64,000 bases of DNA from Eledone cirrhosa. Taxonomy: Eukaryota. Shown one piece after another: positions 1 through 64,000 of the stretch. The stretch spans positions 329,592,001 to 329,656,000 of the forward strand of contig OZ024741.1 of the NCBI GenBank assembly GCA_964016885.1, read 5' to 3'. The position numbers were made by a program, and so were the translations under genes. The notes beneath the pieces were generated by a model, which did not search any database, had not been told where the DNA came from, and saw only the letters and a list, made by a program, of their open reading frames with translations. Position 1 is the stretch's first letter; each line of letters begins with the position of its first letter.

Positions 1-790
1 CGCCTACCCATCATCTTCTTGCCAGCACTGGTAAACTACCATAATAGCTTCATCCACAGCTACTGGTACAACACTAACATTTGGTTCATCCACAGCTACT
101 GGTACAACATTAACATTTAATGCAAGAACAGCAACTTCGCTCATGTCAGACTTTATCCGTTTTCTGTTAGACCCTTGGTGGTCACGTATAAACTACAAAA
201 CAGCTAGTTATTTGACACAGCGGCTCAACACGACCCTTAGCGCCTCATTTTTTTTCTTGCATGCATTCTTCTGTTCAATTATTTTTTTTCACTGATGTGC
301 TCTTTCAGCATTTTTTCCTAATGATTCAATAATCTGTATCGTCTTACAACTAGAGGGGGAGTATTGTAGTGACCTACATTCCGCGGGCTCACATACATTC
401 TCCGTGCGTGATTTGGCTCAGCTCAGCCAATCAGCGCCAGTAGAAGAAAATGTATTCCTACGCACCCTGAGAGAGAAATTCCCCGCGAGGATTTGAAGAA
501 TCAGCCTCTCGCATCCTGAACTTCGAAGGAACAACACGTACAACATGTAACGGTGAGATTTTGCACTTTGGCCTGCCTCGGGCCTGGCACAATGGCACAT
601 TCCTTTTGTAACCTTTTTTAGGTTGAACTACAATCATACAATTTAACAAAACATTACTTTGTGCCACAACAAATAAACATACTTTTCATCTCACGAACAT
701 TCTTCTTGTTGACGTTGTTATCAAGTTACTCGTTTGTCGATATGACTAATACATCTTTCTACCAAGCTGATTACTGGTGGCGTTATAACA
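1..790 (+). mobile_element. 3' end of a Ty3/gypsy-like LTR retrotransposon: degenerate pol tail, polypurine tract (352-361) and 3' LTR (365-790)
   Basis: AGAGGGGGAG purine tract lies just before TGTAGTGAC. The segment ends GTTATAACA (TG...CA with an imperfect terminal IR) and has AATAAA at 672-677. Bases 171-206 translate TLGGHV*TTKQL, resembling the TRxGRxxxPPxRL motif at the end of gypsy integrases. The 5' LTR is outside the window. Confidence 0.6.
49..118. repeat. Two tandem copies of a 36-bp unit
   Basis: ttcatccacagctactggtacaacaYtaacattt occurs twice in direct orientation. Confidence 0.85.
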
Positions 791-964
791 ATTACATTAT
801 TTCCTCTAACAACTTTGTTACAACATCTAAATAACTCTTCTAAAGAGTAAATGGTGGTAAAAATGATCATGATCTCCAGTTTATCCAGCAGGGTGCAGGA
901 GAAAGGCATTGAACCCAGGCAGAGGAACGTCCTTGAAATATTAGAGAATGGGTAAATCTTTATA

Positions 965-1150
965 ATAACTGTTTCTACTTTTGGCACAAGGCCACCAATT
1001 ATCCCAGTGCATTACGTCTACTTTATTTTATCGACCCCGTAAGGATGAAAAGCAAAGTTAACCTCGGCGGGATTTGAACTCAGATCGTAAAGGATCGTAA
1101 CTCTATACTGCAAAGCATGGCATCCGACCCGCTACCGATACTGCCAATCA
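965..1150 (-). mobile_element. tRNA-derived SINE family A (Nin/Deu-domain-like core), representative copy
   Basis: Minus strand has an A-box-like TGGCAGTATCGGTAG, B-box GAGTTCAAATCC, core GC(C/T)TTTCATCC..GGGGTCGATAAAATAAAGTA and a tail ending GTAGAAAC+(ATT)n. Other minus copies (approx.): 1410-1620, 15365-15590, 15810-15905, 15965-16170, 17880-18025, 19385-19570, 20145-20355, 22725-22930, 23660-23865, 24340-24555, 53445-53630, 55400-55480, 55895-56010, 62835-63015. Confidence 0.85.
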
Positions 1151-1932
1151 AACCTTCTAAGTAAATCTTTATAATAACACCTGTCTTACAGACATGTTAT
1201 GGAGTTCTCGGGTGTGGGAACCACTATAAACGAGCAATTTACGACAGTTTTAAAGGTCATATTCGTTCAAAACACACACGAGTTATAGATTAAACAAATT
1301 TCAACATAAAAATTCTCACCAAACTTATCAACTAGCTACACTTAAAATTATAACAAAAAAACACATAAATAACAATAATTACTATTACATTTGTCTCGGG
1401 GGCAGGTGTAATATTGGTTTCTGAATTAGGTACAATTTCGTGGGAGGGGAAGTCGATTATATTGACCCCAGTGCGTTACTGATACTTTATTTTATTGACC
1501 CCATAATGATGAAAAGCAGAGCTAACCTCAGCGTGATTTGAACTCAGAATGTAAAGGGACGTAACTATGTGCAAAAAAGCTTATTGTCTGACGCTCTACC
1601 GATTCTGCTAATCCTCCACCCTAGAGACTGGTGTAATGATAAACATCTACCAGAAAATGGTTTGCATACATTGAAAACTAACATTTTACAAAATGGTTGA
1701 CGATGACCGACAGGAGACAACATATAGAGCCGACTGGCTTTGACAATCTCTCTAGAGCTTGCTACTCCGATAAAATTGTACCAAGTACACTCCAAAATGG
1801 TTGACGGTTAAACGGAGACGACAAGGAAGGATTCTTTAGTGATGTCAAGGACATTTGATAACCTCTCATTATTACATGAACTCTGTAAAGTAGTTGTTAG
1901 TATTAGGAAGAGTATTCGACTCATGCCACACA

Positions 1933-2768
1933 TCTATGTCTGTCTGTCTGTCCCCCTAAACCTCGAGAACCACCCAACCGATTTTTTTCAAACTTTACAC
2001 ATGTAATACTTATGGTCGTGTGAGTGTTTTGAGCAAAAAATATTTCAAATTTTCAATGCCCTAGGGACCGCATTAGGCGAAAAACCGTATATTTTAGGCT
2101 TTAAAGGCTTTTTTGAGGTATAACGGAACAATAATCCAGGCGATTACTTCAAAATTTGCATTACTTATGTCGTTTAAAGTATTTTGAGCAAAAAAAATGT
2201 TCTCATTTTTTGCACCAGGGACCGCATTAGGCGAAAAACCGATTTTTAAAGCATTTTTGTTGCGTTAGAGCCTGTAACTCGAGAAGTACCCAACCGAGTT
2301 TTTTTAAACTTTGCATATGCATTACTTATGTTTCACAAATTTTCTTGACTGAAAAAGATTTCAAAATTTTGCCCGGGGACCGCATTGTTTAGCATTTTGG
2401 TTGCGTTAGGGCCTGTAACCTTAAAAGTATCCAACTAAATTCCTTCATACTCTTCACCACTGCAATCCCACATGCTTACTGCTCTGTAACTATTGCTTTC
2501 ATTGTACCATAGCACAACAAATTCGGTTTGTCGAATGCCTTTTTACTTAACCCTATCGTCTTGGCTTTCGTGGGTTGAATGTTTTACTCTCACGCACCCA
2601 ATTAAGTTAAACCCCTAGTAATCTACGACGAATTTTTTTTATAAGCACAAAATGTAGACACCATCCCTAGGCGAGATATTCCGTACTTCTCTGTATTGTT
2701 TCAGAAAGGAGGGATAAACATGCCAATCTATGTTTAGAATCCCGAGCAACACCGGGCCATTCTGCTAG
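1933..2768 (+). mobile_element. Non-autonomous Helitron
   Basis: Starts A|TC followed by (TGTC)n. Ends with a subterminal hairpin CCCG..CGGG (2741-2756) and CTAG|T. No TSD. A second copy of the family is at 36940-37888. Confidence 0.8.
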
Positions 2769-3251
2769 TATAAAATAAAAAATGGAACGTACGGCCGTGA
2801 TATAATTTCCCGGGACCCATCTAGGGTAAATAATATGGCCGATACTTGGTTTTAGTGTCCTAAATGATCATCATCGACAATCAGTTATTAGCTCCACCCA
2901 CTACACGACACGACACGACACGTCATCAGCTGCTGCTTGATTTTTACATATTCATTATCTTACAAGCTTCATTTTTACACGGAAAAACATTGAATTTTTA
3001 TAATAAATATTTATTAAAATATTAACAGAGAAAATTAGATTTTTGATTGATTTTTTGAACAAAATAAATATTTATTTACAGTTTTTCACAGAAAAACTAT
3101 GCTTCATTTTTACATGAATATTTATTTAGTTTTTAACAGAAAAATATTGTTGCGAAATACATTTTTTTTAAAAACAGATTTACAGTTTTTAACAACAGAA
3201 AAAAAATTTCTTTATACAATATATTGTTGCGATATACAGTATTTCTTTTCT

Positions 3252-4223
3252 TTAAACAATATATTGTTGCGATATACAGTTTAACATTTTTTCGAAACAT
3301 TTACCTTCACCAGTTGGATACGTAGCATTGCGCCATCGCCACTCAAACTCCCTTAAATACGACTGAAATAGTGGTCCGCTGGTACCATTGATGCGTTTCA
3401 GTTTTTTTTTTGGGGGGGGGGGGGGGGGAGACCACATCCCCTCAATATTTTCTGTGTATACTTGATATGGGATCAACGAAATGCTGCGAATGGTTGACAG
3501 TCAGATGTGTATAACGACCAGGCAAATTTGGTATTTGATTGTATGCCCGCCACTCATCTGTATGGATCATCGATCCATCTGCACAGTGCCTTTCAATGAG
3601 AGGCAGCAGTACGATCAGGGATTTCATGTAGAAAAATATTGCGGGGATTATTAGTATCAATTCCGCCAACGAGCCAATGTCCTTCATGCCAGAGCCCACG
3701 AGCATATTTACGATGAAAATATTTGAACAGTTATTGGTAATCCGTTAGAATCCAGACCACCAAGTATCGCCGGATTTTGCTCAACCCATTCACTACATAC
3801 ATCACGCATAAAATTGCACCAGTCGGTAATGGTACTTGTATTGTTACAGCAAATTTGAATTGAAATAACATTTTCGGTGTCAAAACACCAATAGTAGATA
3901 AAATCGAGAATTTGTTGTAGATTCAAATGACTTCTAGTAAAAAAGGATCCACAACGAATCGATTGCGTAAAGTTGCATGCCTTACGTTTCCATCTGAAGC
4001 CATCAATCCCGTCTTTCAAAGTCACAAACGAACATAAAATATTGCAGGCAGTACAATTAACAGTATTTGAAATTAACCTGTTGCTAGCCAGAAATTCCAG
4101 AGTAGAGCGATTGTTTGCTGTAGTTAAATGCATTTCACGGTGTGTTAAATTCAGATTTAAAGTTTCTTCTGGTGAATTAATATTCTCAACAATAAATTGT
4201 GGTGCACGCGGTCTTCCAGACAT
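3252..4223 (-). pseudogene. Merlin transposase pseudogene, left arm (frameshifted; first catalytic D deleted)
   Basis: ORF pieces 3708-4223, 3442-3705 and 3252-3476 give an N-terminal Zn-ribbon-like region (CTAC..C..FRWK..C), WCNFMRDVC, GSMIHTDEWRAY, VNHSQHFVDP and TENIEGMW. Confidence 0.85.
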
Positions 4224-4321
4224 ATTTCTTTCGATATTTAGTTAGTTGTTCACGAAGTCCACGTGCACCACAACTTCCGGCCTAACTAAATATTTACTTT
4301 CAATATTGAAAGTAAATATTG

Positions 4322-4929
4322 AGATGAAAATGTAAGGCATGCTACTTTACGCAATCGATTCGTTGTGGATCCTTTTTTACTAGAAGTCATTTGAATCTAC
4401 AACAAATTCTCGACACCGAAAATGTTATTTCAATTCAAATTCGCTGTAACAATACAAGTACCATTACCGACTGGTGCAATTTTATGCGTGATGTATGTAG
4501 TGAATGGGTTGAGCAAAATCCGGCGATACTCGGTGGTCTGGATCCTAACGGATTACCAATAACTGTTCAAATTGATGAGAGCAAATATTTTTGAAAGGCA
4601 CTGTGCAAATGGATCGATGATCCATATAGATGAGTAGCGGGCATACAATCAAATACCAAATTTGCCTGGTCGTTATACACATCTGACTGTCAACCGCTCG
4701 CAGCATTTCGTTGATCCCATATCAAGTACACACGGAAAATATTGAGGGGATGTGGTCTCATGCCAAAAAAAAAAAAAAACTGAAACGCATCAATGGTACC
4801 AGCCGACCACTATTTCAGTCGTATTTAAGGGAGTTTGAGTGGCGATGGCGCAATGCTACGTATCCAACTGGTGAAGGTAAATGTTTCGAAAAAATGTTAA
4901 ACTGTATATCGCAACAATATATTGTTTAA
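4322..4929 (+). pseudogene. Merlin transposase pseudogene, right arm (5'-truncated, internal deletions)
   Basis: ORF pieces 4391-4594 (ending VQIDESKYF) and 4711-4929 (HTENIEGMWSHAKKK..YLREFEWRWRN). Confidence 0.85.
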
Positions 4930-5727
4930 AGAAATTGTAAACTGTAAATCTGTTTTTAAAAAAATGTATTTCGCAACAATATGTTTCTGTTAAAAACTGT
5001 AAATAAATATTCATGTAAAAATGAAGCATAGTTTTTCTGTGAAAAACTGTAAATAAATATTTATTTTGTTCAAAAAAATCAATCAAAAATCTAATTTTCT
5101 CCGTTAATATTTTAATAAATATTTATTATAAAAATCCAATGTTTTTCCGTGTAAAAAATGAAGCTTGTAAGATAATGAATATGTAAAAATCAAGCAGCAG
5201 CAGCTGATGACGTGTCGTGACGTATCGTGTAGTGGGTGGAGCTAATAACTGATTGTCGATGATGATCATTTAGGACACTAAAACCAAGTATCGCCATAAC
5301 CTGTCCTACCCATGCCAACTTGACTTGGCATTAAAAAAACTCACTCAGATTGTAATAACACTTCCAACCCATACCAATATGGAACGGTGTGATGTTAATT
5401 CATTGAAAAATAAAACTGATAATAATGTAATTCACACTAATGGTGAAGGTGGGATGTTTCTACATTGGAAAAACAATGCATTTGGTTTAGTTTAAACTTC
5501 GTTAAGATTGCATGCTGGAAATTCAAGATGGAAAAAGAACATTTTCTTTAATGAGAAGGATAAAGTTGGCGGGGAAAGAAAACCCGTTTTATCATCTTCG
5601 TTACCAACACAACAGAAAAATATTTTATAAAAATTAGTAAAAGTTTGTGCCAACATCAGAAATCGATAATAGTTATACTAATTAAGAAACATGGCAATGA
5701 ACAAATTATTAATAATGTTTTTAATTA

Positions 5728-5974
5728 CAAATAGGCTATTTTGCCGGTCTCGGTAAAATAAACAAACATGCTTTTTTACCGGTCCCTGTAGAATCTAACC
5801 TTGCCTTATGTGCCAGATAGACTGGGTTAGGATTAGGGCTACGGTTAGGGTTTAAATTGTCTTAATAATTGGTGGCGAAAATAAATAAACTTCTGTGTTA
5901 AATTTGGGTTGTTATTTTTTACATTACCTGTCTTCATAATAATAAAAATATTTACCGGCAAAATAGCCTCTTCC
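5728..5974. mobile_element. MITE with 8-bp TSD and internal TTAGGG-like repeats
   Basis: Subterminal IR AGGCTATTTTGCCGGT / ACCGGCAAAATAGCCT. Flanking direct repeat TTTAATTA at 5720-5727 and 5975-5982. gggttaggattagggctacggttagggtt at ~5824-5852. Confidence 0.7.
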
Positions 5975-8189
5975 TTTAATTATCAAAACAATTATGGAAA
6001 AAAAATAATAGTCAATTAAAAGATGCGATTATTTATGTCATTTCTAACGTTGTAGATGTTTATTAAATATAACATGGGCAATGGTTGAATACAATTACAT
6101 GCGGAATGTTATTTGATTGTCTTTGAGCCAACGAAAGAACTTCTTACATGGTCTCCCAACCCATTCGAAATAACAGCTAAGTCCCTCGTAAATTAAACCA
6201 TTAAACCCTACCGCCTTGGAAAAGTCAATAGTAAATTCGATAAAGTAGCTCAAAGGAAGGACAAGATAGTCATAGCCGGAATTAAGGTTGCGCTGGGGGC
6301 TAAACAACAAAAACTGTCACCCATTTTACTACCAACCTCACAACAATGAGAGCAATTTTTTCAAGGGTAAACGCGGCAAATTAGGTACAGGCACACAAAT
6401 ATTTGTTACGCGCCAGGATGAAAAAAATGTAAACATGTTTTTTTCGATTTATAAAAATGTTTAATAGAAAATGAAAATATAAAAATTATTCAAAATCACA
6501 TTGAAATTATATAAAAATAATTGAGCAGTATCTACTAAAAACAAAAAAGAAGAAAAAAATGTGGAAGAACTGGTTAAGCATCAAACATTGCTACTAAAAT
6601 ATTTAAAATCAATTGGCTTACCTTAGATTTAATCAAAATCGAAGAATTCTAAACGAAGGCTATTTTCGAAAATGTGAAACTTGTCAACTTCTTCTGGGGT
6701 CAGATTATAGCCAGTTTGTTCCAATTTTCCACAAAATATCTGGTACTGTTTCTTCCCATTTTACACAAAATATCTGGTACCGTTTCTTCCTATTTTCCAC
6801 AAAATATCCTTTGGCAATTTGTAAGAGAAGCAGCATTTATCATTACTTATTATAATATAGATTACCCTTTAAACCATATTTTACAGATAAAATTTCTTTT
6901 AAAGTCTTTAAACTCATATGTTTGTGTAATTTTAAATGAACAATATTCATTTCGCTAAAATGTCGATATCAGCAAGTTTGAATGCTGCAAAATAAATAGT
7001 TTCAATGCTAAGTCAGAAAACTCTTTGAACGGATTTTCTCTATACAAAGAAACTTCTATCTAAAATGGAGTTCAAGACGTTTGTTGAATTTGTCAGTTAG
7101 TATCGCGCCCTACCAACGTACCAGATGATGCCCGTGAGAGTGTTTGGCTATCTCAGCGCCTTAGCCACTCTATCACCCCCACGGCAATGCTGCGAGTGTT
7201 GGAGAGAAATTCCAGTGCCCCTTGTTATCAGGTGCGATTGAATGTGCGCTTTTTCCCCCACCAATTTTTATATGTAAATTGCATAAAACTATTTGGCAAT
7301 CATGTATTCATATGTAGCTATTTTTATCCTTGCTATACTATAAATTGTATTTATAAATCGTATTCGAAACTTCAACCCAAGCTGCTTTCATCAAAAATCT
7401 GTTTGTTGTTGTTGTTGTTGTTTTCTCGTTATTTTCATAAAAATACATTTTAAAGAGTCTAAAATTGCAGAGTTGACAAGTTTAAGACAGTCGTACTAAA
7501 ATTAATATCTTATGGATTCTAAAACCTTGAAATTATTTCCATAGTCGTTGCTTAATTTGTTGCACAAGCTCGATAACAAATTTAATGCAGCTTTCACATA
7601 TTTCAAATTGAAAACTGAGATAAGGTTTTGAGTTTACAAAATCCAGAAGACACTCATCTTGCTTTTTCTTTTGTATAATTAAAGAAGTTAATAATAAGAT
7701 ATTATAGATCACTCATTAGCTTAGTCGGGTGTGTTTGAGCTCCAAATATTTTGTTAACTCAAGCTTTCCGGCGCTTAAACCCTCTTATAACATGGAGACT
7801 TGTTGAATGATCTTAAAGTTTTGTTAGTTAAGACTGTTGACTCTAAATATGTAAGTATAATCATGATTTTAACTTCTTTCTTAGTCTTGCATTGGTGATA
7901 GAAAAAGCCCAAGCTAATAATAATATACAGTATATATACTTAAGCCCCTCTAATCCCCAAACTGAAGGAAGCTCTGCAACTCTTTTCACCTGAAGAAGTA
8001 GTTGCTTCAAAAACACGAGAAAAAAGTTCTTGTAAAACAAAGAAAACCAAACTTTCAGCTGTATAGCATTTTTCAACAATTCTGGCTATACTTTAAACTT
8101 CAATGTTTAAATTCATTGTTTAAAAGTTCTTGCAACAGCAACTTCGATTGAGAGTCACCATAGTTATACTAAACAAGCTAACCCTTAGG

Positions 8190-8550
8190 TGGATTAGTAG
8201 TATCAGTAGAGCGTCAGACACCATGCTTTGCAGCGTAGAATTACGGCTCTTTACGTTCTGAGTTTAAATCCCGCCGAGGTTAGCTTTGCTTTTCATCCTT
8301 ACAGGATTGATAAAATAAAGCACCAGCAATGCACTAGAGTAATTGCTGACCTTGTGCCAAAAGTAGAAACAATTATTTGAGTATTTAGTTATGGCCCTTT
8401 ACGTTCTGAGTTCAAATAACGCCATGGTTAGATTTGCCTTTCTTCCTTACGGGGTCGATAAGATAAAGTACCAGTAAGCACTGGGGTCGATTTAATTGAC
8501 TTTCCCCTCCCCTTCAAATTGTTGGCCTTGAACTTAAAGTAGAACAATTA
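8190..8550 (+). mobile_element. Two tandem SINE family A copies, plus strand
   Basis: Same A/B-box, core and tail as 965-1150 in the opposite orientation. Other plus copies at ~41545-41705, 62570-62778 and 63378-63555. Confidence 0.85.
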
Positions 8551-8771
8551 TTTGAGGCAAATAATAATTGTTTATATTCTGCTTGGATGACTTGCAGAAT
8601 ACGGCAACCAGTTTAATAAGTTTCTTTAATCATGTACTGAAATGCATAGTTAGGCAGCAATGAATGACAAATACATTTATTAACATTATGTGAGGAATTT
8701 CTTTTGGTAAATTTATAGAAAAGTACCTGCTGGAGTTCGTTAAGAAATTGTTTTTGTTTTGTTTCGTTTTT

Positions 8772-8802
<31 letters not shown>

Positions 8803-10016
8803 GTAGATTTTTTTGTGTGTGTTTTCAACAAATCTCCCTTCTAATTCACTTGCAAACTACTCCTTTTTCTGATGACAGGGAAGAAGGGAACCCTCAGAGT
8901 TACAAATAGGCACTCCTCTGCCGTTCGGTGAATCTTTTCTTAACTGTTTTCGTGTTTTCAATGAATCTGACCTCCAAATCCGTCGGAAATATCGATAATA
9001 TGGGAGGTGTAAGATCATGTACAATAATCAGAAGGGATCCAGTCTTATTTTTATTTAAGAATGAAAAATGGATAAGTTTTACATCTAATTAGGAGACACC
9101 ACAAAAGCATGCTAAACAGTGCTAAAGAACTAAAATAGTGCAGCCGTGCCAAATCTAAAATTGACACACTAAATGCTGCTAAAATGCATTAGATTTAGTA
9201 CGTTTCATGTTAAATTGCTAACACTGAATGAGAGGCAAAGTAACTACCAAAACAAGATTTCATTTCACAGATACATAAAATTATGTCACTAAATACTACA
9301 GGCAGACATTTTTAATCCAGGGTTTCAGTGTTATATCTGTCAATCTCTAATACCTACTTTACCACCATAAACGACAGCCATCCACCACAACCCTCACTAC
9401 CTCCATCATAAACATCATTCTCCTCCACAACCACCATCCACCACAATGCCCTCTACCACCCTCCTACTACCATTCTACTACAACTGACATCACAACCAAC
9501 ACCCACAAATCTCTCACCCTCCACCATAATCACAACCACCCACCACAGCCGCTACTATCACCTTCCACCACCACCAGTCTGTATAATTATTACTGAAATA
9601 ATAAATGAAAGATGGAGTGTGAGGAATTGTAGAGCAGACAAAATATTTTACAAGATTCCATTTCATTTCTCTAGATTTCTTCAACTCACACTTGGGTTGA
9701 ATTTGTCTCACACCCTTGCCAGCAGTGACAGATTAAGAAGCACAAGGGGCTGACTTGGAGCCCCACAATATTTTCCCTTTCGTTACTGTATTTCTAATGA
9801 AATATTTTGTACTTTTAAGTATTTAATGGAGAATTTGGTAGGGATTTACTAAAATCATAATTTCATTATATAACAAAATATTCTTATATAAAATTGAGAC
9901 CCTTTAACTCACTTCCATCTCATTGTTTTCCTCCTTATGACCTGAACTCTTTCAAGTAAATTTATTCCATTTGTTCTGATTTCTCCTTATTCATAGTCCC
10001 TTCAATGACACAGTTG

Positions 10017-10530
10017 AGGATGAGGAGCTAAGCTGCATGATTGATCAAATTAAGACAGCAAATGCAAATTCAATGCATAAAGAAAGCTGGAAACTGATTA
10101 ATGAGATAAGCAGAAGGAAGGCAGCGAAATGAGATATCATCTCAGGAAACAGCAAGGAAGAGCTTATTCAAAAAGGTTATCAGCATTTCAGCCAGTTGCT
10201 TGGAAAAGTCCCCACTTGTAAACAAAGAGGATGAAGAGGTTCAACTTGTCTTCAACAATCTCACCTACAAAAATGGACCTTTTGACTTGAAACAACTTCA
10301 GATTGCCAAGAACAGGCTGAAGGAAGGAAAGGTTGCTGGTCCTGATGGAATTCCTCCTTAGGTTATCAAAAATGATAATCCCTTGCACTAAGTGGCTTCA
10401 CACTTTGTTTGAGACTTTTAAGAAAAAGAAAATGAATTCTTGCCACAGAGTGGTCTTCACTAAAGTCATCCAATGGTCAAGTGGTGGTGTTAAACCAGGC
10501 AACAGAATAACTCCACAAACCTTAACACAG
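10017..10530 (+). mobile_element. Decayed RTE-clade LINE fragment (region preceding the RT domain)
   Basis: Translates ..SWKLINEIS....YQHFSQLLGK....GPFDLKQLQIAKNRLKEGKVAGPDGIPP with a stop and a frameshift. Colinear with the corresponding part of the 45133-48175 LINE. Confidence 0.7.
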
Positions 10531-10687
10531 CAGAATTTGAGCACAGAACAGAAAGTACTGGAACAAATACAAGAAGATATCCTGTTTGATGTTGTAACAA
10601 TTCTGTCAATCCATTGCCCTGAAGTGGGACATATTTTACCAAGCCTGAAAGAATTAAAGAAAGCAATGTTAATCTCAGTAGGCAGAG

Positions 10688-10960
10688 ATCATCATCAACA
10701 TCACCGTTTTACGTCCGTTCTTCCACGCTAGCATGGGTTAGACGGGTTTTCCTGTTGTGGGCAATGCCAGGTCAGGCGACCATGTTTTACTCATACGGAA
10801 CTCATTTTGGCTTGATTTCTACAGCTGGATGCCCTTCCTAACACCAACCTCATTTACAGTGAGTACTGGGTGCTTTTTTATTGTGGCACCCACACAACCA
10901 CTTTACAGTGTGAGCTGGGTGATTTTTGTCATGACACCTACATGACCACGTTACAGCAAA
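10688..10960 (-). mobile_element. Short retroposon carrying the RTE 3'-UTR module and a (GAT)n tail
   Basis: GTTGGTGTTAGGAAGGGCATCCAGCTGTAGAAA...AACCCATGCTAGCGTGGAAGAACGGACGT on the minus strand. Related copies at ~11630-11812(+), 31488-31636(+), 41775-42020(+), 42172-42460(-) and 43446-43620(-). Confidence 0.75.
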
Positions 10961-11184
10961 ATATTTTGTCTAATGTTCTAGCAAATGATCAGCTTTGATA
11001 ATGTAGAAGTATAACTGCTGTAAAGAGTGAGGAGTGTAATCTTTCAGGTGCTTATTGTTCACCTAAGAGAGATTGTGCAGTTGTTTATATGGTGAGCCTT
11101 GAGATTATATAGCTGTTTAATAAATGATAAACTTATGAACTATATGATGCTCCAGCGTGGTCTTAACCATGACTAGGGCTGTGC

Positions 11185-11560
11185 AAAGCTGCTAATAAGC
11201 CAGGTGTGAAATGCAGACCTCCGAAGCTGGTAATAAGTCAAGGCTAGATGTGAAATACAGACCTCCAAAGCTGGTCATAGGCCTAAACTAGATGTGAAAT
11301 ATAGCCCCACCTAGCTGGTAGTAGGCCCAAGCTAAATGTGAAATGTAGCCCCTACCCAGATGGTAAAAAGTTTAAGCTAGATGTGTAATGCAAGCTTCTA
11401 AAACTGGTAATAGACCCAGGCCAGATGTAAGATATAAAGTTTCAAAGATGATAATAGCTCCTGATAGACCCCTAAATTTGGTAATAGGTCCAGACCAGAT
11501 GTGAACTGCAAACCTCCGAAGCTGATAATAAGCCCATGTAAAATGTAGGACCTCAAAATG
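11185..11560. repeat. Degenerate ~44-bp minisatellite, about 8-9 copies
   Basis: Recurrent aagctggtaatag..c.agatgtgaaat.cagacctcc units. Confidence 0.75.
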
Positions 11561-11849
11561 AGCAATAGAACTATGTTGGAAATGGTATTGCTAGTACTAT
11601 GATAAAAGATGGTAGTGGCACTACCTCAATAAAACACACCTGGTAGATGCTGTAAAGCATTTGGCATTAAGAAGAACATCCAGCCATAGAAACCAGGCCA
11701 AAATAGAACAGATGAACAAGACACATTTATCTGATATATCTGGCCCCATAATGAGACAATCTGTCTAACCCATGCAAACATGGAAAATAGACGTAAAACA
11801 GTGATGATAATGATATATATGTTTGTGTGTCCATGTTTATGTTTCATAA

Positions 11850-12112
11850 CTTATCATCGTCCGTTTTTCCACGCTTGCAATAGGTTGGAAGGGTCCTTTT
11901 CATAACATCATCTCTCCACGCATCACCATCCTTCGTCATCTCCACAGTGAGTTTCAGTGATTTGAGATTAGCTCGCACCATCTCTGCCCAGGTCTTCTTT
12001 GCTCTACCCCTACTGTGGTTTCCTTTCACTGGGATTTCTTAGCACTTCTTCATCCAGTGATCATCATCCACGTGCACATGTCCAAACCAATGTAGTCTTC
12101 TTCCCTGAACAC
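11850..12112 (-). mobile_element. RTE LINE 3' fragment
   Basis: Translates RGRAKKTWAEMVRANLK..W, followed directly by ccaacctattgcaagcgtggaaaaacggacgatgat. Similar fragments at 35263-35700(-), 42900-43197(+) and 62235-62410(-). Confidence 0.75.
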
Positions 12113-12443
12113 AACTCAAAGGTTCAAGAAAAATGAGATCATTAAAATAAGTATCAAACTTGAAAACATAAGTACTGGAGTACTGGAGTAAATTAAGGCA
12201 GTGCCCCAGCATGGCGACATACGATAATGAAAATCAACTAAAAGACATATTATTGTATTGAAATGAATGTTTATTCAAAACAATTACAAAGTAATTTATA
12301 TTGATAAAATGTAAAAAGGATTTTAAAAAAACACATGGGTTGTACACACACATATTCATGCCAACGCATGCTAGGTGTACGTACGTTAGCTAGTGTGCAG
12401 CTTACAGCTGGGCTACAAAGTGTACATTCTGAAAGGTGTCATG

Positions 12444-12484
<41 letters not shown>

Positions 12485-12709
12485 CTGAGTGTATGTTTGT
12501 GTGTATATATATATGTGTATAAATATATATACACATATATGAATGTATATTAAAAAAAATTTTTTAAAAGGTTCTGCCAATGTGTAATGTACACAGAATA
12601 ATATTTGTATCATAAATACACATGTCCGGAGTACACATGATATGACCTGTAGAAACTGCATAGATGTATGTGTATGCACTTGTTTGTCTATATGAGTCAA
12701 TTTTTTAAC

Positions 12710-12744
<35 letters not shown>

Positions 12745-12890
12745 AAGGTGCGAAGCTTAGTGATTAGGATGTTGGGTTCATGGTCGTAAGGTCATGAGTT
12801 CAATTCCAGGACTAGGTGGAGTGTCATTGTTCTTGAGCAAGACACTCTATTTCACATTGCTCCAGTCCACTCAGCTGAAAAATGAGTCTT
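12745..12890 (+). mobile_element. tRNA-derived SINE family B (Meta/V-domain-like core), representative copy
   Basis: tRNA-like head (..ttagtg.ttag..GAGTTCAATTCC) followed by CTTGAGCAAGACACT.TATTTCACATTGCTCCAGTCCACTCAGCTG. Other copies: 13890-14050(+), 17620-17870(+), 28795-29013(-), 36115-36370(-), 51205-51440(-), 54815-54920(+), 55625-55740(+), 59930-60040(-). Confidence 0.8.
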
Positions 12891-15800
12891 GGTGATGCTT
12901 GTGCCAAGCTGTATAGGCCTTTCCCTTTACCCATGAACAATATCAGAATATCAGTGACATGGAGAGGGGGGGGGCTGCCATGCATGGGACTACTGGTCTT
13001 CCACCTTCGAGGGGTCAGTCATATATATTTTAAGCACAAACCACAATGGTTATATATATATACATATACATATATGTATAGAAAGAGAAGGGGGGGGGGG
13101 GGGTGGAATAATAAAGTATTTGGTGCTTCTGTGGTCACCCACTGCAATGAAGGACACAAGTGTGATGCTGAGAGTTCCTGCTAGTGTCACAGTCAGTTAA
13201 AACCTTCACAGAACTACTAAGTTCATACATGGAGGAGAAAAGAGTGGGGTGGGGTGAGGCGAAGTGGAGGAAAGTTAGGCTTGTTCATATTGAGGAGTCA
13301 CTCCTCTATATGGTGATCTAGTTACAATAGAATACCCTGATATGGTTCATGTTTTGTGTTTATATAGAATGGGTAACCTATTGTATCATGTTACTTAAAA
13401 ACAGACAGGTTCATGCACTCATAACCATATGTATGTATATATATATATCATCATTGTTTAACATCCATTTTCCATGCTAGTATGGGTTTGACAGATGTCC
13501 CACTGTGAAACAGGTGACTGTGTCTTGATGATACACACACATGCACATCATATGCCAAATCTCATCACACACACATTCCATGTACATACATTAATAGATG
13601 TATGCCAAAAAATGTTGAAAGACACTGCCAAAGTCTTTACCTCAAGTTCCACCAACATAACCCAGCATCATACAAAAAGGGTTTGGTTTATTCAGTGGTT
13701 AACATCTCCGTCAACTAATAGAAGGTGGGTTACTAATAATAGATACGAGTAGGTCTACTAACAGCTTAGTACTATACCGATACTGTGAGTGCTTGTGGAA
13801 ACAAATAATAGTGAAAGTGCTGAGTACAATTGATAAAGAAAGTTTGGAAGATGCATTGAGTGAAGTTTATATATCTGTATGTTATGTTTATGTGGTTAAA
13901 GTGTTGGGATCATGATCATAAAGTTGCGAAGTTAAATCGGGTGACATGTTGTCTACTTCAGCAAGACACTTTATTTCATGCTACTCCAGACCATTGTGCC
14001 CTTGAGTAAGACACTTTATTTCACGTAGCTCCAGACCACTCGGATGGAAAATATAAGGTACCCTTAATTAAAAAAAGGCTCAGTGCTGTCACACACTTTG
14101 TCAGGCCAAACATCCCTGATAACTACTGGAGCACTTATTGTTGGTACTGAAGGTTCAACACATGTTATATCAGGTGATGATGTCCATGGATGCTCAGCAG
14201 CCCACAGGAGCACCCTGTCTAACCTGCAGATGACCTTCTGAACAGGTAGGTCCACAACAAACATAGATAAACTACTGGTAATAACATATTGATGCTCATA
14301 TATTCAACTATGGATCATCAACAGTTGAACAGAAATATATCTATGCATATTAGTGTCCCTGTGTGTGTGTATGTATACACACATAAATACATACACACTC
14401 ACATGTATATATTCATATATACATCTTATATAACAGAAGATAGTAAAGATGGAATTTATAACTGTTATTTTATAATATAAGATATATATATATATGTGTG
14501 TGTCTGTGTGCATATGTATTTGACTAATTTTGTATTGAGTTCTGTGTTTTAATAATGTATAATATATACCAATATATGATACACAACTATTAACTTACTA
14601 TACATGTGTGCATATATATATACACACCCACATTCGTCTATTTACATATGCATCATATGTATATAGGTACATGTGAGAGAACATGCACTTATGTGTAAGC
14701 CTGTTTGTATGCATATATATGTGCATGTATATATATATATATACATTTATGTATGTGTGTTTGTATATAATGTATATATATATGTATGTATGTGCAGGTA
14801 TCTACATGTACTGACAAACATATCAAAGCTGTAAAAACTGCATCTGTATTAAAGAGCCCAAGAAGGAATACATATTTTTGTTTTGTTTTACACAAGGAGA
14901 TAAGGGAAGAGACAGATAGAGGGGGGGGAGGATACTGCTGACACAAATGGTCTTTTATGAAAATAAAAATGGGGAAAAAAAAAACATCATGTATACATAC
15001 TTGTGTATGTGCCCAGCACAGCATCAAGACCTTTCTGTCTGTGTTTGGCTACACACTATAAGGGAACCCCTTAAGGCATCGCTGGTAACCAATCTCAAAA
15101 GATGATATGAAGATAATATATATATATATATATATATAAAAAAAAAAAAAAAAATCACACACACCTCCCCTCCCTAGAAAACAGGCCAAATTTATTCCTA
15201 TTATAGTCAACTTGATTGAGTAGGCCACTTAGTAACCCCACAACTCTTATCCTCACTCCCCTACTCACAACATACATACAGATCAATCATTCTTACTTTG
15301 TGTTTCACCAAAGACACAGTGTGTGTGGAAAAAATGTATAATAATAATAATAACAACGATAATAATAATGGTTTCAAATTTAGGCACAAAGCCACCAATT
15401 TCTTTTAAAGGGTGAGGGGAAGTCGATTATACCAACACCACTATTTGATCGGTATTTTATTATATTGACCCTAGAAGGATGAAAGGCAAAATTAACCTCA
15501 GTGGGATTTAAACTCCAAACATAAAGAGCTGGTATAAACGCTGCAAAGCATTTTACCCTACACTTTCTTGATTCTTCTAATCCACTGCCCTTACAATAAT
15601 TCCTTATATAGGCACAAGAACTCAGATATTTGAGAGAAGGGACCCATTGTTGCACCCCTCCCGCCCAATATTTGATCGAACCCCACCCTCTTCCTCCCCT
15701 GAAAGGATGAAAGGCCATGTCAACCGCGATGTGATTTGAAATTGGAAACAATGAAATGCCATAAAGCATTTTGTCCAATGTTCCACCAATTCTCTCAATC

Positions 15801-16304
15801 TACTACCTATAAATAATTGTTTCTACTTTTGGCACAAGGCCAGCAATCATCCAGTGTATTACTGGTACTTTATTTTATCGACCCCGTAAGGATGAAAGGC
15901 AAAATGAGGATTAATTAATAGAAGAAATATTTGATTTTTACTAGGCACAAGGCTATACTTTATAATAATGGTTTCTGATGTAGGGGGAGGGGAAAATCGA
16001 TTAAATCGACCCCAGTGCATTACTGATACCTCATTTAATCAACCCTTGTGAGGATGAAAGGCAAAGCTAACATTGGCGGGATTTCAACTCAGAACGTAAA
16101 GGGATGCAACTATATGTCGCAAAAACACATTGTCCAACACTCTTCCAATTACTGCCAATCCACCGCCCTTATAGCCTATTATAGGCTACTTTATAATAAT
16201 CAATAATTGGTTCCTGATAGTACACACATATTCTCTGCCTCTTCTTATGTGCTCTTTTTGTCACATAAAACACACATACAATATTTGTAGATAAGGAAAA
16301 TATC

Positions 16305-16541
16305 CTGCCATACAGATGGTAAACAATGGTATAAACAACCTGAAGACAATTTTGCCGTATAGATGGTGAACATTGGTATAAACACCCTGAAGACAATCTT
16401 GCCATATAGATGGTGAACATTGGTATAAATACCCTGAAGACAATCTTGCCGTACAAATGGTGAACATTGGTATAAACAACCCGAGGACAATTTTGTCGTA
16501 CAGATAGTGAACACTGGTATAAACAGCCCAAAGACAATTTT
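16305..16541. repeat. 47-bp minisatellite, about 5 copies
   Basis: Unit aYagatggtgaacattggtataaacaccctgaagacaatcttgccRt, contiguous with no spacers. Confidence 0.9.
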
Positions 16542-18800
16542 GGAAACATTTATTTATTCATTTATTCTTTTTGGGCAAACATTTTTCAAAAATTTCATTA
16601 GAAAAAAAAAAAAGAGCATTAAAAATTACTTTTTATGTACATACATACAAACATCCATACATGTGATATCATGTGTTTATTACGTATGTTAAGAGTGTGT
16701 GATATATATGTGTGTATGTGTATATATATATATATATATACACACACAAACATGATGGAGTGGTTAAAAAGTTCACTTCGCAATCATGTGGTTCCAAATT
16801 TCAGTCCCACTTGCATGGAAGCCCATTTGATATAGATTCTACCTGTAAGTAATTCAAAGGTGCAGCCTTATCACACATTGTTATGCTTAAGAATTATGTT
16901 AAAGATACATTATGTCTGTGAAATACTCTGCCACATAGCAAGCTAAATCAACAAGCAGGTTATTCAATAGATTAAAGAACTAGTTGCTTATATGTTGTTC
17001 TTGACAGGAGAATCAGTCATTATTCTCATATGTATGTGTGTATATATATATATACACACACGCACACACACACAGAAATCCCATAATAAAAAGTGGGGAA
17101 AGAAAAAAGGAGAAAGAAAATGGTCTCCTTACGTTTGCTCCCAAAAGGGAGATGAAATATGGAAGAAATAATTATGTATCATTTACTCTGATTTCTCACC
17201 CATACGGAGGAAGAAGGAGCTTTTCTATTTCTTTATTTTCCACAGCAGACAACACTCTAAGGAGGGTGATGGTGATGATGATGTTAGTAAGTATAATAAT
17301 AATAATAACAATAATGATTCCTTAGATAGGAAGAAGGCCTCAAATGTTGTGGGGCGGGGGGTATGTCGACCCTAGTATTTAACCGATACTTTATTTTATT
17401 AACCCCAGAAGGTTGACGTCAGAATTTCAATTTAGATACTAGGCCAATAAATATTGTAAAAGAAAAAAAATTGATTAAAATCAACTCCAGATGAAGGACA
17501 AAGTTGACCTCAGAATGTAAAAGGTTGTAACTAAATATTGATTTCTAACTTAAGCACAAGGCCAGCAAAGTTCAGAGAAAGAACAAAGTTGATTAAATCA
17601 ACCCCACTACTTGATTTAGTGGAGTTGCATGGCCTAGTTATAAGGGTGTTGTACTTATGATCATAATGTTGTGGGTTTGATTCCTGGACTAGGTTGTGTG
17701 TTGTATTCTTGAGCAAAACACTTCATTTCATGTTACTCCAGCATACTCAGATGAAATTGAGTACCAGCAATAGCTGGGGGTTTAACCCTGCGATGGACTG
17801 GCATCCTGTCCAGAGTGGAGTCTTGTACTCTTAGTCACTTCATGCCACGAAACTGAGATAAGCACCGGCTTGAGACAGTCTTTAGTACCTAACTGGTATT
17901 ATTGACCCCAGAAGGATGAAAGGCAAAGTTGACCTCAGTGAGATTTGAACTCAAAATCTAAAGAACTGTAACTAAATATTACAAGGCCTTTTGTCTGACG
18001 GCTTAATGATTCTGTCAATCCACTAATAAAGGTGATACAATACTAACAATGATTTATAAGTGCTTCATCAATATTTCATATTTTAATAAAATGTTAAAAT
18101 AGGTAAGTGAATAAAATACAGAGCTACAAAGTCTTAGGTTGTGTGCTTATATCTACTACAGGTAAGTTTAACATTGCTTTTCTGGATAAAATAAATTTAT
18201 TTGTTTCAGTTTACTGAGAAGTGAATTGGCTCCTGCTCCCAATTCATATACTTGTTATGTGGGTGTGTCTGTCATGTCTGACTGTAGGAGTAAGTATATA
18301 TTCCGATGAACTCCTAAATCTCTTCTCTCATTAAAAAAAAAAAAAAAGTTGACAAAAACACAAATCAAATATAAAGTAACTAGGCACTAAAGACCACCAA
18401 CTCAGGACAATCCAGAGAAGACAGAGTAGAAAAAAACAAACACTTGTATGAAAAGACCCCAAATAATATGAAACATGAGGAAGCAACCTCAGAGTTGATA
18501 CTATTGGAACTCTGCAGTTTGAACTTAATTAGTTTCATAATAAATCTGCCACTGGGTAGATATTAAATCCTACACAGATATTATCAAGGGGCGTACGGGA
18601 TATGGGTGTGGAGGAGAATCTCCCACCCACCAGTAGTTCCCCTTTATTTTATAAACTATTCCCAGAAGTGGAAAAAGGAGTTAGAACTGATTTCAGAAGG
18701 GGGAATTATGGAAAAGTAAAAAAGGGAAGTGGTGAAAATTGTTGAATGTTGAATTAAGAGGGAGATGAAGGGCAAAAGGGTCAACCAAAATCAATAAATA

Positions 18801-18833
<33 letters not shown>

Positions 18834-19001
18834 AAAAAAAGGCAAAGAGAAAAGAAGTTTGATGTATCGTAACACACTGTGATTAGCAGCAAGACCATCC
18901 TATAATGATAATGAGGAAGATTATGATAATGGCGATGATGATGATGATGATGATAGAAATGAGAGTGAACATGATGAATATGCTGTAGTTGATAATGGTG
19001 G

Positions 19002-19034
<33 letters not shown>

Positions 19035-20814
19035 CAGTCTCCAAAACCAAATGTTTGGTTAGAAAGAATTCAACTGATTCCATGAGAGATTTGAACACAG
19101 AGAAATGGAACCTAACCATTGCCATATATTGTATATATATATATATATTGATTATAGGAAGGCAATGGAATACAAATTCTGCTCTGCTGAGATTTGAACA
19201 CAAAACTAAGGTATTAAACTAGATAAAAATCTATTAATTAATTTAATTTAATTTAATTCTACTGTCTCTTTGCTAGACCCACTGATTTAATAATAATAAT
19301 TCATTTCTAATATAAACACAAGGCCAACAATTTGAGAAGAGAAGTTGATTACAACAATCTCAATACATTACTGGTACTTTAATAATGGTTTCTGATTTAG
19401 GCACAAGGCCAATAATTTTTGGGGAAAGGGAAAGTCAATTAAATTGACTCATAAAAATGAAAGGCAAAGTTAACCTCGGCAGGATTTGAACTCAGAGCTT
19501 AAAGAGCTGTCACGATATACCACAAAGCATGTTGTCTGATGCTCTACCAATACTGGCAATTCACCACCCTTAAATAATGGTTTCTGATTTAGGCCTAAGG
19601 CCAACAATTTTGTGGGAAGGAGAAGTCAATTACAACAATCCCAATATATGATTGGTACTTTAATAATAACAATAGTGTGTGATTTTGGCACAATGCCACA
19701 CATTTTAGGGGAAGTGGCTTACTCAATCCAATCAACCTACAATATATTACCGGTACTATTTTATCAACCTCGCAGAGAAGAAAGAAGGCTAAAACCACCC
19801 CCAGTGTGATCTGAACCCAGAAGTGTAAAGTAACATAAATAAATACACTCAATTTTTTTTTTTTTTTTCGTATAGGCACAAACTCCCACTTTTTTCTTTC
19901 TTAAGATATATATATGTTCAATATAACTGACCCAGCGAATTACTGGTACATATTCCAGGTACCCCTCTCCTCCTGTAAGGAAAAAATGGGTTATAAAAGG
20001 CAAAGTCAAGGTTTTGGCGTGATTCGATCTTGGAACCATTGAGCCAGATAGTGCATAAAGAGCATCTATCCATCTAACTAATTCTCTATAGTCCAAGCCG
20101 TCTCCACACAGCACTTATAACAAGAACAATAACAATAATAATAATTTCTGATTTTAGCAAAAGGCCAACAATTTTGGGGGAGAAGAAAGTCGAATAAATC
20201 GAACCCGGTACATTATTGGTGTTATATTTTATCTACTCTGTAAGGATGAAAGGCAAAGCTAACTTCGGCAGGATTTGAAACATTAAAGGGCAGTAACTAT
20301 ATGCCGTATAAAACGTTGTCCAACGCTCTACCAATACTGCCAATCCACCGCCCTAACAACAATGATAATATTAATCATAATATGAATAGTAATTGTGTGT
20401 GCATATATGTATATAAATAATAGGAATTTACTATCTCAAGAGTGGCAACTATTAAGTTGATTTTGAAAAGTCTTTGTACAGTATGTATAGACACTGTATA
20501 GAAATCAGAGCATAACAAGAAATATCCAGGGAAATATACACCTACATGTACATGTGTGTGTATGTGTATCAATAAACACACATACACACATGTAACAGAT
20601 CTGGTACTGAAGGCCACCTTTGAAGGTAAGTTTGGAAGAAATAGAAAAAACAAAGAAAGGAGCTGATCAGCAAATTGAACCAAGGAAACAATGTTTTCAT
20701 TGGTCTTTCCATTTCCATTGCCAATAGTATATGCTGGTCACAACTCCTGGCAGAGAATAAATGGTTCAAAAACAAAAAAAAAAAATCATTGACCAGCAGG
20801 AAGAATTTTAAAAC

Positions 20815-20872
<58 letters not shown>

Positions 20873-21311
20873 CAGCAGTTGAGTAATTAAGATAACAATT
20901 TATATATATATTTTTTTTAATTGGCAAAATGCCAAATTTGTTTTAGGGCACTAGATGTCAATAGGATTGACCCCACCCCTTACCCAGTACACGCGTGTAG
21001 TATCTATTTTGTTTCTTCCTTATTTATCAAGAAATCCCAGAAGATACTGAAGGGGTCTCCCTCTCCCCCCATATTATAAACACTAAGGCATTGAAGTCTG
21101 GCACATTTACCATCTCTGACATTCCATCAATCCTAATTAAAAAATAATTATCCAATTGAGTTGATTATAGATTATTTCTTACAAATAAATTATTTCATCA
21201 GGCACTAACGAAACCAGTGATTCCCAAATGGGAGGTATTTAGCTCCCAGGGGAGGAATCGAAACTGGAAAATAATAGTGTATAATGTGTGTGTGTATGTG
21301 TATAAACATAT

Positions 21312-21520
21312 TAAATGAAATACCAATATATCCAACTATAGTGTACATTGTGTATATATATCAAATGAAATACAAATATACCTAACTAGAGTGTACATTG
21401 TGTGTGTGTGTATATATATATATACACACACACACACACCAAATGAAATACTAATATAGCCAACTATAGTGTACATTGTGTATATATACCAAATGAAATA
21501 TCAACATACCCAACTATATA
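21312..21520. repeat. ~50-bp minisatellite with variable (TA/TG/CA)n linkers, 4 copies
   Basis: aaatgaaatac.aatata.ccaactatagtgtacattgtg repeated. Confidence 0.8.
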
Positions 21521-21827
21521 AGGGTGATCACAAATTAACAGTTCCCCCAAAACCCCGCTGCTCCAGTTTGGGACTGTATATGATGGTCAGGTGAAGGATT
21601 GAGGAAAACTGGGATTGTAAAAGGTGAGGAATGAGAAACCCTGGACTAGACTGTCCTTTGGAAGAAACCAGAGTGGAAGTACACAGGGCAAACCCCAGTG
21701 AATTACTGGTACTTATCTTATAGAGATTATACCCCCCCCCTCCAAAAAAAAAACACACACACACACATACATATGCCCATTGTCAATGTTGGTTGAATAT
21801 GAACCCAGAATAACAATACAAGGAATT

Positions 21828-22190
21828 AAATACTATAAATTGTGATGCCCCCCCCCCCCTTCTGTTATATACACAACATGACACTAAATACTAAAAATTG
21901 TCATGATACACTCTCTATTGTTGTTATATACCCACAATAACAATATATGACACTAAATACTATAAATTGTAATGACACCCCCTCTGTTATATACCCACAA
22001 TAACAATATATGACACTAAATACTATAAATTGTAATGACACCCCCTCTGTTATATACCCACAATAACAATATATGACACTAGATACTATAAATTGTAATG
22101 ACACCCCTTCTGTTGTTGTTATATCCCACAATAACAATATATGACACTAAATACTATAAATTGTAATGCCCCCCCCCCCCCCCCCTGTTG
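21828..22190. repeat. 63-bp minisatellite, about 5-6 copies
   Basis: ctgttatatacccacaataacaatatatgacactaaatactataaattgtaatgacacccc repeated; it appears as a 21-aa periodicity in ORF 21901-22137. Confidence 0.9.
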
Positions 22191-24807
22191 TGTTATCAGT
22201 TCAACCACTACCACCACCTCTTCCATATGGTAAGCAACAACAGATGTTTTTATTGGACATAAAAAACCAGAATTATAGGGTTATTCTTTTTTTATTTTAC
22301 AAAAAGGGAGAAATGTGAAACTGAGGTACATGATGTTTAGGGAAATATATAAAAAAAAAAAATGAAATAAAGAACTGCCTTGAAACTAGGATCATTAAGA
22401 TCTTTATAAGATATGTACTACAGTGCCTGCCAATAATAATGATGATGATGATGATGATGGTGGTGATGGTGGTGGTTTTATGAGTTGGCCCACAGCCACA
22501 GATCTTTGATTAAAATGACTCTGAATTTTACTATTGGGACCCATTAAATCAGCCCTTGGTGGGATGAGTAAAAGGCAAATGTTACCCTCAGCAGGATTTG
22601 AACCAGAATTTTTAACAAAGGAATTAAATTAAATACTGTAAGGCATCTAGTTTGGTGTTCTACCAATTCAAGCAATATTTCCTGTTAACAACAACTTCTT
22701 ACATAAAAATAAAAATAACAATTTTCTATTTTTGGTACAAGGCTAGCAAATTGAAAAGAAAAGGAAATTTGATTACATCAATCCCAGTATGTTACTGGTA
22801 CTTTATTTTATCGACCCTCTAAGGATGAACGGCAAAGCTAACCTTGGTGGGATTTGAACTCAGAACATAAAGGGCCGTAACTATGCCACGAAGCATGGTG
22901 TCTGACACTCTACCGATTCTGCCATTCCAATACTGGGAATAATGACAGTAATAATAATACTTTCTAACATAAATAAAACATCCAGAAATTCAGAAGGAAG
23001 GCATAGTTAATCTAGTAGTAATAGTAGTAGTTGTAATAAGGGGAGGCACAAATCTTGTAAGAATTAAGCTGCTAGACAACTGCCATGAGTACATACAGCC
23101 CTCGTTTTAAAAAACTTCTGGGGGCAAGGCACAGTTTGAAACAGCTGTAAAATAGGTTCCATTTTAACATCAAATAAATAGCAGTAGAAATGAAGGAAGA
23201 CATCCAATTGTTATATAAACATTAGCCCCGAAATACATTAGTATTCACCTCATCACCACCTCAACCCCCCACCCCATGTTGTCATGGAAATATGGATGGA
23301 AAACAGCCTTTTGTAACCATATTTCAAACAAAATACAATGCCAATATGTTTCAATTAACTTTGAAAATAATTAAGAAATATCTTTAGGGATTTATTAAAA
23401 TGACCAACCTATCCATTATTAAGTTGGTTTTTGGAACAATTTTACAAAAGGTTCTCATATAAAATTACAATGGAAGGTTTTAACTTTCAAACATGGGTTT
23501 ATATCATAGGATCAGTGGTGGGGTGTTCTTAGGAGGGCTAGTATCAAAAGTGCTAATGGAAGATGGGAGAAGATTCAGTTGATTGGACCAACCCTAGGAT
23601 ATAACTGGTATTAAATTTTAGTGAGCCAGGATGTATGAAAGGCTGAGGAAAATAATGATTCCTAATCTAAGCATAAGATGAGCAATTTCTGGGGAGGAGA
23701 AAGTCATTCATATCAACCCAAGTACTAGATTGGTACTTTATTTTATCGAACTTGGAAGGATGACAAAATTAACTTTGGTGGGATTTGAACTCAGAATGTA
23801 AAGAGCTACAATAAATAAATACCTTAAGACATCTTCCCCAATGTTCTAATAATTTTGCCAATCCAATGGTGTTAGCTTTTTACCATAGACATAGATTAAA
23901 TCAAACAAAGTCTTGCAAGTGAAATTGGGCAGACAGAAACTGATAGAACATATTAATTTGAAAGCCTGCCCCCTTTTAAACAGCATGAAGTGTACACACA
24001 TCTGAAGAATGCTTGGCCACCTTCACATTGACTAAACAACAGAAATACCATCAAAACTGACAGCAGTCTGACTAATAATAATTCTTTATAACACAAGGCA
24101 AGCAATTTGGGGAAAGGCCAAAGTTGATTATATCCATTAAAGTCCATTAAATAAACCCCACAAAGCTGAAAGTTAAAGTTGACTTCACTAAGATTTAAAA
24201 CCAGACTATAAAGCTATATAACTAAATACTGAAATACTACAAAGTATATTGTCTGCCAATCCACTGCCTTAAAAATAATAATTTCTTTTATTATTGTTAT
24301 TAGTTTTTAGGCAGTGGATTGACAGAAAAAAAATAATGGTAATAATTGTTTCTACTTTAGGCACAATGCCAACATTTTTGGGGGAAGGGGAACATTGATT
24401 AAATCAATCCCAGTGCGTTACTGGTACTTTATTTTATCGACCCTGTAAGGAAGAAAGGCAAAGCAAACCTCTGAACTAAGAACATAAAGGGTTGTAACAA
24501 TATGCTACAAAGCATGTTGTCTGACGCTCTACCGATTCTGCCAATTCACCGTCCTTATAATAATAGTAATAATATCATAGCAGCAGCAATTGTATTGGTA
24601 ACAGTAATAGTTGTATTAGCAATAATTGTAGTAGTAGTAGTAGTAGTAGTATCAGCAGTACCAGTAGTAGTAATATAAGCAGTAGAAGCAACATTTAAGC
24701 AAAAATCAACTTATGATATAAATGAAGGGGAGGGGGAGGTGTGAATGTATAGACAGTATAACAACAATGAAAGGAATGTTATATTTATCATTATTATTAT
24801 TATAGAC

Positions 24808-25120
24808 ACAGGCATGGTTGAATGGTTAAGAAGTTCACTTTGAAATCACATGGACCAAGGTTCAGTCCTATCTTGGGGCAAGTGTCTTTTACCATAGACC
24901 CAGGTTTGACCTAAGCCTTATGAGTGAAATTAGGTAAACAGAAACTGCATAGAAGCCCATCAATTCAATTGTACCATGTCACACTCATCCTACTTGAGAA
25001 TTAAGGGCACATGTGTCTGAGGAATACTAAGCCACTTTGCATGCTAATTCATTGAGTTGGTCGTTCAGTTAATTCAACAATTGAGCTGTCATATATGGTT
25101 CTAGACAAGAAAGTCCATCG
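24808..25120 (+). mobile_element. tRNA-derived SINE family C (TTGGGCAAGT CORE-like motif)
   Basis: Head ggcatgg..tggttaagaagtt..ggttcagtcc, core gggcaagtgtcttttaccatag, tail gaaactg..agaagccc. Related copies at 16755-17010(+), 35100-35240(-) and 36525-36680(+). Confidence 0.7.
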
Positions 25121-26274
25121 TGATTATTATTATTAAACAGGATGGGGAAGGCACAAAATTAAAAAGAAAGACATCTCATGGTTTCACCCCAGCACCGTTC
25201 TAGCAAAAATGGTGGGATTTCATCAGACAAGTAACTTAGTGGTCTGCTTATATTCATTACCTTTCCTATTCAGTCAATTATTTGTTAGACAGATCCCTTC
25301 TCCTTCCTGTCTTCTGGAACTTTGGCCCCACTCAACCCTCATATCTATTTATTGGTCCAATTTATTATTCACTGATCCCCTTTTTGTTCTGTCTTATCTG
25401 TCCAACCCTCTTGTTTCACTGATTATCCAATATCCTCTCAGTGAATCTGTCTGTCTGTCCAACTGGTCCCCCTTTTTCATCATGTTGGTCCAATTACTCC
25501 ATGGTCCCTTATCATCAGTAAATAGAACAATCTCTCCCACCATTCATTAATCTATATATCTTGTCTCACCAATAATCCTCACCCCATCATGCCCAACTAT
25601 CAGACTTTCTCCTTTATCTGTTTTTTGCCCTCCATTCTACCATTACTCTGTAGCTTACAAGTTTTTCTCACAATTCTTTAACCCTTAATGTCTTGCACCA
25701 TAGCAAACAGCATTAGCAAGACGTTCTTGAAAAGTACAAAATAGCACTATGACTGCATTACATTAATCCTTTCATAACCATATTTCTAATAAAAGACTCT
25801 GCCAATGCCATTAACCCTTCCATATTTCTAATAAAAGACACTGCATATATCTTTAACAATTTCATTGCCATATTTCAAATAAAAAACACTGCTTATATAT
25901 TCCAATTAACTTTTAAAAATAACAAAAATTTTGAAGGAATTTAATAAAATACCTAAGATTTTCCATTATTAAGGTGATATTTGAAACAACATTACTTAAA
26001 AAAAATTTCTGAAATAAAATTATGATGGAACGTTTTAATATAAAGATAAACATATAAAAAAGAGCAAACTTTGTATCATAAATCCAAGGTGATTTCAGGC
26101 GATTTGGTATAAAAAAGGTGAAAAATTAAAATCTTTACTCTAAACTGCAAATTTTCACAATGATCTGTTGACTAGTAAAGATACTATAAACATTTGAATT
26201 AACACACCAGTTTTTAGATATTTTCTGTTAAATCATTACAGGATGTTGAATGCTGACTTGTGTGTCCAACTACT

Positions 26275-26865
26275 CTTTATTGTGTAGAATGTGTGTAGGT
26301 CGTGAAGATAGCTATAATGTGTAGTGTATAGATAGCTATAGATGGTGTGTAGTGAGTATATAACTAGTGTGTAGATAGCTAAAGAGATTGTGTAGTATAT
26401 AGTGTGTAGCGAGAGTGTAAAGTGTAGAGCTATAGATAGCTGTGTAGTGTGTAGATGTCTATAGATAGCTGTGTAGTGTGTAGATAGTTATAGTTAGTAT
26501 GTAATGTGTATATGGCTATAGTTAGTATGTAGTGTGTATATAGCTATAGATAGGTGTATGTAGTGTGTATATAGCTATAGATAGCTGTATAGTGTGTAGA
26601 TGTCTATAGATAGCTGTGTAGTGTGTAGATGTCTATAGATAGCTGTGTAGTGTGTAGATGGCTACAAGGAGAGTGTAGTGTGTAGATAGATATAGATTGT
26701 TTGTGTCGTGTGTAGATAGTTATAGTTAGTATGTAATGTGTATATGGCTATAGTTAGTATGTAGTGTATATATAGCTATAGATAGGTGTATGTAATGTGT
26801 ATATAGCTATAGATAGCTGTATAGTGTGTAGATAGCTGTGTAGTGTGTAGATAATTATAGATAAT
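26275..26865. repeat. ~29-bp degenerate satellite, about 20 copies
   Basis: atagatagctgtgtagtgtgtagatgtct and variants. Confidence 0.85.
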
Positions 26866-28421
26866 TGTATCTTTAAAAAAAATAATAATAATCCATTCTG
26901 AAGTTGAAAAATTCAAGGAAACTTCTTTACACATAAGAAAAATTTGGTGCTCTTTAGTAAAAAGACTAAATACACCATAAATCCCCGAGGAATTAATATA
27001 TACTGTTTCTATGGTGATGTACAAGATATCAAAAAGGTTCAGAAAAAAGTAAAATTTTCATAGGTTAATAAAGCTAATGAAGATGAAATGATAATGATTA
27101 TGACGATGATGATTATCATGATGACAGATGATGTCCCATTGACATAAGAAGGTTAAAAATAAAAATTAGAAAATAAAAATGCTGCTGTTTAGTGTTCATG
27201 TTGATGAAAAATATATTCTAAAAAATGTTGTTAATTAATCCCCCACCCCAAACACCCAAAATAAAAAAAGAACAAAAAAGCCCCCCCACACACACACACA
27301 CATAATCTCCCACTCCCACCATAATAAACACACACACTAAAAGTAAAATAAAATAAAACGTCACTCAATGATGTAAAGAAAAAATATAATAAAACAAAAA
27401 ATAAAAAGGAACAATCTGGAAGTAGTTGAAATGACTTTTCTTGTTGTCGCCACTGCTGCTACTGTTGTTGTAGTTGTCACTGTTAATGTTATTGCCGCTG
27501 TTATTGTTGTTGTTGTTGTTGGTGGGGTTACTGTTGTCGTTATTGCCACTGCTTTGTTGTTATTATCACTGTTGTTACTGTTGTTATTTGTAGAGGTGGT
27601 GATGGTGTGGTTTACATGGAAAAGAAACCAACACAGCCAGTCACTCAGCCAGCTTTCTGTTCGTTTGTGTCTTAAAAGATAATGTTGAGGTGTGTTTATT
27701 GGTTTAATGGTTTGTTAGTTTAATGGTTTGTTAGTTTAATGGTTTATTGGTTTAATGGTTTGTTGGTTTTCATGTCTGAGGTGATGTTTGCCCTGTTTGC
27801 ACTTCATTTGTTTTTCCTCTTACAAAAAGTTCAGAATAGTAGCGAGGGGGAGAAAGAAAAGAATGAGAAAAAGAAAGATGAATGTGTATATATATATATA
27901 TATATACACATACATACATGCACACACACACACACATATATGTATACACATACATACACATGTATACACACATACACACATACATACTAATAGACAGATA
28001 TGTAAATATGGTCTACTAGACAGGATAGAGAGAGAGGACTCAATATATTTGGAAATTGAGAGAGACAGGGAGAGAAAGAGGGGAGGTTCACAAATGTGAA
28101 GAGGTGTCAAGGTCAGAAAAATCAAAATAGAAACAAGACTGAGAAGGATAGGAAGAGAGTAACTGAAAATGGGAAAGACAGAAAAGACAAAAGTTTTTTT
28201 GTTTATTTGTTAACCCCTAAAAGTGCATGATAGTGATGATGATAATGGTTATGTATATAATTGTCAGGTGATGTTGTGGCTGTAATGTGTTGCATAAAAA
28301 AAAAAAGGTTTCTTCGGTCAGCCATGATGGAATTGCCATATCTTTTACATACATAGATATGTATAATTATATATATATAATAACTAACAAATAGTTTACC
28401 GCTCTACATGGCTGAATACAA

Positions 28422-28616
28422 TAAATGTAATCTGAGATTTTCGAATATTAATAATAATATTTGATTCGTTTGCAATTATGCAAACAGTCTCTTTTTTAAG
28501 CCATGTCAAGACAAGAGCAAGAATGACGGGGTCATTCTACTGACATGGCTTAAAAAGAGGGTGTTTGCAAACCAATCGAATATTATTACTAATATTCGAA
28601 AAACTCAGATTGCATT

Positions 28617-28618
<2 letters not shown>
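28422..28618. repeat. ~200-bp imperfect fold-back embedded in (TA)n
   Basis: Outer arms taaatgtaatctgag..gtttgcaa / ttgcaaac..ctcagattgcattta. Inner arms aagccatgtca / tgacatggctt. Central hairpin agaatgac-ggg-gtcattct (28520-28538). Confidence 0.85.
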
Positions 28619-28664
<46 letters not shown>

Positions 28665-28717
28665 ATATCATCATCATCATCATCATATATATATATATTA
28701 TATATATCATCATCATC

Positions 28718-28792
<75 letters not shown>

Positions 28793-29038
28793 TAAGGATC
28801 GATCGACTTTCGTCAAATCGGACCGAGGGAACAATGTTTCCGTTGGTCTTTCCAATTGCTAATACTATCTATCGGTCGCAACTCCTGGTAGAAGGAGCAA
28901 CGTGAAATAAAGTGTCTTGCTCAAGGACATAACGCATCGCCTGGTCCAGGAATCGAACTCACAACCTTACGATTGCGAAACCAATTCTCTAACCACTCAG
29001 CCACACGCCTTCACATATATATATATATATTATATATA

Positions 29039-29134
<96 letters not shown>

Positions 29135-29199
29135 ATATATATTATATATATATATATATTATATATTTATTATATATATATATATATATATTATATATT

Positions 29200-29239
<40 letters not shown>

Positions 29240-29302
29240 TATATTTATATATATATATTATATATATATATATTTATTATATTTATATATATATATTATA
29301 TA

Positions 29303-29431
<129 letters not shown>

Positions 29432-29439
29432 TTATTATA

Positions 29440-29487
<48 letters not shown>

Positions 29488-29691
29488 TATATATATATAT
29501 ATAATTCACAAGAATCAAAGCTATGTTTAAAACATTTATTCACAACTGCTCTGTAGAACAACTGATGTTCTTACATTGAGCTATTTATCTTACTGGTAAT
29601 AAGGTAGTAATAAATTACTGAACTTCCCTATTTATTGTTTAAAATATACATAACTATAAATAGTATCCTTAATATTATATATATATATATG

Positions 29692-29722
<31 letters not shown>

Positions 29723-29932
29723 TTATATAAATATATATTTATACATATATATATATATTTATACAAATATATATATTTATATAAATATATATATATAGCC
29801 GCTGAAACGGCTTGAGCTTTGCCGTCGGGGTCATACTTTTTCCTATTACCCACTCTACTACCCTAAGTATTGAGTACTCTGGTGTGTTATGGTCAATCTG
29901 GTTCCTTACCACAACTCCTTCGTTATATTTAT

Positions 29933-30426
29933 CTGGGACGATTTGATAAATTCTGACCTTACACACTTACACCTCCCCAAGACAATGTCACTGGACCGAG
30001 ATCTTTGGCGCTACGCAGTAATACAGAAGACCCGCCTTGCCTAAGTAAAAAAGCGAAACCTACAGTCAGTAGGCACCTCCTAACCAAAAATACACCCCCA
30101 CCCACTACCCTTACCCCCACCCCCATCTGCACATAAAGTTATGTTGGTGCCACGACATCCAGTCCTAAATAAATGAGGTTGTGTAGGTGTCACGACAAAA
30201 AAACACAAGCTGTAATGTGGCCATGTAGGTAACACGGTAAAAACCTCCCAGTCCACACTGTAAACGTGGTTGGTGTTAGGAAGGGCATCCAGCCGTAGAA
30301 AAATCCGCCAGACAGTCCTATACAAGCAAGACAACCAATCTTGCCTCACGTGGGACAATTCCCGTCTAAACCCATGCTAGCGTGGAAGATAGATGTTAAA
30401 CAACGATGATAATGACAATGATGATA
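29933..30426 (+). mobile_element. 5'-truncated copy of the RTE LINE at 48484-50213 (ORF end, 3' UTR with one repeat unit, GAT tail)
   Basis: tgggacgatttgataaattctgacc..gtcactggaccgaga..gaagacccg matches 49373-49480, and the downstream UTR is colinear. Confidence 0.85.
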
Positions 30427-30526
30427 TATATTTATTTATATAAATATATCTATATAAATATATATATATAAATAAATATATATACATATATATATATATA
30501 CATATATATATAAACATATATATATA

Positions 30527-30698
<172 letters not shown>

Positions 30699-30763
30699 AA
30701 TATATATATATAAATAAATATATATATATATATAAATATATATATATAAATAAATATATATAC

Positions 30764-30802
<39 letters not shown>

Positions 30803-30906
30803 AACATATATATATATATATAATATATATATATATATAAACATATATATATATATATAATATATATATATATATAAACATATATATATATATATATATA
30901 TATAAA

Positions 30907-30975
<69 letters not shown>

Positions 30976-31366
30976 ATATATATATATATATATATATAAA
31001 CATACATATATATATATATATAGATATATATAAACATATATATATATATATATATATATATAAACATACATATATATATATATATAGATATATGTAAACA
31101 TATATATATATATATATATATAGATATATATAAACATATATATATATATATATAGATAGATATAAACATATATATATATATAAACATACATATATATATA
31201 TATATATATATAGATAGATATAAACATATATATATAGATATATATAAACATATATATATATATATATATAGATAGATATAAACATATATATATAGATATA
31301 TATAAACATATATATATATATATATATATATAGATATATATAAACATATATATATATATATATATA

Positions 31367-31452
<86 letters not shown>

Positions 31453-31663
31453 TATATATAAACATATATATATATATATATATATATAGGAAGGGCATCC
31501 AGCTGTAGAAATCAAGCCAGATCAGTTCCTGTATGAGCAAGGCATGGTCAGCCGACCAGACACTGCCCACAACAGGACAACCCATCTAACCCATGCTAGC
31601 GTGGAAGAACGGACGTAAAACGGTGATGATGATGATATATATATATGTATGTTTATATATATC

Positions 31664-31712
<49 letters not shown>

Positions 31713-31753
31713 ATAGGTATGTTTATATATAAACATATATATAAACATATATA

Positions 31754-31830
<77 letters not shown>

Positions 31831-31985
31831 AATATAGATATATATATATACATATATATTTATATAAATATATATACATTTATATATATATATATATATA
31901 TATATCAATATAATTAATTATATATATATATATATATATATATCAATATATAAATATATATATCGATATATAAATATATATATCA

Positions 31986-32030
<45 letters not shown>

Positions 32031-32112
32031 AATATATATACAATAAATGTGAAGACTAAAATCTGAAGAGGGCTCGATAAGGATTATATATATATATAAA
32101 CCCGTAGAGGAA

Positions 32113-32227
32113 ATATTTATTATAAGAACAGATTAAATTCCCCCTTAACGGGATCTTCTGAGTTTCAGAAGGTCCCGTTAAAGGTGAAAGCAGCGATTCT
32201 TTGCCTAAACTTTAATCTGTTCTTATA

Positions 32228-32235
<8 letters not shown>
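32113..32235. repeat. Nested inverted repeat within (TA)n
   Basis: Perfect 25-bp outer IR (32113-32137 / 32211-32235) and 17-bp inner IR with one G-T pair (32145-32161 / 32165-32181) around a 3-nt loop. The right arm recurs at ~37265-37335. Confidence 0.85.
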
Positions 32236-32284
<49 letters not shown>

Positions 32285-33177
32285 AGAGAGCCTGTGTATG
32301 TATATGTGTATGTAGATATAAACACACACACATATACAGCAGTGACAACGATGACAACAACGGCAACAAGGTAAAGTTGATGAACTATATTGCAGCTGTG
32401 GTGGTGACAATGACCATGGGGTTAGGGAAGGTGGTGGTGGTGGGTTGTGATGGCATGATAGTGATGATTATTGTCCAGGAGTGCTGCAACCAAATATTAA
32501 CAACCACAACCACAACAACAATGATAATAATAATAATAATAATGATTAAAATAATAAAACAAATAAAAAAAGCAGCATTCCCTCCCCTCCCTCTCACCAC
32601 CAACAACAACAACAGTAACTGCTGCAATTGTTGTTGTTTTCAGATAAGAGAGAGGAAACATTTGTTAGCTGAAACTTAAAAGATCAATATATTAAAAAAA
32701 AAAACATTAGACAGAGACGCCGGACGGTATTTTGTTTTGTTTTTTTTTGTTGGATGTTTTTTGTTGTTGTTGTTTCTTGGATTCTTTCCAGTCTTTTTTT
32801 TTCTGTTTATTTGTTTTTCTTTGATTCAATATTTTTTTTTTTTTTTGTGTAATTTGTGAATGTTGCTTTTGTGAAGAAAAAAAAAAATTTGTTTTGATTT
32901 GGGGGTATTGTTCTTGTAATTCCATTATTATTATTAGTTTTTTTAATTTCTTTTTTTGTTTTGTTTTTGGTTTGTCTGAATTACACCCCACCACCTACCC
33001 TTGCAGGAAGAAAGGGAAGTTTTGTCCAATTTATTATTTTTTTTTGCTTTTCATTATTTGTGATTGTTGTAAAACTACTGTGATTTGTATAAAAATGTAA
33101 AAAAAAAAAAAAAGAAAAAAAAAAAGAATAGAAAATTTAAACAGAAGAGAGTGAGAAAGAGTGAAGAGAGTGAGACA

Positions 33178-33882
33178 CTATAATGAAATATAGTCCAAGT
33201 TGGTGCCATACTGCAAGGCCGTCTGGAAATCTTCAGCAGAATCAGGGTACTCACATTTAATTTGACCCACCGTATAACAAGGCAGCGTGTTATTTGTTGT
33301 CCCTACCGCACAGCCAGCAGCATTCCATGTCGTCGCTACCGGCAACCCTCCAGCCCACACATAGCTGTTCTCCAGCCGGTATGAACCGGTTGTGGTGACA
33401 ATGCCCAACGGGGCGGATGTAATCATCGTTGTTGTCTGCAACCCCTGTTGTTGTTGCTGCTGCTGCTGCTGCTGTTGTTGTTGTGGTTGTTGCTGTTGGT
33501 TACCCGATGCTACAATCTGGTGGTGCAGACAGGAAGCATTGGTCGCCAAGTTAGCAGCGTTGGAATTTACGTTACCGGCAGTAACCACTGCGGTTGTGGA
33601 CTGCTGCTGTTGTTGTTGCTGCTGTGTCGTAAGGCTAGGCAGTGGTGTGGTGAGCTGCAACGCGAGGGAGGCGGCTGGTAGGAGAGTAGTACCTGTGGGG
33701 GTAAGATTCTGCTGATTGTGCAGCTCGTTGTGTGAGTGTGCATGAGTGCTACGGTGTTTCTCGAGATGCGCTCGCTGAGAGAACTCCTTGCCACAAACTG
33801 TACACTTGTGTTGTTTCTCGCCTGCATGGGTGCGCTCGTGTTTGTTCAGATGGTCTTTCCGTGAAAAAGCTTTCTTACATAT
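33178..33882 (-). CDS. C2H2 zinc-finger protein, terminal coding exon (end of finger 5, finger 6, polyQ/Thr-rich C-terminus)
   Basis: Acceptor ctctcttttcAG at 33884-33883, then 705 nt open: [47 protein letters not shown]...QQQ...TNLDYISL*. It is in frame with track ORF 33178-33660. Confidence 0.92.
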
Positions 33883-34509
33883 CTGAAAAGAGAGATGAAA
33901 ATATATATATATAACAAATATTATAGATATATAAAAAAAAAATGTTTATAACCAGAAATACATTTGCTGTGCCAAGCCAGGCTATGGACCTTAAACTCCT
34001 GATGAAGTCTTAAGAGCACCTACATGATATATAGTGCATTTTAAGGGATCTAGCCAGATCAATTGGAGACAGTTGCTTCTGATAGGGCACTCCATGTGCA
34101 TCCCAGGAATAAGTGAGGAGTAGAAGGAGGAGGAAGAATAATATCTGTAACTAAACCCAACTTAATTGCCTTAAACCCCCACCAAATGTAAACGAAACAC
34201 ACAAACAGATACATATTACCTCATTCACCAGACTGATCAAGACAGTTCAAGGAAGAGTTAAATTACACACATCCTTTTAAACTATATCCCAGCAAGACCT
34301 GAACCAATTACTGGTATGGGGGTGACACATGCCATCCAGCTATTGCAGTCATATTACATGGTTTCTATACAATAACAATATATATTGTAATTATACATAT
34401 AAACATTTGGCACAAGGCTAGCAATTTGAAGGAGAGGACAAAGTTGATTAAAACTATCCCAATGCGTTGCTAGTACCTTATTTTATCAACTCCACATATT
34501 ATAATTATA

Positions 34510-34630
34510 CAGAGTCTGCCAATAAAATGGATACACACTTCAGGAAAAAATATATATTCATTAAATTATTCAACAAAAGTGCATTTCTTGCATCAAGATA
34601 TCTCAACATTGGAACTTTATCTTTTGTGTA

Positions 34631-34715
<85 letters not shown>

Positions 34716-34778
34716 ACAAGTTAAATATTTATATAAGTTTTTCTTTTCCTGAAGTGTGTATACATTTTTTTGGCACAC
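34510..34778. mobile_element. Tc1/mariner-type MITE containing (GA)n
   Basis: TA|CAGAGTCTGCCAATAAAATGGATACACACTTCAGGAAAA and the inverted copy TTTTCCTGAAGTGTGTATACATTTTTTTGGCA. The right tip is eroded. Confidence 0.65.
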
Positions 34779-36939
34779 ATTCGACCTAATCCATCACCTA
34801 GTTTACACACACACACAATGAATATTTATGCACAACACAGCATGAAAAACATTCAATTAATCTCTGAGTTAATCTAATGATGGCCTACCATCTTGTCCAA
34901 CCCATGCCGATATGGATAAATCTACATAAAACCAATGATGATGATGATGACACCTTTTATTTTTTTGTACATTTGTTTTGTTTGCTAACATAGTATTCCT
35001 TTGATTTAGTCTATCTGGTACTTATTTTACTAATCTTTTTTTCTAAAACAGCTATATTATATGACATAAAAAGACAGAAATGTAAACACACACACACATT
35101 CCGTCCACCAAATTATACTCACAAAGCATTGGTCAACCCAAGGTTATAGTAGAAGATATTTGCCCATGGAACTATGTGCAGCATGACCAAACCTAGAACC
35201 ACACGGTTGCAAAACAAACGTCTTAACCACACAGCCATGTTTGCAAGTATGTTCATTTATTCATTCATCATCATCATCATTTTTACATCTGTTTTTTCAC
35301 ACTTGCATGGGTTGGATGGGTTCCTTTCAATACAGCATCTCTCCACGTGTCATGTTCCATTGTGATTTCCGTGAGCTTTAGTGATTTGACATCAGTTCAC
35401 CACTTCCCCTACTGGGATTACTTGGCACATCTTTACCCAGTGATCATCACCCATATGCATCAGATGTCCATACCAATGCAGTCTCCTCTCTTACACACTA
35501 CATCTGATTTTTCTTATATTCAGTTTTTCTTTCAGTTCATCCAAGCTCCGCTGTTCTCTTACATTAACAATTCACATCTATTGAAGCATACTTGCTTCAT
35601 TTCTCTCCAACCTGCATACATCCTCTGCAGTCACTGCTCATGTTTCAGAACCATGCAGCATAGCACTTTCTTCGCACACAGGCAGCATACAGCCGAGCGT
35701 TCATTCTTACAAACATATATAAATAAAGCACACTTATATATGTGCATGTGTATGTATGAGTGTGTGTGTGCAAGTATGTGAAATATGCTCAAGTCTCTTT
35801 GGAGTATTTCACAAGTATTTCATAAGTAGACCAATTTAAGCCATTAAGCCATTCATTCACAATAGCCCCACTAGCACCACAACCATCACATCACCATTAT
35901 TGCTGGATTTATCATCTCATCAGATCACATATTCCTTCTCAAGTAGATTAAACATTCATTGACAACAGTTCATCCACTTTATATCACTTACTTCAGTATC
36001 TTTTTTTAATCAGAAGTGTTTATAATAGAAAACAGTACTATGTTTTAATATGTCTGCAGAATGCAGAAATGTTTAACCCATTTGATATTGCCTGAAACCA
36101 CTCCTGGTTTTAATGATATTGATCGATTGAATCAATTGACAAGATCCAAGAAGTCATTCGCTTACCGAGTAGGGTGGAACTTGTCAAATTGGAGCAAGAA
36201 AACAATGTTTTCAGCAATCTTTCCAATTGGTGATACTATACTGGCAGAAAGAGCAATGTGAACTAAAGTGTCTTGCTCAAGAACATAACGCACCACCCAG
36301 TCCAGGAATCGAACTCGCAATTTCACAATTGCAAATCCAATTCTCTAACCACTAAGCCACGCGCTTTCATGATATATAGCATTCCATTTTTAAATGTTCA
36401 TATTTATATCAAAACCTCCCATCTCAACTTTATTTCAGAAGTTTTTGTTAAGTTATGTTCCAAATATGGTAACAGAAATGGGACTAATGATTTTTTGACA
36501 AATTTCCAAGTAGAAATGAAAGATACAGGCATGGCTATATAGTTAAGAAGTTTTCTTTCAGCCGTGTGGTTTGATACCACACCAGAGCACATAGGACGAG
36601 TGTCTTTTACTATGCTCTTGGGTTAATCAAAGCCTTGTGAGTGAAATTTGTTAGACAGAAACTGTTCAGAAGCCCATCACGTTGGGCAAGTTGTCACATT
36701 GAGACTTGGTAATCTGACCTGTCTGAGAATGTGACGACCAATCCATAACTGCATTGAAAACTAGCATAAAACAGTGTTATGTGTGTGCTTGTGTGTGTAC
36801 TTCAATGGAAAAAGAAGGCTGGATTCCAAATATACCTTTAATGCTGAAAATCAAGATACATATTTCTATGGGCGACAGGCCCATATCATCAGATCATGAC
36901 GTAAAACATCTGCCAGCGTCTTTAGGTGTAAATCACATA

Positions 36940-37888
36940 TCTATATATCTAAAACAGAGAATGTCTGTCTGTCTATCTGTCTGACTCCCTAAAACTCGAG
37001 AACCATCCAACTGATTTTTTTCAAACTGGCCGTGTGAGTGTTTTGGGCAAAAATTTCAAATTTTCGATGCCCTAGGGACCACATTAGGCGCCGAAAGTTG
37101 CGCCCTTTTAATATCTGTCTGTCTGCATTACGACATTATGACACTATCTGTGTGTGTGTGTGTGTGTGTATATATATGTATATATAGTGTGTGTATATAT
37201 ATATATATATAATGTGTAACGTTTTTCGAAATATTTACTTCTGCGTTCACAGATTGATATTTTTAGTTTCAGAAAATCTCGTTAAGGGTGAAAGCAGCGA
37301 TTCTTTGCTTAAACTTTAATCTGTTATTTTAATATATATATATAATTATATATTCGTGTACAGATATTTTTGCATACACAAAAACAAAATATAAACAGCA
37401 GCAAAAACAACAACAAAAAAGAGAGGGAACGCAATTACATGCTTTTGAAAAATTGTAATGGAAAATTATTTGCCTATTCACCCAAGGCGACTTCACTTTT
37501 CATTAGGACTTCTGCATCAATTGTGAACATATGATGAAACATTGAAAGGAGTAAGACAACACCACTCTACACCACTGCAGTACCACATGCTTTCTGCTCT
37601 GTAACTATTGCTTTCAATGTACCATAGCACAACAATACATGTTCGGTTTGTTGAATGCCTTTTTACTTAACCCTATCGTCTTGACTTTCGTGGGTTGAAC
37701 ATTTTACTCTCAGGCACCCAATTAAGTTAAACCCCTGGTAATCTACGACAAATTTTTTTTATAAGCACAAAATGTAGACACCATCTCCATGCCAAGGTAT
37801 TCCGTACTTCTCTGTACTGTTTCAGTAGGAGGGATAAACATGCCAATCTATGTTTAGAATCCCAAGCAACACCGGGTTATTCTGCTAA
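36940..37888 (+). mobile_element. Non-autonomous Helitron, same family as 1933-2768, different interior
   Basis: A|TCTATA start, shared 5' block (ctcgagaacca.ccaac.gattttttt) and a shared ~300-bp 3' block ending cccaagcaacaccggg..CTAA|T. Confidence 0.8.
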
Positions 37889-38079
37889 TATTTAAAGGTA
37901 AAGTAATCAATTACTGGATTATGGCAAAATAGAAACAAATAATTTATATGAAGGCGGTCTATCGGTCAATGCGATCTCAGTGATAGACAGTCTCCATATC
38001 TATATGTATATATACAAAATGAAATGTTATGGCAGGGTTAATTTTACATAATTGTTTTATAGCATAATATATATTTTAA

Positions 38080-38772
38080 CTAGCTGAGGTACTCGGCTTC
38101 ACCCAGGAGAACAGTTAAGAGAAGATGGATAAAAGAGAAAACTATTGTATTGGGTGTGTTGTCTGGTATGAGGTGAGACTGTAATGTGTGTCTGTGAGAG
38201 ACATAAAAAACAATCATAAAACTTTCTTATTAGGCTAGGGGAGTAAAATGTCAATTAAACGGTAGCATTGGCCTTGGATTTTAAATGTGAAATAACCATA
38301 GTCAGTATGATCTTTTTCAACTCCAAAGGACGTCATCTGAAATACAGCAATATACCGCATAAACATTGCTTCTGAAGTGTTTAGATTCGTTAGTACGGTC
38401 TGTAAGTAGTGTATGGATAAAAGCTGGAGGGTAAATTAATTTCAAATAGTATCAATTTTTCTTTGTTCTGTAAACGAATTTAAAACGAATTTATAAAAGC
38501 TAACGCAATATTGTTAAACTTTCCTATAGACCAAAGGATCTGTAGTTTAAGCCGTTTCTAGACTTTCATGGGATGTTACTCTCTCTCTCTTTCTGAATAT
38601 CTAACACTTTAATTGTATCTCTCTCTGTATAACGGCCTATCTCTCTCTCTTTCTGCTTCTCTCTCTGAGTCTCTCTCTTTAGATGTGTGTGTATGTATTT
38701 GTGTGTGTGGTTTTCATGTGATTCAACCAACCAACCAACCAATAAACTGCTTTCTTTTATATTATATATAGA
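38080..38772 (-). mobile_element. Non-autonomous Helitron, second family
   Basis: Minus strand starts A|TCTATATATAATATAAAAG, carries (GGTT)n/(CA)n/(GA)n, and ends with a degenerate GC hairpin (ctgggtgaagccgag) then CTAG|T. Confidence 0.65.
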
Positions 38773-39229
38773 TGACATGGTTATGCAATGGTTCATTGCT
38801 AACCATGCCATTGAAATATATATTATGCAATAAAAGAATTATGTAAAAGTAACCCTGTCTCAACATTTCATACATGGAAACTCTGTCATACCCAATCACT
38901 ACATTTCGCAGTGGAACTACTGATGTGAAGTGCTTTTGGATTGCTTAAACCTGTTTTTCCTTGTGGTGTTACAACGTAATCTCCATGAATAAACACTCTT
39001 ATTATCTGCACTATATATCTCTCTCTCTCTATATATATATATACATAAATGTGTGTGTGTATGTGTACGTACATGTCTCTAAATTGTCATCACTTAAACT
39101 GTACCTTTCTATTTATATCCTGCTACTTAACAGTTCAACAAGTGAAGATCAGTGGAAGAACTATACTTAGAAATCAAGAAAGCATTACGCCATATAATAC
39201 CACTTTTAAAGCACTAAAGTTTACTTATA

Positions 39230-39540
39230 ATACAGCTCACACCTATGTAGGTTTAGCTGACCCCCTGCAAATTTGCATCTCATAGGAAGTTTCTCAGGTA
39301 TTTTAATGATACAGAGTCCCATGTTTTTGTAGTTACAGCTCAGACCTATGCAGGTTTAGCTGTTCCCTTTCGAGGTTGCATCTCATTGCTTTTCAGGTAT
39401 TTTAAGGACAAGAGCCCTAACCCTCCCATGTTTTTGTTGTTACAGCAAACACAACTATGTGGGTTTAGCTGGCCTCTTACGAGGTTGCATCTCAGGAGTT
39501 TTCTCAGAGGTGTTTTAATGACAAAGTGACAGAGTCCCCA
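39230..39540. repeat. Three degenerate ~105-bp tandem units
   Basis: tacagc..ac.c.tatg..ggtttagctg....ttgcatctca...tcaggtattttaa.ga..agag.ccc repeated. Confidence 0.75.
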
Positions 39541-40283
39541 GACCTACAATGAAAAACAACATGAAATGAAGAGTCCTGCTGTAGAATATAATGTGGCATC
39601 TGGTCCAGGAATTGAACCAACGACCTTATGACCAGGAGTCCAACACAAAGAGTAACACATGAATGGAACCCAGAGAAATATATTACTAGTTGCACTATAC
39701 CCTACAAAATAAGATATACACACACACACATATATATATGAATTTTCAGTGCAAAGGGTAGCTGGACACTATATGTAGAGTAAAAAGTCAGGTTAAGATA
39801 TAACCTCATATTGAACATAGGGTGGGAGAGAAATGAAGAAAGAGAGGGGTATAGAGAGAAGAGAAGGGAAGAGGAGAAAAGCGGGAATGAGATTGATGGA
39901 GCAGGACTTATGGAGGATTGGCGAAAAAGGATAAAAATGATGGAGAAAGGAAATTTAAATTCTGTTGTGTGGGCAAGACTTATTTATATACATAATCCTT
40001 TCTCTCTGCAAGAAACTATGTTAGTTAACTTTCTCCATAAGTCCTGCTACATTGATCTCATTCCCACTTTTCTCCTCTTCTTCTTTTCTATCTCTCTATA
40101 CTCCACTCATGCTTTAGACTCTCTTTCTTCATTTCTCACCCACTCTCCATTCAATATGAGGTTATATCTTAACCTGACTTTTTACTATACATATAGTGTC
40201 CAGCTGTTTACAGCTACTCTTCTGAGAATACTACAATTTTGTGAAAATTCATATAATCACTTCAAACCTTTTCAATTAATGTT

Positions 40284-40319
<36 letters not shown>

Positions 40320-41135
40320 CTAAAGAGAAAACAACCTTCAAAACTAGATGATTTATTAAGATAACATACTTAACCTTTTCATTTTTCTAATGAAAGACAC
40401 TGCCTTTGTTTTTAACCTTTTCATTACCATAATTCTAATGAAAGATACTGCGTATGATTTTCTAGCTTTCTCATTATTAAACTAGTGTTTAGAACATAAC
40501 CTTTTTGCTACCATTTTTCTAATGAAAGATACTGCCTATGATTTTCATAATATAACTAGGTTTCTCATTATTAAGCCGGTGTTTAGAACATAATTTAACC
40601 TTTACATTACCCTAGTTCTAATGAAATACATTGCCTATGATTTTAAAATCATTTTGAAACTAATCTAGAATTTGGAGGGATTTAACTAACTAGTTTTCTC
40701 ACTACTAAGCTGCTGTTTAGAACATAACTCAACAAAGGTTCTTATATGAAATAATTATGATGGAAGGTTTTTAGACATATATAAACATTTTAAAACAAAC
40801 AGTTTTGCATTGTAGAGCTGGAGAGGAGGGAGGTGTAGTTTGGTAAGGGTAGAATCAAAGAGTTATCAAACACACACAAACTGAACACTTACTAGAAACA
40901 ATAAAAACATTACAAGTATAAACATTGAGAAAGATAAGTGATTAAAAGACAAGCTAGTGTAATTTAAGAAGGTGGCAAATTGGTGGTGTTGGTGTATGTG
41001 AGAGAGAAAGAGGATTGGTTGCAATTGTCTGAGAGAGAGAGAGAATGTGTGAGAGAGGGAGGGGGAGATTGTTGTAATTGTCTGCAAAAGAAAGCAAGAG
41101 GGTGAAAGAGAGAGGAGGAATAGCTGCAATTCTCT

Positions 41136-41177
<42 letters not shown>

Positions 41178-42030
41178 TAATGCATGTCAAAAGAAATTAA
41201 TTTTTTTGTTTCTTAAGCAAACTATTTTTTTTTATCAGAAATGTTTAAATATTTCAGATATCAAATTTCAATTTTTTAAAAAAGAAATGTTTTGATTAGA
41301 GTTTAATTTTTACTTCCAGTACACTTGTACTTGAAATTTAAGTTTATAAAAAAATAAAACAAAAACCCATCAGATTTACAAATTTACTTAAAAACAGAAA
41401 AAAACACTAGAAACTTTCAGATTACACAATGAAAGGGTTAAACAACCCACTGAAATTTACAGCTAAATGTTTTCAAATAATTTTGAGAAGAATTTATAAT
41501 TTGGAAGAATTTAGTAATAAGACTAACTTTCTCATTATTAAGATTGGCAGTATAAGTAGAGTGTCAGACAACATGCTTTATGACATAGAGTTACGGCCCT
41601 TTACGCCCTGAGTTCAAATCAAACTAAGATTAGCTTTGCTTTTTGTCCTTGTGGGATCAATAAAATAAAGTACAAGTAATGCACCAGGGTCAATTTAATC
41701 GACTTTCTCAGAAACTGAAGCATATATATAGTATGCACCATCCTATGCCACCCTCCCATACATCCATGAGGACATCTAGTGAAGCCTAGCTCACACTGTA
41801 AAGTGGTCATGATGGCAACACAGCAAAAAGCACCCAGTCCACATTGTCAAATGGTTGGCATTTGGAAGAGCATCCAGCTGTTGAAACCAAGCCAAAGTCA
41901 GTTCCATGTGAGCAAGACATGGTCAACTGACCTGGCATTGCTCACAACAGGAAAACTCATCTAACCCATGCTAGCATGGAAAAATGGACTTTAAATGATG
42001 AAGATGATGATGATGATGATATATATATAT

Positions 42031-42102
<72 letters not shown>

Positions 42103-42654
42103 TAGGTGATTCAGTGAATTACTGGTTGGTGTACCCGTTGCCAATATGAGCACTCGATACACAGGTACAGTCATCATCATCATCATCATCGTTTAACGTC
42201 CATTTTCCACGCTAGCATGGGTCTGGACGGGAATTGTCCCACTTGAGGCTAGATTGGTTGTCTTGCTCAGGACTGTCTGGTGGGTTTTCTACGGCTAGAT
42301 GCCCTTCCTAACACCAACCACGTTTACAGTGTGGACTGGGAGGTTTTTACTGTGTTACCTACACGGCCACATTACAGCATGGACTGTGTTTTTTTGTCGT
42401 GACACCTACACAACCTCATTTATTTAAGACTGGATGTTGTGGTACCAACATAGCTTTACACCGTACAGTGTATATAATAAGAAAAGAAATTGATGAAGTT
42501 CTTTTGTTTACATATTTTTTATTGATTATCAACCTGTTTCACAGACGATTGACTCAAAGTTCACCAGGGAAGCTATGGATCTGACTCCAACATCAATCTG
42601 CTCATCATCATTGGTGAATTGAGAATGAGTAATCAATACCTTAGTAGATTTTAA

Positions 42655-42847
42655 CCCTTTAGTAACCGGCTAGAATTCTCTCACCTCTTTCTGTTCAAAC
42701 AGGCTGTAACTGGCAACTCATACTGATGTTAAGGTATTATTCTCAAAATAAATAATATCATAATCTCATAGATTCAATATTATGTGAGGTAAAGCCTTTA
42801 CCCCAAAAATACAATAGTAAATATAGAGTAATGTAAATGCTAAAGGG
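42655..42847. mobile_element. piggyBac-type MITE (TTAA TSD)
   Basis: TTAA|CCCTTTAG ... CTAAAGGG|TTAA. Related ttaaccctt..-initiated elements at ~25763-26120, 40370-40860 (with tandem 5' ends), 56425 and 61689. Confidence 0.6.
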
Positions 42848-45083
42848 TTAAATATTCACCTAAGACGAGACTTGTCTAATGATTCTGTGAGTGAGAAGAC
42901 TAAAGAAATAAAGTATGTTCTGATGGATGTGTAATGTTAAGTGCAGGAATGTATCATAAGCAAACTGAGAGCAAAACTTGGCATATGAGGCATGTGATGT
43001 GTATCGAAGATGGCAGCTGCATAAAGAAATGCAGAGAACTCCCAGTGGCTGGTACCATTGAAAGAGGCAGACCGAGAAAGACTTGGGATGCAGTTGTGAA
43101 GACCAACCATAGGAAGCTAAACCTCACAACAGATGTGACAAGGGGCCACGAGATTTGGTGCTATGCTGTGCTGATGAAGGCCTGGCCACCAGCATAAATG
43201 TGATCCAACTCATTACTGCATACCCCACCCCATCCCATCTATGCCCTCACCCTAGTATCACTTCTAAGCTATTTCTCCTCCCCTCCCTATTGCAGCAGAG
43301 TTGCTACCTCCTCTCCACCTACCCATACTTTAAACAATAAAAACAATACAACATGGGGGAAGTCTCATACAGTGTATGCTAGTATAGCAAAGCAAACAGA
43401 AATAATATTGACGATAAATATAGTCATATACACATATACACACACATCATCATCATCATCATCGTTTAACGTCTATCTTCCACGCTAGCATGGGTTAGAC
43501 GGAAGTTGTCCCAATTTGAGGCAAGGTTGGTCGGGTGACCGTGTCTCACTCGTATAGGACTATCTGGCAGGTTTTCTACGACTGGATGCCCTTCCTAACA
43601 CCAACCACATTTACAGTGTATACATATACACACACATATACATTATATATATATACATACATACACAGACATATATATATATATACACACATACTTGTAT
43701 ATATATATATACACACACATACATTGACATCATCATCATAATCACTTAACGTCTATTTTTCCATGCTTGCATGGATGCATATGTAATACATGGTGGCTGC
43801 CAACTCGTTTTCGAGTACGGCCACTACTTTATATCCATGTAGGAGAACCCCTACCGATGCGCTGAACGAGTGTGACTTTTTAGTCCAGCCAGTGACTTGA
43901 AAACTCTGGTACAAACACTACACTTGTGACAATTATTGACACATAGTGCTGGGTCCATGGTACCATGTGACGACAAGTGCAGAGATCTCCAGATATAAAG
44001 CAATGCTTGTGCCGTGAAGCTTTTATAGTGAGCAAAGCCAGTCCCACTCTCTTAACCAAGATGATATTTACCAAAAAGAAGAACAAGTCAACATCATTGG
44101 ATACCATCAGGGTTGCAGGCGTTATATCAGAGTTTTCCTTCTCCTAGTATTCTGCCTTGACAAAGGCTAAGGGGTCATCTCTCCCGGAATACATACATAC
44201 ATACATATATACATACATGTATATTACACACACACAAATCCTCATCATAATTATTTAACAGCTATGCTTGCATGGATGTATACATACAAATATATATACA
44301 TGTATGTATATTACTTATATACATACACATACACCTATCTATATATAATATAAACACACATCTATCTATATATAATATACACACCAACATAGAATTAGAA
44401 TTATCAATCAAAACTTAAGTCAAAGTGAAATTCCATGATGTAACATATGGTTAGAATTCTATAGAATTATTATATTTATAAGCAGGTTAAAGTGGAACAT
44501 CTAGGAACCACTTTCAAGGATTTGGTTCCTTTCCACTGCAAATGCCTAGGTTTACAAGAGCTAGCTTATCCTTCCACCTCCTTTCCACCCCATACTACAG
44601 GTCACGTGAGTGCACACTATACAAACAAACTGCTACCAACTATTTTTAGCCATTTCACTGGAGAATGTTCCAGCATGAAAATCTTGAAGTTATTATTATC
44701 ATTATAATACCAATTCACCTCTCGTTACTTCCAACTTTACAAACACAGACACACATACAGAGATGAGACACATAGACACACACATACAGGCACCATATAT
44801 TCTGCCATATGTATTGAGTGCTTATTTAGTTAATGTTTTATGCATGCATGTACGTAAACACCTCCCTATCTATCTACACACAGACACATGCCTGTATCTA
44901 GCTTAGATTAAGTAGACTGTATCTCTGTATGCCATACATAAAAAGCAACTAAAAGGGTATCAGTTGTAAAACACTGCCTCAAAATGTTCTGTCCAACCCA
45001 TGACAGCATGGAAAAGTGGACGTAAAAACAGATGATAATGAAATTATATATGATAACAAAAGAGGTATAGGTAAATATCCTGA

Positions 45084-48000
45084 ATGAACAGTGACATAAT
45101 ACCTATATATATATTGTATATACACATATACAATACTGCTTTCCCGGGTCCTGTTTCTGATCATAATGCACCTACAAAGGCATCGAATGATGATGAATCC
45201 TCAAATCTCAAGGGACGGGGTTCGTCTGATGGAGAAGAAACAGGTCCTAACCAAACAACAAGCAAATCTCGCTTAGTTAGCTGTAAAAAGCAAATAATAG
45301 TTAGCTCCTTGAACACCAGAACCCTCCTTCCAACAGGTAGACTCCAGGAGCTGGCAGAGAATGCCAAACTTCAGAACATTGACATCCTTGCGGTCCAAGA
45401 ACACTGCTTTTTCCACCCAAAGGATGATCTCAAGTGTCACACCCTAGGATCCTACCAACTTGTCACCTCTTCAGCCACCAAGAACCCTGTCAATGCCTCC
45501 GTTGGAGGAGTCGGCTGCCTTCTCTCATCTAAAGCCAGCAATAATCTTCTGGGGATTGAAACAATCTCTCCCAGAATCTTGATGCTTACACTAGAGGGCA
45601 ATCCTAGAACCACTGCGATATGTGTATACAGTCCTCATAACGCCTCTCCTGAGGATGAGGTAAGAGAATTCTACACGACCCTTCGCACAGTTGCTGAGCA
45701 AGTACCCTTACACAACTTTCTTATCATCGCTGGAGACCTCAACGCTCAACTTGGCCCGGATGAAGTAAAGTTCACATACAATAGGGTTACTAACCGAAAC
45801 GGGGAATATCTCAAGGACTTCATGGAAGAATTCAGTCTATTCAGCTCAAACAACAGCTTCATGAAGACCAGAGGCCAGCTTTGGACCTTCGAATACCCAA
45901 ACCAAAAACGAGCTCAGATTGACTATTTGATATTTCGCAAGAAATGGAGAAACTCAATCAAAGATTCTAGATCTTATTCCTCCTTTAGCTCTGTCGGCTC
46001 AGATCATCGAGTCATCTCGGCAACAATCATACTTAGCCTCAGGATATCCAAGAGGGCCGAACCTCATCCCATGAAAAGAATAGACTGGAAAGCCGTTTCT
46101 TCCAACAAACAACTATCCAATAGCTTCACGCTTCAAGTCTATAACAGATTTCAATCTCTCTCAACTTCTGACATCAATGACGATAATATTGAAGATGTGT
46201 ATGACTGTCTTAAGCAATCAACAGAGGAAGTTGCACTTGCCACCCTACCTAAAAAGAAAAGCCGACGCCAAAATAAACCTAGTGCCTCAGAGAAGGTAGT
46301 TGAAGCAAGGGCCCATCTTAGGTCAATATCCCAATCTCACCATCAATCACCATCTCAAGGGAAAAAGATACAGCTTATCATGGCCAAAAAATCACTAGAC
46401 GACGCTTATCTTAATGCTGAAGCCGACTATATCTCAGGTAGGATTGATCAGCTATCGCAACATCACATCAGCAAACACCATCATCTTGATTGGAAGGTTG
46501 TCAAAGATCTTTCAGGCAAAAACACAAACTCTGCAGTTAGAATCAAAGGAGGCTCTGCCAAAAAACGTCTTGAAAATTGGTCTGCTCATTTTAAAAACCT
46601 TCTAGGGAAAAAGGCCAGACTCCCTGATAACTATCAACTGCCATCCGTTCAGGTTTCAGAGCCTTTAGGAATCAACACCTCTCCTTTCACCATGCCTGAG
46701 CTCAAAGCCTCAAAAGCCTTTGGGCCGGATAATATACCTACCCTGATTTGGAAGGATGAGCATTTCCACATCCTTTTGCTCAACTTATGTAACCATACTT
46801 TCGAGACCAATAAACCACCTAGCGTCTGGCATGCAGCTCAAATTATCCCCATGCCCAAAAAAGATCTTTCTTTAGCCACCAACTATAGAGGAATTTCTCT
46901 CATGGCAATTGCTGCAAAAATATACAACAAGCTTCTTCTTAACCGCTTAATCCCATTTCTTGAACCAATCCTTCGTAACAACCAGAATGGATTTAGGAGA
47001 GGTAGATCAACACTTAGCCAGATTCTCTGCCTTCGCCGACTTAGAGAGGAGTCCCAAAACCGCAATCTAGACCTTGCACTCATCTTTGTTGATTTTTCAA
47101 AAGCCTTCGACTCAGTTGACAGGTCGGGGATGTTTGAAATTCTACAACTCTATGGGATTCCTGATAAAATCATCACGGCCATATGTGTAATGTATACAGA
47201 TACCAAATCAACTGTCCTGACCCCAGATGGGGAAACACCACCTTTCTCAATCCTCGCTGGAATATTACAGGGCGATACCCTTGCCCCGTATCTATTTATC
47301 ATTGTTGTGGATTATGTTTTGCGCATGTCTGTGGATAGGATTCAGGATAGGGGATACCAACTACAGCCTAGAAGCTCACGCTACCCAGCAAAATACTTGA
47401 CCGACACCGACTTTGCTGACGACATCGCATTGACCAGTCGGTCACTGGAAAATGCTGAGAGTCTTTTGAAGTCATTAGAGCAAGCGTCCAACTGTGTTGG
47501 ACTGTACCTCAACGAATCCAAGACTGAGTATGTGAACAGATGCGCAAACAGCCCAAATTACCCCATCAGAACCCTTAATGGTACCACCCTTAAGCAGGTG
47601 GAAGATTACAAGTATCTTGGCTCATATATCTCCTCCTCCAAAAATGATTTTCTAACCAGGAAGGGTATGGCATGGTCAGCGTGCAATGACATGCACGCCA
47701 TATGGACATCTCAACTTACCAACAAGCTAAAACTGGAAATATTCCAAGCAACCATTAAGCCCATATTACTTTATGGATCTGAAACTTGGACACTAACATC
47801 ACAACTTGAGAGGAGATTGGATGGCACATATACCCGCCTCCTAATGAGAGTGCAAAACCTATCCTGGAAACGACATCCCACCTTGTCTAAAATCTATGGC
47901 AAACTCCCTCGAGCCTCTGCCCTTCTAAAATCCCGGAGAGCTCAATTTGCTGGCCACTGTCACCGTGCCAGCAATGAAATCATATCCGCTCTCTTGCACT

Positions 48001-48164
48001 GGAACCCTGACTCCAGCCTGACTAGGAGTAGGAAGCTGTCATTCCCTGATGTTATCTCTAGGGATACGGGAATCAGTAGACAGGACCTGGGGGCAGCGAT
48101 GGGGGACAGGGAATTCTGGGGCATGAGAGTGAGATCCATCATCTCGACAGTAGTCGACGAGTGA
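45084..48164 (+). CDS. AP-endonuclease / reverse transcriptase polyprotein of the RTE LINE (first ~17 codons of the called ORF are flanking DNA)
   Basis: APE motifs SLNTRTL, AVQEH, VYSPH, GDLNA, IDY, SDH. RT motifs QNGFRRGRS, FVDFSKAFDSV, GILQGDTLAPYLF, DFADD, YKYLGS. No internal stops. Confidence 0.92.
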   Translation: MNSDIIPIYILYIHIYNTAFPGPVSDHNAPTKASNDDESSNLKGRGSSDGEETGPNQTTSKSRLVSCKKQIIVSSLNTRTLLPTGRLQELAENAKLQNIDILAVQEHCFFHPKDDLKCHTLGSYQLVTSSATKNPVNASVGGVGCLLSSKASNNLLGIETISPRILMLTLEGNPRTTAICVYSPHNASPEDEVREFYTTLRTVAEQVPLHNFLIIAGDLNAQLGPDEVKFTYNRVTNRNGEYLKDFMEEFSLFSSNNSFMKTRGQLWTFEYPNQKRAQIDYLIFRKKWRNSIKDSRSYSSFSSVGSDHRVISATIILSLRISKRAEPHPMKRIDWKAVSSNKQLSNSFTLQVYNRFQSLSTSDINDDNIEDVYDCLKQSTEEVALATLPKKKSRRQNKPSASEKVVEARAHLRSISQSHHQSPSQGKKIQLIMAKKSLDDAYLNAEADYISGRIDQLSQHHISKHHHLDWKVVKDLSGKNTNSAVRIKGGSAKKRLENWSAHFKNLLGKKARLPDNYQLPSVQVSEPLGINTSPFTMPELKASKAFGPDNIPTLIWKDEHFHILLLNLCNHTFETNKPPSVWHAAQIIPMPKKDLSLATNYRGISLMAIAAKIYNKLLLNRLIPFLEPILRNNQNGFRRGRSTLSQILCLRRLREESQNRNLDLALIFVDFSKAFDSVDRSGMFEILQLYGIPDKIITAICVMYTDTKSTVLTPDGETPPFSILAGILQGDTLAPYLFIIVVDYVLRMSVDRIQDRGYQLQPRSSRYPAKYLTDTDFADDIALTSRSLENAESLLKSLEQASNCVGLYLNESKTEYVNRCANSPNYPIRTLNGTTLKQVEDYKYLGSYISSSKNDFLTRKGMAWSACNDMHAIWTSQLTNKLKLEIFQATIKPILLYGSETWTLTSQLERRLDGTYTRLLMRVQNLSWKRHPTLSKIYGKLPRASALLKSRRAQFAGHCHRASNEIISALLHWNPDSSLTRSRKLSFPDVISRDTGISRQDLGAAMGDREFWGMRVRSIISTVVDE

Positions 48165-48175
48165 TGATGATGATG
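45133..48175 (+). mobile_element. RTE-clade non-LTR retrotransposon (LINE), near full-length, antisense in the zinc-finger intron
   Basis: 15-bp TSD ATATACACATATACA (45118-45132 and 48176-48190), a (TGA)n tail overlapping the stop codon, and a single long ORF. Confidence 0.93.
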
Positions 48176-48483
48176 ATATACACATATACATACACACAAA
48201 CATATATGTGTGTGTTGGGTACATTCTACTAAGTCACCGACATGAGAGATGTTGATGTGTTCTTGATGTAACTGGAGCCCTCAAACATTTTTGGCATGGG
48301 TTCTACAGTTGTAGGCCCTTCATAATACTAACCACTTTACAAAGTATATCAAGTGGCATAAGCATTAGGGAAGTTGTTGGTCACTGATTCAACATAAGAA
48401 CCATCCCTACTCCATGGAGGGAGTAGGAAGAGAGTGGGGGTTTAAGAAGGGTGATAAGGATGATTATGCAGTAATTTTCATTT

Positions 48484-50213
48484 ACATAACAGAGGAGTTC
48501 AAGACCGGCTGCCCATGGGAACTCCTATACGCAGATGATCTAACGCTCATAGCTGAATCAATGGCCGAGCTAGAGAAGAAATTCCAAACATGGAAGCACG
48601 GCCTAGAATCAAAAGGCCTTAAAATTAACATGGCTAAGACTAAAGTTCTAGTTTGTAGGAAAGAAAATAAGGCGCCGGTCCCTTCCGGGAAATGGCCATG
48701 CTCAGTGTGTAGGAAAGGCGTAGGTAGAAACTCCATTTTATGTCCTAAATGCAAAGTATGGGTGCATAAAAGATGTAGTGGGATCACAGGTAAGCTAACT
48801 AAGAACACAGATTTTACATGTGGCCGGTGCTCTGGTGCAATAAGTAGCAGCAAGTGCCCACAAATACTAGCTCTTTCAACTGCGCAGAGGGTTCTATAGA
48901 AATAGTGGACAGCTTCTGTTACCTGGGTGACAAAATCAGCAGTGGGGGAGGGTGCTCCGAAAGTACAGTAGCTAGAGTCAGAACTGGATGGAAAAAGTTC
49001 AGAGAGCTTATACCACTATTAGCCGCTAAAGGGTTCTCCCTAAAAGTGAAAGGCAGGTTGTATGATGCCTGCATACGAACAGCAATGTTGCATGGCAGTG
49101 AGACCTGGGCATTGTGTGCAGAGGATATACGCAGACTAGAGAGGAACGAAGCTTGCATGCTCCGCTGAATGTGTAATAGTAATATACGCGAACGACAAAG
49201 CATAAACGAACTAAGGAAAAAATTAGAAATAAGAGGGATCAGATGTTGTTTACTCGAGAGAAGGCTACGTTGGTATGGTCACGTGATGCGCATGAAAGAC
49301 GACAGCTGTATAACAAAGTGCAGGGCAATAAAGATAGACGGTAGCCACGGAGTAGGCAGACCCAGAAAAACCTGGGACGAGCTGATAAATTCCGACCTCA
49401 CACACTTACACCTCTCCAAGACAATGTCACTGGACCGAGACCTTTGGCGGTACTCAGTAACAGAGAAGACCCGCGTTACCTAAATACAAAGTAAAACCTA
49501 CTACAGTCAGTAGGCATCTCTAACAAAATACACCCCCGTCCCACCACCCCCACCCCATCCACACCGCCCCTTTCAATGTAAAGTTATGTTGGTGCCACAA
49601 AATCCAGGTCGAAACAAATGAGATCGTGTAGGTGTCACGAAAAAAAAAACACACAGTCCACACTGTAATGTGACCGTGTAGGCAACACGGTAAAAACCTC
49701 CCAGTCCCACACTGTAAATGTGGTTGGTGTTAGGAAGGGCATTCAGCTGTAGAAAACCTGCCAGACAGTCCACGCTGTAATGTGACCGTGTAGGTAACAC
49801 GGTAAAAACGTCCCAGCCCCACACTGTAAATGTGGTTGGTGTTAGGAAGGGCATCCAACTGTAGAAAACCTGCCAGACAGTCCACGCTGTAATGTGGCCG
49901 TGTAGGTAACACGGTAAAAACCTCCCAGCCCCACACTGTAAATGTGGTTGGTGTTAGGAAGGGCATCCAACTGTAGAAAACCTGCCAGACAGTCCACGCT
50001 GTAATGTGGCCGTGTAGGTAACACGGTAAAAACCTCCCAGCCCCACACTGTAAATGTGGTTGGTGTTAGGAAGGGCATCCAACTGTAGAAAACCCGCCAG
50101 ACAGTCCTATGCGAGCAAGACAACCACTCTTGCCTCAAGTGGGAAAACTCCCGTCCAAACCCATGCAAGCATGGAACACGGACGTCAAACGATGATGATG
50201 ATGATGATGATGA
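48484..50213 (+). mobile_element. 5'-truncated RTE LINE (second family) with PHD-like Cys/His insertion and long 3' UTR
   Basis: WELLYADDL..CSVC..CPKC..VHKRC..CGRC..FCYLG..GSETW..RLRWYGHV..GRPRKTW. Frameshift near 48855 and TGA at 49166. (GAT)n tail. Candidate 8-bp TSD TTTCATTT (48476-48483, 50214-50221). Confidence 0.9.
49653..50100 (+). repeat. Four tandem 112-bp units in the LINE 3' UTR
   Basis: Units start at 49653, 49765, 49877 and 49989 and are near-identical. Confidence 0.95.
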
Positions 50214-50339
50214 TTTCATTTGTGTTTCAATTTATGTATGATAAACTTAAATGATACATTTACAGAAGCGAAATAAGGTGGAAAAAGTAGATAGCCATTA
50301 ATAATATTTGAAAAAAAAAAAAAAAAAAAAAAAAATGCC

Positions 50340-50920
50340 CACCTTTCAACCTTTCATGGTTAAAGGAGGGCAGTTGGGCGATCTTTATGATGAGTTGAGT
50401 TAATAGCTGGATCTGTCTTATATGCAACAGCATGAATGAGTGAATGCAAAATGGGCTGGTCACTTAGCACAGTCCTTCCATGCCTGTAGAGTTTATCTTG
50501 AACTAGTAATGATCTCTGGTAACACTGTTAGGCCAGAGATTTCTGGAACTTATCCACAGTCCCTAAACCAAAAGTCTTCTAGAACAGACTAGTTTCCTTG
50601 AGAATACTGTCATACTTCTCCACCACTAACCCTCTATAGATTATTAATGTGGAGCTTCCACTGATCACATTGCTTGACTGGTAGAGGGCTGAAGGAAACG
50701 ACTTGTGGAAAAAGCAAGCCTGACAAAAGTTGAGTGCACCTGCTCACAGTCCAGGAATCTCTGCAAATGCCGCAATTTCAGAGCATGTCTGAACATCATC
50801 AGCCACAATGTGCAGAGTACATCACAGAGAGGGTATTGGTAACAGATGGGCCAACTGAACAGTGGAGTGATTCCTCTTCCATTTGTGGAAGAAAAAAAAA
50901 TCACTGTAATGTGGTCAAAT
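50340..50920 (-). mobile_element. Decayed Tx1/L1-like LINE ORF2 fragment (post-RT region)
   Basis: Minus-strand pieces CYQYPL..RHALKLRHLQRFLD.EQV.S.FVR and L.VQDKLYRHG resemble Tx1/L1 C-terminal regions, with stops and frameshifts. Confidence 0.5.
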
Positions 50921-50931
50921 GAAATTTGAGG

Positions 50932-51111
50932 CAAGGCATGAGGATTAGACAAGGCACGAGGGTTAGACAAAACACAATGGTTAGACAAAACACGAGGGTT
51001 AGACAAAACACAATGGTTAGACAAAACACAATGGTTAGACAAAGCACGATGGTTAGACAAAGCACGATGGTTAGACAAGGCATGATGGTTATCCAAGGTA
51101 TGATGGTTAGA
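50932..51111. repeat. 18-bp minisatellite, about 10 copies
   Basis: ggttagacaaaRcacRat repeated. Confidence 0.9.
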
Positions 51112-51439
51112 TGATATAGTTTCTAATTTAGGCAAGAGGCTCGCAGTTTGGAAAAGGGTGAAAGTTGATCATATATCGACCCCTGAATTCGACTAGTCAT
51201 CGTCATTGAATCAATCGACAAGATCTCAGACCTCATTCCCTTACTGTGTGGGGTGGAACTCATCAAATCAGACCGAGGAAACAATGTTTCCATTGGTCTT
51301 TCCATTGTTGATACTATCTACCAGACGCAACTCCTGGCAGAAAGAACAACATGAAATAAAGTGTCTTGCTGAAGAACATAATGCATCAGCCAGTCCAGGA
51401 ATTGAACTCGCAACCACATGATTGCAAAAACCGCTAAGC

Positions 51440-51787
51440 CAGTACATTACAGGTGCTTTATTTTATCTTCCCCGTAAGGATGAAAGGCAGAGTTAACCTC
51501 GGCGGGATTTGAACTCAGACCGTAAAGGGACGTAACTATGCTGCAAAGCATGGTGTCCAACCCTCTACCGATACTGCCAATCCACTACCCTTAATAATAA
51601 TAATAATTGTTTCTACTTTAGGCACAAGGCCAGCAATTACCCAGTGCATTACTGCTACTTTATTTTATCGACCCCGTAAGGATGAAAGGCAAAGTCAACC
51701 TCGGCGGGATTTGAACTCAGATTGTAAAGGGACGTAACTATGCTGGAAAGCATGGCGTCCAACCCTCTACCGATACTGCCAATCCAC

Positions 51788-51790
<3 letters not shown>
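51440..51790 (-). mobile_element. Tandem pair of young SINE family A copies separated by (AAT)n
   Basis: Two near-identical copies with CpGs intact. Confidence 0.85.
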
Positions 51791-51827
<37 letters not shown>

Positions 51828-51828
<1 letters not shown>

Positions 51829-52189
51829 TTTTCTTTATTAACCACAAGGGTTCACATAAAGTAGACATTAAGGACAGTACAGGACAATACAGGACGGTAC
51901 AAATGGGCATTTCTGCGTGTAAAAAAACAGAGGTTGAAATAAAATAACAAAGAAAAATTCCTCAATAGGGGGAAGACTTCCAAGGGACATTTGTGGAGAA
52001 AGCCCATTAAAAGACCACAGTGGCCCTGACCACCAGGGCAAGTGCCCTCTCCCAGTTTTCCACCTTTAATTTACAGACACATACTCAGAGAAGGCCCATT
52101 CATTTGGGCCATACTTGCTTCTCTCACCCATCTTTCAACAAAATGCTGGGAAGAGAGCACTTCCCTCTCTACCCTGATTTTCCTTTTCA

Positions 52190-52190
<1 letters not shown>
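51828..52190 (-). mobile_element. Tx1/L1-like LINE 3' end inserted in (AAT)n
   Basis: Minus strand reads LKRKIRVEREVLSSQHFVERWV..MCL*, then ~240 nt of UTR ending AATAAAGAAAAC. (AAT)n lies on both sides. Confidence 0.6.
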
Positions 52191-52221
<31 letters not shown>

Positions 52222-55200
52222 CATGCATACAGATAGAGATTTCAATCTCTTCTGATTGAAATATTGCCTGAAAAGTGGCAGGATAATTCTCAAGGATTTT
52301 GAAATTGAGATATACAAGATTTGGAACATAAAGGTAAAAACAGTGCCAAAATTAATTGTATGAGGTGGGTAGGAGAAAAACCAACAAAAACAGGGTTCAC
52401 TTTTTTTTACACAATGTCAAAAAATAGTTCTGATATGACCAGCCCAGATTCTGCACAGTACATCAATTCAAGAACATAACCCAAGCATGGGCTACCTTTT
52501 TCGACCAGTGGACTACTACAAAATTCAAAGCCAATTTTGAAATTAGGCATGCCATTCAGAAAGCCAAGTGGGTTGCAGTTTGCTCATGACTGTAAGCCTA
52601 TGACTCAAAGCAAACAAACTTCACACACCACACATACATACTATACGAGGGTTCCTCCCAGACTACTTTCCCCTGGCCAGCGGTAGAACAATTTCTGTGA
52701 GTAATATTTTCCTACATTTTGATAATTTGTCTCTCGTGTAATGTATGTAGGGGTATATATATATGTGTATATGGGTTTTTAAAGAAAATTTGAAATGAAA
52801 AATTTGTTTCCCTACATTTGTACTAATTCACATATCCCACATGTGTGTATTCATTTTGATGAAAAAAAAAATACATAAGCTGTATTACAGATTAGCATTA
52901 TAACTGGAAATCACACCTCAGCCCAGTTTCATCTCATTTTTGGCCCCCAGGACGTAATGGCTCTTTAGTGTCCTTCAGTTTGAAACTCCTGGCTAAATAG
53001 AAATTTACTTGCTAGTTTGTTGTTGTGGTTCAAACCTGAGTCACTCCTGACAAATAGATCTATGGTCAAAGTCTTTTCATCCATGCCTGCCCTGTTCAAT
53101 CTCTTTTTCACAAAGAAATTAGTTGTGTTCCAACCCTCAGTCGCTTAACACCACAGAAACTGGGATAAGCACCGGGCTGATGAGCCTCCAGGCTTGAGAT
53201 AGACTTTAGACTATAGAACACGTTACATGTACCATACACAACAAAACAAACACTAAAATAACACCAGCCAAAGAAACAAGCAACCCTCCCCCATATCATA
53301 ACAAAACTGACACAGAAAGAGTCTATACTACCCCCCCCCCCCCCCCCCCCAAAAAGAACACACAATTTCGCACACACCCCAAGAACATGGCAGTGCACCA
53401 GTTGATGCAGTACAAACTTGAATGAAACTACAATAGAAATAACAACAATTGTTTCTACTTTTAGCACAAGGCAAGCAATTTGATGGGAAGGGGAAAGTCA
53501 ATTAAATCGACCCCAGTGCATTACTGGTACTTTATTTTATCGACCCTGCAAGGATGAAAGGCAAAGCTAAACTCAGCAAGATTTGAACTCAGAACATAAA
53601 GAGACATAACTATATGCCACAAAACGTCCAATGATCTTCTGTTTCCTACTTCTGACCACCACCCTTACAACAATAATTAGACACAAGGTCAACAATTTTG
53701 GGGAAGGGGAAAGTCAATTAAATTGACCCCAGTATGTTGTTGCTGGTACTATATTTTATCAACCCTGTAAGGATGAAAGTCAAAGCTAAACTTGGCAGGA
53801 TTTGAACACAGAATGTTTATAATAATTGTTTCTAGCATTAAAATAATTTCTAATCCAGGTACAAGAGGAAGGGATAAGTTGATTATATTGATCCCAGTAT
53901 TTGACTGATATTCTATTTTGTCAAGACTGGAAAGATGATAGGCAAAGTTCACCTTGGTGTGACTGAGACTCAGAATGTAAAGAGCTGGAAGAAACACTAC
54001 AAGACATTTTGTTTGGTGCTAATAACAACAATAGTAATATTAGTAATAGTAGTAGTAATAATAATAATAATAATAATAATATTTTAGATTGGTAGAAAGC
54101 CAGAGATTTGCAGCTGAGAGGTATGGACAGTAAAATAAATGGCTGCACATGTCTGGTATTCAGTTTATTGAGGGTGGGAAGACGACCTCGGTGGTATTTG
54201 ATCTCAAAAACTGGAAGGTCTAAAGTAAACACAGTAAGACATTTTATTCCAGTACCCCTACCCCACTTCATCACCCCCCCTCCATCACCATCATCCACCC
54301 CACTCTCATCACCATCACCCCTTCCACTTCATCCCCCGCATCACCACCACCAATAATACTTCCTTAGACCTAATGCCATAATTATGATTATAAAAACATA
54401 ATTACAAAGATGAAATATAAACACGTCTTGTATACACACACACAAACCTATCCCAGACACACACACACACACACACACAAACATATATATACACACACAT
54501 ATCATATATATATATATATACACACACATATATATATATACACACATTAATGATGCTGGAAAGTAGAGTTCAGCTGTGTGACTTGCTGGAATGAAAACTG
54601 TGTCTGGCTGCGGGAGGAGGGGGGGAGGGGGGTAAGGTGTATGGCCTCGAGTGTACCTCAAATGATTTCTGATGCTAGGGAACATAAATTGTTGCTATAG
54701 TTACTGTTCATAATGATGTTGGCTGAGTACATCTCTCCAACCAAGAACATCTGTGGCAAATTCCGATCCATGGATGATGGAATAATGATTCCATTATCTG
54801 GAACGGTACTCTTGGGGATTAGTGGTTACGGTGTTGAACTCCTGGTCATAAAGGTCATGGGTTTGATTCTTGGACCAGGTGACGCATTGTGTTCTTGAGC
54901 GAGGCATTTCATTTCAAGATGCTTTCATGGATAGGACTGGCCTCCCTCTATCATTTATACACTCAAGAAACCTCCTATGAAATGTAACTTTGTAGAAAGC
55001 CAGCTAAATCTGCTGAGCTGTAACAACAACATGATAGGACTAGGATCCTCCCCTATCATTTAAACACCCCAAAAGCCTCCTATGAAATGCAAATATAATT
55101 TCATTTCATTCACTACACATGCATACCCTAACCCTTGTTTTTCTTGCAGCTATCCAAAGAAAACATTAACCATGTCAATTTGTCCAATGTGAGAGATGGC

Positions 55201-57162
55201 CCAGCTTCTGGTAGCCATGACAACAAACCAAAACATTAAAAAAAACACATGAAGTAAGGAGATGTAAAAAACAGTTTCATTTGTAATAGAGTCAGAGAGA
55301 TAGCATCCTAACACATGGCATGTCTTGGGTATTTTAAACCTGGTAGAACCCATCTAGTTTCTTCCAGAGAAGAGAGAGAAGGTGAGATAGAGGAAGAATT
55401 CACCCTAGTATGGGACTGGTACTTTATTTATCAACTTTGAAAGGATGGAAGGCAAAATTGACCTCGATGGGATTTGAAATCAGGTGGCTCAGCGAACCAG
55501 AAGAGGATTTATAATCCAGCATCAGCCAAATTTCCATCTTAAAGTGGGAGATGACACACATAATATTCTGTGTAATTGATAGGACTCACACGATAGAACC
55601 TTCTGGTCATTTATTGGAGATAATGAAGTGGTGTAGTAGTCATTAGTGTTGGACTTACAATCATAAGGTTGTGGTTCAATTCAAAGACAAGGCAATAGAT
55701 TGTGTTCTTGAGCAAGGCACTTCATTTCACATTGCTTTTCATGCTAGGACTGGGGCCCCTATCATTAAAACACCTAAGAAACCTCATTGGAGGCCAGCTA
55801 AACCCACACAACCATTATCAGCATCACTCTTACTATTATCAGACACCTTCTCAACACTTCTTCCTGTGATTCAGCAGAGGGATACAACAGCACTGAGCCA
55901 GTACTTTATTGATCCCAAAAGGATGAAAGTAAAGTGAACCTCAGCAGGATTTGAACTCAGAATGCAGGGAGCTGGAATGAATATCTAATGCTCTAACAAC
56001 TCAGCTAAATTGACTGCTACACAACAACAAATCCAATCCAGGACCTTCTCACTCTTATTGGTGGAACCCCTCCCTGGTTAACTTCCACCACTTTTGGCTT
56101 TGCTCATGTCTTCAGGAGTGTAGCCTTATTCCCCATGCTAGACCAATTGGAGGTTGGTGAGACTATTTAACCCATTGTTGGGGTGCTTGACTCTGAGGAG
56201 TTCATCTGCCCTATTAACAACTCTTGTTTTTTTTTTTTTCTGCTGGGGTTCCATTGATCATCCTCACCAAACCAGAGTCTCGTGGGGGAGCTGGTTTAGT
56301 CGCTGACCACTCAACCATGAAGCACGTTGTACTGGGTTACATGACACGCACAAGCAAACCTGACCTGACAACAAATACTGTAATGAAAATATATATTTCA
56401 CAAATTACTCATCAAAACTTACATTAACCTTTTAGATATCAAGCTGTCGGAGACCAGCCTTCATACTATGATATAAAACTGTCCATTTTAAGGAGTGTAA
56501 CCCTTCCATTACAATATTTCTAATGAAAGATAGTGCTTGTGTGTCTCAAATCATTTTGAAAATAATCAAGAATTTTGTCCTTTCCTTTCCTATACAGCCA
56601 GATCTGCCCTTCTTTACCCCCCTCCCCTTTTTTCTCATTATTTAATTTTGTCTTTATCCTATTTTTTAATATTTTCCATCATTGTAAAATATAGTTGATT
56701 ATCAAGAATTTGGGAGGAATTTAGTTATATAGCTAACTTTCACATTATTAAGCTGGTGTTTGGAATGTGACCAGAAACAAGCTACCCTCCACCCATAACA
56801 AAAAAACTGATGCAGTATACTAAGAGGGAGTCTGTAATAACCCCCCCCCCCCCACACACACACACACACACACACACCAGGAACCTGGGGTGCACCAGGT
56901 GAAGCAGTATAAACTTACATGAAACTACAAAAGAAATAATAATAATAATAATGGTTTCTGATTTAGGCACAAAGCCAACAATTTTTGGGGAGGGGTAAGT
57001 CGATTAAATTGACCCCAGTGCACTACTGGTGCTTTATTTTATCTACCCTGTAAGGATGAAAGGCAAAGCTAACCCCAGAGAGATTTGAACTCAGAACATA
57101 ACGACCCTTTACGTTTTAAGTTCAAATTCCACTGAGGTTAGTTTTGTCTTTCATCCTTACAG

Positions 57163-57478
57163 GGTCATTTCATTTCATTTTATGTCCGCTTTTTCTCTGC
57201 TTGCAAGGGTGGGACGGGAACTGATTCTGGCTTGATTTCTACAGCTGGATGCCCTTCCTAACACCAACCTCATTTACAGTGAGTGCTGGGTGCTTTTTTT
57301 GCCATGGAATAATATGAACCCCAGTCCCTATCATCTCATTTCTACAGCTGAGTAAACTGGAGCAATGTGAAATAAAGTGTCTTGCTCAAGGAAACAACAC
57401 ATCACCCGGTCTGAGAATTGAACTCACAACCTTTTGATTGCAAGGCCAATGCTCTAACCACTAAGCCATGTGCCTCCA
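57163..57478 (-). mobile_element. Complete tripartite SINE: tRNA head + family B core + RTE-derived tail
   Basis: ggaggcacatggcttagtggttag..gagttcaattc head, cttgagcaagacac core, gttggtgttaggaagggcatcc..cggac.taaaa(tgaaa)n tail. A near-identical head-truncated copy is at 63568-63870. Confidence 0.85.
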
Positions 57479-57803
57479 TTAAAATTAAGTACCAGTAACG
57501 CAGTGGGGTTGATTTAATCAACTTTCCCCTACCCCCAAATTGTTGGCCTTGTGCCTAAACCAGAAACCATTATTTAACCATTATTAATGCTAATCCTTGA
57601 TGATGATGATGATAAGTATTAGTATTATTGAATAATGTGGCAGCTACATTTTACACATATATAACTGCTATATTATCATTTAAAGTCCAACCATTACTAG
57701 TAGAGAAAACAAACATATGATGATGATGATATGGTAGTTACTTATAAGTGTAAAGTGTGTATGAGGGGGACCTACATAATACCAAATAAAAGAATTAACT
57801 CAC

Positions 57804-58412
57804 TTGACATTGGAATGGCCTCTCACCCGTGTGAGTACGAGAATGATTCCGTAGTCTGTCTCGTTGAGAGAAAGCTCTTTGGCAAATTCCACATTTGAAA
57901 GGTTTTTCGCCAGTATGGCAGCGTTGGTGATTTTTCAAGTGGTCCTTACGAGAAAAGCTTTTGCTGCAGAAGGCACAATTGTATGGGCGAACGCCCAAAT
58001 GGGTCCGCTCATGATTCTTCAGCCGGTCTCTCTGTGGGAAGACCTTGTGGCAGTATGCACAGCTGAAGTGTTTTTCCACCTCTGGTATTTGCTGATGGCG
58101 TTTCAGGTATGCCCGCAGTGTAAATCCTTTGCGACACACCTCACATTTGAATGGCTTCTCGCGCCGACTATTTAGCAAGCCCATATTAATCGTTGCAGTG
58201 GGTATTGTGGAAGTTATGGTGGTCAAACTGTTCGAGTTCACGGCCAGCGCTGTCGACAAAGACAACGCATTCGTCGTTTGGTTCAAGTGTTCCAGCAAAT
58301 CCAGAGGTTTGTACTCAATTGGATCTTCAATAATAGATGTTGCAGTTTGGTCATTTGCATTAGGTAAAGTCTCGTGTGCAGGCTGCACAACAAATATTGA
58401 TTCAGAAGACAT
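57804..58412 (-). CDS. C2H2 zinc-finger protein, first coding exon (N-terminus, fingers 1-4, start of finger 5)
   Basis: ATG in gtcaccATG context with an in-frame TGA three codons upstream. CxxC-x12-HxxxH repeats with TGEKP/TGERP linkers. Ends at the GTGAGT donor. The spliced product is ~437 aa. Confidence 0.93.
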
Positions 58413-58751
58413 GGTGACTCAATTGCCTGCAGTTTAAACCATTCGTTCTTTCAAGGACAACAACATTAACAATGGTAGAAAAAAAATCTTTAGAAAAGGG
58501 AAAAAAAACACTAGCAACAAAATATCCTTTAAAATTTGCAGTTTTTTACGTGTCAAAATACAGGGTCTGGCACTGCACAGGATATGTAAGGAGCGTATTT
58601 AATGTAAACATTGCCATCGCTGTAGAAGACTGTAGGAACATTCCATATATAAGTGGCACTGGATAGAAAGAGAATAGAGTTGTATCAGAATGTGGGGTGT
58701 CCGTTAGGTGTGGCTTCTGTAAGCATTCTCAGTATAAAATGTAGAAGCAAT

Positions 58752-58770
58752 CTGGAAAGACAACAAAAAT
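58752..58770 (-). promoter_or_regulatory. Candidate splice acceptor opening the 5'-UTR part of the first coding exon
   Basis: Minus strand atttttgttgtctttccAG. An alternative weaker site ctgcAG lies ~14 nt upstream of the ATG. Confidence 0.45.
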
Positions 58771-58919
58771 AAGGAAACCATGAATGGAGTTTGATTTTAA
58801 CATACAAATATTAGTGGTAGTTAGTTAATTTGGATTGAGAAGTGGATGAAATCTAAAAGCCCTGTACAGCATGAAGCAACATGAGCAAAACATTCTTGCA
58901 AAGTAAAAAAATAGCACTA

Positions 58920-59563
58920 CAGTGAATCTTCGCTTATCCGGACGGTCAAAACCAAACAGTTAGAAAAAGATCCGGTTAAGTGAAATATCCAGATAAGTGA
59001 ATTCTAAAATCCCATTGTTACATAATGCTCGTGGTTTCTAATGTTTTGGCTTCTTTTAGTCAAAATAAAAGACAAATGCTAAGTAAAGAAAGTTTATTAG
59101 AATAACAAAAGAACAGCTAGAATTTATAAGAAAATTAATTAAACAAACATAAGAATAACTAAAAACTTGGTAAAACTGAATTGAGTCAAACCATAAAAAG
59201 TTAGTACTTTTTAAAAAAATGACTAAATAGAAGATTGTTTTCGCGCCGAAGCTCGCCGTTCCGCTACCATTTCCACGCTCAACCACCTCCCTCATGTTTA
59301 TCGCATGTAAAAATGGAATCATTCCTGTGTCCCCTTTTCCGATCAAATCCTGCAGCAATTGTTTTCTGTAAATCCGCTTTAGTATCTCTAAAACTCCCTG
59401 GTCCATTGGCTGAATAAGTGACGTAACGTTCGCTGGAAGAAATGCTGCCCGAATCTGTCCGTCTGCCGAAATCAAGTCCTCCTCATCCGGAGGTAGTTTA
59501 GAAATAGCCATCCGGTAAATCGAATTTCGGAAAAGCGATATCCGGATAAGCGAAGATGCATTG
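58920..59563 (-). mobile_element. Internally deleted pogo/Tigger DNA transposon
   Basis: TA TSD and 23-bp TIR CAGTGAATCTTCGCTTATCCGGA (2 mismatches between ends). Transposase remnant FLPANVTSLIQPMDQGV. Confidence 0.9.
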
Positions 59564-60560
59564 TATTACTACTTCACATCAAAAATTGAAGTCTTTCTAC
59601 AATCATTATAGGATATTAAGAGTTAAAACTAAAAATGTTCACAATGATAAGTCCATTCATAAAGATACTACAAACATTTGAATTAACAAAAGAGTCTTTA
59701 GACATTTTTAGCTAAATCGTTACAGGATGTTAAGAGTTAATAAATGTTTTGTTGTTGTTGAGTATCCCTGGTCAAGTATGAAGAACAGCAATATATATAT
59801 ATATAGAGAGAGAGAGAGATGACAAACCAACAAACGAAACCTTATAGGAAGCCAGCCAAACCTACACAGGTGTGAGCCATAACAACAATTACTGATGATG
59901 ATAGAAATGGTAGAGGAACCTTACATTGAATTAGAGCAATGTGAAATAAAAAGTTCTGCTCAAGGACACAACAGACCACCCAGTCTAGGAATCAAACCTA
60001 TCTTATGATTTTGAATCCAACACCATAACCACTAGACCCCATGTATATACACACACACACACATATATAGTTCAAGATTAAAAATGGCAAATACAGTTAC
60101 AAAAAGTCTTATTGGTTTCATGCTTGTTGGAAAAGGAAAAGGTACCATGCCCTTTTTTCTTCACCTTTCCAACCTCTTCTTTCTCTTAAATTCACTCTTT
60201 TCTGATAAAAGATTAATGTCCGATACGTTGAGACATATCTTTTCCTTTTCCAACAAGCATGACACCAATAAAACTTTGTGTAACTGTATCTGTCATTTTT
60301 AATCTTGAGCTATATATGTTTGTGTTTGTGTGTGTCTGTGTCTGTGTCTGTGTGTGTGTGTGTGTGTGTATATAACACTCACACAAACCACTCTACAATG
60401 ACATACAATGATAAGAGGGCTGCAGACTTAGTTCTCAAAGACAATACCAGTTATATGTTACATGTAACACCAATCTACTAGACCATACAACAGAAAGCAG
60501 GTTGCAGTCTTGACTCACAATACATACCTCAGATATATAGATATAGTAGCGTAGTGTGTG

Positions 60561-60628
<68 letters not shown>

Positions 60629-60814
60629 TATATAAACACACACTACTCTACTACTCCACCACACATATATTGATTGAATATCCAACATAATGTGTTACAA
60701 TATTGATTTAATATGTGGAATGTTGATTTTAATATAGATCATCTGAAGATATTGATTGAATACATAGCATTTTATTAAAAACAAACAGCAGCATGTCTAC
60801 ACCAATGATACAGC

Positions 60815-61240
60815 AGCAGTGGTGTAGTAGTGGTGGTGGTGGTGGTGGTGGTAGTGGTAGTAGTGGTAGTGTTGGTGGTAGTAGTTGTGGTGATAATGGT
60901 AGTAGGGGTGATGCATGTGGTGATAGTAGTTGTGGTGGTAGTGGTGATAATAGTAGTAGTGGTAGTGTTGGTGGTGGTGGTAGTGGCGATAATGGTAGTA
61001 GGGTGGTGGTTGTGGTGCATGCATATTGCCAGAGTGGGTAGTAATAGTAGTCGCAGTAGTAGATGTCATCAGTAACAGACTGGTGGTAGTAATAGTAAAC
61101 AGACTAGTAGCAATAGTAATAAACATGGTAGTGCTTCAAAATAACAATAACAGTGGTGGTGGTGGTGGTAGTTGTAGTAATGATAGTAGTAGTAGAGATT
61201 TTGGATGTAGTAGCAATGGTGGTGGTAGTGGTAGTAGTAA
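60815..61240. repeat. (GGT/AGT)n low-complexity trinucleotide tract
   Basis: Directly visible; source of the homopolymeric ORFs in all frames. Confidence 0.9.
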
Positions 61241-61843
61241 ATTTCTGCTAATATTACCAAAAAAACATTGATTTTATTTTGATCAGAAACAAGACCAATT
61301 TTTGTATTATAGAAAAAAAATAAAGGCTATATATAGACCACTGAATTAACTCGAGTGTATTACTGGTATTTATATTGATAACAGAAGAAATCAATAAAAA
61401 AATAAAGTCATGTCAACCAAACCAGACAGGAGATGAAACCAAGACTAACAGCACCAAATTTTGAATAATGTAAGGCAGCTGGGATAATTTCTTACAGACT
61501 GCATACTCCCCCTCACTCTCTTCAGTTACTTTCTAATGCCCCAACATAGCCATAGTCTAATGACTGAAACCAGTAAAAAGAACTATAAACAAAACATGTA
61601 CTCCCCAATCCCCGATCATTGGCTTTGTCTTTCGTTTTTCTGAATCTTCTAATATCCTCCGTGAAAATAATCAAGAATTTAGAGGTATTTAACCCTTTTG
61701 ATACCAAATCCCCCCTCCTGGTTTTACAATACAAAACTGCTTGTTTTAAAGTGTTTATGTCTATCTAAAAACTTTCCATTATAATTTTATGTAACAACTT
61801 TTGTTAAGCTATGTTCCAAATACCATCTTAATAACGATTAAGT

Positions 61844-62183
61844 TACTCTCAGGTTTTGAATAATGTCCCCCACCCCGCTTAATAATGTTTCAGGACACCC
61901 CACCCCCAACACCCGCTTTTATTCCAACCCACCTGCTTACTGAATTTTGTTAATCTATCCACAGCTAAATTTTATAAGTGATTCATATCGATACAGCAGC
62001 TGGAGAATGTAATAATTTTATTTTACATTAAAAGAACATTATATATGACAAAAAAAGAACATTACAAGAAATCCCACATTTACGAACGTACATTATACAA
62101 TTACCGACCCCCCCTCGTTTATAAGAATTTAAGCAAATGCCCCCCCCCCCCCTATTCCAACCACCCTATTAGACCCAAGAGTA
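61844..62183. mobile_element. Probable TA-target MITE (TACTCT...AGAGTA) nested in an older MITE
   Basis: Short terminal IR with C-rich subterminal repeats (tattccaacc). It interrupts an aagttact|..|ttactaaattattcc element. Confidence 0.4.
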
Positions 62184-64000
62184 TATTACTAAATTATTCC
62201 AAATTCTTGGTCTTTTCCTTTGCCAACTTATTCCTGGGAGAAGCATAGGAGCAGAATCCTGAAGCACGCATTCCAGCGGGTCCAGTCAAAAGCAACCATC
62301 TCCAATCAATCCGGCTGGATCCGAAAGAGACCAACCGAGCTCATGGATGTTATCCAACCATCTTGCTCAGGGTCTACCCTGGGTCCCCTGCCTGTTGGTT
62401 TTGCCCATCAAGTATATCCAATTAGTTGTAAACCAAAGGTAGTGCCTTTCATTAGAAATATGGTAATGAATAAGAAAAAGTAATATAACTGACTGTCTCA
62501 TTAAGCTGGTGTTCAGAGCATATTTATCTAAAGAAAAACCTTTCCATTATAGTCGTATATAAGGGTGGTGAATTGGCAGCATCAGCAGAGTGTCGGACAA
62601 CTTGCTTTATGGCATAGCATTATGGCTCTTTACATTCTGAGTTCAAATCCCAAGATTAGCATTGCCTTTCATTCTTACAGAGTCAATAAAATAAAGTACT
62701 CATAACGTTCTAGGGTTGCTTTTATCAACTTTCCCCTTCCCTTCAAATTACTGACCTTGTGCCTAAAGTAGAAACATTCATCATTTTATGTAAGAACTTT
62801 TAAGTTATATTCAAAACCCCAGCTAAAATAATGATTTCTAGTATAGCACAAGGCCAGTGATTTAGGGGGAGGGGCAAGTCGATTAAATCGACCCCGTAAG
62901 GATGAATGGCAAAGTTAACCTTGGTGGGATTTGAACTCAGATCGTAAAGGGCCGTAACTCTATGCTGCAAAGCATAGTGTCCGATTCTCTACCGATACTG
63001 TCAATCCACCACCCTTACCCCCAGCTAGAATAATGAAAAAATTAGTTATAATTACTAAATCCCTCAGAGTTCTAGAGTACTGATATTCTAAGCAGGAAGG
63101 ACTGGTCATCGTGGCTAGTGAGAGACATGGATTGTTGAACACAACATGGGTAATAAGGGGAGGACAAATGAGTGGGGAGTGCCTCAATAGAGGTGGCATG
63201 TGTTGAGCAAGCTCCAAATAACAAAGACCATTGTAGTAATGGTAGAAAAGGTAGATAGAAGCAAGGCTGGACTTTCACCTGCTGAAGCCTTAAGTTATAT
63301 GAAATGTGAGGCCCTTCTCTAAAATAATTCATACTATTCAGTTGTCAAAGTTTACAACTACTGTCATTATTATATTAAGTATCGGTAGAGGGTCGGACGC
63401 CATGCTTTCCAGCATAGTTACGTCCCTTTACGATCTGAGTTCAAATCCCGCCGAGGTTGACTTTGCCTTTCATCCTTACGGGGTCGATAAAATAAAGTAC
63501 CAGTAATGCACTGGGTAATTGCTGGCCTTGTGCCTAAATTAGAAACAATTATTATATTAATGTTAATGATCATCATCATCATCATCATCATTTCATTTTA
63601 CGTCCGCTTTTTCCCTGCTTGCAAGGGTGGGACGGGAACTGATTCTGGCTTGATTTCTACAGCTGGATGCCCTTCCTAACACCAACCTCATTTACAGTGA
63701 GTGCTGGGTGCTTTTTTGCCGTGGCACCTCCACGACCACTTTGCAGTGGAATGATATGGACCCCAGTCCCTATCATCTCATTTCTACAGCTGAGTAAACT
63801 GGAGCAATGTGAAATAAAGTGTCTTGCTCAAGGAAACAACACATCACCCGGTCTGAGAATTGAACTCACAAAAAGAATAAATTATATATATATATATAAT
63901 TTATTCTTTATCATGGACAGGTAGGGCTGAGTAAAGAACAAAAAGACAGGTTCTATGAAGAACTTTTACAAATGACTTCAGGTACCGATAAAAGTGACTT

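What the first reader, a model, noticed from the sequence alone, without database searches (positions are those of the whole stretch)
2837..5295. Merlin fold-back whose two broken transposase arms carry complementary deletions
Seen: two divergent transposase copies form a 2.46-kb asymmetric palindrome with the same element end at both termini. The left arm keeps the N-terminus, DFIYYWCF and the HRKYARG..WLVGGID..PDRTAA segment, but has lost DESK by a deletion between CAAAT microhomologies. The right arm keeps VQIDESKYF but lacks those three segments. Merging them by eye gives an almost complete IS1595/ISXO2-type DDE transposase (IDES / HTDEW / NIEGMW). Established: Merlin is the eukaryotic relative of IS1016/IS1595. 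Inference: this is an intermediate between an autonomous Merlin and a fold-back element. It could be mobilised in trans, be repaired by inter-arm gene conversion, or yield ~0.9 kb of dsRNA acting as a Mu-killer-like silencing locus or ADAR substrate.
Basis: partly seen in the sequence, partly recalled or inferred. Interest (0 to 1): 0.72.

Follow-up and report, generated by a model that had tools for sequence, protein, structure and literature searches.

The report
Broken mirror-image Merlin transposon
This is a real 2.5-kb mirror-image jumping gene whose two broken halves descend from one already damaged copy and cannot mend each other; related mirror doubles, some with intact insertion marks, recur in three Merlin families of this genome and likely move as a unit, then likely lose part of one arm.

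Summary
The palindrome is real: arms 3998-2837(-) and 4319-5295(+), 937/957 aligned bases identical, Merlin/IS1595 family. The deletions are not complementary. An 11-bp frameshift in the left arm lies inside the right arm's 131-bp deletion, and both arms share a 2-bp frameshift, so merging cannot restore a frame. The arms are sister copies; their 18 differences are private (8 left, 10 right), so no recent conversion. The family's 8-bp target duplication is at best 6/8 here. The junction is single-copy among 13 candidates. The family context is the interesting part: two other insertions keep the same central hairpin with a different arm loss; a sister family holds a full 3.83-kb two-gene palindrome with a perfect duplication, and its relatives keep mirrored centre bits in both orientations; a third family has one too. 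In 4 of 6 long-armed sister-family copies both arms share private mutations, so arms get recopied, spreading defects. Best reading: inert one-arm-deletion relic of a mobile palindrome (0.5). Silencing is untested, and the topology is opposite to Mu killer. The scan noted such palindromes before on other DNA (e1-10314763).

The parts
2837..5295 (.). Whole Merlin palindrome (2,459 bp), 3' element end at both termini
2837..4304 (-). Left arm: terminus, AT-rich repetitive subterminal region, transposase pseudogene, 5' leader up to the hairpin centre; one extra C (or a G>C change) in the terminal bases
3252..4223 (-). Left transposase pseudogene (ATG 4223 to stop 3252); 14-bp loss of IDESK, 11-bp frameshift after 3610, 2-bp frameshift near 3453, poly-C run replacing HA codons
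   Evidence: (PF12762 E 1.9e-5 on one piece)
3721..3725 (-). Single CAAAT left by the 14-bp microhomology deletion that removed the first catalytic Asp; private to this arm
   Evidence: present in L002, L003, L005-L011 and the right arm
3604..3615 (-). Site of the 11-bp frameshift deletion shared with L002, L003 and L012; these bases are also absent from the right arm
4194..4276 (.). Imperfect hairpin across the leader and start codon (23-bp arms)
   Evidence: I24; z = -5.9 for 4180-4345
4289..4320 (.). Perfect 32-bp palindrome, centre 4304|4305; symmetry centre of the element; 13-bp arms of it survive in L002 and L003, a degraded form in L012
   Evidence: its k-mers up to 4319 are in runs X1-X3
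4319..4321 (+). Junction where the right arm jumps from the mirrored leader to the mirror of 3998 (about 290 bp of leader, ATG and N-terminus missing)
   Evidence: only the window spans it among 13 of 13 scored candidates
4319..5295 (+). Right arm: truncated pseudogene 4319-4929 with 24-bp and 131-bp deletions, shared 2-bp frameshift, stops at 4325-4327 and 4635-4637, then subterminal repeats and canonical terminus
   Evidence: (PF12762 E 0.0016 on one piece)
2830..2837 (+). Possible degraded left copy of an 8-bp target duplication (6/8 match to 5296-5303)
   Evidence: chance 0.9% for one register, 1.9% for best of four
5296..5303 (+). Right flank 8-mer; its first 3 bases also extend the inverted repeat; the flank beyond is single-copy
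   Evidence: 3-bp overrun by chance 2%; contig 5269-5759 identical in X1 and X2, 5269-5800 in X3

Best explanation
This is a dead, non-autonomous Merlin element whose two arms are sister copies of one already frameshifted transposase gene, and it is likely what remains of a roughly 2.9-kb palindromic donor that likely inserted as a unit and then lost about 290 bp of one arm next to its central hairpin. Steps: (1) shown: the lineage carried an 11-bp frameshift before this copy arose; (2) shown: both arms share further private changes, so one arm was copied from the other after those changes; (3) inferred: the copying was fold-back synthesis or conversion centred on the 32-bp palindrome at 4304|4305; (4) inferred: the two-ended palindrome moved in trans by a Merlin transposase, as long-armed relatives with perfect 8-bp duplications did; (5) inferred: a microhomology deletion broke the symmetry and stabilised the locus; (6) shown: each arm has since decayed on its own (about 1% each).
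For: Arms differ at 18/899 columns against 27-32 to the nearest other loci L002/L003, form a clade (90/89), and share 2 substitutions found in none of 13 other rows plus a 2-bp and a 3-bp deletion. L002/L003 (one insertion duplicated with its host flank) and L012 keep the same mirrored centre but jump to 3643, not 3998; neither junction can derive from the other. Sister family B: L086 is a complete 3.83-kb palindrome with two whole genes, a 77-bp spacer and a perfect 8-bp duplication. Of 16 loci that hold that centre (28 of 28 candidates scored; 12 were short off-centre matches and were dropped), 13 keep mirrored sequence on both sides of the spacer (only 5-7 bp in two), the spacer faces the longer arm one way in 3 and the other way in 10 (three unscored), and deletion end points differ. 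7 of 10 two-ended family-B elements have perfect duplications, among them L089 and L091 with 0.95-1.3-kb arms. In the window's own family a 490-bp arm that reaches into the coding region is shared by 3 loci, two with different perfect duplications.
Against: This copy has no perfect target duplication (6/8 at best) while 7 of 13 other two-ended family members do, and its inverted repeat overruns the ends by 3 bp. No full palindrome of the window's own family was found (40 of 233 and 13 of 13 candidates scored). L002/L003 and L012 have lost their other ends, so their full fold-back form is inferred. Shared private mutations in both arms (4 of 6 long-armed family-B copies) are explained as simply by arm formation at the locus. 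A short invertible loop could also give both spacer orientations. Family C element L087 keeps what looks like a piece of a normal 5' terminal repeat at its centre, which fits in-place extension.
Confidence: 0.5

Rival explanations
1. In-place arm extension: an ordinary single-gene Merlin inserted here; a break near its 5' end was repaired on the inverted 3' terminal repeat (or primed at the hairpin), copying about 1.16 kb of the 3' part backwards and overwriting part of the target duplication. The palindrome never moved.
For: Arms are sisters with locus-private shared changes; 3-bp overrun into the flank and damaged duplication; mini fold-backs at this family's termini also run 6 bp into flank (L056, L058); junction unique; the same model is proposed for Galileo (PMC3573991, section 10 read whole); L087 centre.
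Against: Needs the same hairpin to be used independently in at least two lineages; does not easily explain mirrored centre bits in 13 of 16 family-B loci with both arms surviving in different copies.
Confidence: 0.33
2. Mu-killer-like silencing locus or ADAR substrate: read-through from a neighbour makes a long hairpin RNA that is diced or edited and silences the family. This can be true on top of either origin.
For: A read-through transcript is predicted to form 936 inter-arm pairs. C2H2 zinc-finger exons 12 kb upstream (+) and 28 kb downstream (-) both point towards the element.
Against: The genes diverge, so the element's own promoter gives one-arm sense RNA; Mu killer has the 5' ends outside (PMC3440606, passages). 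Arm differences and deletions accumulate as in neutral decay. Many other long-armed copies could serve equally, so this locus is not special.
Confidence: 0.08
3. Two independent head-to-head insertions followed by a deletion of both 5' ends.
For: Explains the missing target duplication; head-to-head dimers are known for P elements (PMC5932611, passages).
Against: The arms are each other's nearest relatives with shared private changes; the centre is an exact mirror, not a target site; the 6/8 flank match is unlikely by chance (1-2%).
Confidence: 0.06
4. Assembly artefact (chimeric fold-back reads).
For: No listed contig bridges 4319|4320 or the right arm's private deletions in X1-X3.
Against: Arms differ by 20 substitutions (3:1 transitions) and several deletions, each arm keeping the ancestral state where the other is derived; right end plus flank is exact in three runs of one sample and the left leader with the window's own alleles is exact in X2 and X3.
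Confidence: 0.03

Closest known systems
Merlin superfamily (IS1016/IS1595-related); Repbase Merlin-1_DR and Merlin-N5_DR as listed in PMC8101967 (passages; supplement 5 part 1 of 2)
   Same: DDE_Tnp_IS1595 domain, terminal GG, 8-bp target duplications, internal tandem repeats; two Repbase entries are listed with 1,000-bp terminal repeats, beyond the 24-462 bp of the original description
   Different: Here the inverted arms contain the transposase coding region, up to two whole genes (L086, 1,875-bp arms); the table does not say what the 1,000-bp repeats contain, and Repbase itself was not seen
Galileo of Drosophila mojavensis, extended-TIR (2RT) copies (PMC3573991; passages and section 10 whole)
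   Same: Terminal repeats of very variable length (18-1,250 bp), extended by recruiting internal sequence, proposed to arise by break repair on the other repeat
   Different: P superfamily; recruited sequence is the spacers F1/F2 and the longest-repeat copies lack the transposase ORF; no two-gene palindrome in the parts read
Mu killer of maize (PMC3440606; passages)
   Same: Both ends from the same element end, two partial transposase copies in inverted orientation
   Different: Mu killer duplicates the 5' end with genes converging and has shown silencing activity; here 3' ends are outside, genes diverge and no RNA is shown
Fold-back at short inverted repeats in replication (ODIRA, PMC4689423; abstract only) and maintained inverted gene pairs in Caenorhabditis (PMC1803023; abstract only)
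   Same: Short inverted repeat as the seed of an inverted dimer; arms kept alike within a locus
   Different: Described for chromosomal segments and host genes, not for a cut-and-paste transposon unit

Membership tests
Merlin superfamily | Transposase with DDE_Tnp_IS1595 (PF12762) domain | tested here: met
   relative L010 (about 90% DNA identity) E 1.8e-20, 74 bits, above cut-off; window pieces E 1.9e-5 and 1.6e-3, below cut-off because fragmented
Merlin superfamily | Terminal inverted repeats starting 5'-GG | tested here: met
   GGCGATAC at the right end and in the family; left end GGCCGATAC
Merlin superfamily | 8- or 9-bp target site duplication | tested here: inconclusive
   met for the family (7 of 13 other two-ended copies perfect); 6/8 at best for this copy
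Autonomous Merlin (alone or after merging arms) | One open frame with D, D, E | tested here: not met
   11 frameshifting bases absent from both arms and a shared 2-bp frameshift
Fold-back element mobilised as a unit | Same inner junction at several loci with different target duplications | tested here: not met
   this junction single among 13 of 13 scored candidates; met for other junctions of the family (L007/L008; L020/L028/L101)
Galileo-type extended-TIR copy (works like) | Terminal repeat lengthened by internal sequence, variable among copies | tested here: met
   arms of about 70, 100, 190, 300, 400, 490 and 960/1160 bp in this family; not a member, different superfamily
Mu killer-type silencing locus | Inverted duplication of the transposase 5' part with promoter ends outside | tested here: not met
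   3' ends outside, genes divergent against PMC3440606 passages
Mu killer-type silencing locus | Hairpin transcript, small RNAs and trans-silencing | not testable with these tools
   needs RNA and small-RNA data of this organism

The most novel reading that the evidence does not exclude
In this lineage the working Merlin unit is a two-gene palindrome: one arm is recopied from the other through a built-in central hairpin at or after each move, the double transposes with an ordinary 8-bp duplication, and the 'long terminal repeats' of most copies are the stumps of a second gene arm. That would be a cut-and-paste transposon with a fold-back replication step in its life cycle, and a natural series for dating arm conversion.
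Probability: 0.25. Interest if true: 0.75.

Novelty: new variant of a known kind. Interest (0 to 1): 0.48.

Why it matters
The locus itself is likely inert. Its value is as one member of a series that shows how fold-back elements arise from a coding transposon: three Merlin families in one genome carry arms with transposase sequence, from 70 bp up to two whole genes, several with perfect target duplications. The series lets one test whether long terminal repeats grow by repair or are left by one-arm loss from a palindrome, and it shows arm-to-arm copying that fixes defects instead of repairing them. Palindromic two-gene Merlins did not turn up in the paper searches made (titles and abstract starts seen); Repbase, subscription journals and bioRxiv supplements were not seen and could hold such entries.

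Tried and rejected
Complementation of the arms: rejected. Recent inter-arm conversion at this locus: no tract seen; 8 left-derived (one is the terminal extra C) and 10 right-derived differences are spread along the arms (homopolymer, junction and one misaligned repeat stretch were left out, 899 columns kept). Empty-site paralogue: right flank is single-copy, so the target duplication cannot be settled that way. Second copy of the junction: none. Intact partner: L010 has a 338-aa open frame but no terminal repeat was found around it; L008 has ends and a 321-aa frame with a 39-bp in-frame loss between the second D and the E; search scored 121 of 1146 candidates. Expression: no RNA holder listed; no evidence either way. 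Junction support: contigs of X1-X3 end at the 32-bp palindrome and none listed bridges it; RAD reads of X5 at that place run on unlike the window; a hole proves nothing. Opposite orientation of the L007-type leader, sought as a flip test in the window's family: only 3 loci, one orientation. Histone-type stem-loop (lead from e1-9530552; pattern recalled, not from a call): 0 matches in the window with one mismatch allowed, 0.6 expected.

Full report
Observation. The stretch 2837-5295 is an asymmetric inverted repeat. The left arm read on the minus strand (3998-2834) aligns with 4319-5298 at 937 of 957 columns, with 15 transitions and 5 transversions. A relative with a 338-aa open frame (L010) scores PF12762 DDE_Tnp_IS1595 at E 1.8e-20; two window pieces score E 1.9e-5 and 1.6e-3 (8 proteins scanned). 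Family ends begin GGCGATAC and 7 of 13 other two-ended copies have perfect 8-bp target duplications (L006, L007, L008, L020, L028, L030, L101; near in L102 and L105; absent or damaged in L004, L100, L104, L165). These are the Merlin features given in PMC8101967 (passages). The window lies at G000:C2:329.59 Mb in a 3.0-Gb genome, between C2H2 zinc-finger exons. The host is likely an octopod; this rests on a recalled repeat motif and on unchecked scan notes, not on a test.

The deletions are not complementary. Against near-intact relatives, the left arm has lost 14 bp (IDESK, private), and 11 bp after 3610. The 11-bp frameshift is shared with L002, L003 and L012, so it predates this copy, and it falls inside the right arm's 131-bp deletion. 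Both arms are also 2 bp short near 3453/4730 and lack 3 bp after 3871. A merged gene would keep two frameshifts. The right arm adds two stops. The apparent complementarity is what independent deletions in two copies look like.

The arms are sisters and have decayed separately. They differ at 18 of 899 columns, against 27-32 to L002/L003; they pair in the tree with support 90/89 (not starred); two substitutions are in both arms and in none of the 13 other rows; 8 differences are derived on the left and 10 on the right. So one arm was copied from the other once, after the gene was dead, and there is no sign of later conversion. This pattern also argues against an assembly artefact. Independent support is partial: the right end with its flank is exact in contigs of three runs of one sample, the left leader up to the palindrome is exact in two, and no listed contig bridges the junction.

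Centre and ends. A perfect 32-bp palindrome (4289-4320) marks the symmetry centre; the right arm follows it for 16 bp and then jumps to the mirror of 3998. L002/L003 and L012 keep the same mirrored centre and jump to 3643 instead, read from opposite sides; that junction is also in run X1. The window's junction is single among 13 of 13 scored candidates. The flanks match 6/8 in one register (chance 0.9-1.9%), and the inverted repeat overruns the ends by 3 bp (chance 2%). Unit transposition of this copy is therefore not shown.

Family context. In the window's family the 5' arm is a copy of the 3' end of very different lengths, about 70 to 490 bp; the 490-bp form reaches into the coding region, is shared by three loci and has different perfect duplications at two. 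A protein search (121 of 1146 candidates scored) showed two more divergent gene pairs. L086 (family B, about 60% amino-acid identity) is a complete 3.83-kb palindrome: two whole genes, 98.6% identical arms, a 77-bp spacer and a perfect 8-bp duplication. Of 16 loci with that centre, 13 keep mirrored bases on both sides of the spacer, the spacer faces the longer arm one way in 3 and the other way in 10, and the deletion end points differ. L089 and L091 have 0.95-1.3-kb arms with perfect duplications; L090 has none. L087 (family C) has PF12762 in a right arm mirrored over 1.07 kb and a perfect duplication, but its centre keeps what looks like a 5' terminal-repeat remnant. In 4 of 6 long-armed family-B copies both arms share 3-5 changes found in no other of 20 rows, and none in L093 and L159 (bootstrap not fully settled). 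The stop at codon 240 of L086 is in both arms and in none of 10 other loci read there. Arm-to-arm copying is thus real in this group and spreads defects.

How it most likely works. Shown: dead parent, one arm-copying event, separate decay, recurrent long arms with target duplications in relatives. Inferred: fold-back at the central hairpin makes a double with two like ends; a transposase supplied in trans moves it; deletions beside the centre then break the symmetry. I give this 0.5. The main rival (0.33) is extension in place by break repair on the inverted end, as proposed for Galileo (PMC3573991, section 10 read whole); the damaged duplication, the 3-bp overrun, the locus-private shared changes and L087 favour it. 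The two can coexist. Double insertion (0.06) and artefact (0.03) fit poorly.

Silencing. A read-through RNA is predicted to pair over 936 bases between arms, and zinc-finger genes 12 kb and 28 kb away point towards the element. But the genes diverge from the centre, so the element's own promoter would make single-arm sense RNA, the opposite of Mu killer, which has the 5' ends outside (PMC3440606, passages). Nothing here shows transcription. I give a silencing or editing role 0.08.

Comparison and novelty. It is a Merlin by domain, ends and family duplication size, not autonomous, and works like a Galileo extended-repeat copy, except that the arms hold coding sequence. Two Repbase Merlins are listed with 1,000-bp repeats (PMC8101967 supplement 5, part 1 of 2), so length alone is not new. 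Two-gene palindromic Merlins were not found in searches (listings only); an octopus repeat annotation mentions Merlin once and palindromes not at all in its main text (PMC13282606, two passages). PMC5932611 was seen as passages, PMC4689423 and PMC1803023 as abstracts; Feschotte 2004 only as summarised in PMC8101967.

Verdict. Real structure, wrong on complementation and repair, unproven on silencing. The locus is likely inert; the family pattern is a new variant of a known kind. Interest 0.48.

Noticed in passing
L086 = G000:C11:53551045-53554872: Complete 3.83-kb two-gene Merlin palindrome with a 77-bp spacer, perfect 8-bp target duplication and a private stop codon in both arms.
   Followed up: yes
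L087 = G000:C1:45539941-45542990: Third Merlin family: fold-back with the DDE domain in both arms, perfect 8-bp duplication and a likely 5' terminal-repeat remnant at the centre; its left terminus has the same G>C change at base 2 as one reading of the window's left end.
   Followed up: partly
L053-L060 (e.g. G000:C3:361606358-361607309): One-ended module of this family with an internal inversion, always beside the same CCAACCCTAACC flank; its joint has depth about 210-340 against 7-10 for single-copy DNA in X1-X3, so it likely spread as cargo of another element. L056 and L058 carry a 50-bp mini fold-back of the terminus that runs 6 bp into the flank.
   Followed up: partly
L002 and L003 (G000:C2:362.57 and 362.37 Mb): One family insertion duplicated with its host flank; a cytochrome P450 exon (PF00067, E 2.9e-10) lies about 100 bp from the truncated end.
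   Followed up: partly
L155 = G000:C3:228214688-228216366: Family-B copy that keeps the 5' part of one arm and the 3' part of the other with a perfect duplication, a truly two-arm patchwork, though reference bases 394-944 are in neither.
   Followed up: partly
window 2449-2771: Very high-copy repeat ending in CTAGT 65 bp left of the element (second copy at 37564-37891); Helitron-like by its end (recalled feature, not tested).
   Followed up: no
window 33181-33945 (-), 57798-58418 (-); L070 1-576 (+): C2H2 zinc-finger exons; the element sits between two that point towards it.
   Followed up: partly
window 45084-48161 (+): 1,026-aa open frame of a LINE with endonuclease and reverse transcriptase domains.
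   Followed up: no
window 59059-59565 (-): Fragment of a DDE_1 (PF03184) transposase, a different superfamily.
   Followed up: no
G000, e.g. C12:9010422, C2:63552282, C2:112531786: Several distant Merlin-like genes (40-46% identity) with stop-free frames of about 330 aa; L096 has 70-bp repeats and a 9-bp duplication, others show no clear ends.
   Followed up: no
L005 3142-4194 (+): Stop-free 351-aa frame beside a family copy that looks like an intronless host gene copy; not identified.
   Followed up: no
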